This document shows, piece after piece, positions 1 to 49,384 of a stretch of 49,384 nucleotides of DNA (position 1 is its first letter; each line of letters begins with the position of its first letter). The translations under genes were made by a program, and so were the position numbers. The notes under the pieces are model-generated. The model saw only the letters and a list, made by a program, of their open reading frames with translations, ran no database searches and had not been told where the DNA came from. The stretch spans positions 1 to 49,384 of the forward strand of contig JWZX01003011.1 in assembly GCA_001275005.1 (NCBI GenBank), read 5' to 3'. This stretch comes from Chrysochromulina tobinii. Taxonomy: Eukaryota.

Positions 1-290
1 CACCCTCGCCGCCACCCTCGCCGCCCCCGCCTTCGCCGCCCCCGCCCTCGCCGCCACCCTCACAACCACCCTCTCCGCCATCTTCTCCGCCACCATCGCC
101 GCCACCACCATCGCCGCCGCCGCCGTCGCCACCGCCGCCCTCTCCACCGCCCTGCTCAACACCGCAATCTCCACCTCCACCTTCGCCACCGCCACCGTCG
201 CCGCCACCGCGGCCGCCACCGCCATCACCACCGCCACCATCGCCCCCACCGCCCTTGCCTCCGCCGCCCAGTCCACCTCCGACTCCTCCT
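1..290 (+). repeat. Pro-rich (CCN) low-complexity coding repeat
   Basis: Degenerate ccgcca/tcgccg repeats encoding PSPPP. Similar tracts occur at ~765-925 and ~1240-1360. Confidence 0.9.
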
Positions 291-3200
291 CCAATCCTCA
301 TCTTCTCCATTGACGGGTCAACTTCAGTTTCGTTCCTTCTTGTCGCCGGAAAGGCCACATACCTCAATGCCAATGGGCCAGCAGACACGCTCCATGCGGG
401 AGACATCTTCATCTTTCGACCGTGGAAGACGCACGGCACATGGGCAGGCGCTCCAAGCATCTCCACTGGTGCTAATTGCAATGGTGCGGCCTCCGTCTTC
501 CGAAACGAGCTGAGCGTCAGCATTCATGACTCAGGCTACACGCCTGGGGTCGATGCGCGGCATGGAGGTCGCGGAAACCCTGGTCGCTTCGGAGAGATAG
601 AGTTTGTGATGCGCGTCTACGGGCTTCATGGATACGAATGGCAGGGGGAGGAATGTACCTACTTCCTTTGCTTCGCCCACTTGCCGCCAGCAAGTGATGT
701 GGCTGTTACCGACGCTCACTTCACGCCGATCCCGTACATTACGCTCTACGTGCAACACGAGCCACCCTCCGCGCCGCCGCCTCTACCGCCGCCGCCCTCC
801 CCGCCACCCTCCCCGCCGCCGTTGCCACCACCGCCGTCGCTGCCACCGCCATCGCCGCCACCGCCCTCGCCGCCACCCTCGCCACCGCCCTCGCCGCAAC
901 CCTCGCCACCACCATCTCCACCTTCCCAGCTGCCTCTGTTCCCGCCCATCAGCCCCGGTGGCTTGAGCACAGGAGGCTACTACGTCGACGTTGCGCTTGT
1001 CTTCCAATCTAGCTCAGGATCTGGTCTGGACCAAACCATCATCGACCAAATCTCCGAGGACCTCGTCGGCCAGCTCGCAGTTTATATGGCCACGAACCTC
1101 TCTTGGTATCGGCCGGCCCCGACCTCACCCCCTCCGGAGCCTACCTGGGGCGTGGCTAACAACGGCAGCTACGTCCACAATAGCAGCTACGTCCACAATA
1201 ACACGCACGCTGCCCCCAACTCCAGCTCGTTGCGAAATCCACCTGCATCACCGCCGTCCCCACCTCCACCCTCGCCGCCCCCACCCTCACCGCCGCCCTC
1301 TGTCGCTCCCGAACCGCCTCCTTCGCCTCCGCCACCCTCGCCGCCTCCACCTTCACCACCAGCAGTGGGTCGCAGGCTGTCATCGATCTGGGTTGGACAT
1401 GCTCGCGAGATTCTCCCCGGAGAGCTCCTTCAGTTAGAGACCTCGGTCGTCAATCTGCACCCGCGTCGACGTCTCGCAACGCCCTGCACGCAAAACGCCA
1501 GCTCGAATGCCTCCATGCAGGAGACCGTCATCGTCACCAGGATCCTCATGAGAACGCGTCTTGCCTTCTCGACCTTTATGAACGTGATGGCGCAAGAGGA
1601 GCCGCCTGAGATCCAGCTAACGGTCACGACGAGCAACAATCGTACACTCGTTCCGTGTGCTAGGCCAGCAATCATCAGCTCCGGGGTTGGCTACATCGCA
1701 GGCCCATCGCCTCCACCTGCGTTGCCTTCATCCGTGCCTCCAGCGGCACCATCTTTTTTGCCACCACGCGTTGCCCCTCGCATCACCCGCGCTAGGCTGC
1801 TGGCATCGCAGCGGGTAGCCCTCGTCTTCTTCTCCACCGCAGTCGTCTCGGCACGTGAAGGCGTTACTGCTCCATTGGACGGGGATCATTTTCGACTTTG
1901 GCTCTCTCCCGGTCCAATATCGCTCACCGGCTGGAACCTGACGCAATGGGCCGAGGATTTCAACACGACAGCCCTCAACGCGAGCGCGAGGCCAGCGGCA
2001 GCCAGGCGACTCACAGAGCAGCTCGGGGTGAGCCAAGCCGCCTTTGCGCTCCATCTCGAGGCGACGCGTGGCACGGCGGCGGATCAGTCGCAACAGCTCT
2101 ACGTCAGTGCAGCTGAGGGCAGCGTGAAGGACCTCGTTGGGACGCTGATGGGCACCGAGGCTGTCGCGGCTGGGGCAGTAGATCCGTCGATGTTTGCGTC
2201 TTTTGTGGCGGGCACCCCATCAGTTGGTTCTGGCACTGGCACGATAGCAACACTTGTCGCCAGCGCATCGGCAATTCCTGCTGCCTTCGTCTTGGGTGCT
2301 TGGATATATTCTCGTCGGAGACGAAATGCGCGCCTTGTTGCGGAAAAGGCAGCTCCTCCGACGCTGGAACGCGTCGCGATCGTCGTGCGAACCGATGCTG
2401 AGCCGGCGAAGGAAGCGTTGCGACAAGGCAGGCAGCTGTCCGGGAGGTCCAGAACAACCAACATCGCAGCGTTGAAGCGTGCGCTTCCACCTTCTTTAAA
2501 CAGGCCCTTCGTGTTGGGCTCGTTGTTAGTGCCAGCAGCAGCACCAACACCAGACCCGGAGGATGTACCAGCGGTGCTGCTCATGCTCGAGCCTGAGCCG
2601 AAGCCGCCGCCATCAGAGCATCAAGCGCCTCCCTTTCTTCTCCGACCAGAACATGAACCAGTGACTCCGCCATGGTGTCTAGACGCAGTGGATGTACCAG
2701 CGGTGCTGCCCGTCCTCGAGCCTGAGCCGAAGCCCCCACCATCAGAACAGGTGCCTCTCCATCCTCTCCAACCACCACCTGAGCCAGCGCCCCCGCCACC
2801 AGGACCGCCACCAGCAGCACCAACGTCAGACCTGGCAGATGTACCAGCTGTGCTGCCCGTCATAGGGCCTGAGCCGAAGCCCCTGCCACCAGAGCAGGCG
2901 CCACCCCATCCTCTCCAGCCACCACCTGAGCCAGCGCCCCCGCCACCAGGACCGCCACCAGCAGCACCAACGTCAGACCTGGCAGATGTACCAGGTGTGC
3001 TGCCCGTCATAGGACCTGAGCCGAAGCCCCTGCCACCAGAGCAGGCGCCACCCCATCCTCTCCAGCCACCACCTGAGCCAGAGTCCCCTCTACCAGTGCC
3101 GCCAACTCCACCACCAAAACTTGATCCCAAGGACGTACGCCATTGGCTGCCCGTGCTCGAGCCTGAGTCGAAGCCCCCGCCAACAGAGCTCATGCCTGTA

Positions 3201-4802
3201 CCAGCAGCAGCAGCGCTGCAGGATGCCCAGCTTCGACTGCTGCCGCCTCTCCGCTTGGGAAGAGGGATGGTGTCGCAACAAGCCCCGGCGCCGGCGCCGG
3301 CGCGAGCGCTGCAGAACAAAGCCGCGCCGGTACGTCCACCGCCGTCAAAGGAGGCCTTGGAGCGATTCGGGGCGCAGGCTGAGCGGAAGGTGGCGCGTCA
3401 GTGCCTGCTCGTCAAGCTGCGTGTGGCCAAGCGCCGCATCGAGCCGCTCCAGCCTGTGCAGTTCCATGGGAGCAAGCATGAGGGGGGCGTCGACGTGTAC
3501 ATCGAACCTCTCCTAGCCGAGGCGATCTGCAAGGAGGTTGCGGTAGCGCTGCAGATTCTCAATGAACTTCTCGTGGGCAACGGCTTCGCACCTCTCGGGC
3601 TGTGCGTCGAGGGGCACACATCTGCCTCGATCCATGGACACGAGGAGAGCCTGATGATCTCGACCACGCGAGCCGAGCGCTGCGAGACGAGCATCAAGGA
3701 GCACACGCTCGCACGCACCTCGGCGCGCCTTGAGGAAGAGGAGCACGCGATGATCGCCAAGATCGCGGAGGGGCGCCTGCTCACCATCGACGACCGCACC
3801 CAGTTCCCAAAAGGGCGTGGGCGGGAACGGTCGGTCGCACAGGCAGCAGGCGCCACAGGTGTCGTCATGGCATGCACTGAAGAGTTCTGGGCAGATCTTG
3901 GTGTGATTGGCAACGCGAAACTGGGAAAGCGCCTCACCTCCCTGGTCAAGATGGCAAAGGGGTCGACCTTTCCGAACGAGAGCTTCCCCAACAACTCGGG
4001 GCGCACGGGGCAACCGACATGGCACGTGGTCCCTTCCATGGACGCGCTTCAAACAGCAGCTAAGGACATGTCGGTCAAGGCACGTGCCGAGGCCGACCAG
4101 GTGTGGGGTCTCCCGATCGACCAGCTCATCGTCCATCGAGGCTACGGCTCGACGAAACCGCTGCCTGGGTACGACAGCGACGAGAACTTTGAGCAGAACC
4201 GTCGAGTGGAGATGCGCCTGCTCGAGCCAGGGGAAGATGGGTACTGTGGGAGCTTTGCGGAGGCTCAGGTTGCAGCTCGGACTCCTCGCCAGCCAGTGGA
4301 TGCCGCCGCCCCTCCGAGCACGGCGACTGCTGAGACCAATCCAAAGTTGGCGGCATCGGCATGGGTTCGGAGCCATGCACCAGCTGTGGAGAACAAGCAC
4401 CACGCATGGGCGACGCAACCAACGGACGTGACGTGGTCAAAGGTGATCCAGCGCGACTTCCGCTCCAGGCTGTTCCAGACCCATCCGCAGATCCAACCCA
4501 ACCAGCGAAGCTCAGCCGATGACACTGCCAGCAGCGGCAGCTCCGGAGGCAGCCGGAGATCGCGTGTTGCAGCGCCATCGCTCGAGGTCAGCGCGGAACG
4601 GGAGCCGTTGGCGCTTCCGTTGCTCCTGGCTCAGGTGCTGCAACTCACGACCACTGCTCTGTCCATTGCTGCCGCGCCGGTCAAATTACCGGTCAACTAT
4701 CCCTCTCCCTCTTCCGGCACCGATTCCGCCTCCTCGTCCTCCCGCTCATTGGACCCCACATTTCAGCGGCCAGACCACACGAGTCGTGAAGTGTGGATGT
4801 GA
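1..4802 (+). CDS. Large Pro/Ser-rich single-pass membrane protein with C-terminal OmpA-like domain (5'-partial)
   Basis: The frame is open from the window start (PSPPP repeats). It has SPPP extensin-like tracts, a hydrophobic segment (ATLVASASAIPAAFVLGAWIY followed by SRRRR, ~2245-2325), Pro-rich tandem repeats, and OmpA-C-like motifs 'VEGHTS...ISTTRAE' and 'GYGSTKPL...EQNRRVEM'. Confidence 0.75.
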   Translation, partial: PSPPPSPPPPSPPPPSPPPSQPPSPPSSPPPSPPPPSPPPPSPPPPSPPPCSTPQSPPPPSPPPPSPPPRPPPPSPPPPSPPPPLPPPPSPPPTPPPILIFSIDGSTSVSFLLVAGKATYLNANGPADTLHAGDIFIFRPWKTHGTWAGAPSISTGANCNGAASVFRNELSVSIHDSGYTPGVDARHGGRGNPGRFGEIEFVMRVYGLHGYEWQGEECTYFLCFAHLPPASDVAVTDAHFTPIPYITLYVQHEPPSAPPPLPPPPSPPPSPPPLPPPPSLPPPSPPPPSPPPSPPPSPQPSPPPSPPSQLPLFPPISPGGLSTGGYYVDVALVFQSSSGSGLDQTIIDQISEDLVGQLAVYMATNLSWYRPAPTSPPPEPTWGVANNGSYVHNSSYVHNNTHAAPNSSSLRNPPASPPSPPPPSPPPPSPPPSVAPEPPPSPPPPSPPPPSPPAVGRRLSSIWVGHAREILPGELLQLETSVVNLHPRRRLATPCTQNASSNASMQETVIVTRILMRTRLAFSTFMNVMAQEEPPEIQLTVTTSNNRTLVPCARPAIISSGVGYIAGPSPPPALPSSVPPAAPSFLPPRVAPRITRARLLASQRVALVFFSTAVVSAREGVTAPLDGDHFRLWLSPGPISLTGWNLTQWAEDFNTTALNASARPAAARRLTEQLGVSQAAFALHLEATRGTAADQSQQLYVSAAEGSVKDLVGTLMGTEAVAAGAVDPSMFASFVAGTPSVGSGTGTIATLVASASAIPAAFVLGAWIYSRRRRNARLVAEKAAPPTLERVAIVVRTDAEPAKEALRQGRQLSGRSRTTNIAALKRALPPSLNRPFVLGSLLVPAAAPTPDPEDVPAVLLMLEPEPKPPPSEHQAPPFLLRPEHEPVTPPWCLDAVDVPAVLPVLEPEPKPPPSEQVPLHPLQPPPEPAPPPPGPPPAAPTSDLADVPAVLPVIGPEPKPLPPEQAPPHPLQPPPEPAPPPPGPPPAAPTSDLADVPGVLPVIGPEPKPLPPEQAPPHPLQPPPEPESPLPVPPTPPPKLDPKDVRHWLPVLEPESKPPPTELMPVPAAAALQDAQLRLLPPLRLGRGMVSQQAPAPAPARALQNKAAPVRPPPSKEALERFGAQAERKVARQCLLVKLRVAKRRIEPLQPVQFHGSKHEGGVDVYIEPLLAEAICKEVAVALQILNELLVGNGFAPLGLCVEGHTSASIHGHEESLMISTTRAERCETSIKEHTLARTSARLEEEEHAMIAKIAEGRLLTIDDRTQFPKGRGRERSVAQAAGATGVVMACTEEFWADLGVIGNAKLGKRLTSLVKMAKGSTFPNESFPNNSGRTGQPTWHVVPSMDALQTAAKDMSVKARAEADQVWGLPIDQLIVHRGYGSTKPLPGYDSDENFEQNRRVEMRLLEPGEDGYCGSFAEAQVAARTPRQPVDAAAPPSTATAETNPKLAASAWVRSHAPAVENKHHAWATQPTDVTWSKVIQRDFRSRLFQTHPQIQPNQRSSADDTASSGSSGGSRRSRVAAPSLEVSAEREPLALPLLLAQVLQLTTTALSIAAAPVKLPVNYPSPSSGTDSASSSSRSLDPTFQRPDHTSREVWM
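2562..3200 (+). repeat. Coding tandem repeat, ~5 units (periods 129,147,147,147 bp)
   Basis: Units start at gatgtacca/gacgtacgc (2562, 2691, 2838, 2985, 3132) and encode DVPAVLPV..PEPKP.P.EQ.P.HPLQPPPEP. Units 3 and 4 are nearly identical over most of their length. Confidence 0.9.
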
Positions 4803-5047
4803 GTGGAGGCGGGACGGCTTGAATTCTCAAGTGGGCCATCTTGCAACAGTCGTACTCGACTAACCTCAAGCACGAGTATGGAAAAGTAGTAGTAGACCGC
4901 GGAGTGCTGCATTCAAAAAACTGCACCAAAAACAGAGTTGCTGCCCGTGCGCGCGTTGTGTTAGGGTTTGAAGTTGATTTTTTGGCGGGAATCGCTGAAG
5001 ACCAAAGTTGATCGATTCAACTGACCTTTTAAGTAGACTGCTTTGCT

Positions 5048-6274
5048 ATGGCAACCGGTGTGATGGCGTCGTCAGAGCTGCGTGAAGCAGTGGCAGTGGG
5101 CGTCTGGTTCGTCGGCATGGTGACGCTGCTGATGCGGGCTCAGGCCCGCCCTCGTACACCGGGCATCGCTACACGTATCGACACGCATCACTTGCAAGTC
5201 GGAAAAGGGCGGCGATCTCGCTTTCAGAACTCGCAGGTGCCACCCATATATTGTGCGGCGGGATCACGCGAGTACCAGGCGGTGATTGCGACCATACTCG
5301 ACTCGAGCGATGTCGTGCTCGAAATCGGCTGCCAGCTGAACAGTCTGACGAGGCTCATGTCGGAGCGGGCCTCCGCGGTCGTGGGCGTAGACCTGGACAG
5401 GAAGGCGCCCACGACCTCGGAGCTGCGCTCAAACGGATTCTACCGGAAGCACAGTGATCCAGCCGAGTTGGGGCTATCCAATGTCGCCTTCCACCTCATG
5501 GACACATGGGACCTGCAAATCCTGCTCGAGGCGGCACGCGCCGGCCCGCACGCTGCCGTGAGCATCGTCGTCGTCGATATGACCGTCGTGCTTGGGAATG
5601 ATCTCGTGCTCGAGGTGCTCGCGCTGTTACGGGCGCTGCATCGGCTACTCTCGCCGCGCGCGCTCGTCGTCAAGTCACGTGCGCTCGCCGGCCTACAGCA
5701 CCGGCTGCGTCCCGCGCCGGCGGCCTGCCCACTTTCCGACGAGCTGCAGCGACGTGTGCTCCTCATAGCAGCCGACCTGGTGCACGACTATCGGTGCGCG
5801 GCTCTCAGCCGGCTGCATCTGCTGAAGCCGGGCGAAAGCGCACTCGAGATTGGGTGCCACGTCGGCGCGAGCACGGCGCTCCTCGACCAAGCGATTGCGG
5901 CTCGCGGCGGCGGCCGCTGCGTGGGCGTCGACGTGAGCGACGCCATCATCGCGCGCGCACGCGCGCTCCACCCGAATGTACTCTTCGAGGTCGCGGACGC
6001 GTGGGATGCGGCGAGCCTAGTGAGCAGCCTTGCGCGATGCGGCGTGGGACCGCCGAGTCTACTCCTGCTCGACGTTGGCGGCCTCTCGGGATCCAGCGGC
6101 ACGCTCGACGCCCTCGCCCTCGTGCGAGTGCTCTGCGCTCTCTTCCATTCCAGCCTGCGTGTGCTCGTCATCAAGAGCAGCTGCATGCGGACCCTCGCTA
6201 TGCAACTGCGACCCACGCGCGAGGTGGTGCCACCGGACGCCAAACAAGGCCAATTCGGGCGCAGCGATCATTGA
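5048..6274 (+). CDS. Protein with two tandem class I SAM-dependent methyltransferase-like domains
   Basis: Two copies of motif I (VLEIGCQ / ALEIGCHVG), each followed by VGVD, D(T/A)WD, a hydrophobic-strand D and (V/I)KS. Confidence 0.75.
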   Translation: MATGVMASSELREAVAVGVWFVGMVTLLMRAQARPRTPGIATRIDTHHLQVGKGRRSRFQNSQVPPIYCAAGSREYQAVIATILDSSDVVLEIGCQLNSLTRLMSERASAVVGVDLDRKAPTTSELRSNGFYRKHSDPAELGLSNVAFHLMDTWDLQILLEAARAGPHAAVSIVVVDMTVVLGNDLVLEVLALLRALHRLLSPRALVVKSRALAGLQHRLRPAPAACPLSDELQRRVLLIAADLVHDYRCAALSRLHLLKPGESALEIGCHVGASTALLDQAIAARGGGRCVGVDVSDAIIARARALHPNVLFEVADAWDAASLVSSLARCGVGPPSLLLLDVGGLSGSSGTLDALALVRVLCALFHSSLRVLVIKSSCMRTLAMQLRPTREVVPPDAKQGQFGRSDH

Positions 6275-6426
6275 ACAAGAGCGTTCTCTCCTGCATTTCA
6301 CGCCCCGAAGCTCGACGCCCCTCCTCAACCTAATCCTGCGTGGCCTACCAGGTAGATTCCGAGTAGGCGGCGAGTGTTGACAGCCGATTCACACCGAAGG
6401 CCGAAACCGCCACGTGTCATAACAAA

Positions 6427-7563
6427 ATGGCGAGTGACCCGCCTCAATTCATCATCGTCTCGTGCGTGAAGTCACGGGCCGAGCTGCAATCCATCGAGCA
6501 TGCGGCAGTCGTCCGCGACTTTTTGCCATCGCTCGTCAAGACAGTCACTCTCGAGGAGCGCCGCGCGTGGCGCATCAGCCTCTACCTGTGCGCTGATGAT
6601 ACTGATCAGTTCTACGTGAGCCAGGCTGCGGCTCTCCGCAATGCGAGTGCGACGATCGCGCCGTGGCTGACGTTGCGGCTGCTCTTCTACACGGCCACAC
6701 AGAATCGCGTTCCCAATCGCGAAGCGGCACTTCAGGCCTATGCTGACGGGGCGGAGTACCTGCATCGCACGAATGACGACATCTCGTTCATGAGCTCGCA
6801 TTGGCTGACTGACGCCGTGACGGCGCTGCGATCCCTCAGCCCGCCCAATGTTGGCGTGGTGGGCCCGAAGGTGTATGGCGATGGCATCCGCGGCGGCGCG
6901 ACGACCCTCGACGTCGTGCATCGCACCCACCTTGACATCTTCCATGACTACTACCCGCCGCAGCTTGACAACTGGTTCGTCGATGACTGGATCGCCTTTA
7001 CGTACACGCGCGGACGCAAGCGACGCACGTTTGTGCTCGCCGGGCACAAGCGCTTCCCTTCATTGTTTTGGCGCGTGCAGCACGTCTTCACGCATGGGCG
7101 CCGGTACAAGGTAGCGATGGCACAAAAAGGGCTGCTTCCTGCCCTGATCGAGTGTGGTCGCGACGCCGTGGATGGATGGATCAATCACACTGGGAGAGCG
7201 GCTGCTGCTTGCGCGAGCGGTGCGGCTGCGCCACCGCCATGGCCTCGCGTCTCTTGTCGTGCCGAGGTCCAGCTGCCGACCGCCGACCGGAGCGCGCTTG
7301 CATCAGGCTGGCCCGACGCCTACACGCCCGTGACGGCGCCTGCTTGGGGGGTGAGCGCCGTGACGAGTGCCTCAAAGCGAGCCTCCGCGCCCAATCGTAC
7401 GCGCGCGCACCACGACGTGCCGCCGCCCGAGCAGGTGTGTCGGCCGCGGCTCGAGGCCATCCGACCGCTCGAGAATGCGGGATTGTACAAGCAGGCCGCC
7501 GGCTACTGTGCGCAGCTCCTGCCTATCGATCGGGGCAGGTGCATGGCCACATCCTCCCAATAG
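6427..7563 (+). CDS. Putative GT-A fold (GT2-like) glycosyltransferase
   Basis: Motifs 'YLHRTNDDI', 'PPNVGVVGP', 'VHRTHLDIF..YYPPQLDNWFVDDWI', recalled as typical of a widespread algal GT-A family. Confidence 0.6.
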   Translation: MASDPPQFIIVSCVKSRAELQSIEHAAVVRDFLPSLVKTVTLEERRAWRISLYLCADDTDQFYVSQAAALRNASATIAPWLTLRLLFYTATQNRVPNREAALQAYADGAEYLHRTNDDISFMSSHWLTDAVTALRSLSPPNVGVVGPKVYGDGIRGGATTLDVVHRTHLDIFHDYYPPQLDNWFVDDWIAFTYTRGRKRRTFVLAGHKRFPSLFWRVQHVFTHGRRYKVAMAQKGLLPALIECGRDAVDGWINHTGRAAAACASGAAAPPPWPRVSCRAEVQLPTADRSALASGWPDAYTPVTAPAWGVSAVTSASKRASAPNRTRAHHDVPPPEQVCRPRLEAIRPLENAGLYKQAAGYCAQLLPIDRGRCMATSSQ

Positions 7564-7803
7564 AGAGAATAAGAGTGTACCATCCTCGCAATCCTGCCGT
7601 ACATTTATCATTTTTCTTTATCTGGAAGTTTGTATCTGGTAGTTCTGTATCTGCCAAATCTGGAACTTTGCCCTCGCTCAGCGGAAACCCACACGAGCCT
7701 CCGGACGAACGGGGCGTAAGACGTCGTAACTGCCGAACGCGACTCGAACTGTGTTCGGAACCTATCCTGGTGACCCCTTACGGTTACACGTGCCGTTACG
7801 GGG

Positions 7804-10632
7804 TTACTCGTGCCGCATCAGCTCCATGGAGAGAACGTCCATCGTCTTCCGGCGGCGCACCTGATCGGGTTCGCGCCCTTCCTCCTCCTCCTCGAAGCTC
7901 GCGGCCAGTGCGCGCACGCCTGCGAGGGCAGCGGCGCCGTGCTCACCGTGGCACAGACGTCGGAGCAGCGCCAGACACGGACCCCACGCTGCGAGTCGTG
8001 CGCCTTCGAGCGCGGCTTCGGCGGCGTGCCCGCCTGGCGTGGGCACGGCGGCTGTCGGCGGCTGCGCATGGGCGGCAGCAGAGGCGGCAGCCAGCATAGG
8101 TGGCGTGGCGGCCTCGAGGGCGAGTGTCACGCCAAAGGAGGTGGCGGCGCCAGCATCGAGAGCGCCACGCGCGTGCGCCATCTCGATCACACTCAGTAGC
8201 TGAGGGACGAGGGACGGCACGTGGCAGCCGACCGTGGCTAGTGCGTTCACGAGAGGTGCTTCGAGTCGAGGCAGCCGCGCAAGCACGTGCGCCGCCGCCA
8301 GGCGCGTCGTCGCGGGCAGGTCGGCGAACGGACCAAGGAGAGGCGGCGCCGTGGCGAGCGCGCCGCGCGGAGTCGCCGCAAAGAACGGCACTAGTGCCAG
8401 TTGTAACGGCGGGATCGTATCAGTGGTGCGACCAACGGCAAGCAATGTCTGCAGCATGGCGTGGCTGAGAGCGGGGCGCTGGTCGCGGGCGAGCCAGAGC
8501 AGCTTCGGTAGCGACTTGAGCACACGTGCAGCGAGCGCTGCCGGCAGCTCGACGGCCATCGCGCCGATGGACTCAGCCGGGCTGCCATCCCCCTTGTCGT
8601 TGCGGGCCGCGCCGCCGCTGGCGGCGCTGCCGCCGCCGCCGCCGCCGCCGCGGCGGCCTGCGACGAGAGCATCTGTGAGGAGGGCGAGGAGGGGTAGCCT
8701 ACACGGAGCCTTCATGGCGCTGCCCTCCCACAACTCTACAAGCGCGTGCTGCAGCTGGGACTTGACCCCAGGCGCGACCCAACTGCACCCGAGCAGAGCG
8801 CGGCACGCTCGCAACAGCTGGGTCGAGTGCTGATGGCTTGGAGTGGCTGCCGAGTCATCAGCGCCGCCCGGCGCGAACTCCCTGCAGAGGTACGCTGACA
8901 AGCGTGCGCAGAGCGACCGGTGCGTCGCCTCGAGCTCGGCCGCGAGATTAGATCTCGTCGCCTCGAGCTCGGCCGCGCTGCCGTGCGATGTGCTCGGAAG
9001 CGCGGCCAGCTGGAGGCAACAGAGCTCACAAAGTGCCGCGTCGAGCGCTCGGCGCTTGGCGGCCTCGATGGATGCGCCGCCGCCGCCGTCGCCGCCCAGC
9101 GGTACGTGCGGGGCGATGTGCTTGAGCAGCGGCGCAGAGAGTGCCCTGGTCAGAGGTGCATGCATCATTCCGCCGCCGCCGCCGCTGTCCTCATCATCGA
9201 AGCCTCGTAGGCCATCGGCGTCGGCATCCGGGCCCTGCAGCGGCCTGGCAGGTGAGGCTTCGCAAAGCAGCACCTCACGGCACGCGGCCACGACCGCCGC
9301 AGCGCAATCGACCGCCGCAACAGAGGAGGTGCTGCGCCCGCCAGTGCGCCTGCCCGCCGCCGTCGCGCGCTCCCTCACGCTCAGAAGCACGTCAGCTGAC
9401 GTGGCGGCGGTGACCCCACTCTCGAGCCACCAGCGGACGAGCAGCGAAGGGAGTGGCAGTAGCTGCGCGATGAGCGCCGCCCCGCTCGCGCGCTCGGCGG
9501 CGGCAGGTGCGGAGGAGGCGTTCGCGGCCAACGGCTGCGAGGGCGGCGGCAGCTGAGGTGCGCCACGCCAGCGACCGAATCCGTAGAACGATTGTCCAAT
9601 AGCCGCAGGCGCAGCTCCTCGGCCGGACGCGCCGCCCGTCGCCTTCGTTGGCGACCCGTCATCGCCCTCGACCAGGTCCTGCCCGAGCTCCTCCTCGTCC
9701 TCGTCGTCGTCCAATCGCGCCTCCACCGCCTCCTCCGCCTCCTCTGCCTCCTCGTCCTCAGACCCCTGCCCGAGCTCGTCGTCGTCCATCGCGTCGTCCT
9801 CATCCTGATGGTCCGTACCGGTAGCCGCCGCTCCGTCGCCGGCATCCGCGCCTCCTTGAGACGTGGACCACCCTCGCGTGCGGCCGGATTCCTCCGCTGG
9901 CATATCGATGCCAGCTCCGACGGCGGCGCCGCCGTCCACCTCCTCTGTGGCCCCGCCGGCTGCTAGCCGCTGCATAAAGAGCACCGCGCGTAGGGCACGT
10001 ACGGTACTCGCCGCATCGTCGAGGGAGCTCGCGGCTGCGCGGTCCCCCGTGGGCGCGGCGCTGTCGAGCATCTCAACCAGGCTGGGCACGAGCTGCACGG
10101 GCGGCGGCACGACCGCGCCCGGCCGCAGCTCGATGAGCAGCTGGAGCAGCTCGAGCGCGTCGACGCGCACCGGCCGATGAGGATGCGTGAGAGCGGACTG
10201 CAGCCGCAAGCAGACTGCTTGTTCATGAGGACCGAGCGCGCCGGCAGCTTCGAGCTGCGTGAGTACGGTGCGCAGCAAGCCACGCGATGCACGCCGGACG
10301 CGTGGGTACTCATCCTCGCTCAGCAGAAGCGCACGCTGCAGCACCGTCGGCGCGATCGGTGGCAGCACCTCCGGGAATCGGGTGAGGAGCTCGGTCAATC
10401 CCTTGAGGGCATCGTGCCGCACGTCGCTGTTGTAGTGGTTGAGCTGCGCGAGCAGCTCGCCCGAGGTCAGCTTGCGGTGGCTCAACGGCTCGCCCTTGTC
10501 CTTGTCCAGCCCCTGGTCAGTCAGCACGACTGAGCGCGCCTTGAAGGCGGTACTCGTTGAGTTGGTCGGAGCGAGCTTCTTCTTTCCAACCTTTTGCTTC
10601 TTCTTCACGAAGTCGCGGGCGTGCTTCGGCAT
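7804..10632 (-). CDS. TEX10: TEX10 / Ipi1 (Rix1 complex, pre-60S processing)
   Basis: N-terminus MPKHARDFVKKKQKVGKKKLAPTNSTSTAFKARS followed by 'LNHYNSDVRHDALKGL' (Ipi1_N signature). The ATG at 10632 is preferred over the upstream ATG at 10779. Confidence 0.85.
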   Translation of the reverse strand: MPKHARDFVKKKQKVGKKKLAPTNSTSTAFKARSVVLTDQGLDKDKGEPLSHRKLTSGELLAQLNHYNSDVRHDALKGLTELLTRFPEVLPPIAPTVLQRALLLSEDEYPRVRRASRGLLRTVLTQLEAAGALGPHEQAVCLRLQSALTHPHRPVRVDALELLQLLIELRPGAVVPPPVQLVPSLVEMLDSAAPTGDRAAASSLDDAASTVRALRAVLFMQRLAAGGATEEVDGGAAVGAGIDMPAEESGRTRGWSTSQGGADAGDGAAATGTDHQDEDDAMDDDELGQGSEDEEAEEAEEAVEARLDDDEDEEELGQDLVEGDDGSPTKATGGASGRGAAPAAIGQSFYGFGRWRGAPQLPPPSQPLAANASSAPAAAERASGAALIAQLLPLPSLLVRWWLESGVTAATSADVLLSVRERATAAGRRTGGRSTSSVAAVDCAAAVVAACREVLLCEASPARPLQGPDADADGLRGFDDEDSGGGGGMMHAPLTRALSAPLLKHIAPHVPLGGDGGGGASIEAAKRRALDAALCELCCLQLAALPSTSHGSAAELEATRSNLAAELEATHRSLCARLSAYLCREFAPGGADDSAATPSHQHSTQLLRACRALLGCSWVAPGVKSQLQHALVELWEGSAMKAPCRLPLLALLTDALVAGRRGGGGGGGSAASGGAARNDKGDGSPAESIGAMAVELPAALAARVLKSLPKLLWLARDQRPALSHAMLQTLLAVGRTTDTIPPLQLALVPFFAATPRGALATAPPLLGPFADLPATTRLAAAHVLARLPRLEAPLVNALATVGCHVPSLVPQLLSVIEMAHARGALDAGAATSFGVTLALEAATPPMLAAASAAAHAQPPTAAVPTPGGHAAEAALEGARLAAWGPCLALLRRLCHGEHGAAALAGVRALAASFEEEEEGREPDQVRRRKTMDVLSMELMRHE

Positions 10633-10962
10633 TGTTGGGCCCGCCGGCTGGATGGACCTCGTCGATGACGTCGCCGCTCGGTCGGGCGAGTGGTTGAAGC
10701 CTCCGGTGTCGTACCGCAAGGTCTTCCCCTCATACCCCCCCGTGCTGAGTCCCCCTCTTCTTGTACACCCCCAGTTCATCTACTAACAGTAGCTCAATGT
10801 ATACATGTATGTACCTGTGAGCTGCCCTGTGCCTCACCCACGACACCTTGACCCTCCGCGACACCAGGCACGTCTCAAGGTCTCATATGCGCGTGCGTTC
10901 GCACGCGTGCCACCCCGCCATCGTGCCAGCCCGCCATCGTGGGCCGGGTCACAGGCCACCGT

Positions 10963-12489
10963 TCACTGCGCCTTCTTCTGCGCCGCTGCCTTCTTCTCCG
11001 CACCCTCGAGGACGTGTTTGCGGTAGAAGAGGCTGATGAGCACGAAGGCGGTCCCGTAGCAGACCAGCACCATCGCAAGCGGTAGGCCGTCGTGCCAGGC
11101 GGCGAGCAGGCCACCGAGTGTGGGCCCCACCATGCCCGCCACCGACTCGACCGACTCGAGCACACCGATGAGGCCGCCGAGCTGGTCGCCGTCGGCGAGC
11201 GAGGAGCATGCGGTCGAGATTGCGGTGTTCATCACGCCGAGTGCGATGACCATCGGCACGTACAGCGCGTACACGACCTCGAGGTGCGGGGTGGCGAGCG
11301 CGATCGGACGGAAGCCGCCAAGCACCGCGACGCACAGCAGCAGCAGCCGCGACGAGTCGCGCCCAAAGAGCCGAATGAGCGGCTTGGCGACAGCCCCTTG
11401 GCTGAGAGCGTACGTCAGCCCGATGAGGCCCATGAAGCGAGCATGGTCCGCAGGTGTGAAGTCGAAGCGCCGCTTGATGGACACTTGCCAGATGGGGGCG
11501 TACAGGTGGAAGGCGAGAGCCATGAGCAGCCGGAGCACGAGCAGCAGCTGCGCGCCGCGCAAGCGCAGCGCGGGCATCTCAACGAACGCGCTTAGCTGCA
11601 CACGCCAGCCCGCCGCCACAGCAGCCGGCGCAGGAGCCCTCTGGGCAGGACGGGCATCGCTCATCGGCGTCGCGGGCGTCGGCTGCATGGCTCTCTGGAC
11701 GGCGTCGGGCGCGACCTTGGGCTCGGCCTTGCGCGCGGTCGTGGGCAGCAGGAGCAGCAGCACGCCCGACGAGGCCGCGAGCAGCAAGCTCAGTGTGAGC
11801 GCCTGCGTGTACGACGTGACCAGAAGTGTCGCCAGCAGCGGGCCCGCCATGAAGGAGAGGCCGATGCACATGCCGAGCTTGCCCACGGCGCCCGCGAGGT
11901 CGGCCTTGGAGCCGCCCGCCGCCTCGACATAGTCAGTCAGCAGCGCCTTCGACACGCCAAAGTTTTGGTTGAGAAGCGCCGTCGGGACGATGGCGTACCA
12001 CATGCCCTCGACCGAATCCATGCCAAGGTTGATCGCGATGCTCAGCAGCGTCGCGGCGAGCCCGAGCCAGAGCATCGGCATGCGGCCGAAGCGGTCGGAC
12101 GCGCGGCCAATGACCGTGGCGCCCACCAAATTCAGGCCCGAGCGGAGGCTAGTCTGGCCGCCGCGGCAGAGAGCGTCGCACCCGAAGTCATCGAGCCGGC
12201 GCTGCATGAAGGGCATCGTCACGCTGAAGCTCGTGACGAGCAAGAAGGAGGCCACCGACACGGAAAGCACGCCGGGAATGCTCTTGGCGACTGTGCTCGT
12301 CGAAGGCTCCTTGGGCTGAGCGGCGCGACGCCGGCGAAGGGCAACATAGATCAGGCCGAGCAGAGCTGCACCGCTGGAGAGGGCTGCGATCGCTCGTGGT
12401 GTCGAGAGGCTCTCGACGAGCGTTGGCTGCGGCGGCGGCGGCGGTGGCTTCACTTGCCAGGGCCACTTGAAGGCCCGAAGGGCAGCCAT
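10963..12489 (-). CDS. Major facilitator superfamily transporter (DHA1/TetA-like)
   Basis: About 12 hydrophobic segments, motif A 'GRASDRFGR', motif C 'GLSFMAGPLL' and a C-terminal 'GMVGPTLGG'. The first ATG is at 12489. Confidence 0.9.
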   Translation of the reverse strand: MAALRAFKWPWQVKPPPPPPQPTLVESLSTPRAIAALSSGAALLGLIYVALRRRRAAQPKEPSTSTVAKSIPGVLSVSVASFLLVTSFSVTMPFMQRRLDDFGCDALCRGGQTSLRSGLNLVGATVIGRASDRFGRMPMLWLGLAATLLSIAINLGMDSVEGMWYAIVPTALLNQNFGVSKALLTDYVEAAGGSKADLAGAVGKLGMCIGLSFMAGPLLATLLVTSYTQALTLSLLLAASSGVLLLLLPTTARKAEPKVAPDAVQRAMQPTPATPMSDARPAQRAPAPAAVAAGWRVQLSAFVEMPALRLRGAQLLLVLRLLMALAFHLYAPIWQVSIKRRFDFTPADHARFMGLIGLTYALSQGAVAKPLIRLFGRDSSRLLLLCVAVLGGFRPIALATPHLEVVYALYVPMVIALGVMNTAISTACSSLADGDQLGGLIGVLESVESVAGMVGPTLGGLLAAWHDGLPLAMVLVCYGTAFVLISLFYRKHVLEGAEKKAAAQKKAQ

Positions 12490-12860
12490 TGCGCACACGG
12501 TGGAGCGACCCAGATTCTCCGATGTCCGCGAATCCCCCGAATTCGAAGTTACAACCTCTATTTGAGAGCACTTGGACTCCGGACACTTGAGGACGCGTGA
12601 TCAGGGCACCTTGTATTGTCTGTGCGTGGACAGGAGGCAGCCATACAATCCACGTGTCCTGCCGAGTGAACACCTCTCCTCTCGTTCACAAGTGACAAGC
12701 GAAGCGGCATTGCCCGAGCGTCACACAGCGTGCTGTGGGGAAAGGAGAGGTGTTTACTCAACAGCCACGTGTCGTCATGGGCGTTTCCGGGACTTCTTTT
12801 TTGAACGGTTTTCTTTCATGGCCGATCGCACGTGTTGGCCAGCGGCCAGCGGTCGCTCAG

Positions 12861-14954
12861 ATGCCTTTCGAGACGGCCACCACCAGCGTGTTCGGGCTTG
12901 ATGCGAGCAGTCCCAAACGCTCAAAGTCCAACGTGAGCGAGGCGGTGGTGAAGAGCGCCGAACGGCACGCCACCAAATGGATGCGAGCGAGCGCGATGGC
13001 GCATCTCGGGTTGGCCATCCGTTCCGATCATCAGACGAAGATGCCCAAGAGCGAGCACAAGAGCGGGAGCACCGACTCGAGGCCCTACTGGATGCAGGGG
13101 GACGAGTCGCTCAACACCAAGGCGGCGTGGGCCCAGCGAATGAAATTGCGCGCACACCCTGCGGTGCTGGCGAAGCTGCAGATGTGGTGGGAGTGCATGA
13201 TCGCCTCGGTCCAGTCGGTCGATCCCGAGCGCACCACCATCGACAAGGCCTCGTACGTACGGGTATCGCGGCTGCTGCACAAGGCGATCATCGAGGAGTG
13301 GGACGAGGCGGACGCGACCCAGTGCGCCGAGGAAGACTGGAAGAACGACGCGGGTGGGCGCACCAGCATTGACCAAGGGCGATTCCTCGACTGCGTCTTC
13401 GAGCTCGCCGACATCTGGACGCGCACCATCGAAGCGGACGAGTACGCCTCCTTCTTACAGCGGCTGCTCGACGACGTGGCGACGACGGGTGGTGACGGGC
13501 AGCGCTACTTTTGGAGGGAAGAGAGGGACACGAAATATGGCGGCTACATCGTGGTCGACGACGACGAGGATGCGGATGCGGACGCTGCTGCCGCTGCTGC
13601 TGCCGCCGCCGCCGCCGCCGCCGCTGCTGCTGCCGCTGCTGCTGACAGCGGCGGCGGAAACGGCGCTGGCAAGGACGGTGGCGCGGGCGCGGGCGCCGGC
13701 GAGGGCACCGGTGGCCCTCACGGCGGCAAGGGTGGCGATGACGGTCACGGCATCAAGGGCGTTAAGTCTCCACGTGGAAAGGGCAAGAAGGCCAAGGTCG
13801 GCGGCGAGGTCGGTGGCCACGGCAGCCATGGAAGCCACGGCGGCAAGCACGACAATGCGCACGCAGGCGGTTCGGGCGGCCATGGAGGCGCGGGAGAGCA
13901 CGTAGGCGCGTCCTCCATGGGCGGGAGGCGCGAGCACCACGACGGGCATCACAATCGGCATCACGAGCGCGACGAGAAGGAGAAGCATGCAAAGGAGGCG
14001 CATGGCAAGGAGGAGCACGCCAAGGATGGCAGGGAGGAGTGGCGCTACTCGGGTCAGGGCAAGGAGCACTACGTCACAGGGTTGGGCGTCGGGAGCGAGG
14101 CGGCGCATGAGGAGGAGTGGAAGATTGGCGAGCATTGGAAAGTCGCCGGGCATGGCGGCCTTGAGGAAAGGAAGCCTGGGATGGACTGGGGCGACAAGGA
14201 GGAGGCGCCCAAGGGCACGCAACTTCCGCCCATCGCCCGCGCCCGCGCCAATGACAGTAAGAATGTCTCGCAGTCTCTGCCGTCTCTGCCGGCAGAGTCC
14301 AACTCAGTGCCCAAGATCTCCAAGGCGCAACGGCGCGAGGTGCGTGAGGGGCGCGTCATCTCGGCCTACGGAGATCCTGGACCAAAGCCAACGGCCAGAG
14401 TGAGCGTCGCCGCGGCTGGCTTGGCGCTGAAGCAAGACATCGACTTCCTGCTTAAGGCCGTGGCCGCAGAGCGGTCGCCCGGCGCCCGGCTCAATGGGCA
14501 AGGCGCGTCGTCACAGGCTGCGCCGCCCTTGCAGCGGATGCGAAATGCTGTCTTCAAGCTGCGCTGGCTGCGCAAGTTTATGGGTCTGTCCGCGACCATG
14601 GCCTTCCTAGCGAGAGGAGGTGGCCAGGCAGGTGACCTCGGGTCGGCGCTGGGCGACGCGGCTGACCGCGAATTGGCATTGATGGGGGCGCCCAGAACGG
14701 CGCCCACCAAGGCGAGGGACAGCCTGGGGCGCACGGCAGGGGCGCCACCGCGCAAGGACGCTAAGGGAAGGGTCCGCCCTGGCCAATTGCAGGGCTTGCC
14801 AAAGGCCAAGGTGTACGACAGCAAGGCCCCTGTCAACGCGTACGATGCGCAGCACCAGAAGCAAGAGCGTGTGGCGACCGTCTCATTTGGCTTCGACGCA
14901 GAGCCGGCGCTGAGACTCCCGCCGCTGCGCGGCGGCCCGAAGCGCAACTTTTAG
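12861..14954 (+). CDS. Hypothetical protein; globular helical (possibly degenerate EF-hand-like) N-terminal domain plus Ala/Gly/His-rich low-complexity region
   Basis: Long ORF with strong coding-like codon usage. The ordered segment 'WWECM...AEEDWKND...FELADIWT...EYASFL' is followed by polyA and G/H-rich tracts. The start is uncertain (12779 or 12861). Confidence 0.6.
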   Translation: MPFETATTSVFGLDASSPKRSKSNVSEAVVKSAERHATKWMRASAMAHLGLAIRSDHQTKMPKSEHKSGSTDSRPYWMQGDESLNTKAAWAQRMKLRAHPAVLAKLQMWWECMIASVQSVDPERTTIDKASYVRVSRLLHKAIIEEWDEADATQCAEEDWKNDAGGRTSIDQGRFLDCVFELADIWTRTIEADEYASFLQRLLDDVATTGGDGQRYFWREERDTKYGGYIVVDDDEDADADAAAAAAAAAAAAAAAAAAAADSGGGNGAGKDGGAGAGAGEGTGGPHGGKGGDDGHGIKGVKSPRGKGKKAKVGGEVGGHGSHGSHGGKHDNAHAGGSGGHGGAGEHVGASSMGGRREHHDGHHNRHHERDEKEKHAKEAHGKEEHAKDGREEWRYSGQGKEHYVTGLGVGSEAAHEEEWKIGEHWKVAGHGGLEERKPGMDWGDKEEAPKGTQLPPIARARANDSKNVSQSLPSLPAESNSVPKISKAQRREVREGRVISAYGDPGPKPTARVSVAAAGLALKQDIDFLLKAVAAERSPGARLNGQGASSQAAPPLQRMRNAVFKLRWLRKFMGLSATMAFLARGGGQAGDLGSALGDAADRELALMGAPRTAPTKARDSLGRTAGAPPRKDAKGRVRPGQLQGLPKAKVYDSKAPVNAYDAQHQKQERVATVSFGFDAEPALRLPPLRGGPKRNF
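13584..13643 (+). repeat. (GCN)20 poly-alanine trinucleotide tract
   Basis: gctgctgccgct... run within the CDS. Confidence 0.9.
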
Positions 14955-15326
14955 GCGCGCAGCGACATGGACATCATCATCACACTGTCAAGATCTTGTT
15001 CGCGGGTTCATGACGGATGAGCAGGGTCGTGCCCGGGAACGAACGTTCAACGGAAGATGAAGACAGCACGTTTGTCCGTTTATTATTATTTTAAGTGCCG
15101 ATATGATATCGGGCTATGGAAAGGACCAAGGACCAAGGTGGGGTCGGGTCCTACTTTTTTCCCTGTAAGCTGTATAGGTCCACTTCTGCTACATCTAGTA
15201 AACAACCCACCACCCGACATGCCGCGCCACACTGTGCCGTCATTCGTATAACGCATGCGCGCCCCGCCGCCCGCGCCGCTCTGAGGTCGGTCAGTTACAA
15301 ATCTCTCTCTCTTTGACTGAGGTCGG

Positions 15327-18300
15327 TCAGTGCACAGCACACGGTCGTAGGTTTGCCGCACTTACCGTCCGCTGAATGCCGTACCCCACGGCCTCCACGA
15401 CGAATTGTGGCTCCTCGCCCAGCCGCACAGACGCCGCTCGCCTAGAGATGATGCGAACTGACCACCAGCCGCCCTCGTGGTAGGCCTCAACCTCGTTGCC
15501 GACGTGTAGCCGACGCAGCCAACCGGCCACCGGCGGCGAGGGAGGGGATGCGATGGCACTTGCAGGCACCCATTCCCGTAGTTTGCGTGGTGAGAGGGTA
15601 CCCTTGGCCTCTGGGGTGGCCCCGTCATCCATATCATCCAGGCTATCGTCAGCTGCTTCGAACTCTTCGTACTCGACGAACGCCTCTGATCTCCACGCAG
15701 CGCCTCGCCACCTAAGCAACGTGGCCGCATACTTGCTGCCCACGAGGCCCTCATCTTGCATCTGCACCTCGACACACACCGGCGCCGTCGCCTTCGTCTC
15801 GGTGCTGCATCTCGGTCGGGACTTTTTCACCGTCTCCCCCACAGCGCTGCGCGACGTGTGAACCGTCCCTTCGGGGGAGACGTACCGGTAGTGGCCGTCT
15901 CCGGACCTTCGGTACACTGTCCATCCGGTGGCGGAGGCGCCCACCCATAGCCTCGTATCGATCTCGTCAGCAGACAGCGAGGCACGCTGCACGCCAGCTC
16001 CCTCCTCACAGGGCTCCGTGCGCACCTGTCGGCGCCAGTCCGAGCCCTCTTCCTGCCACGAGAACCAATCTTCCCACTGATCTGAGCCGTCGGGCAGCAC
16101 GATGCGTGCCTGGAAGGTGCCATCGACGAGGACGGCGATCACCTCGGCTGGCACCCACACAGCCGGCGCGTCCTCGCTTGCCGCGACTTCAACCTCAACC
16201 GTATCGCCCTCGAGAGGCCACTGCCAGCCGTTGGGCGGCGCCGAAGAGTCGCGCACAGGGCTCATACCTTGTGGTAGCTGCTGCTGCTCGAGCTTGTCAA
16301 TCTCTGCCTTGTGGTGTGCCATGCTCACGAGGTTCCGAGCCTTGCTGGCCGCTGCCTCCTCGCCCTCATCTCCATCCTCCTCGCCCGGCTCTGCCGCCGC
16401 TCGCTCCGCCCCGACGTGCCTCGCGTAGCACAAGGCCGCCTCCTCCGGCGTTGCAAAAGTGCCGAGGAGCCTCCTGTTACCATTCACTTTGATCTTCGCC
16501 TGGTACTTGCCGCCATGCTTGCGCACACCCCTGAAGCCCGTCTCATTGATCGACGACGGTAACAGCTCAAGCCCCTCGGCCGCCGCGGCCGCCCTGGCCG
16601 CGTCCGCCGTGAGCGGCTCTTGGGTAGGCTCAGACACCGCGCTGCGCTCCTCACGTCGCATGGCCTCGAGCTTGGAGAGCTCCTCACGCTCCTTGGCGTC
16701 ACTCCCTGCGAGACTCGCGGCCGTCGGCAAGAGGGCACGCGCGTTGCCCATGGTGAGATAACGATCGTCGATGTACTCGTATTGCTCCTGCGATAAGCGC
16801 TCGATGGAGTTCGATGAAGTTCGGCCTCTTTGGCGATTCTTCTTGACCTCCTCGGCGATCCTCTCTGCCTGCACGAGAAGCGGCTCGTGGCGCCCGTGCT
16901 CGACCCACGGAGCTGCTGCATCCTCGGGGGGTGACCACTGTGCGAGTGGGATGACGTGAGCCTGAAACTTTTTGCCAATTCGCGCCTGGAAGCCCTCAAA
17001 CCCGTGTCGGACCTTTGCAAGCCGTGTCGGCAGGGCGCGCGGACCAACGGCGACAGGCCACCGGCGACGGACCACCGGCTTCGGCGAGCCACTGGCGGCG
17101 GAGGCGGCGGCGGAGGCGGCGGAGGCGGCGGCGGCGGCGGCGGCGGAGGCGGCGGCGGAGAAAGATGAGGCCTCTTCAACGGAGGCGTCGGGAGTAGAGG
17201 CGAGGGCGGCAGCAAAGGCGTCGGGGCCGGCGGCAGAGCCGGCGGCGGAGGCGGCGGCAGCGGAGGCAGTGGCGGCGGCCGAGGCGGCGGCGGAGGCGCT
17301 GGCGCTGGCCATGGAGCCGGCGGCCGAGGCGGCATCCGTCGGACTAGTGGCTGCGGCGCAGCTCGGGCAGAACCAGTCGCCCACGGGGACTGTGTAGATA
17401 GGTGGCGTCAAGCATTGCAGGTGGAGAACCTTCGGGCACGAGTCACACAGTAGCAGCTCGTTGCCTTCGACCCAAGAGCTGACATCACACACCTGGCACG
17501 ACTCGCCACGCTCGCCCTCCTCCTCGGTGGCCGTCGGCGGTCGCGCGTCGGCCGGAGACTTGCTGGCGGCGGCTGCCGGCGCCTTGGGCCCAAACTTGCA
17601 TTTGACGTAGTAGAGGGTCGAATAGCGCTGCCCCGAGGGCGACACATACACCCAGCAATGCCCTGCGCCGCCACCTATCTTCGACTCGATCGACCAGCCC
17701 TCAGCCGCGGCGCCCGCCCACAGCGCGGCGTCGATGGCGGTGGCGTCGATGGTGGCGTCGGGGTCGAGCCGCTGGCGCTTCGCCGTGGAGGCTTCCCGGG
17801 TGTCGTCGGGGCTGAGACCCTCGGGCGGTCTCGGAGCCACCGAGAGGCACCTCGAGGTCGTTGAGGTCGTTGGGAGCCACGTCCATTGCGAAGTCCACTG
17901 TGTGGTCCTCTTTCGCTGGATCGATCTGCTGGTCTGAGCCTTGGGCCGCTTCGCTGCCTGAGCCATGGGCTGCTTCGCTGTGGTCCGCGTGACGACCTCG
18001 ACGAGCTCCATCGCGTCGTCGTCGTCGTCGTCTTCTTCTTCGTCTTCGTCGTCGTCGTCGCCGCCGCCGCACCAATCAGGCTGTGATGCGGCCGAGCGCA
18101 GAGCGCGCGTGACGGCGCAGCCCGCCAACCACGCTGTCTCAAACAGTCCCAAGCTCACGTGATTCACCTGCGCCTGCCAGCACCTGCGGCGTGCATCTGG
18201 GTACACTCCAAAGTAGCCGCTGCTCGTGCGCATGCTTGCAATCGGTTCGAGTGTCTCTTCCTCGGCCACTGGTGTACACGGCATTCCCACGCTTGCGAGA

Positions 18301-19142
18301 GTGCGACGGGCATGCTCTCGGCCTTGCTGCTGGTGAATTGCTCGTTGGCCCCGCGACGACGCGACGACGCAAAGTCCTTGCCCATGGCCGCCACCCTCCT
18401 TCTCCTCAAGGCACTCCTCGTTCTCCTCCTCCTCGTCGTCCTCCGCGTCCTCGTCCTCGTCCTCGTCCCCCTCCTGCCCCTCCCCCTCGTCATCGTCGTA
18501 CTCCACCTTTCGTTTCCCCCTTTGGCTCCCACCCGCGCTGTTGGAGGTGATCTCGCCAGGGCGCTCGACGTGGAGCATGCTCGAGAGTGAGCCACTGTTG
18601 CCTTCCGACGGCGTTCGCGCCACCATGAAGCCCGGGCAGACGTGCCCCCTCCGAAACATGCCGCACGTGCTGCATCGCTGTTTCGGAAGGGGCTGGAGGG
18701 GCTCGACCTTGCGACGTAGCGCGCTGGGCTTGGGCTCAAGGTGCTCGCGCTCGATCGAGCCGATCATTCTCTCGACCGCCGAGCGCACCCCCATGGGGAC
18801 CTCATGCTCGCGCTCGATCGTACGGATGATTCGATCGAGTGCGAGTCGCACATTCTTCGGGTGGAGGATCTTCACCGACATTCCCTCGGCTCGGTGGGGC
18901 TTCGAGGACAGCTGGTGGCCAATGGTTGCTCCCGATTCAAGTCCGTACCACTCGGGAGAACGTTTGGGGCGCTGTGGACGTACCACGGGTTGAATCATCT
19001 CCTTTGGACGGCGTGGTGCAGGGACACGGCCCTTGGAACTTGCGGCAGAGGTGAGCCCTCCACCATCGAGACCGAGAGCGGCCAGCACCTCCTTGTTTCT
19101 GGCGATGTTCTCGGCGCGTTGCCGCTCGTAAGCGGATAACAT
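15327..19142 (-). CDS. Multidomain chromatin/DNA-binding protein (PHD finger, 2 AP2-like, 2 MBD-like, ELM2-like, Tudor/Agenet-like)
   Basis: PHD: CQVC..LLLCDSCPKVLHLQCLTPP..VPVGDWFCPSC. AP2-like: NETGFRGVRKHGGKYQAKI..LLGTFATPEEAALCYAR and SSGYFGVY..WQAQ..LGLFETAWLAG. MBD-like GW...Y(V)SP.G (x2). Agenet-like VEAYHEGGWW. N-terminal LSAYERQRAENIARNKEVLAALGL. ATG at 19142. Confidence 0.85.
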   Translation of the reverse strand: MLSAYERQRAENIARNKEVLAALGLDGGGLTSAASSKGRVPAPRRPKEMIQPVVRPQRPKRSPEWYGLESGATIGHQLSSKPHRAEGMSVKILHPKNVRLALDRIIRTIEREHEVPMGVRSAVERMIGSIEREHLEPKPSALRRKVEPLQPLPKQRCSTCGMFRRGHVCPGFMVARTPSEGNSGSLSSMLHVERPGEITSNSAGGSQRGKRKVEYDDDEGEGQEGDEDEDEDAEDDEEEENEECLEEKEGGGHGQGLCVVASSRGQRAIHQQQGREHARRTLASVGMPCTPVAEEETLEPIASMRTSSGYFGVYPDARRRCWQAQVNHVSLGLFETAWLAGCAVTRALRSAASQPDWCGGGDDDDEDEEEDDDDDDAMELVEVVTRTTAKQPMAQAAKRPKAQTSRSIQRKRTTQWTSQWTWLPTTSTTSRCLSVAPRPPEGLSPDDTREASTAKRQRLDPDATIDATAIDAALWAGAAAEGWSIESKIGGGAGHCWVYVSPSGQRYSTLYYVKCKFGPKAPAAAASKSPADARPPTATEEEGERGESCQVCDVSSWVEGNELLLCDSCPKVLHLQCLTPPIYTVPVGDWFCPSCAAATSPTDAASAAGSMASASASAAASAAATASAAAASAAGSAAGPDAFAAALASTPDASVEEASSFSAAASAAAAAAASAASAAASAASGSPKPVVRRRWPVAVGPRALPTRLAKVRHGFEGFQARIGKKFQAHVIPLAQWSPPEDAAAPWVEHGRHEPLLVQAERIAEEVKKNRQRGRTSSNSIERLSQEQYEYIDDRYLTMGNARALLPTAASLAGSDAKEREELSKLEAMRREERSAVSEPTQEPLTADAARAAAAAEGLELLPSSINETGFRGVRKHGGKYQAKIKVNGNRRLLGTFATPEEAALCYARHVGAERAAAEPGEEDGDEGEEAAASKARNLVSMAHHKAEIDKLEQQQLPQGMSPVRDSSAPPNGWQWPLEGDTVEVEVAASEDAPAVWVPAEVIAVLVDGTFQARIVLPDGSDQWEDWFSWQEEGSDWRRQVRTEPCEEGAGVQRASLSADEIDTRLWVGASATGWTVYRRSGDGHYRYVSPEGTVHTSRSAVGETVKKSRPRCSTETKATAPVCVEVQMQDEGLVGSKYAATLLRWRGAAWRSEAFVEYEEFEAADDSLDDMDDGATPEAKGTLSPRKLREWVPASAIASPPSPPVAGWLRRLHVGNEVEAYHEGGWWSVRIISRRAASVRLGEEPQFVVEAVGYGIQRTVSAANLRPCAVH

Positions 19143-19316
19143 CCACACGCTGCACGAAAGTCAGTCTTGTTGACGCGAGTCAATGTCACTCACGTCGAGA
19201 GTTTCGTCACGTTCCGGTTTCACTGCCAATGTTTATAATGCGACACCCAAGACACCGGACCGGCGTAGCGAGGGGAGACTTCAGTGCACAAATTGTATCC
19301 CGTGTGTCCGGTTCAA

Positions 19317-19427
19317 TAACACCGGGGGGAGCCGGGACACGGTTATCGTACCGGGTATGACTTAACACCGGGGCGAGCCGGGACACGGTTCACGTATGAC
19401 TTGACTCGACTTGACTTGACTTGACTT
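19317..19427. repeat. 28-bp direct repeat x2 (46-bp period) plus (GACTT)n microsatellite in a divergent intergenic region
   Basis: taacaccgggg(g/c)gagccgggacacggtt at 19317 and 19363, followed by gacttgactcgacttgacttgacttgactt at 19398-19427. Confidence 0.85.
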
Positions 19428-19481
19428 TCTGCATCTGAGGTGAGCTGAGGAGTTGAGAACTTCGATTGGAATTTGAGTCGC

Positions 19482-20883
19482 ATGCTGGTCGGGTCGGCCG
19501 GCCTCCCCCCAGGACGCGTGCTGCAGGCCAGCAGCACCGTGTCATCGAATGCCCCGGACCCAGGTTCAACGAACATGACGAGCGCATTCTTGGGCGGTGC
19601 AGGAGGATTGATGGCCATCACCTTTTTCATCATCATGCGATCGCGACGGGCAGCTCAGGTTGCACAGGCTCGTGCTCTTGCGCTTCAATCGGTGAGTCCA
19701 TCCGTGGACATCGAAGCGAGCTGCGCCACCGCTGCGACTAAATCATCCTCGGCCATCTGCACGGTGCCGGATCGCCGGATGGATACGGTGACGACACACT
19801 CGGACGCATCACTGAGGCCCGAGACACCTGCGCAGCCTGGTAAATCAGACTTTGCGCCTCGAAAACCAGACTTTGCGCCGCCGCCACCCACGTCGATGCG
19901 CGCGCCGCCACCACCCATCCCCATGCGGGCGCCGCCGCCACCTACGCCGATGCGTGAGCTCACACCGCGGCGACGGCCACCGCCGACAGCACCAGCCATC
20001 ACAGCGGCTGATGAGGCAGCCGAGGAGGCTCGACGGCAGCCACGCAAGAGGCATCGGCATCGGCGCCCGCGTGATGGAGCGAATTCCGCCGAAGGGGCTG
20101 CACCCAACGCACCGCCGCCTCAGCAGCAGCTGCCGCCTCAGCAGCAGTCGCCACAGCCGCGCCGAGCCTCGTCGCGCAACCTGAAGCGGCACGCGTCGTC
20201 CTTCTTGGATGAGGAGTTTGAGCGAAACGACGCGTTGGCGCATGCGGAGATGCCCGCGCAGATGCGCGAGCAGATCGATGCGCTGCGCAGAGAGCGCCGC
20301 CACGGGCACCGAGAGTCGCGCGAGATGCATCGCTCGCGCGAGCTCTCACGCGAGGTGACGCAACTCTTCCCGGGCGAGGACGGGCGCCGCTCGTCGCGTG
20401 AGCGCCATGGTGAGCGCCGACGTTCTCGCGAGACCGCCGGCAGCGCCGCCGAGGGCAGCTCGGTCGCACCCAACGCCGATGTAGGCGCACCACCGCCGCC
20501 GAGCAGTGCCGCTTGTGTGCGGCCGGCTGCCTCGCCGTTCCGCTCGGTGTGCGCGGCGCTGTCGAGTCGATGGGCTGGGAGCGCCGTGATGGGCGCCTGT
20601 GCGACCTCCGCGACGACGCCGCGGCCGCCCGCGATGACGCCGCAGCTCAAGCCTGCGTCGCCGCCACGTCGCACGCCGCGCCCGCCGAACTCGGCCGAGC
20701 AGGACGAGATGGCGGTCTTCATCGAGGCTGAGGTGACGAGGCAGAAGCAACACGCGGCCGTCTCACGTGATCTCGCGAGCGGCAGCTTCAAATGCGACTT
20801 CTCGGCCCCCGCTAAACTCCGCGTGCCTCCACGCGCGGCAGTCGGCGGCGGCGGCGGCGGCGGCGGCGGCGACAGCGGCGGCG

Positions 20884-20916
<33 letters not shown>

Positions 20917-21509
20917 TGCGACAAAACGGAGGAGGTGCAGGGTGTGCCAATGTAACTACCGAGCGCCAGATGTACGCAAGTGCGGCGGCGAGGGCTGCCG
21001 CCGAGCACCTGCCTGCCGAACGCCCGCCACGTCAGAGGCGCGAGGGCGGTGGCACCAAGCAAAAGAGGCGACCCGCGAAGGCGACCGAGGCGACCCGTGC
21101 TGCGGCCGAAGCGGCGCCGGAGGTCACACCCCGGAAGACCGGTGTAGAGGCACTACACGAGCGGCGTCGGGTGGAGGAGGCGACGTTCAAGCAGCGCGAG
21201 TCGAAGAAGCACCAGGCGGATAAGCTCCTGCACGAGTGGCTCGGGCGCACTCGCGGCGACGTCTACGAGATGATGGGCTCCGTGAAGCTCTTCACAGACC
21301 TCTTCGACAGCGACCCGCTCGCAGGCATCCTGCCGCAGCGCGGGCATGCGGCGCAGCTCAAGAAGGCGTGGCACAAGCTCGCCGCCAAGCTGCACCCCGA
21401 CCGTCAGCAACAGAACTCGGTGGCCACGCAGGTCCTCGCCGAGGAGGTCTTCAAGGCGCTAACCATCGCCTACGCCAAGGAGAATGAGCGGCTGGGCGTG
21501 CGGGCGTGA
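19482..21509 (+). CDS. J-domain (DnaJ/auxilin-like C-terminal) protein with N-terminal TM segment
   Basis: C-terminal 'LKKAWHKLAAKLHPDRQQQ...LAEEVFKALTIAY' with the HPD motif. N-terminal hydrophobic 'FLGGAGGLMAITFFIIM'. The middle is long and disordered. Confidence 0.8.
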
Positions 21510-21747
21510 GCGGGCCGGTCAGCGCCGCTTACTTAGCCACACGACCCGAGACCCGATCCCGAACGAGCGTCTGCCAAGTAGTTTTAACTAGCGACTAGGA
21601 AAGTTGAATTGATTTTTAGATATATTCAATGTTAATGTCGGGTTGCTCATCTCGTTCATGAGTTCGTGATTCTAGATCGCGTCGCAGAGCTCGCTTTTCG
21701 AGAAATCGAATCTCAAACTTCGAGGTTGATTTTCGAAAGCGTGGGAA

Positions 21748-23109
21748 ATGCTTGGGACCTTCCTCCACCTTGTCTCGGCAGCAGCTTTGACGCCGACGCT
21801 GCACTTTGCGCATCGTTCTGTCTCAGCACCTCGATGCCCTCCTGCCGTGGTGAGTATGAGTGGCGAGCACGAGCCCGCGAAGCCTCTCGTGCATGAGCCA
21901 TCGCAGCACGAGCTGACAGTTTTGGATGCGTCGGCCATCGTTGCGGGCTCAGTTGTGGGCGGCGGCTTCTTGGCGGTGCCACTATTCACCGCCCCGATAG
22001 GCGTGCTTCCGTCCGCGACAGTATTTGCTGTCACGTGGGGGCTTCTCGTCCTGTGCGGCCTCGCTTACACCGAGGCCGCCGCCGCAGTTCTGGCCAATGA
22101 TGAGACGGGTGAGACGGGTGAGCGCGCATCAGTCCTGAGCGTCTCGCGTCGCTACCTGGGCACCCCGCTCGCCACGGTGCTGGCCGTTGTCTTCTTTATG
22201 CAGATGCTCATAATTGCGACCGCCAACCTCGTCAAAGCCGCCGAGCTCATCAGCGTTGTGTTTCCTGCGCTGCCGCATGGCCGGAGCATCGTACTGCTGG
22301 CAACTATCTTTGGTGTCTTCAATCTGGTCGCGACCTCACGCGTGATGGCGTCGGTGAACACCGCACTCACTGGCACCATGTGCGCCGGTTTCCTCGCGTT
22401 CTTCGTGGCCGTGGCCACCAAGAGTGCGCCGCCGGCGTCGGCGGTCCTAGCCAACCCGCAATGGAGACTGCTGCTGCCGCAGGCCGGCTGGGCTGTGCCG
22501 TTGTTCGTGAACACGCTGCGCTTCGGCGAGGCTGTGCCTGTAGTAGTCGGGCAGTTTGGGCTGCGGCGGTTGAGCAAGGCGCGCCTCGCCGTCGTCGTCG
22601 GCTCACTGGTGCCGATGCTACTCGCGGTCGGGTTGAGCGTTGCGGGCAGAGCCCTTAGCCTCGCAGGAATGAACAAGGCCATCGATCCGCTCATAGATTT
22701 CCTGCAGACGCCCGGGCTGGGCGCGCCAATCGTGCTCGTCAGCGCCGGCGCGATCGGCAGCACGCTGCTCGGAGTGCTCCTCGCGACCTCGCAGCTGCTC
22801 AGGGACTCATTTCGGCTCAGCAGCCCTCGCGTGCTCCTGGGCGCGCGTGCCGTCGTGCCGATCGTGATCGCAAGTCTTGCATGCCGCAGCACCGGGCTGT
22901 ACCTCCGGCTACTCGCCTTTGCCGGCGCCTTCCCGTCGATCGTGCTCTACGCTCTGCTCCCGCCAATCCTCGCGCTCGCGGCACGCCGCCAGACGGGCGG
23001 GTTGGCGAGCGGCTTCGAGGCGGTGCCCGGTGGCCGGCGGACGCTGCGGCTGCTCGTGCTGCTCGCGTGCGGCCTGCTTGGTGTGAACGCGTGGCTCTGG
23101 CTGGTCTGA
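21748..23109 (+). CDS. Tryptophan/tyrosine permease family (HAAAP) amino-acid transporter, probably organelle-targeted
   Basis: 'ASAIVAGSVVGGGFLAVP' TM1 signature and ~11 TMs. The N-terminus looks like a signal peptide plus transit peptide. Confidence 0.85.
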   Translation: MLGTFLHLVSAAALTPTLHFAHRSVSAPRCPPAVVSMSGEHEPAKPLVHEPSQHELTVLDASAIVAGSVVGGGFLAVPLFTAPIGVLPSATVFAVTWGLLVLCGLAYTEAAAAVLANDETGETGERASVLSVSRRYLGTPLATVLAVVFFMQMLIIATANLVKAAELISVVFPALPHGRSIVLLATIFGVFNLVATSRVMASVNTALTGTMCAGFLAFFVAVATKSAPPASAVLANPQWRLLLPQAGWAVPLFVNTLRFGEAVPVVVGQFGLRRLSKARLAVVVGSLVPMLLAVGLSVAGRALSLAGMNKAIDPLIDFLQTPGLGAPIVLVSAGAIGSTLLGVLLATSQLLRDSFRLSSPRVLLGARAVVPIVIASLACRSTGLYLRLLAFAGAFPSIVLYALLPPILALAARRQTGGLASGFEAVPGGRRTLRLLVLLACGLLGVNAWLWLV

Positions 23110-23506
23110 ACCGGTTGGGCGGACAACAGCCGTAGTGGCTGCATCTCTCTCATGGGCCTCAGTTTGGGTGCGCTGCATGTGTGCAGAGCCGCCGCCGCGC
23201 CGCCGCCTCCACGTCTTCTGAGCGCTGTGAGTGGAGATCGGAGAGCGCTGAGAGAACGGAGATCGGAGTCGAGTGGAGAGTGCAGCCGAACCCAGTAAAG
23301 GCATTCTTTTTCATCGCCAGCTCCAATCGAGGACGCTATACCTCGGTAGACCTTACTGACTATACTGTACGGTGTACGCTGTACCAGAAACATACTGTCT
23401 CTGCCATGAGATGACGTTTGCTTATGCTTTTGCGAACGAACTGACTCTCACCTCTGGAGGCGTGGAGGGTAGCTGTGTCACATTCCATCAGTAACATTTA
23501 ACCGCC

Positions 23507-24956
23507 TCACCTGCTTCGCAAGCCAGCTTCAATGAGCAGATCAAGCACATCATCAGGAAACTTCATCCTGTGCTTGTTCAGCCACAGCAGCTGCAAGACA
23601 AATCGCTGGGTGGTGACGTTGAACATCAAATGATCTTTGCGAGACCAATTGACCATATCCCAGACTTTGACCGTGTTGTCGTCCGATCCAGACACAATCT
23701 TGGTCCCGCCTGGGGAAAACGCGACCGAATTGATGTCCCTGCTGTGGGCGTTCGTCTTCTTGCTCATCAGCTCCAGTTTGGCTGCCATGCAAGGCAGCAG
23801 GTGTCAGTTTTGGCCAAGGAGGGGCATTTCGAGGGCTCGCGGTGCACCCGAATCCCAGACTTTGATCGTCTTGTCCTCCGATCCGGACACGATCTTGGTC
23901 CCGTCCGGGGAAAACGCGACCGAGAAGATCCTGCCGCTGTGGGCGTTCGTCTTCTCGCTCAACTGCACCATCGTGCCTGCCAGACAAGCCAGCAAGCGTC
24001 AGTTTTGACCAAGGAGAAGTGATTTGAGGGCAAAAGCACACCCGAATCCCAGACTTTGATCGTCGTGTCGTCCGATCCGGACACAATCTTGGTCCCGTCC
24101 GGGGAAAACGCCACCGACCTGATCCAGTTGCTGTGTGCGTTTGTCTTCTCGCTCAGCATCTCCAGCTTGCCTGCCAGACAAGCCAGCAAGCGTCAGTTTT
24201 GGCCAAGGAGGCGCGATTTGAGGGCTTGCGGCGCACCTGAATCCCAGACTTTGATCGTCCGGTCGTCCGATCCGGACACAATCTTGGTCCCGTCCGGGGA
24301 AAACGCCACCGAGTTGATGCAGTCGCTGTGGGCGTTCGTCTTCTCGCTCAGCAGCTCCAGTTTGGCTGCCAGGCAAGCCAGCAGGCGTCAGTTTTGGCCA
24401 AGGAGGGGCAATTTTGAGCTCGCGGCGCACCAAAATCCCAGACTTTGATCGTCTTGTCGGCCGATCCTGACACAATCTTCGTCCCGTCTGGGGAAAACGC
24501 CACCGACATGACGAAATGGCTGTGGGCATTCGTCTTCTCGCTTAGCATCTCCAGTTTGTCTGCCAGACAAGCCAGCAGGCGTTAGTTTTGGCCATGGAGG
24601 GGCGATTTTGAGCTCGCGGCACACCTGAATCCCAGACTTTGATCGTCTTGTCGTAAGATCCCGACACGACCTTGGTCCCGTCCGGGGAAAACGCCACCGA
24701 CTGGATCCAGTCGCTGTGGGCGTTTGTCTTCTCGCTCAACAGCTCCAGTTTGTCTGCCAGGCAAGCCAAATGGCGTCAGTCTTCGCCAAGGAGGGGCGAT
24801 TCGAGGCTCCGGCGCACCAAAATCCCAGACTTTGATCGTCCCGTCGTCCGACCCCGACACAATCTTCGTCCCATCCGGGGAAAACGCCACCGACCTGACG
24901 ACGTAGCTGTGGGCGTTGGCCTTCTCCGCTACACAGTTGATGAGCGTCGCGATCAT
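23507..24956 (-). CDS. 7-blade WD40-repeat protein (352 aa when spliced), one repeat per exon, with C-terminal F-box/SOCS-like tail
   Basis: Exons (minus strand): 24956-24818, 24753-24625, 24559-24431, 24365-24237, 24170-24042, 23976-23848, 23781-23507. The five internal exons are exactly 129 nt (43 aa). Splicing the six GT-AG introns gives an uninterrupted frame of 7 x 'AHSxx(I/V)xSVAFSP(D/G)GTK(I/V)VSGSxDxT(I/V)KVWD'. Confidence 0.9.
23660..24930 (-). repeat. Tandem array of ~194-195-bp exon+intron units
   Basis: Introns at 23782-23847, 23977-24041, 24171-24236, 24366-24430, 24560-24624 and 24754-24817 (64-66 bp) are mutually homologous: GTG(C/T)...branch ACT(G/A)AC...TGGCAG. Confidence 0.95.
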
Positions 24957-25661
24957 CCTGCGAACAAGGGAGAAGAAGAGAGGCTTTAGGCTGCATGCGT
25001 GCATTCGGCAGCATGGAGATATGGGACCACAAGCGGCTGCAAGCTCGAAGGGCGCTTGAAGAGCCTCGGCGCAGACATGCAACAGCCAACAGAGTGCCGC
25101 AAGGATGAGGGGACTCGCGTGCGGCGTGTGGCTCCGAAGCTTATCGCGAACGGAGAGAGTCGCAGGCCCTTGAGAGGCAGCCCAGCTCGGGGTCTCAGGA
25201 TTGGGCCGTCACGTGGTAGTGAAGCGCGCGGGGATGGAGAGGAGGGAGGCGGACTGGTCGGCGGCGGCGCGCGCGCGCCGCGCGACTGCGGAAAGACACG
25301 CGGGAAAAACCCACAGTCGTGAGACGCATGTGTGCTCCCTCCAGAGATGCAGGAGAGCCCGCGGGGCACAATGGAGGAAAGCACCTGAGCGAAGGCGGTG
25401 CGGTGTGCGCGTGCAGCGATCGCACTAACGCACGTTGAGCACGAAGAGCGACGGAGCGCGCAGCGCACCGAGCAAGAGAGTATACTGTACGACGCTCCCC
25501 GTGTGGCACAAAATCTCGCGATCGATGCACGCAGCGTCCCTCGCCTTGGGCTTTCGCCTTATCGCCGTTCACATGAACAGGTGGGCACGTCAGAAACTTT
25601 ATTTTAATATACATGTCCCCCCAAAAACTTCTCCGTGCGCACTAATGCGGAAATACAGCCA

Positions 25662-26729
25662 ATGCAGGTGATCACCGCGTTGACTTTCGCAATGTGCGCG
25701 CCGCCGACGGCCAAGTGCGGACCAAAGGTATCGCGGCCCATCACGGCCGCAAAGGCAGCCGCATTTGACGAGGCCGCTTCGCGCGGGTATACTCTGCCGT
25801 GTGTGCTGCTCGCGCGGCCTTTTGATGCAGGCAACGTAGGCTCAGTAGCGCGCGGGATGCTTAACTTTGGTCTGTGGAACATGCGGCTGGTCGAGCCAAT
25901 AGCCGACGAGAAGAGTGATGAGGCCATCCTCAGGGCTAGCGGCGCCGCACCAATCTTGAAGCGCGCCGAGACCTTTGGCTCTATGGCCGACGCGACAGCA
26001 GACCTGCAGCTCGTGCTTGCGACGACCGCACGCCCACGTGAAAGCCGCATCCCGGTCCACAGCCCACGCGAAGCGGTCAGCATCGCCGCTGCGGCGATCT
26101 CACGTGGCGAGCGCGTTGGCCTCCTCTTTGGCAGCGAGAAGAACGGGTTGAGCAACGACGAGCTCACCTATGCCCACGGAATCGTCACCATCCCCACCTT
26201 CCCGGGCTTTTCGAGCCTCAATCTCGCCCAGGCCGTGCTGCTCATCTGCTACGAGTGGAGCACACGCGAAGGAGGCATTGCCAACGACGCCAACACGGAC
26301 GATGCCGCTGCTGCTCGAGCTGCGCAGGCATACGCCATGCAGCAGCCGACGCAATTGGACGTGGCGCGCGCGGCGGCGCAGGCGGCTGAAGCCGAGCAGA
26401 GCAACGTGGCGGCGCCGCTCAAGCAGATCGACTCGCTCTTTGAATGGTGGGAGGCCACACTGTGGCGAGTCGGCTTCTTCGGCGCCGGCCGTGGCGTCCA
26501 TTCCGCGTACGGTGAATCCGAGGGGCTGCAGCAGGAGAAGTCGCGGGCGGCGGCGGCGATGGCGAAGCTCCGTCGCGCGATCATGCGCGCCCAGCCGAGC
26601 GTGAGCGAGGCGGCACTGCTGCGTGGCGCGTTGCAGACGATGGCGAGCCCAAAGGAGTGCAGCCGTAGTGATGGCGACGAGGAGGGAGCTCGCAGTGACG
26701 ACACAGAGTGCGAGAAAGGTGAGAGCTGA
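25662..26729 (+). CDS. trmJ: TrmJ/LasT-family SPOUT tRNA (C32/U32) 2'-O-methyltransferase, probably organelle-targeted
   Basis: Motifs 'VLLARPFDAGNVGSVARGMLNFG', 'LATTAR', 'LLFGSEKNGLSNDEL', 'IPTFPGFSSLNLAQAVLLICYE'. N-terminal extension. Confidence 0.85.
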   Translation: MQVITALTFAMCAPPTAKCGPKVSRPITAAKAAAFDEAASRGYTLPCVLLARPFDAGNVGSVARGMLNFGLWNMRLVEPIADEKSDEAILRASGAAPILKRAETFGSMADATADLQLVLATTARPRESRIPVHSPREAVSIAAAAISRGERVGLLFGSEKNGLSNDELTYAHGIVTIPTFPGFSSLNLAQAVLLICYEWSTREGGIANDANTDDAAAARAAQAYAMQQPTQLDVARAAAQAAEAEQSNVAAPLKQIDSLFEWWEATLWRVGFFGAGRGVHSAYGESEGLQQEKSRAAAAMAKLRRAIMRAQPSVSEAALLRGALQTMASPKECSRSDGDEEGARSDDTECEKGES

Positions 26730-27008
26730 CGTGCATGGAGTTAATGGAGCTCCGACACGCGGACGATGTGCGGTGACAGCTTTGAGTGGTCGGATAGACC
26801 CGAGCGGAAAAGTTGACGCTAACCGGGGCGGGGGGCGTCAGCGTGGACCTGAACTCTCTCCAGAAAACCAGTCAACGTATGGGGCGGTCGGGCGCGCTCT
26901 CCCTCGACAACTAGCGACACCGATCGCGCTACTCGCGGTCCTTACGCTTACCGCACACCCGACACCCGGCTCGCGCCTGCGCCTCCGGCTCTTGGCTCCG
27001 CTCTCGGC

Positions 27009-28031
27009 TCAGCTGACCTTGCCCGCGGGCTTCATCGAAGTGGCCGCCACTCTGGCGTCACTATCGCGCTTGTAGTCGCGCTTCACCTTGCGGACCCCGA
27101 TGAGCACGATGGCTGCGACCGTCACGAGCCACGCGCCCACCTTGAGCATCAAGTACGGATCCTCAGCGGGAACAACCAGGTGCGGGCGTACAACCTGCAG
27201 CACGGCGCCGAGACCGCCCCAGAGCACGTACTTGTTGAGGCCTCCGGCGAGGCGGAGCGCGGCGGCCGCGTTGGCGAGGGTGTTGACGAGCAGCCAGCTG
27301 CCGTGTGTGAAGTGGTCGTACGTCGAGATGCAGAAGCCGGCTGTCAGCATAACGCCATAGGTGACGACGAGCGGCCCGTGCGGCGCGAGGTTCTTGCGCC
27401 GGAGAGTCATGAGGAATGCGGTGAACTGGATGATCCACACGTAGAAGAACTGCGTCGAGAAGCGGCGCACGCCTACGAGACAGCCGGCGGTCGCGTGGAA
27501 CTGCATCACCGAGAAGAAGTAGCGCATCGGCGGCGGCGCGTCGAGCTCCTGGATGGTGGACGAGCGGCCGTTCGGGCCGACCCACCACGTGCTGAAGTCG
27601 GCGGCGAGGAGCGTGGCGATCACGATGGCCGCGTTCACCTTGTACCACGGCGTGGCGACGCCGAGGCGGTCCTCAGCCCACACGACGAGCATGCACGCGA
27701 TTGAGCGGCACGCGAAGACGATCGAGTGCAGTCGGTACTCGGGCCAGATGCGGCTGCCCTCGGCGATGCGCTTGGTGGGGATTTTGAAGATGAGCGAGGA
27801 CGTCGACAGCGCAAAGTGCCACGCCATGCAGCCGAGCGTCTGGTATGTGCTCGCAAAGCGCATGTCGGCGGCGCCGATGAAAGCGAAACGGTAGAGAAAG
27901 TGGATGAGGCAGCCGAGGCCAAAGGTCTTGTGGATGTTAAAGTTGTCCTCCTTGGTGAAGAGGCCGGCGAGCCTGCGCGCCGCCGGCACTGCGGGCACGC
28001 CGGCGTCCGCGCTGTTGCTGCCAGAGCCCAT
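27009..28031 (-). CDS. Uncharacterised multi-pass membrane protein
   Basis: The 3' ~340 aa of ORF 27009..28811 has 7-8 hydrophobic segments and conserved-looking motifs KEDNFNIHKTFG, WPEYRLHSIVF and FLMTLRRKNL. The upstream part of the ORF is antisense to COG6. Start at 28031 or 28067. Confidence 0.75.
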   Translation of the reverse strand: MGSGSNSADAGVPAVPAARRLAGLFTKEDNFNIHKTFGLGCLIHFLYRFAFIGAADMRFASTYQTLGCMAWHFALSTSSLIFKIPTKRIAEGSRIWPEYRLHSIVFACRSIACMLVVWAEDRLGVATPWYKVNAAIVIATLLAADFSTWWVGPNGRSSTIQELDAPPPMRYFFSVMQFHATAGCLVGVRRFSTQFFYVWIIQFTAFLMTLRRKNLAPHGPLVVTYGVMLTAGFCISTYDHFTHGSWLLVNTLANAAAALRLAGGLNKYVLWGGLGAVLQVVRPHLVVPAEDPYLMLKVGAWLVTVAAIVLIGVRKVKRDYKRDSDARVAATSMKPAGKVS

Positions 28032-28251
28032 GCCGACGATGAGCTCGCTCGTGAGATGTTTATTCATCTGATTCCACAGAAAGAACCAGAGTACAGAAGC
28101 CTCTACATGTATCGTGGTAACACTGTTGACGATATGTATTGCGCGTGACGTGGCCTGTCGCGGATTTTCGCAAACTTGGCGGGCTTTTGCGCTCTCGATT
28201 GTCGACAGACAGCTGCAGACCGTCACGCTGCAGCATTTCACGACAACGACG

Positions 28252-30973
28252 ATGAACCCATCTCTACAACGCAAGCTGCGCCGCTCCATGGAGCCCGAGT
28301 CGGCGGAGACGCTCGCCGCCTTGCGCTCGTTCGACGCCGAGCTGCTCCCTGAGAACACGGTCAGCTCGCGCCGCGCGCTGCTCTCGCGCATCGAGGTACG
28401 TGGCCTCACGCTCAGCCACTCGCTGCTGTCCATGTTTGGCGAGCTCCAGACGGCGCTCGACGCGGCCGACGCCGAGGCCTGCTGTCTCGCCGAGGCGTGC
28501 GGCTCCATCTCAAAACAACTCCAAGACAGCCGTGCGGCGACCGAGATGCTGCTCTTGCAGACGGAGCGTGTGCGCAAAGAGCTTGCGGCGACAGAGCGAC
28601 GCGCCGAGCTCACAGTCGCATTTGAGCGCGCGTACACGCTCACCGAGGACGAAGAAGAGCTTCTCAACGCGCCCTTTGACGCGCAGTCGCCCTTTGGGCC
28701 CGCATCCGAGCTCGCGCCGCTGCTGGCGGTGCTGCAGCGCGTGCACGAGATCCACGCACGCGCCAAGGCGCTGCTGCTGGGGCCGTACCAGCGGCTGGGC
28801 CTCGAGCTCACGTCGTCGATGGCCGCGCACGAGGAGCGCGGGCTCGGCCTCCTCTACCGCTGGGTGCACGAGCAGTGCCGCGTGCTGCCGCTCCAGGCAT
28901 CGGCCACCTCGCTGCGTCCCCTCCGCCAGGCGCTCGAGGCGCTGCGCCACAAACCAACGATGCTCAGCTACTGCCTGAACGAGGTGGTGCGCTGCCGGCA
29001 GCAGCCGCTCCTGGCCGCGTGGAGCGCCTCGCTCGGCGCCGCCGACGACGCCGACGACGCGCTCGACACCGCGCGGCTGCGCGCCCTCGACACGCTCGAC
29101 ACGGCGCTCCGCACGCTCCGGTCGGCCCTCGTGGCTGAGACATCGCTGCTGCGCCAACTGATGCCGCCAGCGGCAGCGGAGGCGCCGGCGGGCGAGGGGG
29201 GTGAGCCCGTCGAGGGTATGGGCCTGGCGAGCTCGCTCAGCTCAGCGACGGAGCCGATTGCCTCTTCGCTTGCTGGCCACGTGCGTGTCTTCTTGCGCGC
29301 TGCCCAAGAGGGCACGTCGCTCGTGAGCCTGGGTGTACAGCTCGCCAACCTCCACCGGCTTGCCGGTTTGTTCGAGGTCCATGGGCGCGTGCTCTGCCCG
29401 ATGCTAGGCCTCTCCCTCGAGGCCGCTGAGGCCGCCGCCACCGCCGCCACCGCTGCCGCAGCCGCCGCCGCCGCCACCCCCCCCACCACCGCCCCCGACT
29501 CTGCATCCGCCATCGATGGAGATGCCGCCGCCGGCGGCGCTCCGCGGGCGCCCGCGGCAGCGCCCCTCGCCACGGCCATCGCCAACGGGCTCGCCGAGAG
29601 CTCCGCCGCCCTCGAGCGGCGGTTGGGCGCCGTGCTGAGCGCTCTGGCGCGCGCGTCCGAGGGGGCTGGCGCGTCGGTCACGCCGAGTGCCGCGTCGCGA
29701 GGCTCTCTCACCCCTTCGGAGATCGTGGCTGAGGGTGTGCGCGCTCTCGAGGCGCTCATCCATGCACACGCGGCCCTCGTGCTGAGCGCCGCGGCCGTTG
29801 CCTCCGCCGACGAGGCGGCGACGGCACTCTCTCGCGCCTCCGAGCGTGGCGCGAGCGCGCTGCAGCGGCTGACCATCCAGGTGCTCGCCACGTGCCATGC
29901 AACCTCTGATGACCTCTGATGACCTCTGATTGCCTCCCTCGTTGCGTGCAGGTGCTCGCCACGTGCCATGCGACCTCTGATGACCTCTGATGACCTCTGA
30001 TTGCCTCTGATGACCTCTGATCGCCTCCCTCATTGCATGCAGGTGCTCGCCACGTGCCATGCGACGGCGGCGGCCCGCAGCGGCGCCCCGGGCATGCCGC
30101 GGGGGAGCACTGGCGCCTCGTCTCTCACGGGGCTGCTCGCCCTCCCCGGGGGAAGCGGCGGTGCTGCTATGGGCGCGGGCGCCGTCGCGGGCGGGCTAAC
30201 GTCTCCAGAGAAGCGAGTTTTGCTCCTCAACTCCCTTGAGCTCTTGCATGCCGCGCTCAACAGCGGGCGCGCGGCGGCCCCCATCACGGGCACGACGCCC
30301 TCCGCTACGGCCGCCGCTGCCGCCGCCGCCGCGACCGAACGCCTCGTCGGCCCGAGTCGACCGGCGGTGGAGAGCGCCATCGAGGCTGCTCTGGCCGAGC
30401 TGGGCCGGGCGGCCGCTGAAGAGCTCATTGGCGAGTGCGGGCTCGGAAGCAAGCTGGCGGCGCTGCAGACGGCGGAGGCGCAGCCGCACTTGCCGATGGC
30501 CAGTGTCCTCGGGCTCGAGCCCCTCGCCCTCGCCACCGCCATGCGCTCCTTTTATGCGACGCTCTTCCGGCGCGGAGATGCGCTCGTGCCGGCCGCCGAG
30601 AAGCTCACGGCGGCGCCTCTCCGCAGGCGCGCCGTCGCGGCGGCCGCGCGGACGCTCGCCTCGACGCACGCGCACATCCACGCGCTCGTTCGGCGCAAGG
30701 GCTCGGGCTACGATGCGCCTGAGACAATCCTGCTCCATTCGCCCGAGGAGGTCGAGACGCTACTCGATGTGATGCCGCCGCCAGCTCCAGCCCCACCGCA
30801 GCCACCTCCCTCGCCCCGCGCCCCTGTGGCATCTGCACCACCACCACCACCTGCGACCCCCGCTCCACCACAGCCACCACCTGTGACCCCCGCTCCACCA
30901 CAACCACCACCTGCCCCGAGCGTGCCGCTGCCATCCGAGCGTGCCGCTCCTACCCCTGCTCCTGCTCCGACCA

Positions 30974-31031
<58 letters not shown>

Positions 31032-31050
31032 ATACCGCGGGTGGTGGTAG
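28252..31050 (+). CDS. COG6: Conserved oligomeric Golgi complex subunit 6 (exons 28252-29880, 30043-31050)
   Basis: N-terminal 'MNPSLQRKLRR...ALRSF...NTVSSRRALLSRIE' and 'YTLTEDEEELL', 'LLYRWVHEQC', C-terminal 'HSPEEVETLL' match COG6. A phase-0 intron at 29881-30042 joins the two ORFs in frame. Confidence 0.8.
29881..30042 (+). other. Spliceosomal intron made of two tandem GT...AG units (71+91 bp) containing (CTCTGATGAC/CTCTGATTGC)n
   Basis: CAG|GTGCTCGCCACGTGCCATGC occurs three times (29878, 29949, 30040). Removing the intron restores the COG6 frame. Confidence 0.85.
30955..31031 (+). repeat. (CCTGCT)n hexamer repeat encoding (PA)n
   Basis: Direct reading of the sequence at the 3' end of COG6. 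Confidence 0.9.
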
Positions 31051-31404
31051 TTGTCATGTGGCGTGGGCGCCAGACCACTGTAAGTCGTCAGGCGGCCATC
31101 CACCTGGGCGGAGGCCCCGTGGAGCCCGTCGGCGCGTAGCGCTGGCCGGTGGCCGGGAACCTGTCCGACGCCCGGAGAGGGAGACGGAGATCGGGCCGGG
31201 AACCAATCACTTTGTGAGTTCCCCGGCCCTCCCAGAGTGTGTACGTCCCGCTTCAGTAACGGTCCTATACTAGCCTCGCTATACACAGAGGTGAAGACTT
31301 CACGAGTTCTCAAAGGAGGCCCAAAGAAGTTTTACCTAAGAACTCGAATCGGAGTGTTAACAGCCCATTCACACAAGAGGCACAGGCTGCACAAGAGGCC
31401 CGAA

Positions 31405-32442
31405 ATGCATGCCGCTGTGCTCATGAGCTTCACCGCCGACTACGAGCTCGGCCACATAACATTTCCGTACAATAAGCAGTACGCTGACAAGCACGGATAT
31501 GACTTTGTTTGCAAGATTTGGCCGCCTTCAGATTGGATGACAGACAAGTCCAAGCGGCACCCGACTTGGGACAAGGTGGAGATGATCATCGAGCTGCTGA
31601 CTAGCCTGCTCAGAGGCGGCGGGACGACCGTCTCTGCTGACACGACGCATCTGCTCTGGGTTGATGCGGATGCGGTGGTGCTCAATCACGCAACGAGCCT
31701 CGAACAGCTTTGGACGGGCGTGCCCTCGTCGACTGAGCTTCTCATTGGAGAGGACCTGTCGACCACGTGCCTCGTGAACTGCGGTGTCTTTTGCGTGCGC
31801 GTCTCGGAATGGAGTTTGAAGCTCTGGACAGACGTGTGGGCCTCACCCATGTCCGTCAGGTGGCACCGCTCGCCGCACCGTGAGCAGAGCGCGCTATTGA
31901 AGCAGCTTGTGGCACGGGGCGAGGGCTTGAACCATGTGCCGTTGCCGTTCCACAGCTACTGCGGTGGTCCGAAGCTCAAGCTCTTTCCGCATGTCGCGGT
32001 GTTGCCTCGCCATGCAATCAATACCAATCGTGGCGACGTGCGCCAACGAACGCCAGTCAGCTGCAGCGGCGATGACGAGGAGGGCAGGAACCTCACCTAT
32101 CGGTGCGACTTCGTCTTCCACGCAGCTGGCCGCCCGGTCCTCATGCGCGACGGCAACGATGCTCATCATCCGCCGCGTTATTGCAGCAGCAAGGAAGAAG
32201 CGTTGAGGGCGATGCTCGTGCACAGAGGGCTTTCATTGGAGCCGCGACAGGAGCTGGTGGACACTATGGACCCGCCAGCTTGTGTGAACGCGCTCCCCCC
32301 GGCGCCGAAGGCAAGCTGCGGCCTGGTGAATCCGCATCTCGCGCAAGCCCGAGAAAAGATGCTTAGTTCGCCAGGCTTGGGCGTCACCATCGCAGCGATC
32401 GCTGTGGCTGTATATATCGCCATCGCACGGCAAAGAGCATAA
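31405..32442 (+). CDS. GMA12/MNN10-family (GT34) glycosyltransferase
   Basis: 'NKQYADKHGY', 'RHPTWDKV', 'LLWVDADAVV', 'VNCGVFCVRVSEWS', 'EQSAL' and a C-terminal hydrophobic anchor. ATG at 31405. Confidence 0.8.
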   Translation: MHAAVLMSFTADYELGHITFPYNKQYADKHGYDFVCKIWPPSDWMTDKSKRHPTWDKVEMIIELLTSLLRGGGTTVSADTTHLLWVDADAVVLNHATSLEQLWTGVPSSTELLIGEDLSTTCLVNCGVFCVRVSEWSLKLWTDVWASPMSVRWHRSPHREQSALLKQLVARGEGLNHVPLPFHSYCGGPKLKLFPHVAVLPRHAINTNRGDVRQRTPVSCSGDDEEGRNLTYRCDFVFHAAGRPVLMRDGNDAHHPPRYCSSKEEALRAMLVHRGLSLEPRQELVDTMDPPACVNALPPAPKASCGLVNPHLAQAREKMLSSPGLGVTIAAIAVAVYIAIARQRA

Positions 32443-32542
32443 GAAAGCTATCATATCGTAGTACGTTGCGGTATGGCGCCCTTACAGCCGTTCGTGAACT
32501 AACGAAATGGCGCGTACTATCATCATCATCAATAAACACCTT

Positions 32543-33082
32543 TTAATCTGATTTCCGTCTGGCCTCCGCATCGCCTGGTGCTGGGTCACCTGCTTCGAGT
32601 GCAATGGCGCGCATCTTCCCGCTATCGTCTTCCTCGACACGGTACGTCCGCACGTATTTCAGTGCGTGCGCCAGCGCAGCCTCGTTTGCAACACCATACT
32701 TTTTCGCAAGTGAGCCCGCATCCCATTTCTCAGGTTGGCGAGCGTGCAGCGCAAGCAGCTGCACGAGACTCTCCGCCGAAATTCCGCTGGGTAATTCCTC
32801 ACCTGTCGCACCCGGCTGCGGTACGGTACTTGGCTGCGGTACGGTACTTGGCTGCGGTACGGCAGGTCTGGTGCCGCCCGTAGCCTGGTTGGTGGCGAGG
32901 ATCGTGGATTTGTTTAGCATGTCTGTCAATGCGCGGTTGCGCTCGATTTCTGGTGTGGCTGGAGCCTTGGCTCCGCCGGCTTGTGAGCGAGGCGGCACGA
33001 TGGGCGAGGGTGGGAACGCGGACGGTACCGAACGGGCAACTAAGGATCGATCGGGCACGGCGCGGCTCCAACGGCCACCCAT
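32543..33082 (-). CDS. NDUFAF4: NDUFAF4-like mitochondrial complex I assembly factor
   Basis: MG- start (possible myristoylation) and a C-terminal 'GISAESLVQLLALHARQPEKWDAGSLAKKYGV...LAHALKY' resembling the NDUFAF4 C-terminal domain. Confidence 0.6.
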   Translation of the reverse strand: MGGRWSRAVPDRSLVARSVPSAFPPSPIVPPRSQAGGAKAPATPEIERNRALTDMLNKSTILATNQATGGTRPAVPQPSTVPQPSTVPQPGATGEELPSGISAESLVQLLALHARQPEKWDAGSLAKKYGVANEAALAHALKYVRTYRVEEDDSGKMRAIALEAGDPAPGDAEARRKSD

Positions 33083-33467
33083 CGGCCGCGATGCTCCCAG
33101 ACAGGGAGTGCCCCCGTCGGAGACGAGAATCGAGAGTCGCCGCTCAGAACGACGCTAAGGTTACCGGTATCGGGCCGCCAGTACAACACGCGACGTGGGA
33201 CGGGGCACTCTCGCCGACGCACGAAACTAGAGGCGCGTCGCGCGAGGTACATGTACGGCGGCTATCGAATGAGCCGCGTGGACGAACACACCAACACAAA
33301 CCGCCCACATGCGCATGGCGCGGTGGGAGAAGGGTGCAACACACGGGCATGGGGCGACGCCACCCAGTTCATAGGTGTAGCCGTCACAAGCTCCGCACGG
33401 AAATAACAGCCGAGCGCCGCCGACGACAAAGGTCCATGGCGGGATTAGGGAGGGATGACGCAGCCGA

Positions 33468-33538
33468 GCGGGAGACAGCGGGAGACAGCGGGAGATGGCG
33501 GGAGACAGCGGGAGATGGCGGGAGACAGCGGGAGACAG
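33468..33538. repeat. 10-bp tandem repeat (GCGGGAGACA/GCGGGAGATG) x7
   Basis: Direct reading; intergenic or 3'UTR. Confidence 0.9.
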
Positions 33539-33733
33539 ATCCATGGTCGATCGCACGCACGGATGCAATGCGAGGGCGCGCGTACGGTTATAGGAAGCAG
33601 GGGCAAAGGTGGGGGCGTTGTAAGCGGCATGCAGCCTCGTGTAGGGGGAGCGCCACGGGACAACTTCCCACGGGGATTGTGGGGGTGGGCGCCACGCCCC
33701 ATACTCGCACGGGCTCATGCGGTGGCGGCGGCC

Positions 33734-35305
33734 TCACTGGGCCATGCACATGTAGGGCTCGAAGCTCGAGATCAGCCCGTCGTCCGTGAACGTAAGCGAG
33801 TGCATCGCCTTGCTGCCACCGCTCGTGAGCAGCTCAACGACTACCTTCGAGGTCTCCGTCGAGACATGCATCGAGGCGACAGCCACCTCCTTCTCGCGCA
33901 GCATCACCTCGCGAAGCAGCCGTGCCGTCTTATTGGGCGAGCCTGGGTCGCGCAGCTCCGCGGCGAGGAGGGCCTGCACGTTCTCGCCCGCCTTCCACGC
34001 GTCGTAGAACTTTTGCGCGAGCGTGGGCAGAAGCGAGAAGAGGACGAGCGAGTTGGCCGACGAAAGCGAGCGTTGGCGCTTCATTCCGATGCGCTCCTCG
34101 AGGAGGGCGCGTGTCACATCACACGAAGTGAGATCCGCGGGCAGCTCGCCGCTCATCGAGACCATGCGCCGGTTGGCGCCGAGCGCGAGCAGCGACTTGA
34201 CGCATCCGGTCGCACCGCGCCGTGCAGCGTAGTGCAGCGCCGTGTACCCGCCCCAGTCGACAGCATCGATCATCGGGTCGCCCATGGCCAGGTGGCCAAG
34301 GAGTAGCTTGCAGCAGCCCTCGGCGGCGCGGTCGCACGCCCAGTGCAGCGGCGTGCGCTTGTCGCGGTCCGCGTGCCGCAAATCCGCCTTGCTCTGCAGG
34401 AGCGCCTCCGCTGACTCGGCTGCGTCCACAAGCACTGCCCAGTGGAGCGGAGTCCTCTGCGCCCAGTCGACGGCATCGACTTCGGCTCCCGAGGAGAGCA
34501 GAGCCTTGACGCAGGGGAGGGCGTTCTTACCGCTCGCCCAGTGCAGCGGCGTGCGCTTGTCCGCGTCCGCCTCGTTCACCAGCGACGGCGCGAGTTGCAG
34601 CAGCCGCAGCAGTAGGATCGTCGACTCAGAGCACGCCCCTAGTCCACCCGAGAACTGCATGGCTAGGTGCATCGCCGTGCGCCGCTCCTCGTCGAGGGCG
34701 GCGGCGTTGGCATTCGCGTCGAGGAGCACGAAGCAGCACACCAGCTCGCCGCGCATGAGCGCCAGGTGCAACGGCGTCTGCTGGCTCGCGTTGACCGCGT
34801 CCACCTCAGCGCCCTTGGCGAGGCATGCACCGAGCAGATCGGCCGCGCCGTGCGCCGCCAGCCAGTGAACGGGTGTCATCCGCTTATCATCGCGCGCCCG
34901 CAGCGAGGCGCTCGTGTGCTCGATCAGGTAGCGCGCCGCGCCGAGAGCCTTGAGCTCGCACGCGGCGAGCAGCGGGGTGCGCCTAGCACAGTCCTCTGCG
35001 TTGACATCGGCCCCACGCTCACACAGCAGCTTGACCAACTTTTCGGTGCTCTCCGCGTCGTCGGCGGAATCGCACGCGAGGTGGAGCGGCATCTGACCTT
35101 CGGCGCCTACCGCGTTCACCTGCGAAATGGCCGATCCAGGCGCGTGAGACAATGCACATGGGCACCTAATTGGGATTCTGAATGCATCCGCGCGCACCAT
35201 TATGCTCCCAGAGGGTCCCGAGAGGACCGACTCGAGCTTCGTGACATCTCCGTGCAAGATGGCGTCCCACATCTCCGAAAATTGCTCGGTCACAGCGGTC
35301 GACAT
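33734..35305 (-). CDS. Ankyrin-repeat protein with C-terminal SnoaL/NTF2-like domain (probable intron 35120-35197)
   Basis: About 10 ankyrin repeats (TPLH W/L A). The C-terminus 'LAQKFYDAWKAG...VVVEL...HSLTFTDDGLISSF' is NTF2-like. A 78-bp GTGCGC...TCGCAG segment interrupts the first repeat. Confidence 0.85.
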   Translation of the reverse strand: MSTAVTEQFSEMWDAILHGDVTKLESVLSGPSGSIMVRADAFRIPIRCPCALSHAPGSAISQVNAVGAEGQMPLHLACDSADDAESTEKLVKLLCERGADVNAEDCARRTPLLAACELKALGAARYLIEHTSASLRARDDKRMTPVHWLAAHGAADLLGACLAKGAEVDAVNASQQTPLHLALMRGELVCCFVLLDANANAAALDEERRTAMHLAMQFSGGLGACSESTILLLRLLQLAPSLVNEADADKRTPLHWASGKNALPCVKALLSSGAEVDAVDWAQRTPLHWAVLVDAAESAEALLQSKADLRHADRDKRTPLHWACDRAAEGCCKLLLGHLAMGDPMIDAVDWGGYTALHYAARRGATGCVKSLLALGANRRMVSMSGELPADLTSCDVTRALLEERIGMKRQRSLSSANSLVLFSLLPTLAQKFYDAWKAGENVQALLAAELRDPGSPNKTARLLREVMLREKEVAVASMHVSTETSKVVVELLTSGGSKAMHSLTFTDDGLISSFEPYMCMAQ

Positions 35306-35717
35306 GGCGAGACGAGCAGCAACACTAAACCGTGCTGCGAGATGCCATCGTGCGGAGGTGCAGTCTCGCTGTCGCGTTAGGCAGCGGGGTGATTAGACGC
35401 AATTGGAATTCCCGAACAGGAACCCGGTCTCCCTCTTCAGCGAGTTTTATTGGAAGCAACACTGGCTTCACGCAATACGGACATTGATCACGGAGGGGAG
35501 GAGGGTCGCGGTCGAGTCGCGGCACGTGCAGCGGCTGACCAAGCGGCTGACGACAGTCGGCAAGCTCGACCATCTACCTTCAACTCTCTGCAATCCTATA
35601 TTGGCCGGCGCTCGCGCCAGGCCGCTTAAGGGGGTAGGTCTGACCCACCCTAGACCAACCCCCTTAGGCCGCTCCCTCTGTGGGGAAAACGTGAATCGTT
35701 CACAACGGCTCTACATC

Positions 35718-38353
35718 ATGGCGCCTGCGACAAAGGCCACGACGCAGCGCACCGAACCTGCCACGGTCGTCGTCGGTGTCAGCGAGCTGCTGCTCGCGAA
35801 GAACACTAAAAAGGCTCGCGTGCGCGTCGAGCTTCCGGATGGCCTGGCCACGGCGCAGCAAACGCCGGCCATCGACATGCAGGGCGGAAATCGCTCAGTG
35901 CGTGTGGACTGGTCGATCTCCATCCCTATCCAACCGGGAGGCTCAGCATGGACGGCGCTCGAGGCGGCGCTCGAGAGGCGTGCACAGCCCGAGGCGGCCG
36001 CGATCCGCTTCACCGTGCTCGACGAGAGTACGGGAGTGATCGGCGACGCGGTCGTGGACCTGTCGCGCCTCGCCGAGTACGGGCGATATGATAAGGAATC
36101 GCCCAAGATGACGCTTAACGTCGTCGACAAGCGCGGCGTGGCGCACGGGCAACTGATCGCTCACGTGCAGGCGCTGGAGGCGGTGCGGCTCGTGCTAAAG
36201 GGGGCCCCATCGCCACCGCCGCCGCTACCGCTGAGCATCGAGCCGAAGGTGAAAAAGGCCTTTGAGACCTTTGACAAGAACGGCGACGGCAGCATCGACG
36301 CGGACGAGCTGCGCGAGGCGCTCAAGTACCTCGGGCTGAACGCGTCGGCCGCGCAAACCCGCGAGGTGCTCGAGCGCTACGACACGGGCTTTCGCGACGG
36401 CAAGCTCGACTTGGGCGAGTTTGCTCGCCTCGTGCAGGACTTGAACTCGTTCACGGGCGGCGGCGGCGCCTTGGATGGTGGGATGGGGACGGCCGACGAG
36501 CGCGTGCGTGTGGCCTTCTCGCGCTTCGACGTGGATGGCAACGGGCGGCTGGATGCAGTCGAGATCAAGCAGGCGCTCGCGACGCTCGGCATGGTCGCCA
36601 GCTCATCGGAGGCCGTCGCCGTCCTCCAAAAGTACGACACAGACCGCTCGGGCGGCGTCGAGCTCGCCGAGTTCGCACAACTCGTCAACGACCTGATCGC
36701 CTTCCAAGGTGGCGGCAGCAAGGACATCCCACACGAGGTGCGCAAGGCGTTCGCGCACTTCGACAGTGACGGCAACGGGCGCATCGACGCCTTCGAGCTG
36801 CGCACGGCGCTGCATCACCTCGGCGTCGAGGCCTCTTCCGCCCAGGCTCTGGCCGTGCTCAAAAAGTATGACGTGGACCGAAGCCGCGAGCTCGACATTG
36901 ACGAATTCGCGAAGCTCGTGATGGACGTGCGAGAGTTCCAAAAGGGGGTGAGTCGCGACAAGGTGCTCGAGCAGCTCAAGCTGCCCCAGGTCGTCATGCT
37001 GCTGAACAGGCATCGCACCGCGCTCGATGAGCTCTTCTCCGCCTTCGCGCGCCGTGACGAAACCTTCGTGCTCGCGAGCGGGCTCGCGCACACTGACGAG
37101 GAGCTGCGCGCGGCTTTCGCCACCTTCGACCCTGAGGGGAGCGGCGCCATCGACGCCAAAGCGCTCGGGGGCGCGCTCGCGCGCCTCGGCGTGCCCACGA
37201 ACGGCGAGCAGGCTGAGAGGGTGTTGGCGCGCTACCAACCAGGGAGTGGCTCGAGTATGGTTGGCCTCTCGGAGTTTCGCGCTCTGGTGGCCGACTTGCG
37301 CCGCTTTGCCACGGCCGCGGCGCCGGAGCCGTCCGCGGCCAAGGGGGGCGCCGTGCTGAGCGAGGCGACCTCGCGCATGCTCGGGGTGGAGGAACTCCTC
37401 TCGATGTGCCACGGCTTCCGTCTGGTGCCCGATAGGCTGCGTGAGGAGGAGGTGAAGACGGCCGTGCGGGAGATGCAGCCGAGCTCAACAGCCGTGGGGC
37501 AGCTGCAGCCCTTCAAGCGGCTCTTCTTCGATGAGGTGCTGCTCCGAATGGCGCACGTGGTGGCCAGCCGTACTGGAGGAGTTCAGAGCGCCGAGCCACA
37601 CGTGCGGCTCGAGGAGCTCTTTCAGTTCATGAGGCTCGACACGGTCGCGGCGATGCGCATGCTCATGCGCACGCACATGCTGATCGAGGCATGCACGAGC
37701 GGCGAGCTCGCGCAGGTGCGCCACCCTGATGACATCTGATTGCGTCTGATTGCGTCTGATTGCGTCTGATTGCGAGCTCGCGCAGGTGCGCCGGCTGCTC
37801 GGCGAGGGCGCACCCGTGGATGGCCGCGGCTACGACGGCTGGTCCCCGCTCCACCGCGCGGCCGCGTACGGGCATGAGGAGGCTGTTGAGGCACTTATCC
37901 ACGCCGGCGCCTCGTTGCCGCTGAAGACGCCGGACGGTTTCTCGGCGTTGCACTGGGCGTGCGAGTACGGGCACCCGGGCGTGGTGCGCCTGCTGCTCAA
38001 GGCACGTGCGCCCGTCGCCGACGTGAGTGACGAAACCCTCTGGACGCCGCTGCACCGCGCCGCCCTCGACGGCCACTTGGCCGTCGTCAAGCTCCTCTTA
38101 AGTGAAGGTGCACCCGTGGCCGTGCGAGACCGCGAGGGCGACACGCCGCTGCACGACGCCGCGCGCAACGGCCACTTGGCGGTGGGTCAAGGCACTGGTG
38201 GCCGCGTGGCCCGTGGCCACGCCCCTCGATGAGCCGAACCACGTGGGGCTCTCGGCTCTCGAGCTCGCGCGCCGCGGCAGTCGCGGACCCGTCTACGAGT
38301 TTCTGCAGGAGAAGACGAGTCAGAAGCGCAGCTCGGGCAGCATGTACCTGTGA
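35718..38353 (+). CDS. C2-like + multiple EF-hand + ankyrin-repeat protein (intron 37716-37785; apparent +1 frameshift at ~38185)
   Basis: EF loops DKNGDGSIDADE, DVDGNGRLDAVE, DTDRSGGVELAE, DSDGNGRIDAFE, DVDRSRELDIDE and DPEGSGAID. Ankyrin repeats follow the phase-0 intron. The last repeat continues in ORF 38102..38353 if one G is removed at 38184-38186. Confidence 0.8.
37716..37785 (+). other. 70-bp GT-AG intron containing (GTCTGATTGC)n, flanked by a 21-bp direct repeat
   Basis: gcgagctcgcgcag|gtgcgcc at 37702-37722 and 37772-37792. Removing the intron joins the two ORFs in frame. Confidence 0.9.
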
Positions 38354-38733
38354 AAGCTCTCACGTAAGATTCCTTAATCGCTAACGCTAACGGCGTGCAC
38401 GCGCCGTTGTGAAGGCTCGCCCAAGCCGAGCGCCTTTAAACATACTTAGTTCGTGCCGGCTTAATTGTTAATACAGCGTGGCCTCCGGTCCCCCAAACCA
38501 TGAGATTTCCATGGAGATATTTCAGAAGTCCAGGCCCAACCCCAAGCAAGCATGTTGAAACAAGCTAAGTAGTCGACAAAACGACACAAGTAGTACCTAA
38601 ACAAGCGCATAAGGCGCGACACGCAAACGGTCCAACAAGTTCCGGCCCGCCGTGGGAGGCCTACGAGATTGACCTACGGCTGATCCGCGTGATGCGTTTT
38701 GGCCACGGCTCTTAGCCCTCGTCAACGTGAACG

Positions 38734-41520
38734 TCACGCAGTCGGGCTCGACCACGACTCGCACGAGCGCACGCACTCGCTGAGGAGGGCGAGCGCCTCG
38801 TCCCTGTGCTGGAAGGAGGCGAAGACGAGCGTGCTGCCGTCGTCGAGGTTGATCCGGATCGCATTGGGGATGAGGTGGAAGAGTGGGTCGCGGCAGCCCT
38901 CGACGCTCACTACACGGCCAAGGGGCAGCTTCGTGTATGCGGACGCAAAGAGCGCCGCCTCGAAACACAGATGACGCGTGGACACGTGCAGCACTCCCTG
39001 GCGCAGCCCGTGCAGACCACGAGGCCCTGGCGAGCCGAGGCCCGAGTGCGTGGGCGAGGGAGCCGCTGCATGCAGAGCGCACGGGTAGACGCCGATGAGC
39101 GTTTCGTTCACACCCACCTCGAAGCGCTGCTGGAACATGGCTGTGCGCGGCGAGAGCAAGGCCGAGCGCAGTAGGGAGGGGCACGCCTCGCCTAGCCGCT
39201 GCTCGATGAGGGCCTGGACCGTGTCGAGCGCCATGGCGTGCTCGTTGACGGATTGGCGCGTGTTCAAGCCGGCGGCAAGCCAAGCTGCATCCGCAAAGGT
39301 GCCCGTGTCCATGCTGCTGCCGCCGCCATCGGTGCCGCCGCCGGCCTTGCGCGAAGGGGTGCCATTCCCGCCGCCGGCCGTACGCGAAGGGGTGCCATTA
39401 CCGCCCCTCGGACGCAAGGGCGTGCAACTGCCACCGCCGCCTGCCCCTCGACCTCCGCAATACCCGGCTGCCGGGGCGAGCGTGAATTCACGCACGGTGC
39501 GGCTCTGGAGGGCGGCGGCGAGGAAGGCGAGGGAGCGCGTCTGAGGCTGTCGTGCACACACGTGGATGAGTGCGTCCGCCTTGCATTGCATCACTCGTCG
39601 CGTCGCCGTCTCGAGACTCGCAGCGGGTAGACGGTCGGTCGACAAATACCGCAGAATGTCCGTAGCGAGCTCGACGGCGACGGTGCACTCGGCGGCACGC
39701 GCGGCATCGATCGGGTCGCCGGAGCCGCGCAGCAGCGGCTGGGCCGACGGCGCAAGCAGCTCGCACATGAACTCGAGGAAGGTGGCCTGCAGGGCGCGCT
39801 CCGACTGCGGCGACGCGGGCACGCTACCGGTAGAGGGCGCTTGGCGCTCAACTTGGCGCGCGATCTCGGCATTGAGCTCGAGGAGCGCGGGCGCCGTCGC
39901 GAGCGCGCGCAGCTCGGCGAGCGCCTCGTCGCCAGCAAGCGTCCCGTCGTCGAGGTCGAAGACGACTACGTGCGGCGCGAGGGGCTCGAGCTGCGCGACG
40001 AGGTGGCGCTCGATGCCGATGATGAAGGGGGTGGGTGAGCAGTTGACAAGCGTGCCGGGCTCCGGGTGCAGATTGGCAGGTAGGAAGGGGATGAAGGTGC
40101 CCGAGTACGACAGAGGCGAGAGGGTGTGAACGAGCGCGGCGGCAACGGGCATCAGCCTGGCCACCAGCGTGCTCACGAGGAGCAGAGGCCTTTCTAGGAG
40201 CGCGGCCAGGAAGAGGATGAGCACCGTGTCGCTCGTGCCGGCCCCCCCCCGCGCGCAGGCCTCGAGCAGCGGCGCGATGGGCGAGGGCAGCCAGAGAGGA
40301 TGCTGCATCAGAAAGGCGACCTCGGCGTCGCTCTGCGCGAGCGCCGCACCAAACTGGCGAGCGTGCGCACCCAGCGAGGCGCGCGAGAGCGGCTGGCTCT
40401 GGTGCACCAGGAAGAGGCTCTTGGCAACGTCGAGCATCGCACGCATCATCGGCCAATCGCAGAGAAGGACGAGGCTCAGAGGGACGAGGGCTCCCGCATG
40501 GGCGACGTTCTCGAGCCCCGTGACCGCGCATGCATAGCGCACCGCGCCGTTGGAGGCGGTGAACGAAAAGGTGAACCCGAAGCCGTCGTGCGTGCTGTCA
40601 GCCGGGCGCGCTGCACGTAAACGCTCGAGCAGCGACGCCGGGAAGCAAAAGAAGCGCAGGTGCTCGGGTGGAGTCGCGTCACTCGGCCAGCAGACGAGCC
40701 CGCCGTCCCTACTGTGCACGAGAGTGCATGCGTCCCAGTACGAGCGCGGCAGCGCGTGCAGCGCTCCGGACGGCCCGCCGCCTTCCCCAGTCGGCAGAGG
40801 AGGCCCGCGCATGCAGAACAGTCGGAGCTCGCCGCAGCTCGCCGCTACCTCAGCCTCAGAAGCGACCTCAGCAGCTTCCTTTGCCTCAGCAGCCATCAGC
40901 TGCACCAGAGCCAGCCGCTCTCGCGCCGAGAGTGGCGCACGAGGCGAGAGTGGCGCACGAGACTCACGTGGCATGAAGCGAGGCGAGCGGAAGCCAGAGA
41001 GAGGCGCGGCGCCGAGCGCGAGAGCGGCCTCGCTGCCTTTCCGCAGCAGCAGCTCTGCGCCCGCCTCGCCCACCTCGTCACCGGCTGGCCGAGTGGCTTG
41101 CGGCGCAAAGGCCGGCACATTGGACCGTGCGGACGCAGCTGTGCCGCGGTCTAAATGCTCTGCCGAGGCGTGTGGCTCATCAGCCTCGCCATTGCGTGCG
41201 CCTGATCCCGGGCTCTTCAGCCGGTGTAATCGGAGCGTAGATATAAGGGGCATCGTGGACCCGGTGCCAGTGCCACTGCTCACGGCACCCGCCAGTGACG
41301 AGGCCGGGCGGGCGCTGTGTAACGCCTCATCGCTCAATGCCGGTGGACGCGTTGGCTCCGGCATGGTCGGCGACACGGTGCCATCTGCCTTCTCGTTGAA
41401 GCCGCCGCGCCGTCTGAAGAAGCCTCTGGGCGACTGCAGCGGCTCGTCGGGCGACTCGCTGCCCGACTCTGAGCCAACGTCCCTGAGGGATGGGCTCCGA
41501 CCAGACAGGAGTCTGAGCAT
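38734..41520 (-). CDS. DENN-domain (Rab GEF) protein with C-terminal GRAM domain
   Basis: 'LRFFCFP', 'FTFSFTASNGAVRYACAV', 'AALLERPLLLVS', 'FIPFLP...CSPTPFIIGI', 'VVVFDLD' (DENN). 'LIGVYPCAL...QGVLHVSTRHLCF...LIPNAIRI..LVFASFQHRDEA' (GRAM). Confidence 0.85.
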   Translation of the reverse strand: MLRLLSGRSPSLRDVGSESGSESPDEPLQSPRGFFRRRGGFNEKADGTVSPTMPEPTRPPALSDEALHSARPASSLAGAVSSGTGTGSTMPLISTLRLHRLKSPGSGARNGEADEPHASAEHLDRGTAASARSNVPAFAPQATRPAGDEVGEAGAELLLRKGSEAALALGAAPLSGFRSPRFMPRESRAPLSPRAPLSARERLALVQLMAAEAKEAAEVASEAEVAASCGELRLFCMRGPPLPTGEGGGPSGALHALPRSYWDACTLVHSRDGGLVCWPSDATPPEHLRFFCFPASLLERLRAARPADSTHDGFGFTFSFTASNGAVRYACAVTGLENVAHAGALVPLSLVLLCDWPMMRAMLDVAKSLFLVHQSQPLSRASLGAHARQFGAALAQSDAEVAFLMQHPLWLPSPIAPLLEACARGGAGTSDTVLILFLAALLERPLLLVSTLVARLMPVAAALVHTLSPLSYSGTFIPFLPANLHPEPGTLVNCSPTPFIIGIERHLVAQLEPLAPHVVVFDLDDGTLAGDEALAELRALATAPALLELNAEIARQVERQAPSTGSVPASPQSERALQATFLEFMCELLAPSAQPLLRGSGDPIDAARAAECTVAVELATDILRYLSTDRLPAASLETATRRVMQCKADALIHVCARQPQTRSLAFLAAALQSRTVREFTLAPAAGYCGGRGAGGGGSCTPLRPRGGNGTPSRTAGGGNGTPSRKAGGGTDGGGSSMDTGTFADAAWLAAGLNTRQSVNEHAMALDTVQALIEQRLGEACPSLLRSALLSPRTAMFQQRFEVGVNETLIGVYPCALHAAAPSPTHSGLGSPGPRGLHGLRQGVLHVSTRHLCFEAALFASAYTKLPLGRVVSVEGCRDPLFHLIPNAIRINLDDGSTLVFASFQHRDEALALLSECVRSCESWSSPTA

Positions 41521-41888
41521 GAAAAAGCGATTTGATTCTGTTCATGAGGGAATTCACATAAAGATTCCGTTTGGTACATGTAGGTCGTTCTTCCATGTCG
41601 ATTCATTCATGAGCGATCTGTTTAAAGGAAGAGTCCGATTTCCGAAACGAACGCGACGTCGTTCCTGCAGGGATTCGGACCGGTCCGAATCCGCAGAATT
41701 ATTTTTTTTGTTTTTTGGAAAGGTGGTGCCCTGCAACGAGACGCCGAGGTCGAGAGTTTTTAGAAATTTTAGAGTTTTTCGAGTATTTTCGTGTGTTTTC
41801 CATGGGAGTTGGTTTCGGGCAGGGGAGAGTTTCCTTTAAGAAAGGTGGATTCAAAAGTTCGCACGACGGTTTTGCAGTGCTCTAAATC

Positions 41889-42642
41889 ATGCGGGCGGCT
41901 CAGCCGCGACCGTCGACGGCGGCGAAAGCGAAAGCCGCGGCCAGGGAATCCGGCGGAGCGGCGGCGGCGCTGCTGGCCCGCACGCACTCGGCCGCAGGCC
42001 GTGCTGAGATGGAGGCGTTCGCAAAGTGCGTACTCATGGAGATGGAGGCGATCGACGGCAACCTCGCTCTCTCGACCATGCCATCCGCAGCAGCGGCGGC
42101 GGCGCTGCTGCACTCTTTAGCCAACGCCCCGAGGAACGCAGTGGCGCAGGCACGCCGCTTCTCGCCGCAGAAGTACGGTGCGGCACCGCCACCTCAAGGG
42201 CCAGTGATGCCGCCACGCACGAGCTCGTTCGTGCACCTCAGCGCCAAGGGCTCCTCCTCACAGCCCACGTTAACGCATCCCGAACTGCAACGATCGCTCT
42301 CCGGCTCGGACCTGACGCGGCGTCGGATCGAGCGCGCCATCTCAGTCTACGCACTGCGTCGAGCGTACGTCGAAGAGCGCGTCACACCACTCTACAACTT
42401 CAGGGCGCTCGCCAAGCCGCCCGCAGCGCCGCGGTGTGATCCGCCGCAATACGCGCTCGTGGAGGAGGCCTATAGTGCCGCGCGCGTGCGCCAGCGGAAT
42501 CGTGCGCCGACGGATGCCAAGCGCGAGCGCATCATGGAGGAGGATCCCTTCCCGCCACCGTTTGAGTGTGCCTCGGCCGAGTGGGAGTTTGGGCAAGAGC
42601 AGCACCAACACTATCAGGAGCAGCAGTACCAGCAGCAGCAGT

Positions 42643-42679
<37 letters not shown>

Positions 42680-43667
42680 ACAGCGGGCGGTCCGCTCATC
42701 GTCGGCGCAGAGGCACGATGAGCGCTCACCGCGGCGCTCATCGCAATCAGTGGCAATCAGTGGCAATCAGTGGCAATCAGTGGAGCTCTCACCACAGCGC
42801 TCACCACAGCGCTCACCGCGGCCGACCATCACCCCACCCAGACCGAGGTCGAGTGGCCCGTCGTCCGTCGTAGCCGCGAGCCTGCAGAATCTGCAACTCT
42901 GGCCGCCGGCGACGGCGCCACTGCCTGTACATCCGAAGACCGGATTGGACCGCTTCGGTAACGGTAGCTCCGCTCGCGCGAGCAGTAACGAGCTACCGGC
43001 GATGACCTCGCGACCGGGTACGGCCTCGCGGCCTCCCTCACGTGGCGGAGGCTTCTCTCTGAGCGGTCCGCCCTCGCGACGACCACACACGGCCGAGGCT
43101 GCGCCACTCTCTGTCGAAGGCTGCTACTCCGAGCCGTCCTCGCGCCCGCCCTCGGCGGCACCAGTCACGGCTGCCCACGTAGCACAGCACGATTGGCCCT
43201 CAGCGGCGCCTTCGCGCCCAGCGTCCGCCAATGTGTGGGCTGACGTGTCACACCCACGCCGGAGCGCCGCGCTGAGCGCTGCGACCGCTGAAGAAGACCT
43301 CGACGCCCTCGCTTCGTCAAAGCCAGCTGTGGAAGCGGCCCCAGCAGCCTCCAGCGGGCTCTCTCAGTCACGTCCCTCGTCGAGCGGCCTCCGACCCGTT
43401 CGGATCAATCGGCGGTGGGTGCATACGGCACCCTCGCGACCGGTGCGCCGCAGCACCCTCCAAACCGGCTCAGACTCCCCATGGATGCCCTTCCTTGCGC
43501 CCATGCGGAGCAAGCAGTCAGCCGATGACCCCGCCGTCGATCCGCGGCTGCTCACCAGCGCGTCGGTTGTCAGCATTGAGCCGGCGCTCAACAGCAGCTC
43601 CGTCGGCAACGCGCTCACAGCCACACATCAAGCGGTCCCTGTGCCGGGAGGGTGGTCGATCGATTAG
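41889..43667 (+). CDS. Hypothetical low-complexity (S/P/R-rich, polyQ) protein
   Basis: 592-aa ORF divergent from the DENN gene, with polyQ at ~42600-42682 and repeated SRP(G/P/S)(T/S)A motifs. No recognisable domain. Confidence 0.6.
42721..42822 (+). repeat. (GCAATCAGTG)~3.7 satellite flanked by 15-bp direct repeat, in frame within CDS
   Basis: agcgctcaccgcggc at 42721 and 42808 (offset 87 nt = 29 codons), with gcaatcagtg repeats at ~42746-42783. Confidence 0.85.
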
Positions 43668-44105
43668 TTTGCACGGACTACGGTGTGGAGATACATTGTA
43701 GTTTGTATGTTGCCAAATTTCAATATACTACCTAGTAGCTAATTTCGCTACACCTAGAGTTGGCAGTTCATCAGATCTGAGAGCTCCTGGACAGCTACTG
43801 ACAGCTTGCAAACGCCGAATTCCGCGTCGCAGCGAGACGAGTCGCTGCACCGCGAGCATACCATCGCTTTCTCTCATCAATCAGTCGACGTGAGGTTGTA
43901 ACGTCATCATAACGTCACGGGAGGCCCCGGGGCCCGAGGCCCCCGCAGCCCGCTGCGCCGTGAACGTGAAACCACACTTTCTCCTTCGTCCGCGCCGGCC
44001 AAAATTGAGCTGACGCCGACCATCACTATTTTGAGCTTCGCTCCATAGACGGCCGCCCCCGCGCAACTCGCTGGCACGAGCCGTCCTCTCGTGACTCGCG
44101 TCAGC

Positions 44106-47087
44106 ATGCCCCCAGTCGAACAGGACGATGATGACGACCTTCCATCGGAAGAATCTGACGAGGAAGAATCTAAGAAAGTGCCGCTGCCATTGCCAGCAGA
44201 AGTGAAGGTCTCGGCGCCATCTAGTGCAAGCCCACGCGCCGCCACCCGGTCACGTACATCGACTGCTGCAGAGGACACCGTTACACCTCTGCTGAATGGG
44301 CCGCGTCCATCAGACGAGCCAACTGAAAATTCCGCAGTCGCACCTGCTGGATCACGGAGTACGACGCCACGCGATCGCTTCCGTGAAAAGAGCGTGTCTT
44401 CTCGGCCCACGACACCGCGCGGGGAGCCGCCAGCACCAGTACCGCCACCTTTGTCTACGTCAGCGCCTTATAGCAGTCCGTGGCAGCAACCAAACCACGA
44501 TCCGATGGCAGCGCCCGCCCCTGCGCCATACCCTGCGCCTGAGTCATGGCGATGGCCATGGCAGCAATCGCAGCACCTTCCAGTGGCAGCACCTGAGCCA
44601 TGGCGCTGGCCATGGCAGCAACCACAGCACGACTACGCGTCAGCGTCATCGCACTACTATTCCAGGCAGATCGACGCTCCCCCCGTGCTCTCGGTCGCCT
44701 CGCCGACGATGGATGGCCGCACATCATCGTATCATGACATGCGCACTCCCGGCGGCGTTGCATCGTGGCAGTATCGCAGTGATCTTCGCAGCTCTGCCGC
44801 AACGCAGGTACGTCACCGTACGTACACGGTGAATGGATTGCCGACGAATGGCTCCATGTGGGAGCTCCAGAACCTGCTGCTCGGAGAAGACTGGGTCGAG
44901 ACGGAGGAGTTCACAAAACGCTGCGGCTTCTGCGCCATGTCGGGCGTGCTCCCCGGTATCACATCCCAACTGTTCGTGGTGCGCGACATCTATGGTGTCG
45001 AGTGCGGAGAAGCGGACAGCGAAGCAGAGGCAAAGTCGCTGATCGCCGAGATGACTCGCGACTCCGCACTGCAGCAAAAGTACACTGTCGAGGCTGTGTG
45101 GGATGAAAAGGGCCCGATGCGCTACGACAAGCAAGAACTGATGATGCACGTGCAGAACTCGTTGGCAGCGATGGCACGGGCGTGCGACGCTGTCGACCGC
45201 TCAGGAGCGGGCTCTTTCGTCGTGTGTGACCTCTTCAACCTGCCCGCGTCCAAGTTGGAGGAATTGACTTCCTCGGATGCGCGCCTCGTGAAATTTCTTT
45301 GTGACGCGCCCGTGCGCGAGCCCCTTCTCATGCTTCAGAAGGCTCTCAGCAAGAACGGCTCCCTCGCTGTCATTATGCCCATGCCCGAGGCCATGATGCA
45401 GAAGCAGCTGCCCGTCTTGCGCAAGATCTTCCCCTCGCGAATCCTGGTGGCCGTAGCACACGGCGATTACCGTCCCTCCAACCTGTCTCTGCAGCTGCTC
45501 GTCGCCTTAACCACCGCCGCCGGTGCAGAGGCACCGCGTCGTGCGCTTGCCGTCTTCGTGGGTGGCAGCGATCGCGAGCTCTCTCACATGGCCTTTTGTG
45601 CACGGCACAACGTGCGGCTGCTCCTCCTCGAGGGGTCTGGACGCCTTTGTGAGCTCCTTGGTCATCTCTGGCCGTCTCGCAGCTCCATCCCCTTCGACCC
45701 CGTGGGAATGCGGAGCAGGCTCTCGGTGACCTTTGCGCGACCCGCAGAGGCGGACAGCGTTGATGACCTGCGCATACTGCTCTCGCAAGGCGAGGTGGTC
45801 ATCCATCCCCTCGCAGGGAGCACAGCCAAGCTCGATCGCCTCTGCGTGCAGTTGCTCACTGGCGACAAGGTACTGCTCGTTGCACAAGGTGCGGCGGACA
45901 AGTATGTCTCGACAAGCCGCAGCTACTCACGGCCCAACTACATTCTCACCAACCTTTCCATCGCGATTGGCCTGCTTTCGACCATTGTGGCCGTCGTGGC
46001 CGGCGAGTTCATCAACGATAAGAAAAGAATCCCCGTGCCTTGGAAACGACAGCTCTTCGCGGGCGATCATAAAGCGCTTGAGGTTGACGACGTCCTGCTG
46101 TTCGTGTGCGCCTCGCTACCGGTGCTCCTGGCGGTCGTCGACTCGATCGAAGGGCTCATGAACACCGCCGAGGCTACTGCCGCCGTCGAGCGTGCCGCCG
46201 GCCTTGTCACGCAGTCGATCTACCTCTACCGCTGCCGCGCGGGCGATTACTCGGACGTCGCGCTCAACCGCGCGTCTCGCAACTCGGGTGAGACGAGCTC
46301 GGACCTGAGCACGCTGCGGCAGACGCTTCTGCAGCAGGACCTGGCGACCATCGCGCAAGTGGTGGACGCGTCGGGCGCGTTGCTCACCACGTCGGAATCG
46401 GGGCAGCAGCAACGCCCGTTGTTTGAGATTGGGACCACAGCGCTGGACGCCGCCGGCTATACTACCGCGCCGTCGCCACCGTGGTACGCGAAGCTGATGC
46501 CATGGACGGCGAGCTCCGCGCCGACGGCGGCCGACTTTGCCTTGGCACCTCTGCGGTCATTGGCGCACCTACCTGCGGCACAGAAGGCTGAGACCATCGA
46601 CGGCGACGGCTACGTGCACGAGCGTGTGCTCCCGGAGCTTGAGCGCAATCTTTCAAATGCCCGCTGCCAGCTGCTTCTCGTCGTGCTCGCACGCGTCAGC
46701 TCGTTCGCTGCTGCGGCGGTCGGCACGGCCATCGCCGTGGCTGCCTTCACGAGTACCGAAGAACGCTGGGAAGCCATCCTGGACCCAGGAGGTGTGTCAC
46801 CCAGCGCGGTCGCAATCACGGTCGCTGTCATGACTGCGCTCTCTCGCATGCTGCAGACGACGCGCATCGAGGCTCAGCGCCGTGCGCACACTCGCGCTGC
46901 CTCAGCGCTCAACGCAGCCCGCGTGCGTTGGGAGGCTCTGCCGTCTGAGGAGCGCGGTCGACAAGCTGAGCTCGATCGCCTCGTGCTAAGTGTTGAGCAG
47001 GCGATCGAGGCAACGCTGCCACCGGCGACCAGCGACGTTGCGGCGCGCAAGGCGAGCTCCGCCGCGCGAGTCATGCGGCCAGCATGA
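44106..47087 (+). CDS. LSDAT/SLOG (TRPM-type) domain + two SLATT-like 2TM effector domains
   Basis: 'LAVFVGGSDREL...RLLLLEGSGRLCE' (SLOG/LSDAT GG and GSG motifs). A first 2TM unit ends 'ERAAGLVTQSIYLYRCRAGDY'. A second 2TM unit reads 'GDGYVHERVLP...AVAITVAV...WEAL...RLVLSVEQAI'. Confidence 0.7.
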   Translation: MPPVEQDDDDDLPSEESDEEESKKVPLPLPAEVKVSAPSSASPRAATRSRTSTAAEDTVTPLLNGPRPSDEPTENSAVAPAGSRSTTPRDRFREKSVSSRPTTPRGEPPAPVPPPLSTSAPYSSPWQQPNHDPMAAPAPAPYPAPESWRWPWQQSQHLPVAAPEPWRWPWQQPQHDYASASSHYYSRQIDAPPVLSVASPTMDGRTSSYHDMRTPGGVASWQYRSDLRSSAATQVRHRTYTVNGLPTNGSMWELQNLLLGEDWVETEEFTKRCGFCAMSGVLPGITSQLFVVRDIYGVECGEADSEAEAKSLIAEMTRDSALQQKYTVEAVWDEKGPMRYDKQELMMHVQNSLAAMARACDAVDRSGAGSFVVCDLFNLPASKLEELTSSDARLVKFLCDAPVREPLLMLQKALSKNGSLAVIMPMPEAMMQKQLPVLRKIFPSRILVAVAHGDYRPSNLSLQLLVALTTAAGAEAPRRALAVFVGGSDRELSHMAFCARHNVRLLLLEGSGRLCELLGHLWPSRSSIPFDPVGMRSRLSVTFARPAEADSVDDLRILLSQGEVVIHPLAGSTAKLDRLCVQLLTGDKVLLVAQGAADKYVSTSRSYSRPNYILTNLSIAIGLLSTIVAVVAGEFINDKKRIPVPWKRQLFAGDHKALEVDDVLLFVCASLPVLLAVVDSIEGLMNTAEATAAVERAAGLVTQSIYLYRCRAGDYSDVALNRASRNSGETSSDLSTLRQTLLQQDLATIAQVVDASGALLTTSESGQQQRPLFEIGTTALDAAGYTTAPSPPWYAKLMPWTASSAPTAADFALAPLRSLAHLPAAQKAETIDGDGYVHERVLPELERNLSNARCQLLLVVLARVSSFAAAAVGTAIAVAAFTSTEERWEAILDPGGVSPSAVAITVAVMTALSRMLQTTRIEAQRRAHTRAASALNAARVRWEALPSEERGRQAELDRLVLSVEQAIEATLPPATSDVAARKASSAARVMRPA

Positions 47088-47769
47088 CGTGGACCGTGGA
47101 CATCGCCATGCCAAAGGCGCGAGAGCTGGATAGGCGTTGCGAGCATCGAGAAAATAGTCAGCGCAGAAGTGGCGACAAGTCTGGCGACCTCTGGAGCAAG
47201 CGAGAGGTCCGACGCGCGGGAAGGCTTAAGCCTAAGGCTACTAGGAACCTACGCGGAGAGGACGATATCGACTACACTGTTTACAGGATAGGCTGAGAGC
47301 TCTGCCGAGTCCTGTGTACATACACGAGTCCACACAGTCCGCGACAGTCGCCGCATTGAGACCATACAATGCACAGTGCCGTCAGTGGACACGGGGCGAT
47401 AGAGCCGTCCGCTCTCGTGTCTCGACGGACCGGGGACACGCGACGCACGAGCTGGTACCGTACGCCAAGTAGCCGTGTCTTGCCTGTTGCGTGTACCTTC
47501 GTACGTAACAAGCCGTTACGCGTTACGGCTTACGTTGTTACGAGCTATACGTTAATACGTAACCGCGAAGTCCGCGACATAGACCGAACAGCCGCAGAAC
47601 AAGCGAACTCGAAAAGCGTGATGCTGTACACACGTAACCGCAGTACGCAGGGCCCCGCTACGCTATTATTAGCGTTACGCTTACCGCGACTGTAAAACGA
47701 TCGAGCTTCCGTTCGAGGCTCGGCTGTGTCGTCACTCCATGATAGTTCGAGCCACGCGGTCGAGGGCCG

Positions 47770-49384
47770 TCAGCTCTCGACAACCAGCATATCCACCTCA
47801 TCGTCTACGGGCAGCAGCCCCTCCTCTGAGAAGCGAAGCGGCGGCACGGCACAATCAGGCCCGCGCCAGCCGCCGCCGCACTCGCACGTGCCATCAGCGG
47901 CGCAACGGCCGCGCCGGCTGCAGCCTCGTGGGCAGCCCGCCTCGCATCCGGCGCCAGAGAACCCAGGAAGGCAGCGGCAGGTACCGTCGGCCTGACAGAC
48001 GCCGCGGCCGGAGCAGCGCTTGGGGCAAGTGCGCCGCGAGCAGTCAGACCCTGAGAAGCCCTCCAGACAGCGGCAGCGGCCTTCGAGACATAGGCCCCGC
48101 CCTTGCGCCTCGCCGCAGCCTTCCAGAGGGCAGCGGTGGCGCGAACAATCGACACCGTCGAAGCCCGCGAAGCATGCGCACTGGCCCGAAGGCAGGCATG
48201 TGCCGTGCTGGTCGCACTCGTTCGGGCAGGTGCCCAGATCACACGACTCGCCATGCCAGCCCGCGTCGCACGCGCACGTGCCATCGGCTTGGCAGCCGCC
48301 GTGCCCAGAGCAGTCATGCGGGCACGCGCGCGCCGCACAGTCGATGCCGCGCCAGCCAGTCGCGCATTGGCAGCCTCCCGCCGCTCCGCACACGCCATGG
48401 CCAGAGCAGTTGTTCGGGCACGGTGGAGGCACGGCGATCGCGCACGCGGCGCCCCCCCAGCCAGGTTTGCAGGTGCACGTGCGCCGTCGCACGTCGCACC
48501 AGCCACGAAGGGGTCCATTGCACTCGAGGCCTCCAACGCTCGCGCATGCGGGCCGCTCGCACAGCGGTCCGCCCCACCCCTCCTCACATTGGCACGCACC
48601 CGTACGCTGGTCACACCGCCCATGAGCGGAGCAGTTGGCCGAGCAGGTCCGCACCGCACAATCGGGGCCGCCCCAAGGCGACTCGCAGCTGCATTTGCCC
48701 GTGCGCCCATCGCATGCGCCGTGGCTAGCACACTCGATCGGCATGCGCGCAGCGGCGTCCGTCGCGGCGTCCGAGGGCAGCGCTGCGGGGCATGCGAGGC
48801 GCTCGCAGAAGGCTCCAGCACGACCGTCTGGGCAGATGCACTGGGAGAAGCCTCCGTCGACGCCAGGGCCGCCGCCGTCGTGCACGCCGCTCACCACGAG
48901 ACCACCGACGACGCCGAGCCGGCTGCGGCTCACGTTGGCGGTCGCGAGCGCACTCAAGGCGATCGGCACGCAATGGCCAACGCCCGAGCAGCTTGGGCTG
49001 CCTGCACAGCCCACAAGTTCACACCGCTCGCCTGTGAAGCCCGCGTCACAGGCACACGCACCGCGCACGCACAGGCCGCGGCCGGAGCAGTACGGGTCGG
49101 CGCAGGTGAACACCTCGCAGGCAGCCCCCGTGCGGCCGGCAGGGCAGCTGCATGTCCCATTGCGGCACGTGCCCACACTCGAGCAATGGTGAGGGCAGTC
49201 ACGCACGTCACAGCGCGTGCCGCTCCACCCCGGAAAGCACTCGCACCCACCCGTCAGCCGGTCGCAGTAGCCATTCGGGCCGCAGCCGGCGCCGTCATGG
49301 CACTGGAGCAGCCCACAGTCAGGCCCCGAGAAGCCAACCAAGCAGCGGCAGGTGCCCGTGCGATCGTCGCACCTGCCGCGGCTC
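47770..49384 (-). CDS. Tenascin/teneurin-like EGF-repeat secreted protein (5'-partial)
   Basis: About 14 repeats of CP..CSG(H/R)G.C...G.C.C..GW.G.DC. The frame is open to the window edge. Confidence 0.9.
   Translation of the reverse strand, partial: SRGRCDDRTGTCRCLVGFSGPDCGLLQCHDGAGCGPNGYCDRLTGGCECFPGWSGTRCDVRDCPHHCSSVGTCRNGTCSCPAGRTGAACEVFTCADPYCSGRGLCVRGACACDAGFTGERCELVGCAGSPSCSGVGHCVPIALSALATANVSRSRLGVVGGLVVSGVHDGGGPGVDGGFSQCICPDGRAGAFCERLACPAALPSDAATDAAARMPIECASHGACDGRTGKCSCESPWGGPDCAVRTCSANCSAHGRCDQRTGACQCEEGWGGPLCERPACASVGGLECNGPLRGWCDVRRRTCTCKPGWGGAACAIAVPPPCPNNCSGHGVCGAAGGCQCATGWRGIDCAARACPHDCSGHGGCQADGTCACDAGWHGESCDLGTCPNECDQHGTCLPSGQCACFAGFDGVDCSRHRCPLEGCGEAQGRGLCLEGRCRCLEGFSGSDCSRRTCPKRCSGRGVCQADGTCRCLPGFSGAGCEAGCPRGCSRRGRCAADGTCECGGGWRGPDCAVPPLRFSEEGLLPVDDEVDMLVVES

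Follow-up and report, generated by a model that had tools for sequence, protein, structure and literature searches.

The closest characterised system to the gene described here is that of the NWD and HNWD NLR proteins of the fungus Podospora anserina (het-d, het-e, het-r), which carry internally conserved WD40 repeats (PMC1805685, PMC12222747, PMC4986451), have a NACHT-WD40 architecture and exchange repeats within and between family members. Codons 7, 9, 25 and 27 of the HET-E repeat are positively selected, each pair flanking a conserved site (PMC1805685). The LRR-ROCO and NB-ARC-TPR candidate receptors of brown algae have one repeat on each exon, all exons being in the same phase (PMC3341825, PMC11378527); their binding face is under diversifying selection, copies are gained and lost, and paralogues exchange sequence. 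In the highly repetitive WD40 propellers WRAP and PkwA, one repeat was amplified recently, and a role in innate immunity has been suggested (PMC9218822). In WSB1 and WSB2 (WD40 with a SOCS box) and other cullin-RING adaptors, a short helical tail lies on the C-terminal side of the propeller. WSB propellers are not known to be hypervariable.

The window, a stretch of 49,384 nucleotides, carries a spliced gene of seven WD40 repeats that belongs to a family with a shared repeat pool and probably encodes a variable intracellular sensor of foreign proteins. The family shares with the Podospora genes the internally conserved repeats, the exchange of repeats, the four codon positions under positive selection and, in the sibling genes L004 and L022, the NACHT-WD40 architecture. 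Unlike in Podospora, each Chrysochromulina repeat occupies an exon of its own, and the homogenised unit includes a conserved 65-nt intron; most members have no NACHT domain but exactly seven repeats and a lineage-specific tail, the repeat has 43 amino acids, and the host is a unicellular haptophyte. The brown algal receptors share the one-repeat exons of the same phase, the diversifying selection, the copy turnover and the paralogue exchange. However, the window gene encodes a closed WD40 propeller and not an open LRR or TPR solenoid, it contains no LRR, TPR, ROC-COR or NB-ARC, and its siblings carry NACHT-type NTPases. The Chrysochromulina introns are short and homologous, those of the window gene hold no spare exons, and the repeat number of the stand-alone genes is fixed. 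Because it has neither NACHT nor LRR or TPR, the window gene is a member of neither receptor group; by analogy, it would work like the fungal NWD/HNWD genes and be laid out like the exon-per-repeat receptors of brown algae (PMC3341825, PMC11378527, PMC13449251). With WSB1/2 it has in common the order of propeller and helical tail, and with WRAP and PkwA the amplification of one repeat. PkwA and WRAP were also the best structural matches of the family model, which was made for the C. parva relative P0009 (pLDDT 79) standing in for the window protein. In contrast to the family, WRAP and PkwA are mostly bacterial and fungal, and the word 'intron' and the haptophyte names searched for are absent from the available text of PMC9218822.

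The WD40 gene lies on the minus strand (24956-23507) and has seven coding exons that encode 352 amino acids with no internal stop. Coding exon 1 (24956-24818) contains the ATG, a short N-terminal strand and WD repeat 1, exons 2 to 6 (24753-24625, 24559-24431, 24365-24237, 24170-24042 and 23976-23848) contain repeats 2 to 6, and the last exon (23781-23507) contains repeat 7 in its first part (23781-23654). All five internal exons (5/5) are 129 nt long. The six GT-AG introns (24817-24754, 24624-24560, 24430-24366, 24236-24171, 24041-23977 and 23847-23782) are 64, 65, 65, 66, 65 and 66 nt long, respectively, and are in phase 1 throughout. The translation gave YVVR / D-G, DWIQ / Y-K, HFVM / A-K, DCIN / D-R, NWIR / D-T, GRIF / E-K and RDIN / D-N at the variable residues of repeats 1 to 7, respectively, exactly as read in the preliminary description; Pfam matched WD40 in exon 2 (E 5.8e-13). 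In the alignment of the seven repeats, 24 of 42 columns were invariant. As the preliminary description had proposed, the introns are homologous to each other: their pairwise identity was 72-92% (15/15 pairs), about that of the exons in DNA (70-91%). A 15-nt intron word, with up to two mismatches, occurred six times, once in each intron, where 0.22 occurrences were expected and none of 100 shuffles reached six, and TRF gave a period of 194 with 6.5 copies on the window. Each exon encodes a sequence repeat of the WD40 convention (strand d followed by a-b-c) and not one structural blade.

In contigs assembled from three RNA runs, CT..AC joints with sides of 23-31 nt spanned introns 1 and 2 (two of the three runs each), intron 3 (all three) and intron 4 (one), and none of these joints was present in the DNA run. 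For introns 5 and 6 there was no RNA joint among those listed, and loose ends of RNA contigs fit intron 6. Since paralogues also lie on the stretch, splicing is proven for the family and not strictly for the window locus. Beyond the preliminary description, an RNA joint at 24956/25433 (one run) revealed an extra intron of 476 nt (25433-24958) ahead of the ATG. The short exon upstream of it (25470-25434) has no in-frame Met and is therefore 5' UTR. This intron is common to the stand-alone copies, at 368-549 nt, and its donor context was present in 14 of the stand-alone copies searched. The preliminary description had also suggested exon skipping. Skipping-like joints do exist (24169/24624, two RNA runs), with sides shorter than 30 nt, and ordinary paralogue junctions fit them too. 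The summed DNA depth of all contigs was 344-7052 over the gene and 44-47 over the flanks; because all contigs were summed, it was not used as a copy number.

The neighbours of the gene do not belong to the family. A Trp/Tyr permease-like gene (21820-23109, plus strand; PF03222, E 6e-23) lies on one side, and a SpoU-type RNA methylase gene (25662-26729, plus strand; PF00588, E 3e-23) lies head to head with the WD40 gene on the other. The ATG leads straight into the WD repeats with no NACHT domain, and a Pfam scan of the 19 long ORFs of the window found no transposase-like family. Neither the window locus nor the 14 stand-alone loci contained spare or inverted repeat exons. Inverted repeat pieces were seen adjoining the NACHT-linked array L009/L011.

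A search with the last exon returned proteins of Chrysochromulina parva and C. tobinii together with many metagenome fragments, in agreement with the haptophyte source that had been proposed. The C. tobinii gene model KOO35579.1 (P0140) has identical splice junctions, and its repeats are those of locus L055. Metagenome contigs were then scanned with one exact 34-nt intron pattern, which gave 97 stretches and 95 loci, so that the intron-based count suggested earlier describes a multi-copy family. This count is a lower bound, P0023 and P0138 being further members beyond the 14 stand-alone loci, and the pattern inflates intron conservation (pi 0.119 over the whole set of 151 introns, 0.135 over the 120 without a match to it). 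Assemblies that had identical arrays in common with each other and with the window were treated as one strain, in which L071 is the window locus. This strain has at least 14 dispersed stand-alone loci (class A, including the window gene), in which WD repeats follow the 5' intron and precede a tail of 48 aa. At least seven other arrays, which form class B, have neither 5' intron nor tail, and five of them were seen directly behind NACHT ORFs.

All 14 class A loci of the strain have exactly seven repeat exons, so expansion, contraction and skipping are not the main route of change; the preliminary description had proposed blade shuffling by unequal recombination or exon skipping. In other samples L023 and L058 have seven repeats, L019/L035 six and L059, possibly chimeric, three, and the NACHT-linked arrays vary in length between loci. 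Eleven of the 14 class A copies splice cleanly to 350-354 amino acids, a count that leaves out L034; among damaged or altered copies, L055 has a broken acceptor and L031 has in-frame insertions. No second copy was present within the 6-8 kb fetched around each class A locus. The unit shared by class A begins at the homology limit against 13 paralogues (25440-25474) and ends shortly after the stop codon, within a few bases; most other copies also have a short 3' stretch that is conserved. The unit coincides almost exactly with the transcription unit, and its copies lie one by one among unrelated neighbours. A Helitron-like 3' end, considered on account of hairpin-CTAG words read by eye in 3 of 24 downstream sequences, was dropped. 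The tail and the repeat pattern were found in none of the viral contigs searched, and a plasmid search gave no match. Every array was assembled from short reads, and with repeats of this kind such assemblies can be chimeric (PMC12222747); the repeat order of independent assemblies of the strain agreed in 5/5 pairs, L004 and L068 differing at one variable codon.

The 48-aa C-terminal tail (with the stop, 23653-23507), which the preliminary description had not covered, is strongly conserved in the stand-alone copies, and the window gene has a G at its nearly invariant C. A tail profile searched against 1.84 billion representatives gave 18 matches, of which two were spurious and one was in an odd frame; the others sit behind a WD repeat or are fragments of such exons, and the distant relatives have 47-60% identity. 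In a larger set, 536 clusters matched the tail, the best 120 of which were listed. The tail was modelled as three helices (pLDDT 77, pTM 0.51), and its best structural match (Z 5.8) was among unrelated helical chains. In a search for an F-box or SOCS box, the tail had no match in Pfam (SOCS_box and F-box included), no match of note among PDB sequences and no clear fold match. A Cul2-box-like word (hydrophobic-P-xx-hydrophobic-xxx-hydrophobic) was present in 90 of 91 related tails, a signal that is weak because 10% of shuffled tails also match. The BC-box consensus as given in PMC13342108 was found in 0 of 91 distinct tails, which separates the tail from that of WSB1/2. In a language-model search (Atlas), WSB clusters with WD40 and SOCS box ranked next after the family's own (0.85-0.88), which is a lead only, and the same search without WD40 clusters gave no SOCS match. 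The leading, though tentative, candidate for a fixed host partner of the tail is a cullin-type ubiquitin ligase; the protein would then be a putative adaptor and not a member of the known adaptor families.

In the family, the exon length was a multiple of three in 190 of 192 unique internal exons, and none of the 165 unique 129-nt exons contained a stop codon. Entropy across these 165 unique repeats peaked at repeat positions 14, 15, 17, 33 and 35 (2.2-3.9 bits). The four sites occurred in 135 distinct combinations, and the same five peaks were found in 112 of 117 independent last exons retrieved by the tail and not by the intron. Positions 15, 17, 33 and 35 match the 2-16-2 spacing of HET-E sites 7, 9, 25 and 27 (PMC1805685), and positions 15, 17 and 33 are the top-face hotspots R1-2, R1 and D-1 (PMC3419727). 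The proposed equivalence of the hypervariable residues to the top-face sites of HET-E thus agrees in spacing and hotspots with the published position rules, from which, and not from coordinates of the window protein, the clustering on one face was assigned.

At the five variable codons the pairwise pN of the family was 0.57, and the scaffold had a pS of 0.265 and a pN of 0.057; for the seven repeats of the window gene alone, the five codons had a pN of 0.58 and the scaffold one of 0.024. A codon model restricted to the four literature-defined sites, as a form of the per-codon test called for in the preliminary description, gave an omega of 2.4 on one tree and of 4.1 on another (2dlnL of 21.8 and 45.6, respectively, relative to omega=1), with scaffold values of 0.17-0.18. 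Recombination can inflate tree-based omega, and the pairwise pN/pS uses no tree. These values point to positive selection on codons of the predicted top-face binding surface that are shared with the HET-E sites. Local hypermutation need not be invoked, since the variable codons have a pS of 0.32, near that of the scaffold. In 11 near-identical unit pairs the variable codons had changed no more than the introns (2 differences).

The variation might instead have arisen by neutral or selfish amplification, with a mobile repeat unit and gene and drift in tolerant surface loops, or by mis-assembly. The duplication of a unit close to the transcription unit, its single copies in unrelated neighbourhoods and the few damaged copies (L055 and L031) fit this reading. 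However, drift cannot exceed the neutral rate, and the pN of the five codons is about twice the scaffold pS and above the diversity of four-fold sites (0.233) and introns (0.12-0.135), which therefore speaks against it, as do the recurrence of the same variable sites in fungi and the lack of a transposase-like family among the long ORFs of the window. This very improbable explanation is already largely refuted by omega values above 1.

Exchange between loci was analysed with 107 units from 21 arrays of the window strain. The mean unit identity was 0.843 within loci, 0.844 between loci and 0.843 between classes, and repeat position had no effect (0.847 vs 0.849). The nearest neighbour lay in another locus for 95 of the 107 units and in the other class for 47. 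On the tree the class label changed 32 times, with a shuffled mean of 33, and at least 11 changes were forced by well-supported branches. Identical tracts of 192-232 bases joined 3 of 210 locus pairs, two of them across classes, the median longest tract being 49, and the translation of exon 6 of the window gene is identical to one repeat of the NACHT-linked array L004. By these comparisons, class A and class B arrays share one repeat pool, although a star-like tree could also reflect one fast old expansion.

Linkage disequilibrium, which recurrent mutation also lowers, fell from an r2 of 0.23 at 1-5 nt to 0.02 beyond 15 nt (0 of 2000 permutations as low), and one first patch of variable residues paired with up to five different second patches. 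With linkage lost over about 15 nt, exchange takes place below the exon scale and not by whole exons (blades), whose shuffling had been proposed earlier. A comparison of arrays across samples, also proposed earlier, was provided by the orthologous loci L017 and L023 of two samples, which are colinear over 3.3 kb with flanks 91-99% identical and an inner array 88-92% identical. Their variable sites differ in 7/7 repeats, which shows allelic turnover of the array at this one clear orthologous pair. L042/L013 and L015/L059 have a similar contrast of flank and array on one side, and L024 is an L015-like start joined out of register to an L031-like array. Turnover is not fast everywhere, because L019 and L035, from two other samples, have identical repeats and the near-identical unit pairs have no surplus of changes at the variable codons. 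The preliminary description had named a single copy, fixed arrays, dN/dS of 1 or less and scattered variable residues as grounds for giving up its reading; the family is multi-copy, its arrays differ between samples, dN/dS exceeds 1, and the residues cluster on one face by the published rules.

The closeness of repeats between classes and the long identical tracts across classes would also fit stand-alone genes that serve as helpers, decoys or a reservoir of repeats for NACHT-linked receptors, the tail being a structural cap or dimerisation helix, and intact repeats persist in Podospora pseudogenes (PMC1805685). Such a role is unlikely, as 11/14 stand-alone copies splice cleanly, 14/14 keep seven repeats, the tail is strongly conserved with its distant relatives behind WD repeats, and RNA of the family is spliced, all of which indicates selection on the protein and not storage.

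The preliminary description had regarded the gene as a stand-alone architecture. This holds for the window locus, but other genes of the strain have the same cassette behind NACHT, as the sensor at the C-terminal end of the protein. The array lies behind a long ORF in L004, L009, L020, L022 and L067 of the window strain and in L026 of another sample. The upstream regions of L004 and L022 matched Pfam NPHP3_N (E 3e-29 and 5e-29, respectively) and NACHT (E 1e-6) above the cut-off, as well as AAA_16, and the upstream DNA of L009 and L020 is 92-96% identical to that of L004/L022. L067 and L026 matched NACHT below the Pfam cut-off (E 0.001-0.002), with P-loop and Walker B words visible. L044 and L033 share just 430-450 upstream bases with L067, and no NACHT was seen for them. 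The N-terminal region of L026 and L067 is one that we take to resemble HET; Pfam gave no HET match there, and the HET domain is also absent from the window gene. The start codon of the L004 upstream ORF was not identified. RNA contigs cover the NACHT ORF of L022, and its joint to the first repeat exon was present in one of four runs (side 23). The NACHT of the L022 type carries an insert similar to Tas1 (E 1.9e-4), a (p)ppApp synthetase. Among the effector classes listed for fungal NLRs is RelA_SpoT (PMC4986451), and PADLOC gave no match on two NACHT ORFs. In the same genome, therefore, NLR-like proteins have this exon and intron cassette as their sensor part.

In the mechanism that we propose, point mutation would supply new combinations of top-face residues, and short-tract ectopic gene conversion would spread them among dispersed arrays. 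The near-identical phase-1 introns would extend the stretch of homology and preserve the reading frame in each exchange, and selection would hold the stand-alone copies at seven repeats, which make one closed propeller. The top face of the propeller would bind a putative ligand from a virus, parasite or prey. NACHT-linked siblings may signal through their NTPase and effector domains, and the stand-alone copies may pass the bound target through the invariant tail to a fixed host partner. In a more speculative scheme, of fairly low probability, one recombining pool of surfaces feeds two immune outputs. One would consist of NACHT receptors with enzymatic effectors (the alarmone-synthetase-like insert among them), the other of seven-bladed adaptors without NACHT whose new tail hands recognised foreign proteins over to ubiquitin ligases. 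The intron would then anchor exchange by its homology, perhaps while the alga grows clonally.

These features suggest an immune or antiviral function, though they do not identify the selective agent, and the variable surface might instead serve recognition of self and non-self, mates, symbionts or prey, as het-d and het-e act in allorecognition (PMC12222747). No signal peptide-like segment was seen by eye before the propeller after splicing of the 5' intron, and the protein would therefore be cytosolic, which counts against such recognition. Nor is allorecognition by cell fusion to be expected of a unicellular alga. In addition, virus-recovered cells of a different haptophyte show induction of NACHT, TIR and LRR genes (PMC12489294), which is circumstantial here. 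Recognition other than defence is thus improbable, and we favour a sensor of foreign proteins.

The literature searched, mostly outside subscription journals, contained no description of a Chrysochromulina WD40 family or of haptophyte NACHT-WD40 NLRs, and no WD40 gene with one exon per repeat and homologous introns was found there. New here are the haptophyte lineage, a layout in which each WD40 repeat takes up one exon and the introns are homogenised, and a class without NACHT whose repeats are held in common with NLR-like genes. The strategy of diversification known from HET-E is extended to haptophytes, and an intron is seen to undergo homogenisation together with its repeat. For the recognition of viruses and parasites by bloom-forming unicellular algae, the family offers short, easily cloned candidate receptors with a five-residue code per repeat and hundreds of natural variants (536 tail-carrying clusters). 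If these are such receptors, differences in repertoire between strains should track resistance.

A conserved hairpin-like word stands directly 3' of the stop codon in most of the stand-alone, NACHT-free copies of the WD40 family, and the window copy (23490-23507) is without it. The tail of the window copy carries a G where a nearly invariant C stands in the family. At its other end, the WD40 gene lies head to head with the gene for the SpoU-type methylase (window 25433-25662). Because of this layout, with about 200 bases between the two 5' ends, a promoter common to both genes is suggested. The neighbouring Trp/Tyr permease-like gene contains a 103-nt intron (window 21849-21951), which was spliced in two RNA runs. 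Elsewhere in the window, a tandem repeat with a 147-bp unit (2.8 copies, 92% matches) was located at 2691-3104, and arrays of related 10-bp units at 29902-30027, 37735-37774 and 42743-42783.

Two insertions characterize the allele family of the metagenome locus L031 (4034-4700): exon 2 holds a palindromic, GC-rich insertion, and repeat 3 is extended in frame by inserted non-WD sequence. The family also includes L024, L016, P0036 and P0119 and was found in several samples. A public gene model, KOO20820.1 (P0023), whose locus is outside the set of fetched loci, fuses a UDP-GlcNAc diphosphorylase to a family member with three repeats; this fusion is probably an annotation artefact.

Among the sibling receptors, a RelA/SpoT-type domain resembling Tas1 (E 1.9e-4) was identified at L022:5467-6219 on the minus strand, and L004, L009 and L020 also carry such a domain. 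It lies within the NACHT region and not at the N-terminus, and it was not detected by Pfam. L026:105-4049 and L067:1-3657 represent a second NACHT subtype, which shares its repeat cassette and C-terminal cap with the other siblings and has a different N-terminal region. This region gave a weak RRM match and appears HET-like.

At L009 (5757-7775) and L011, the NACHT-WD array is followed 3' by ORFs with paired cysteines; beyond these lie repeat exons in inverted orientation and another terminal exon. A Pfam search of the paired-cysteine ORFs returned no match of note; they are presumably HNH-like. The inverted repeat exons and second terminal exon are a sign of rearrangement at these loci.
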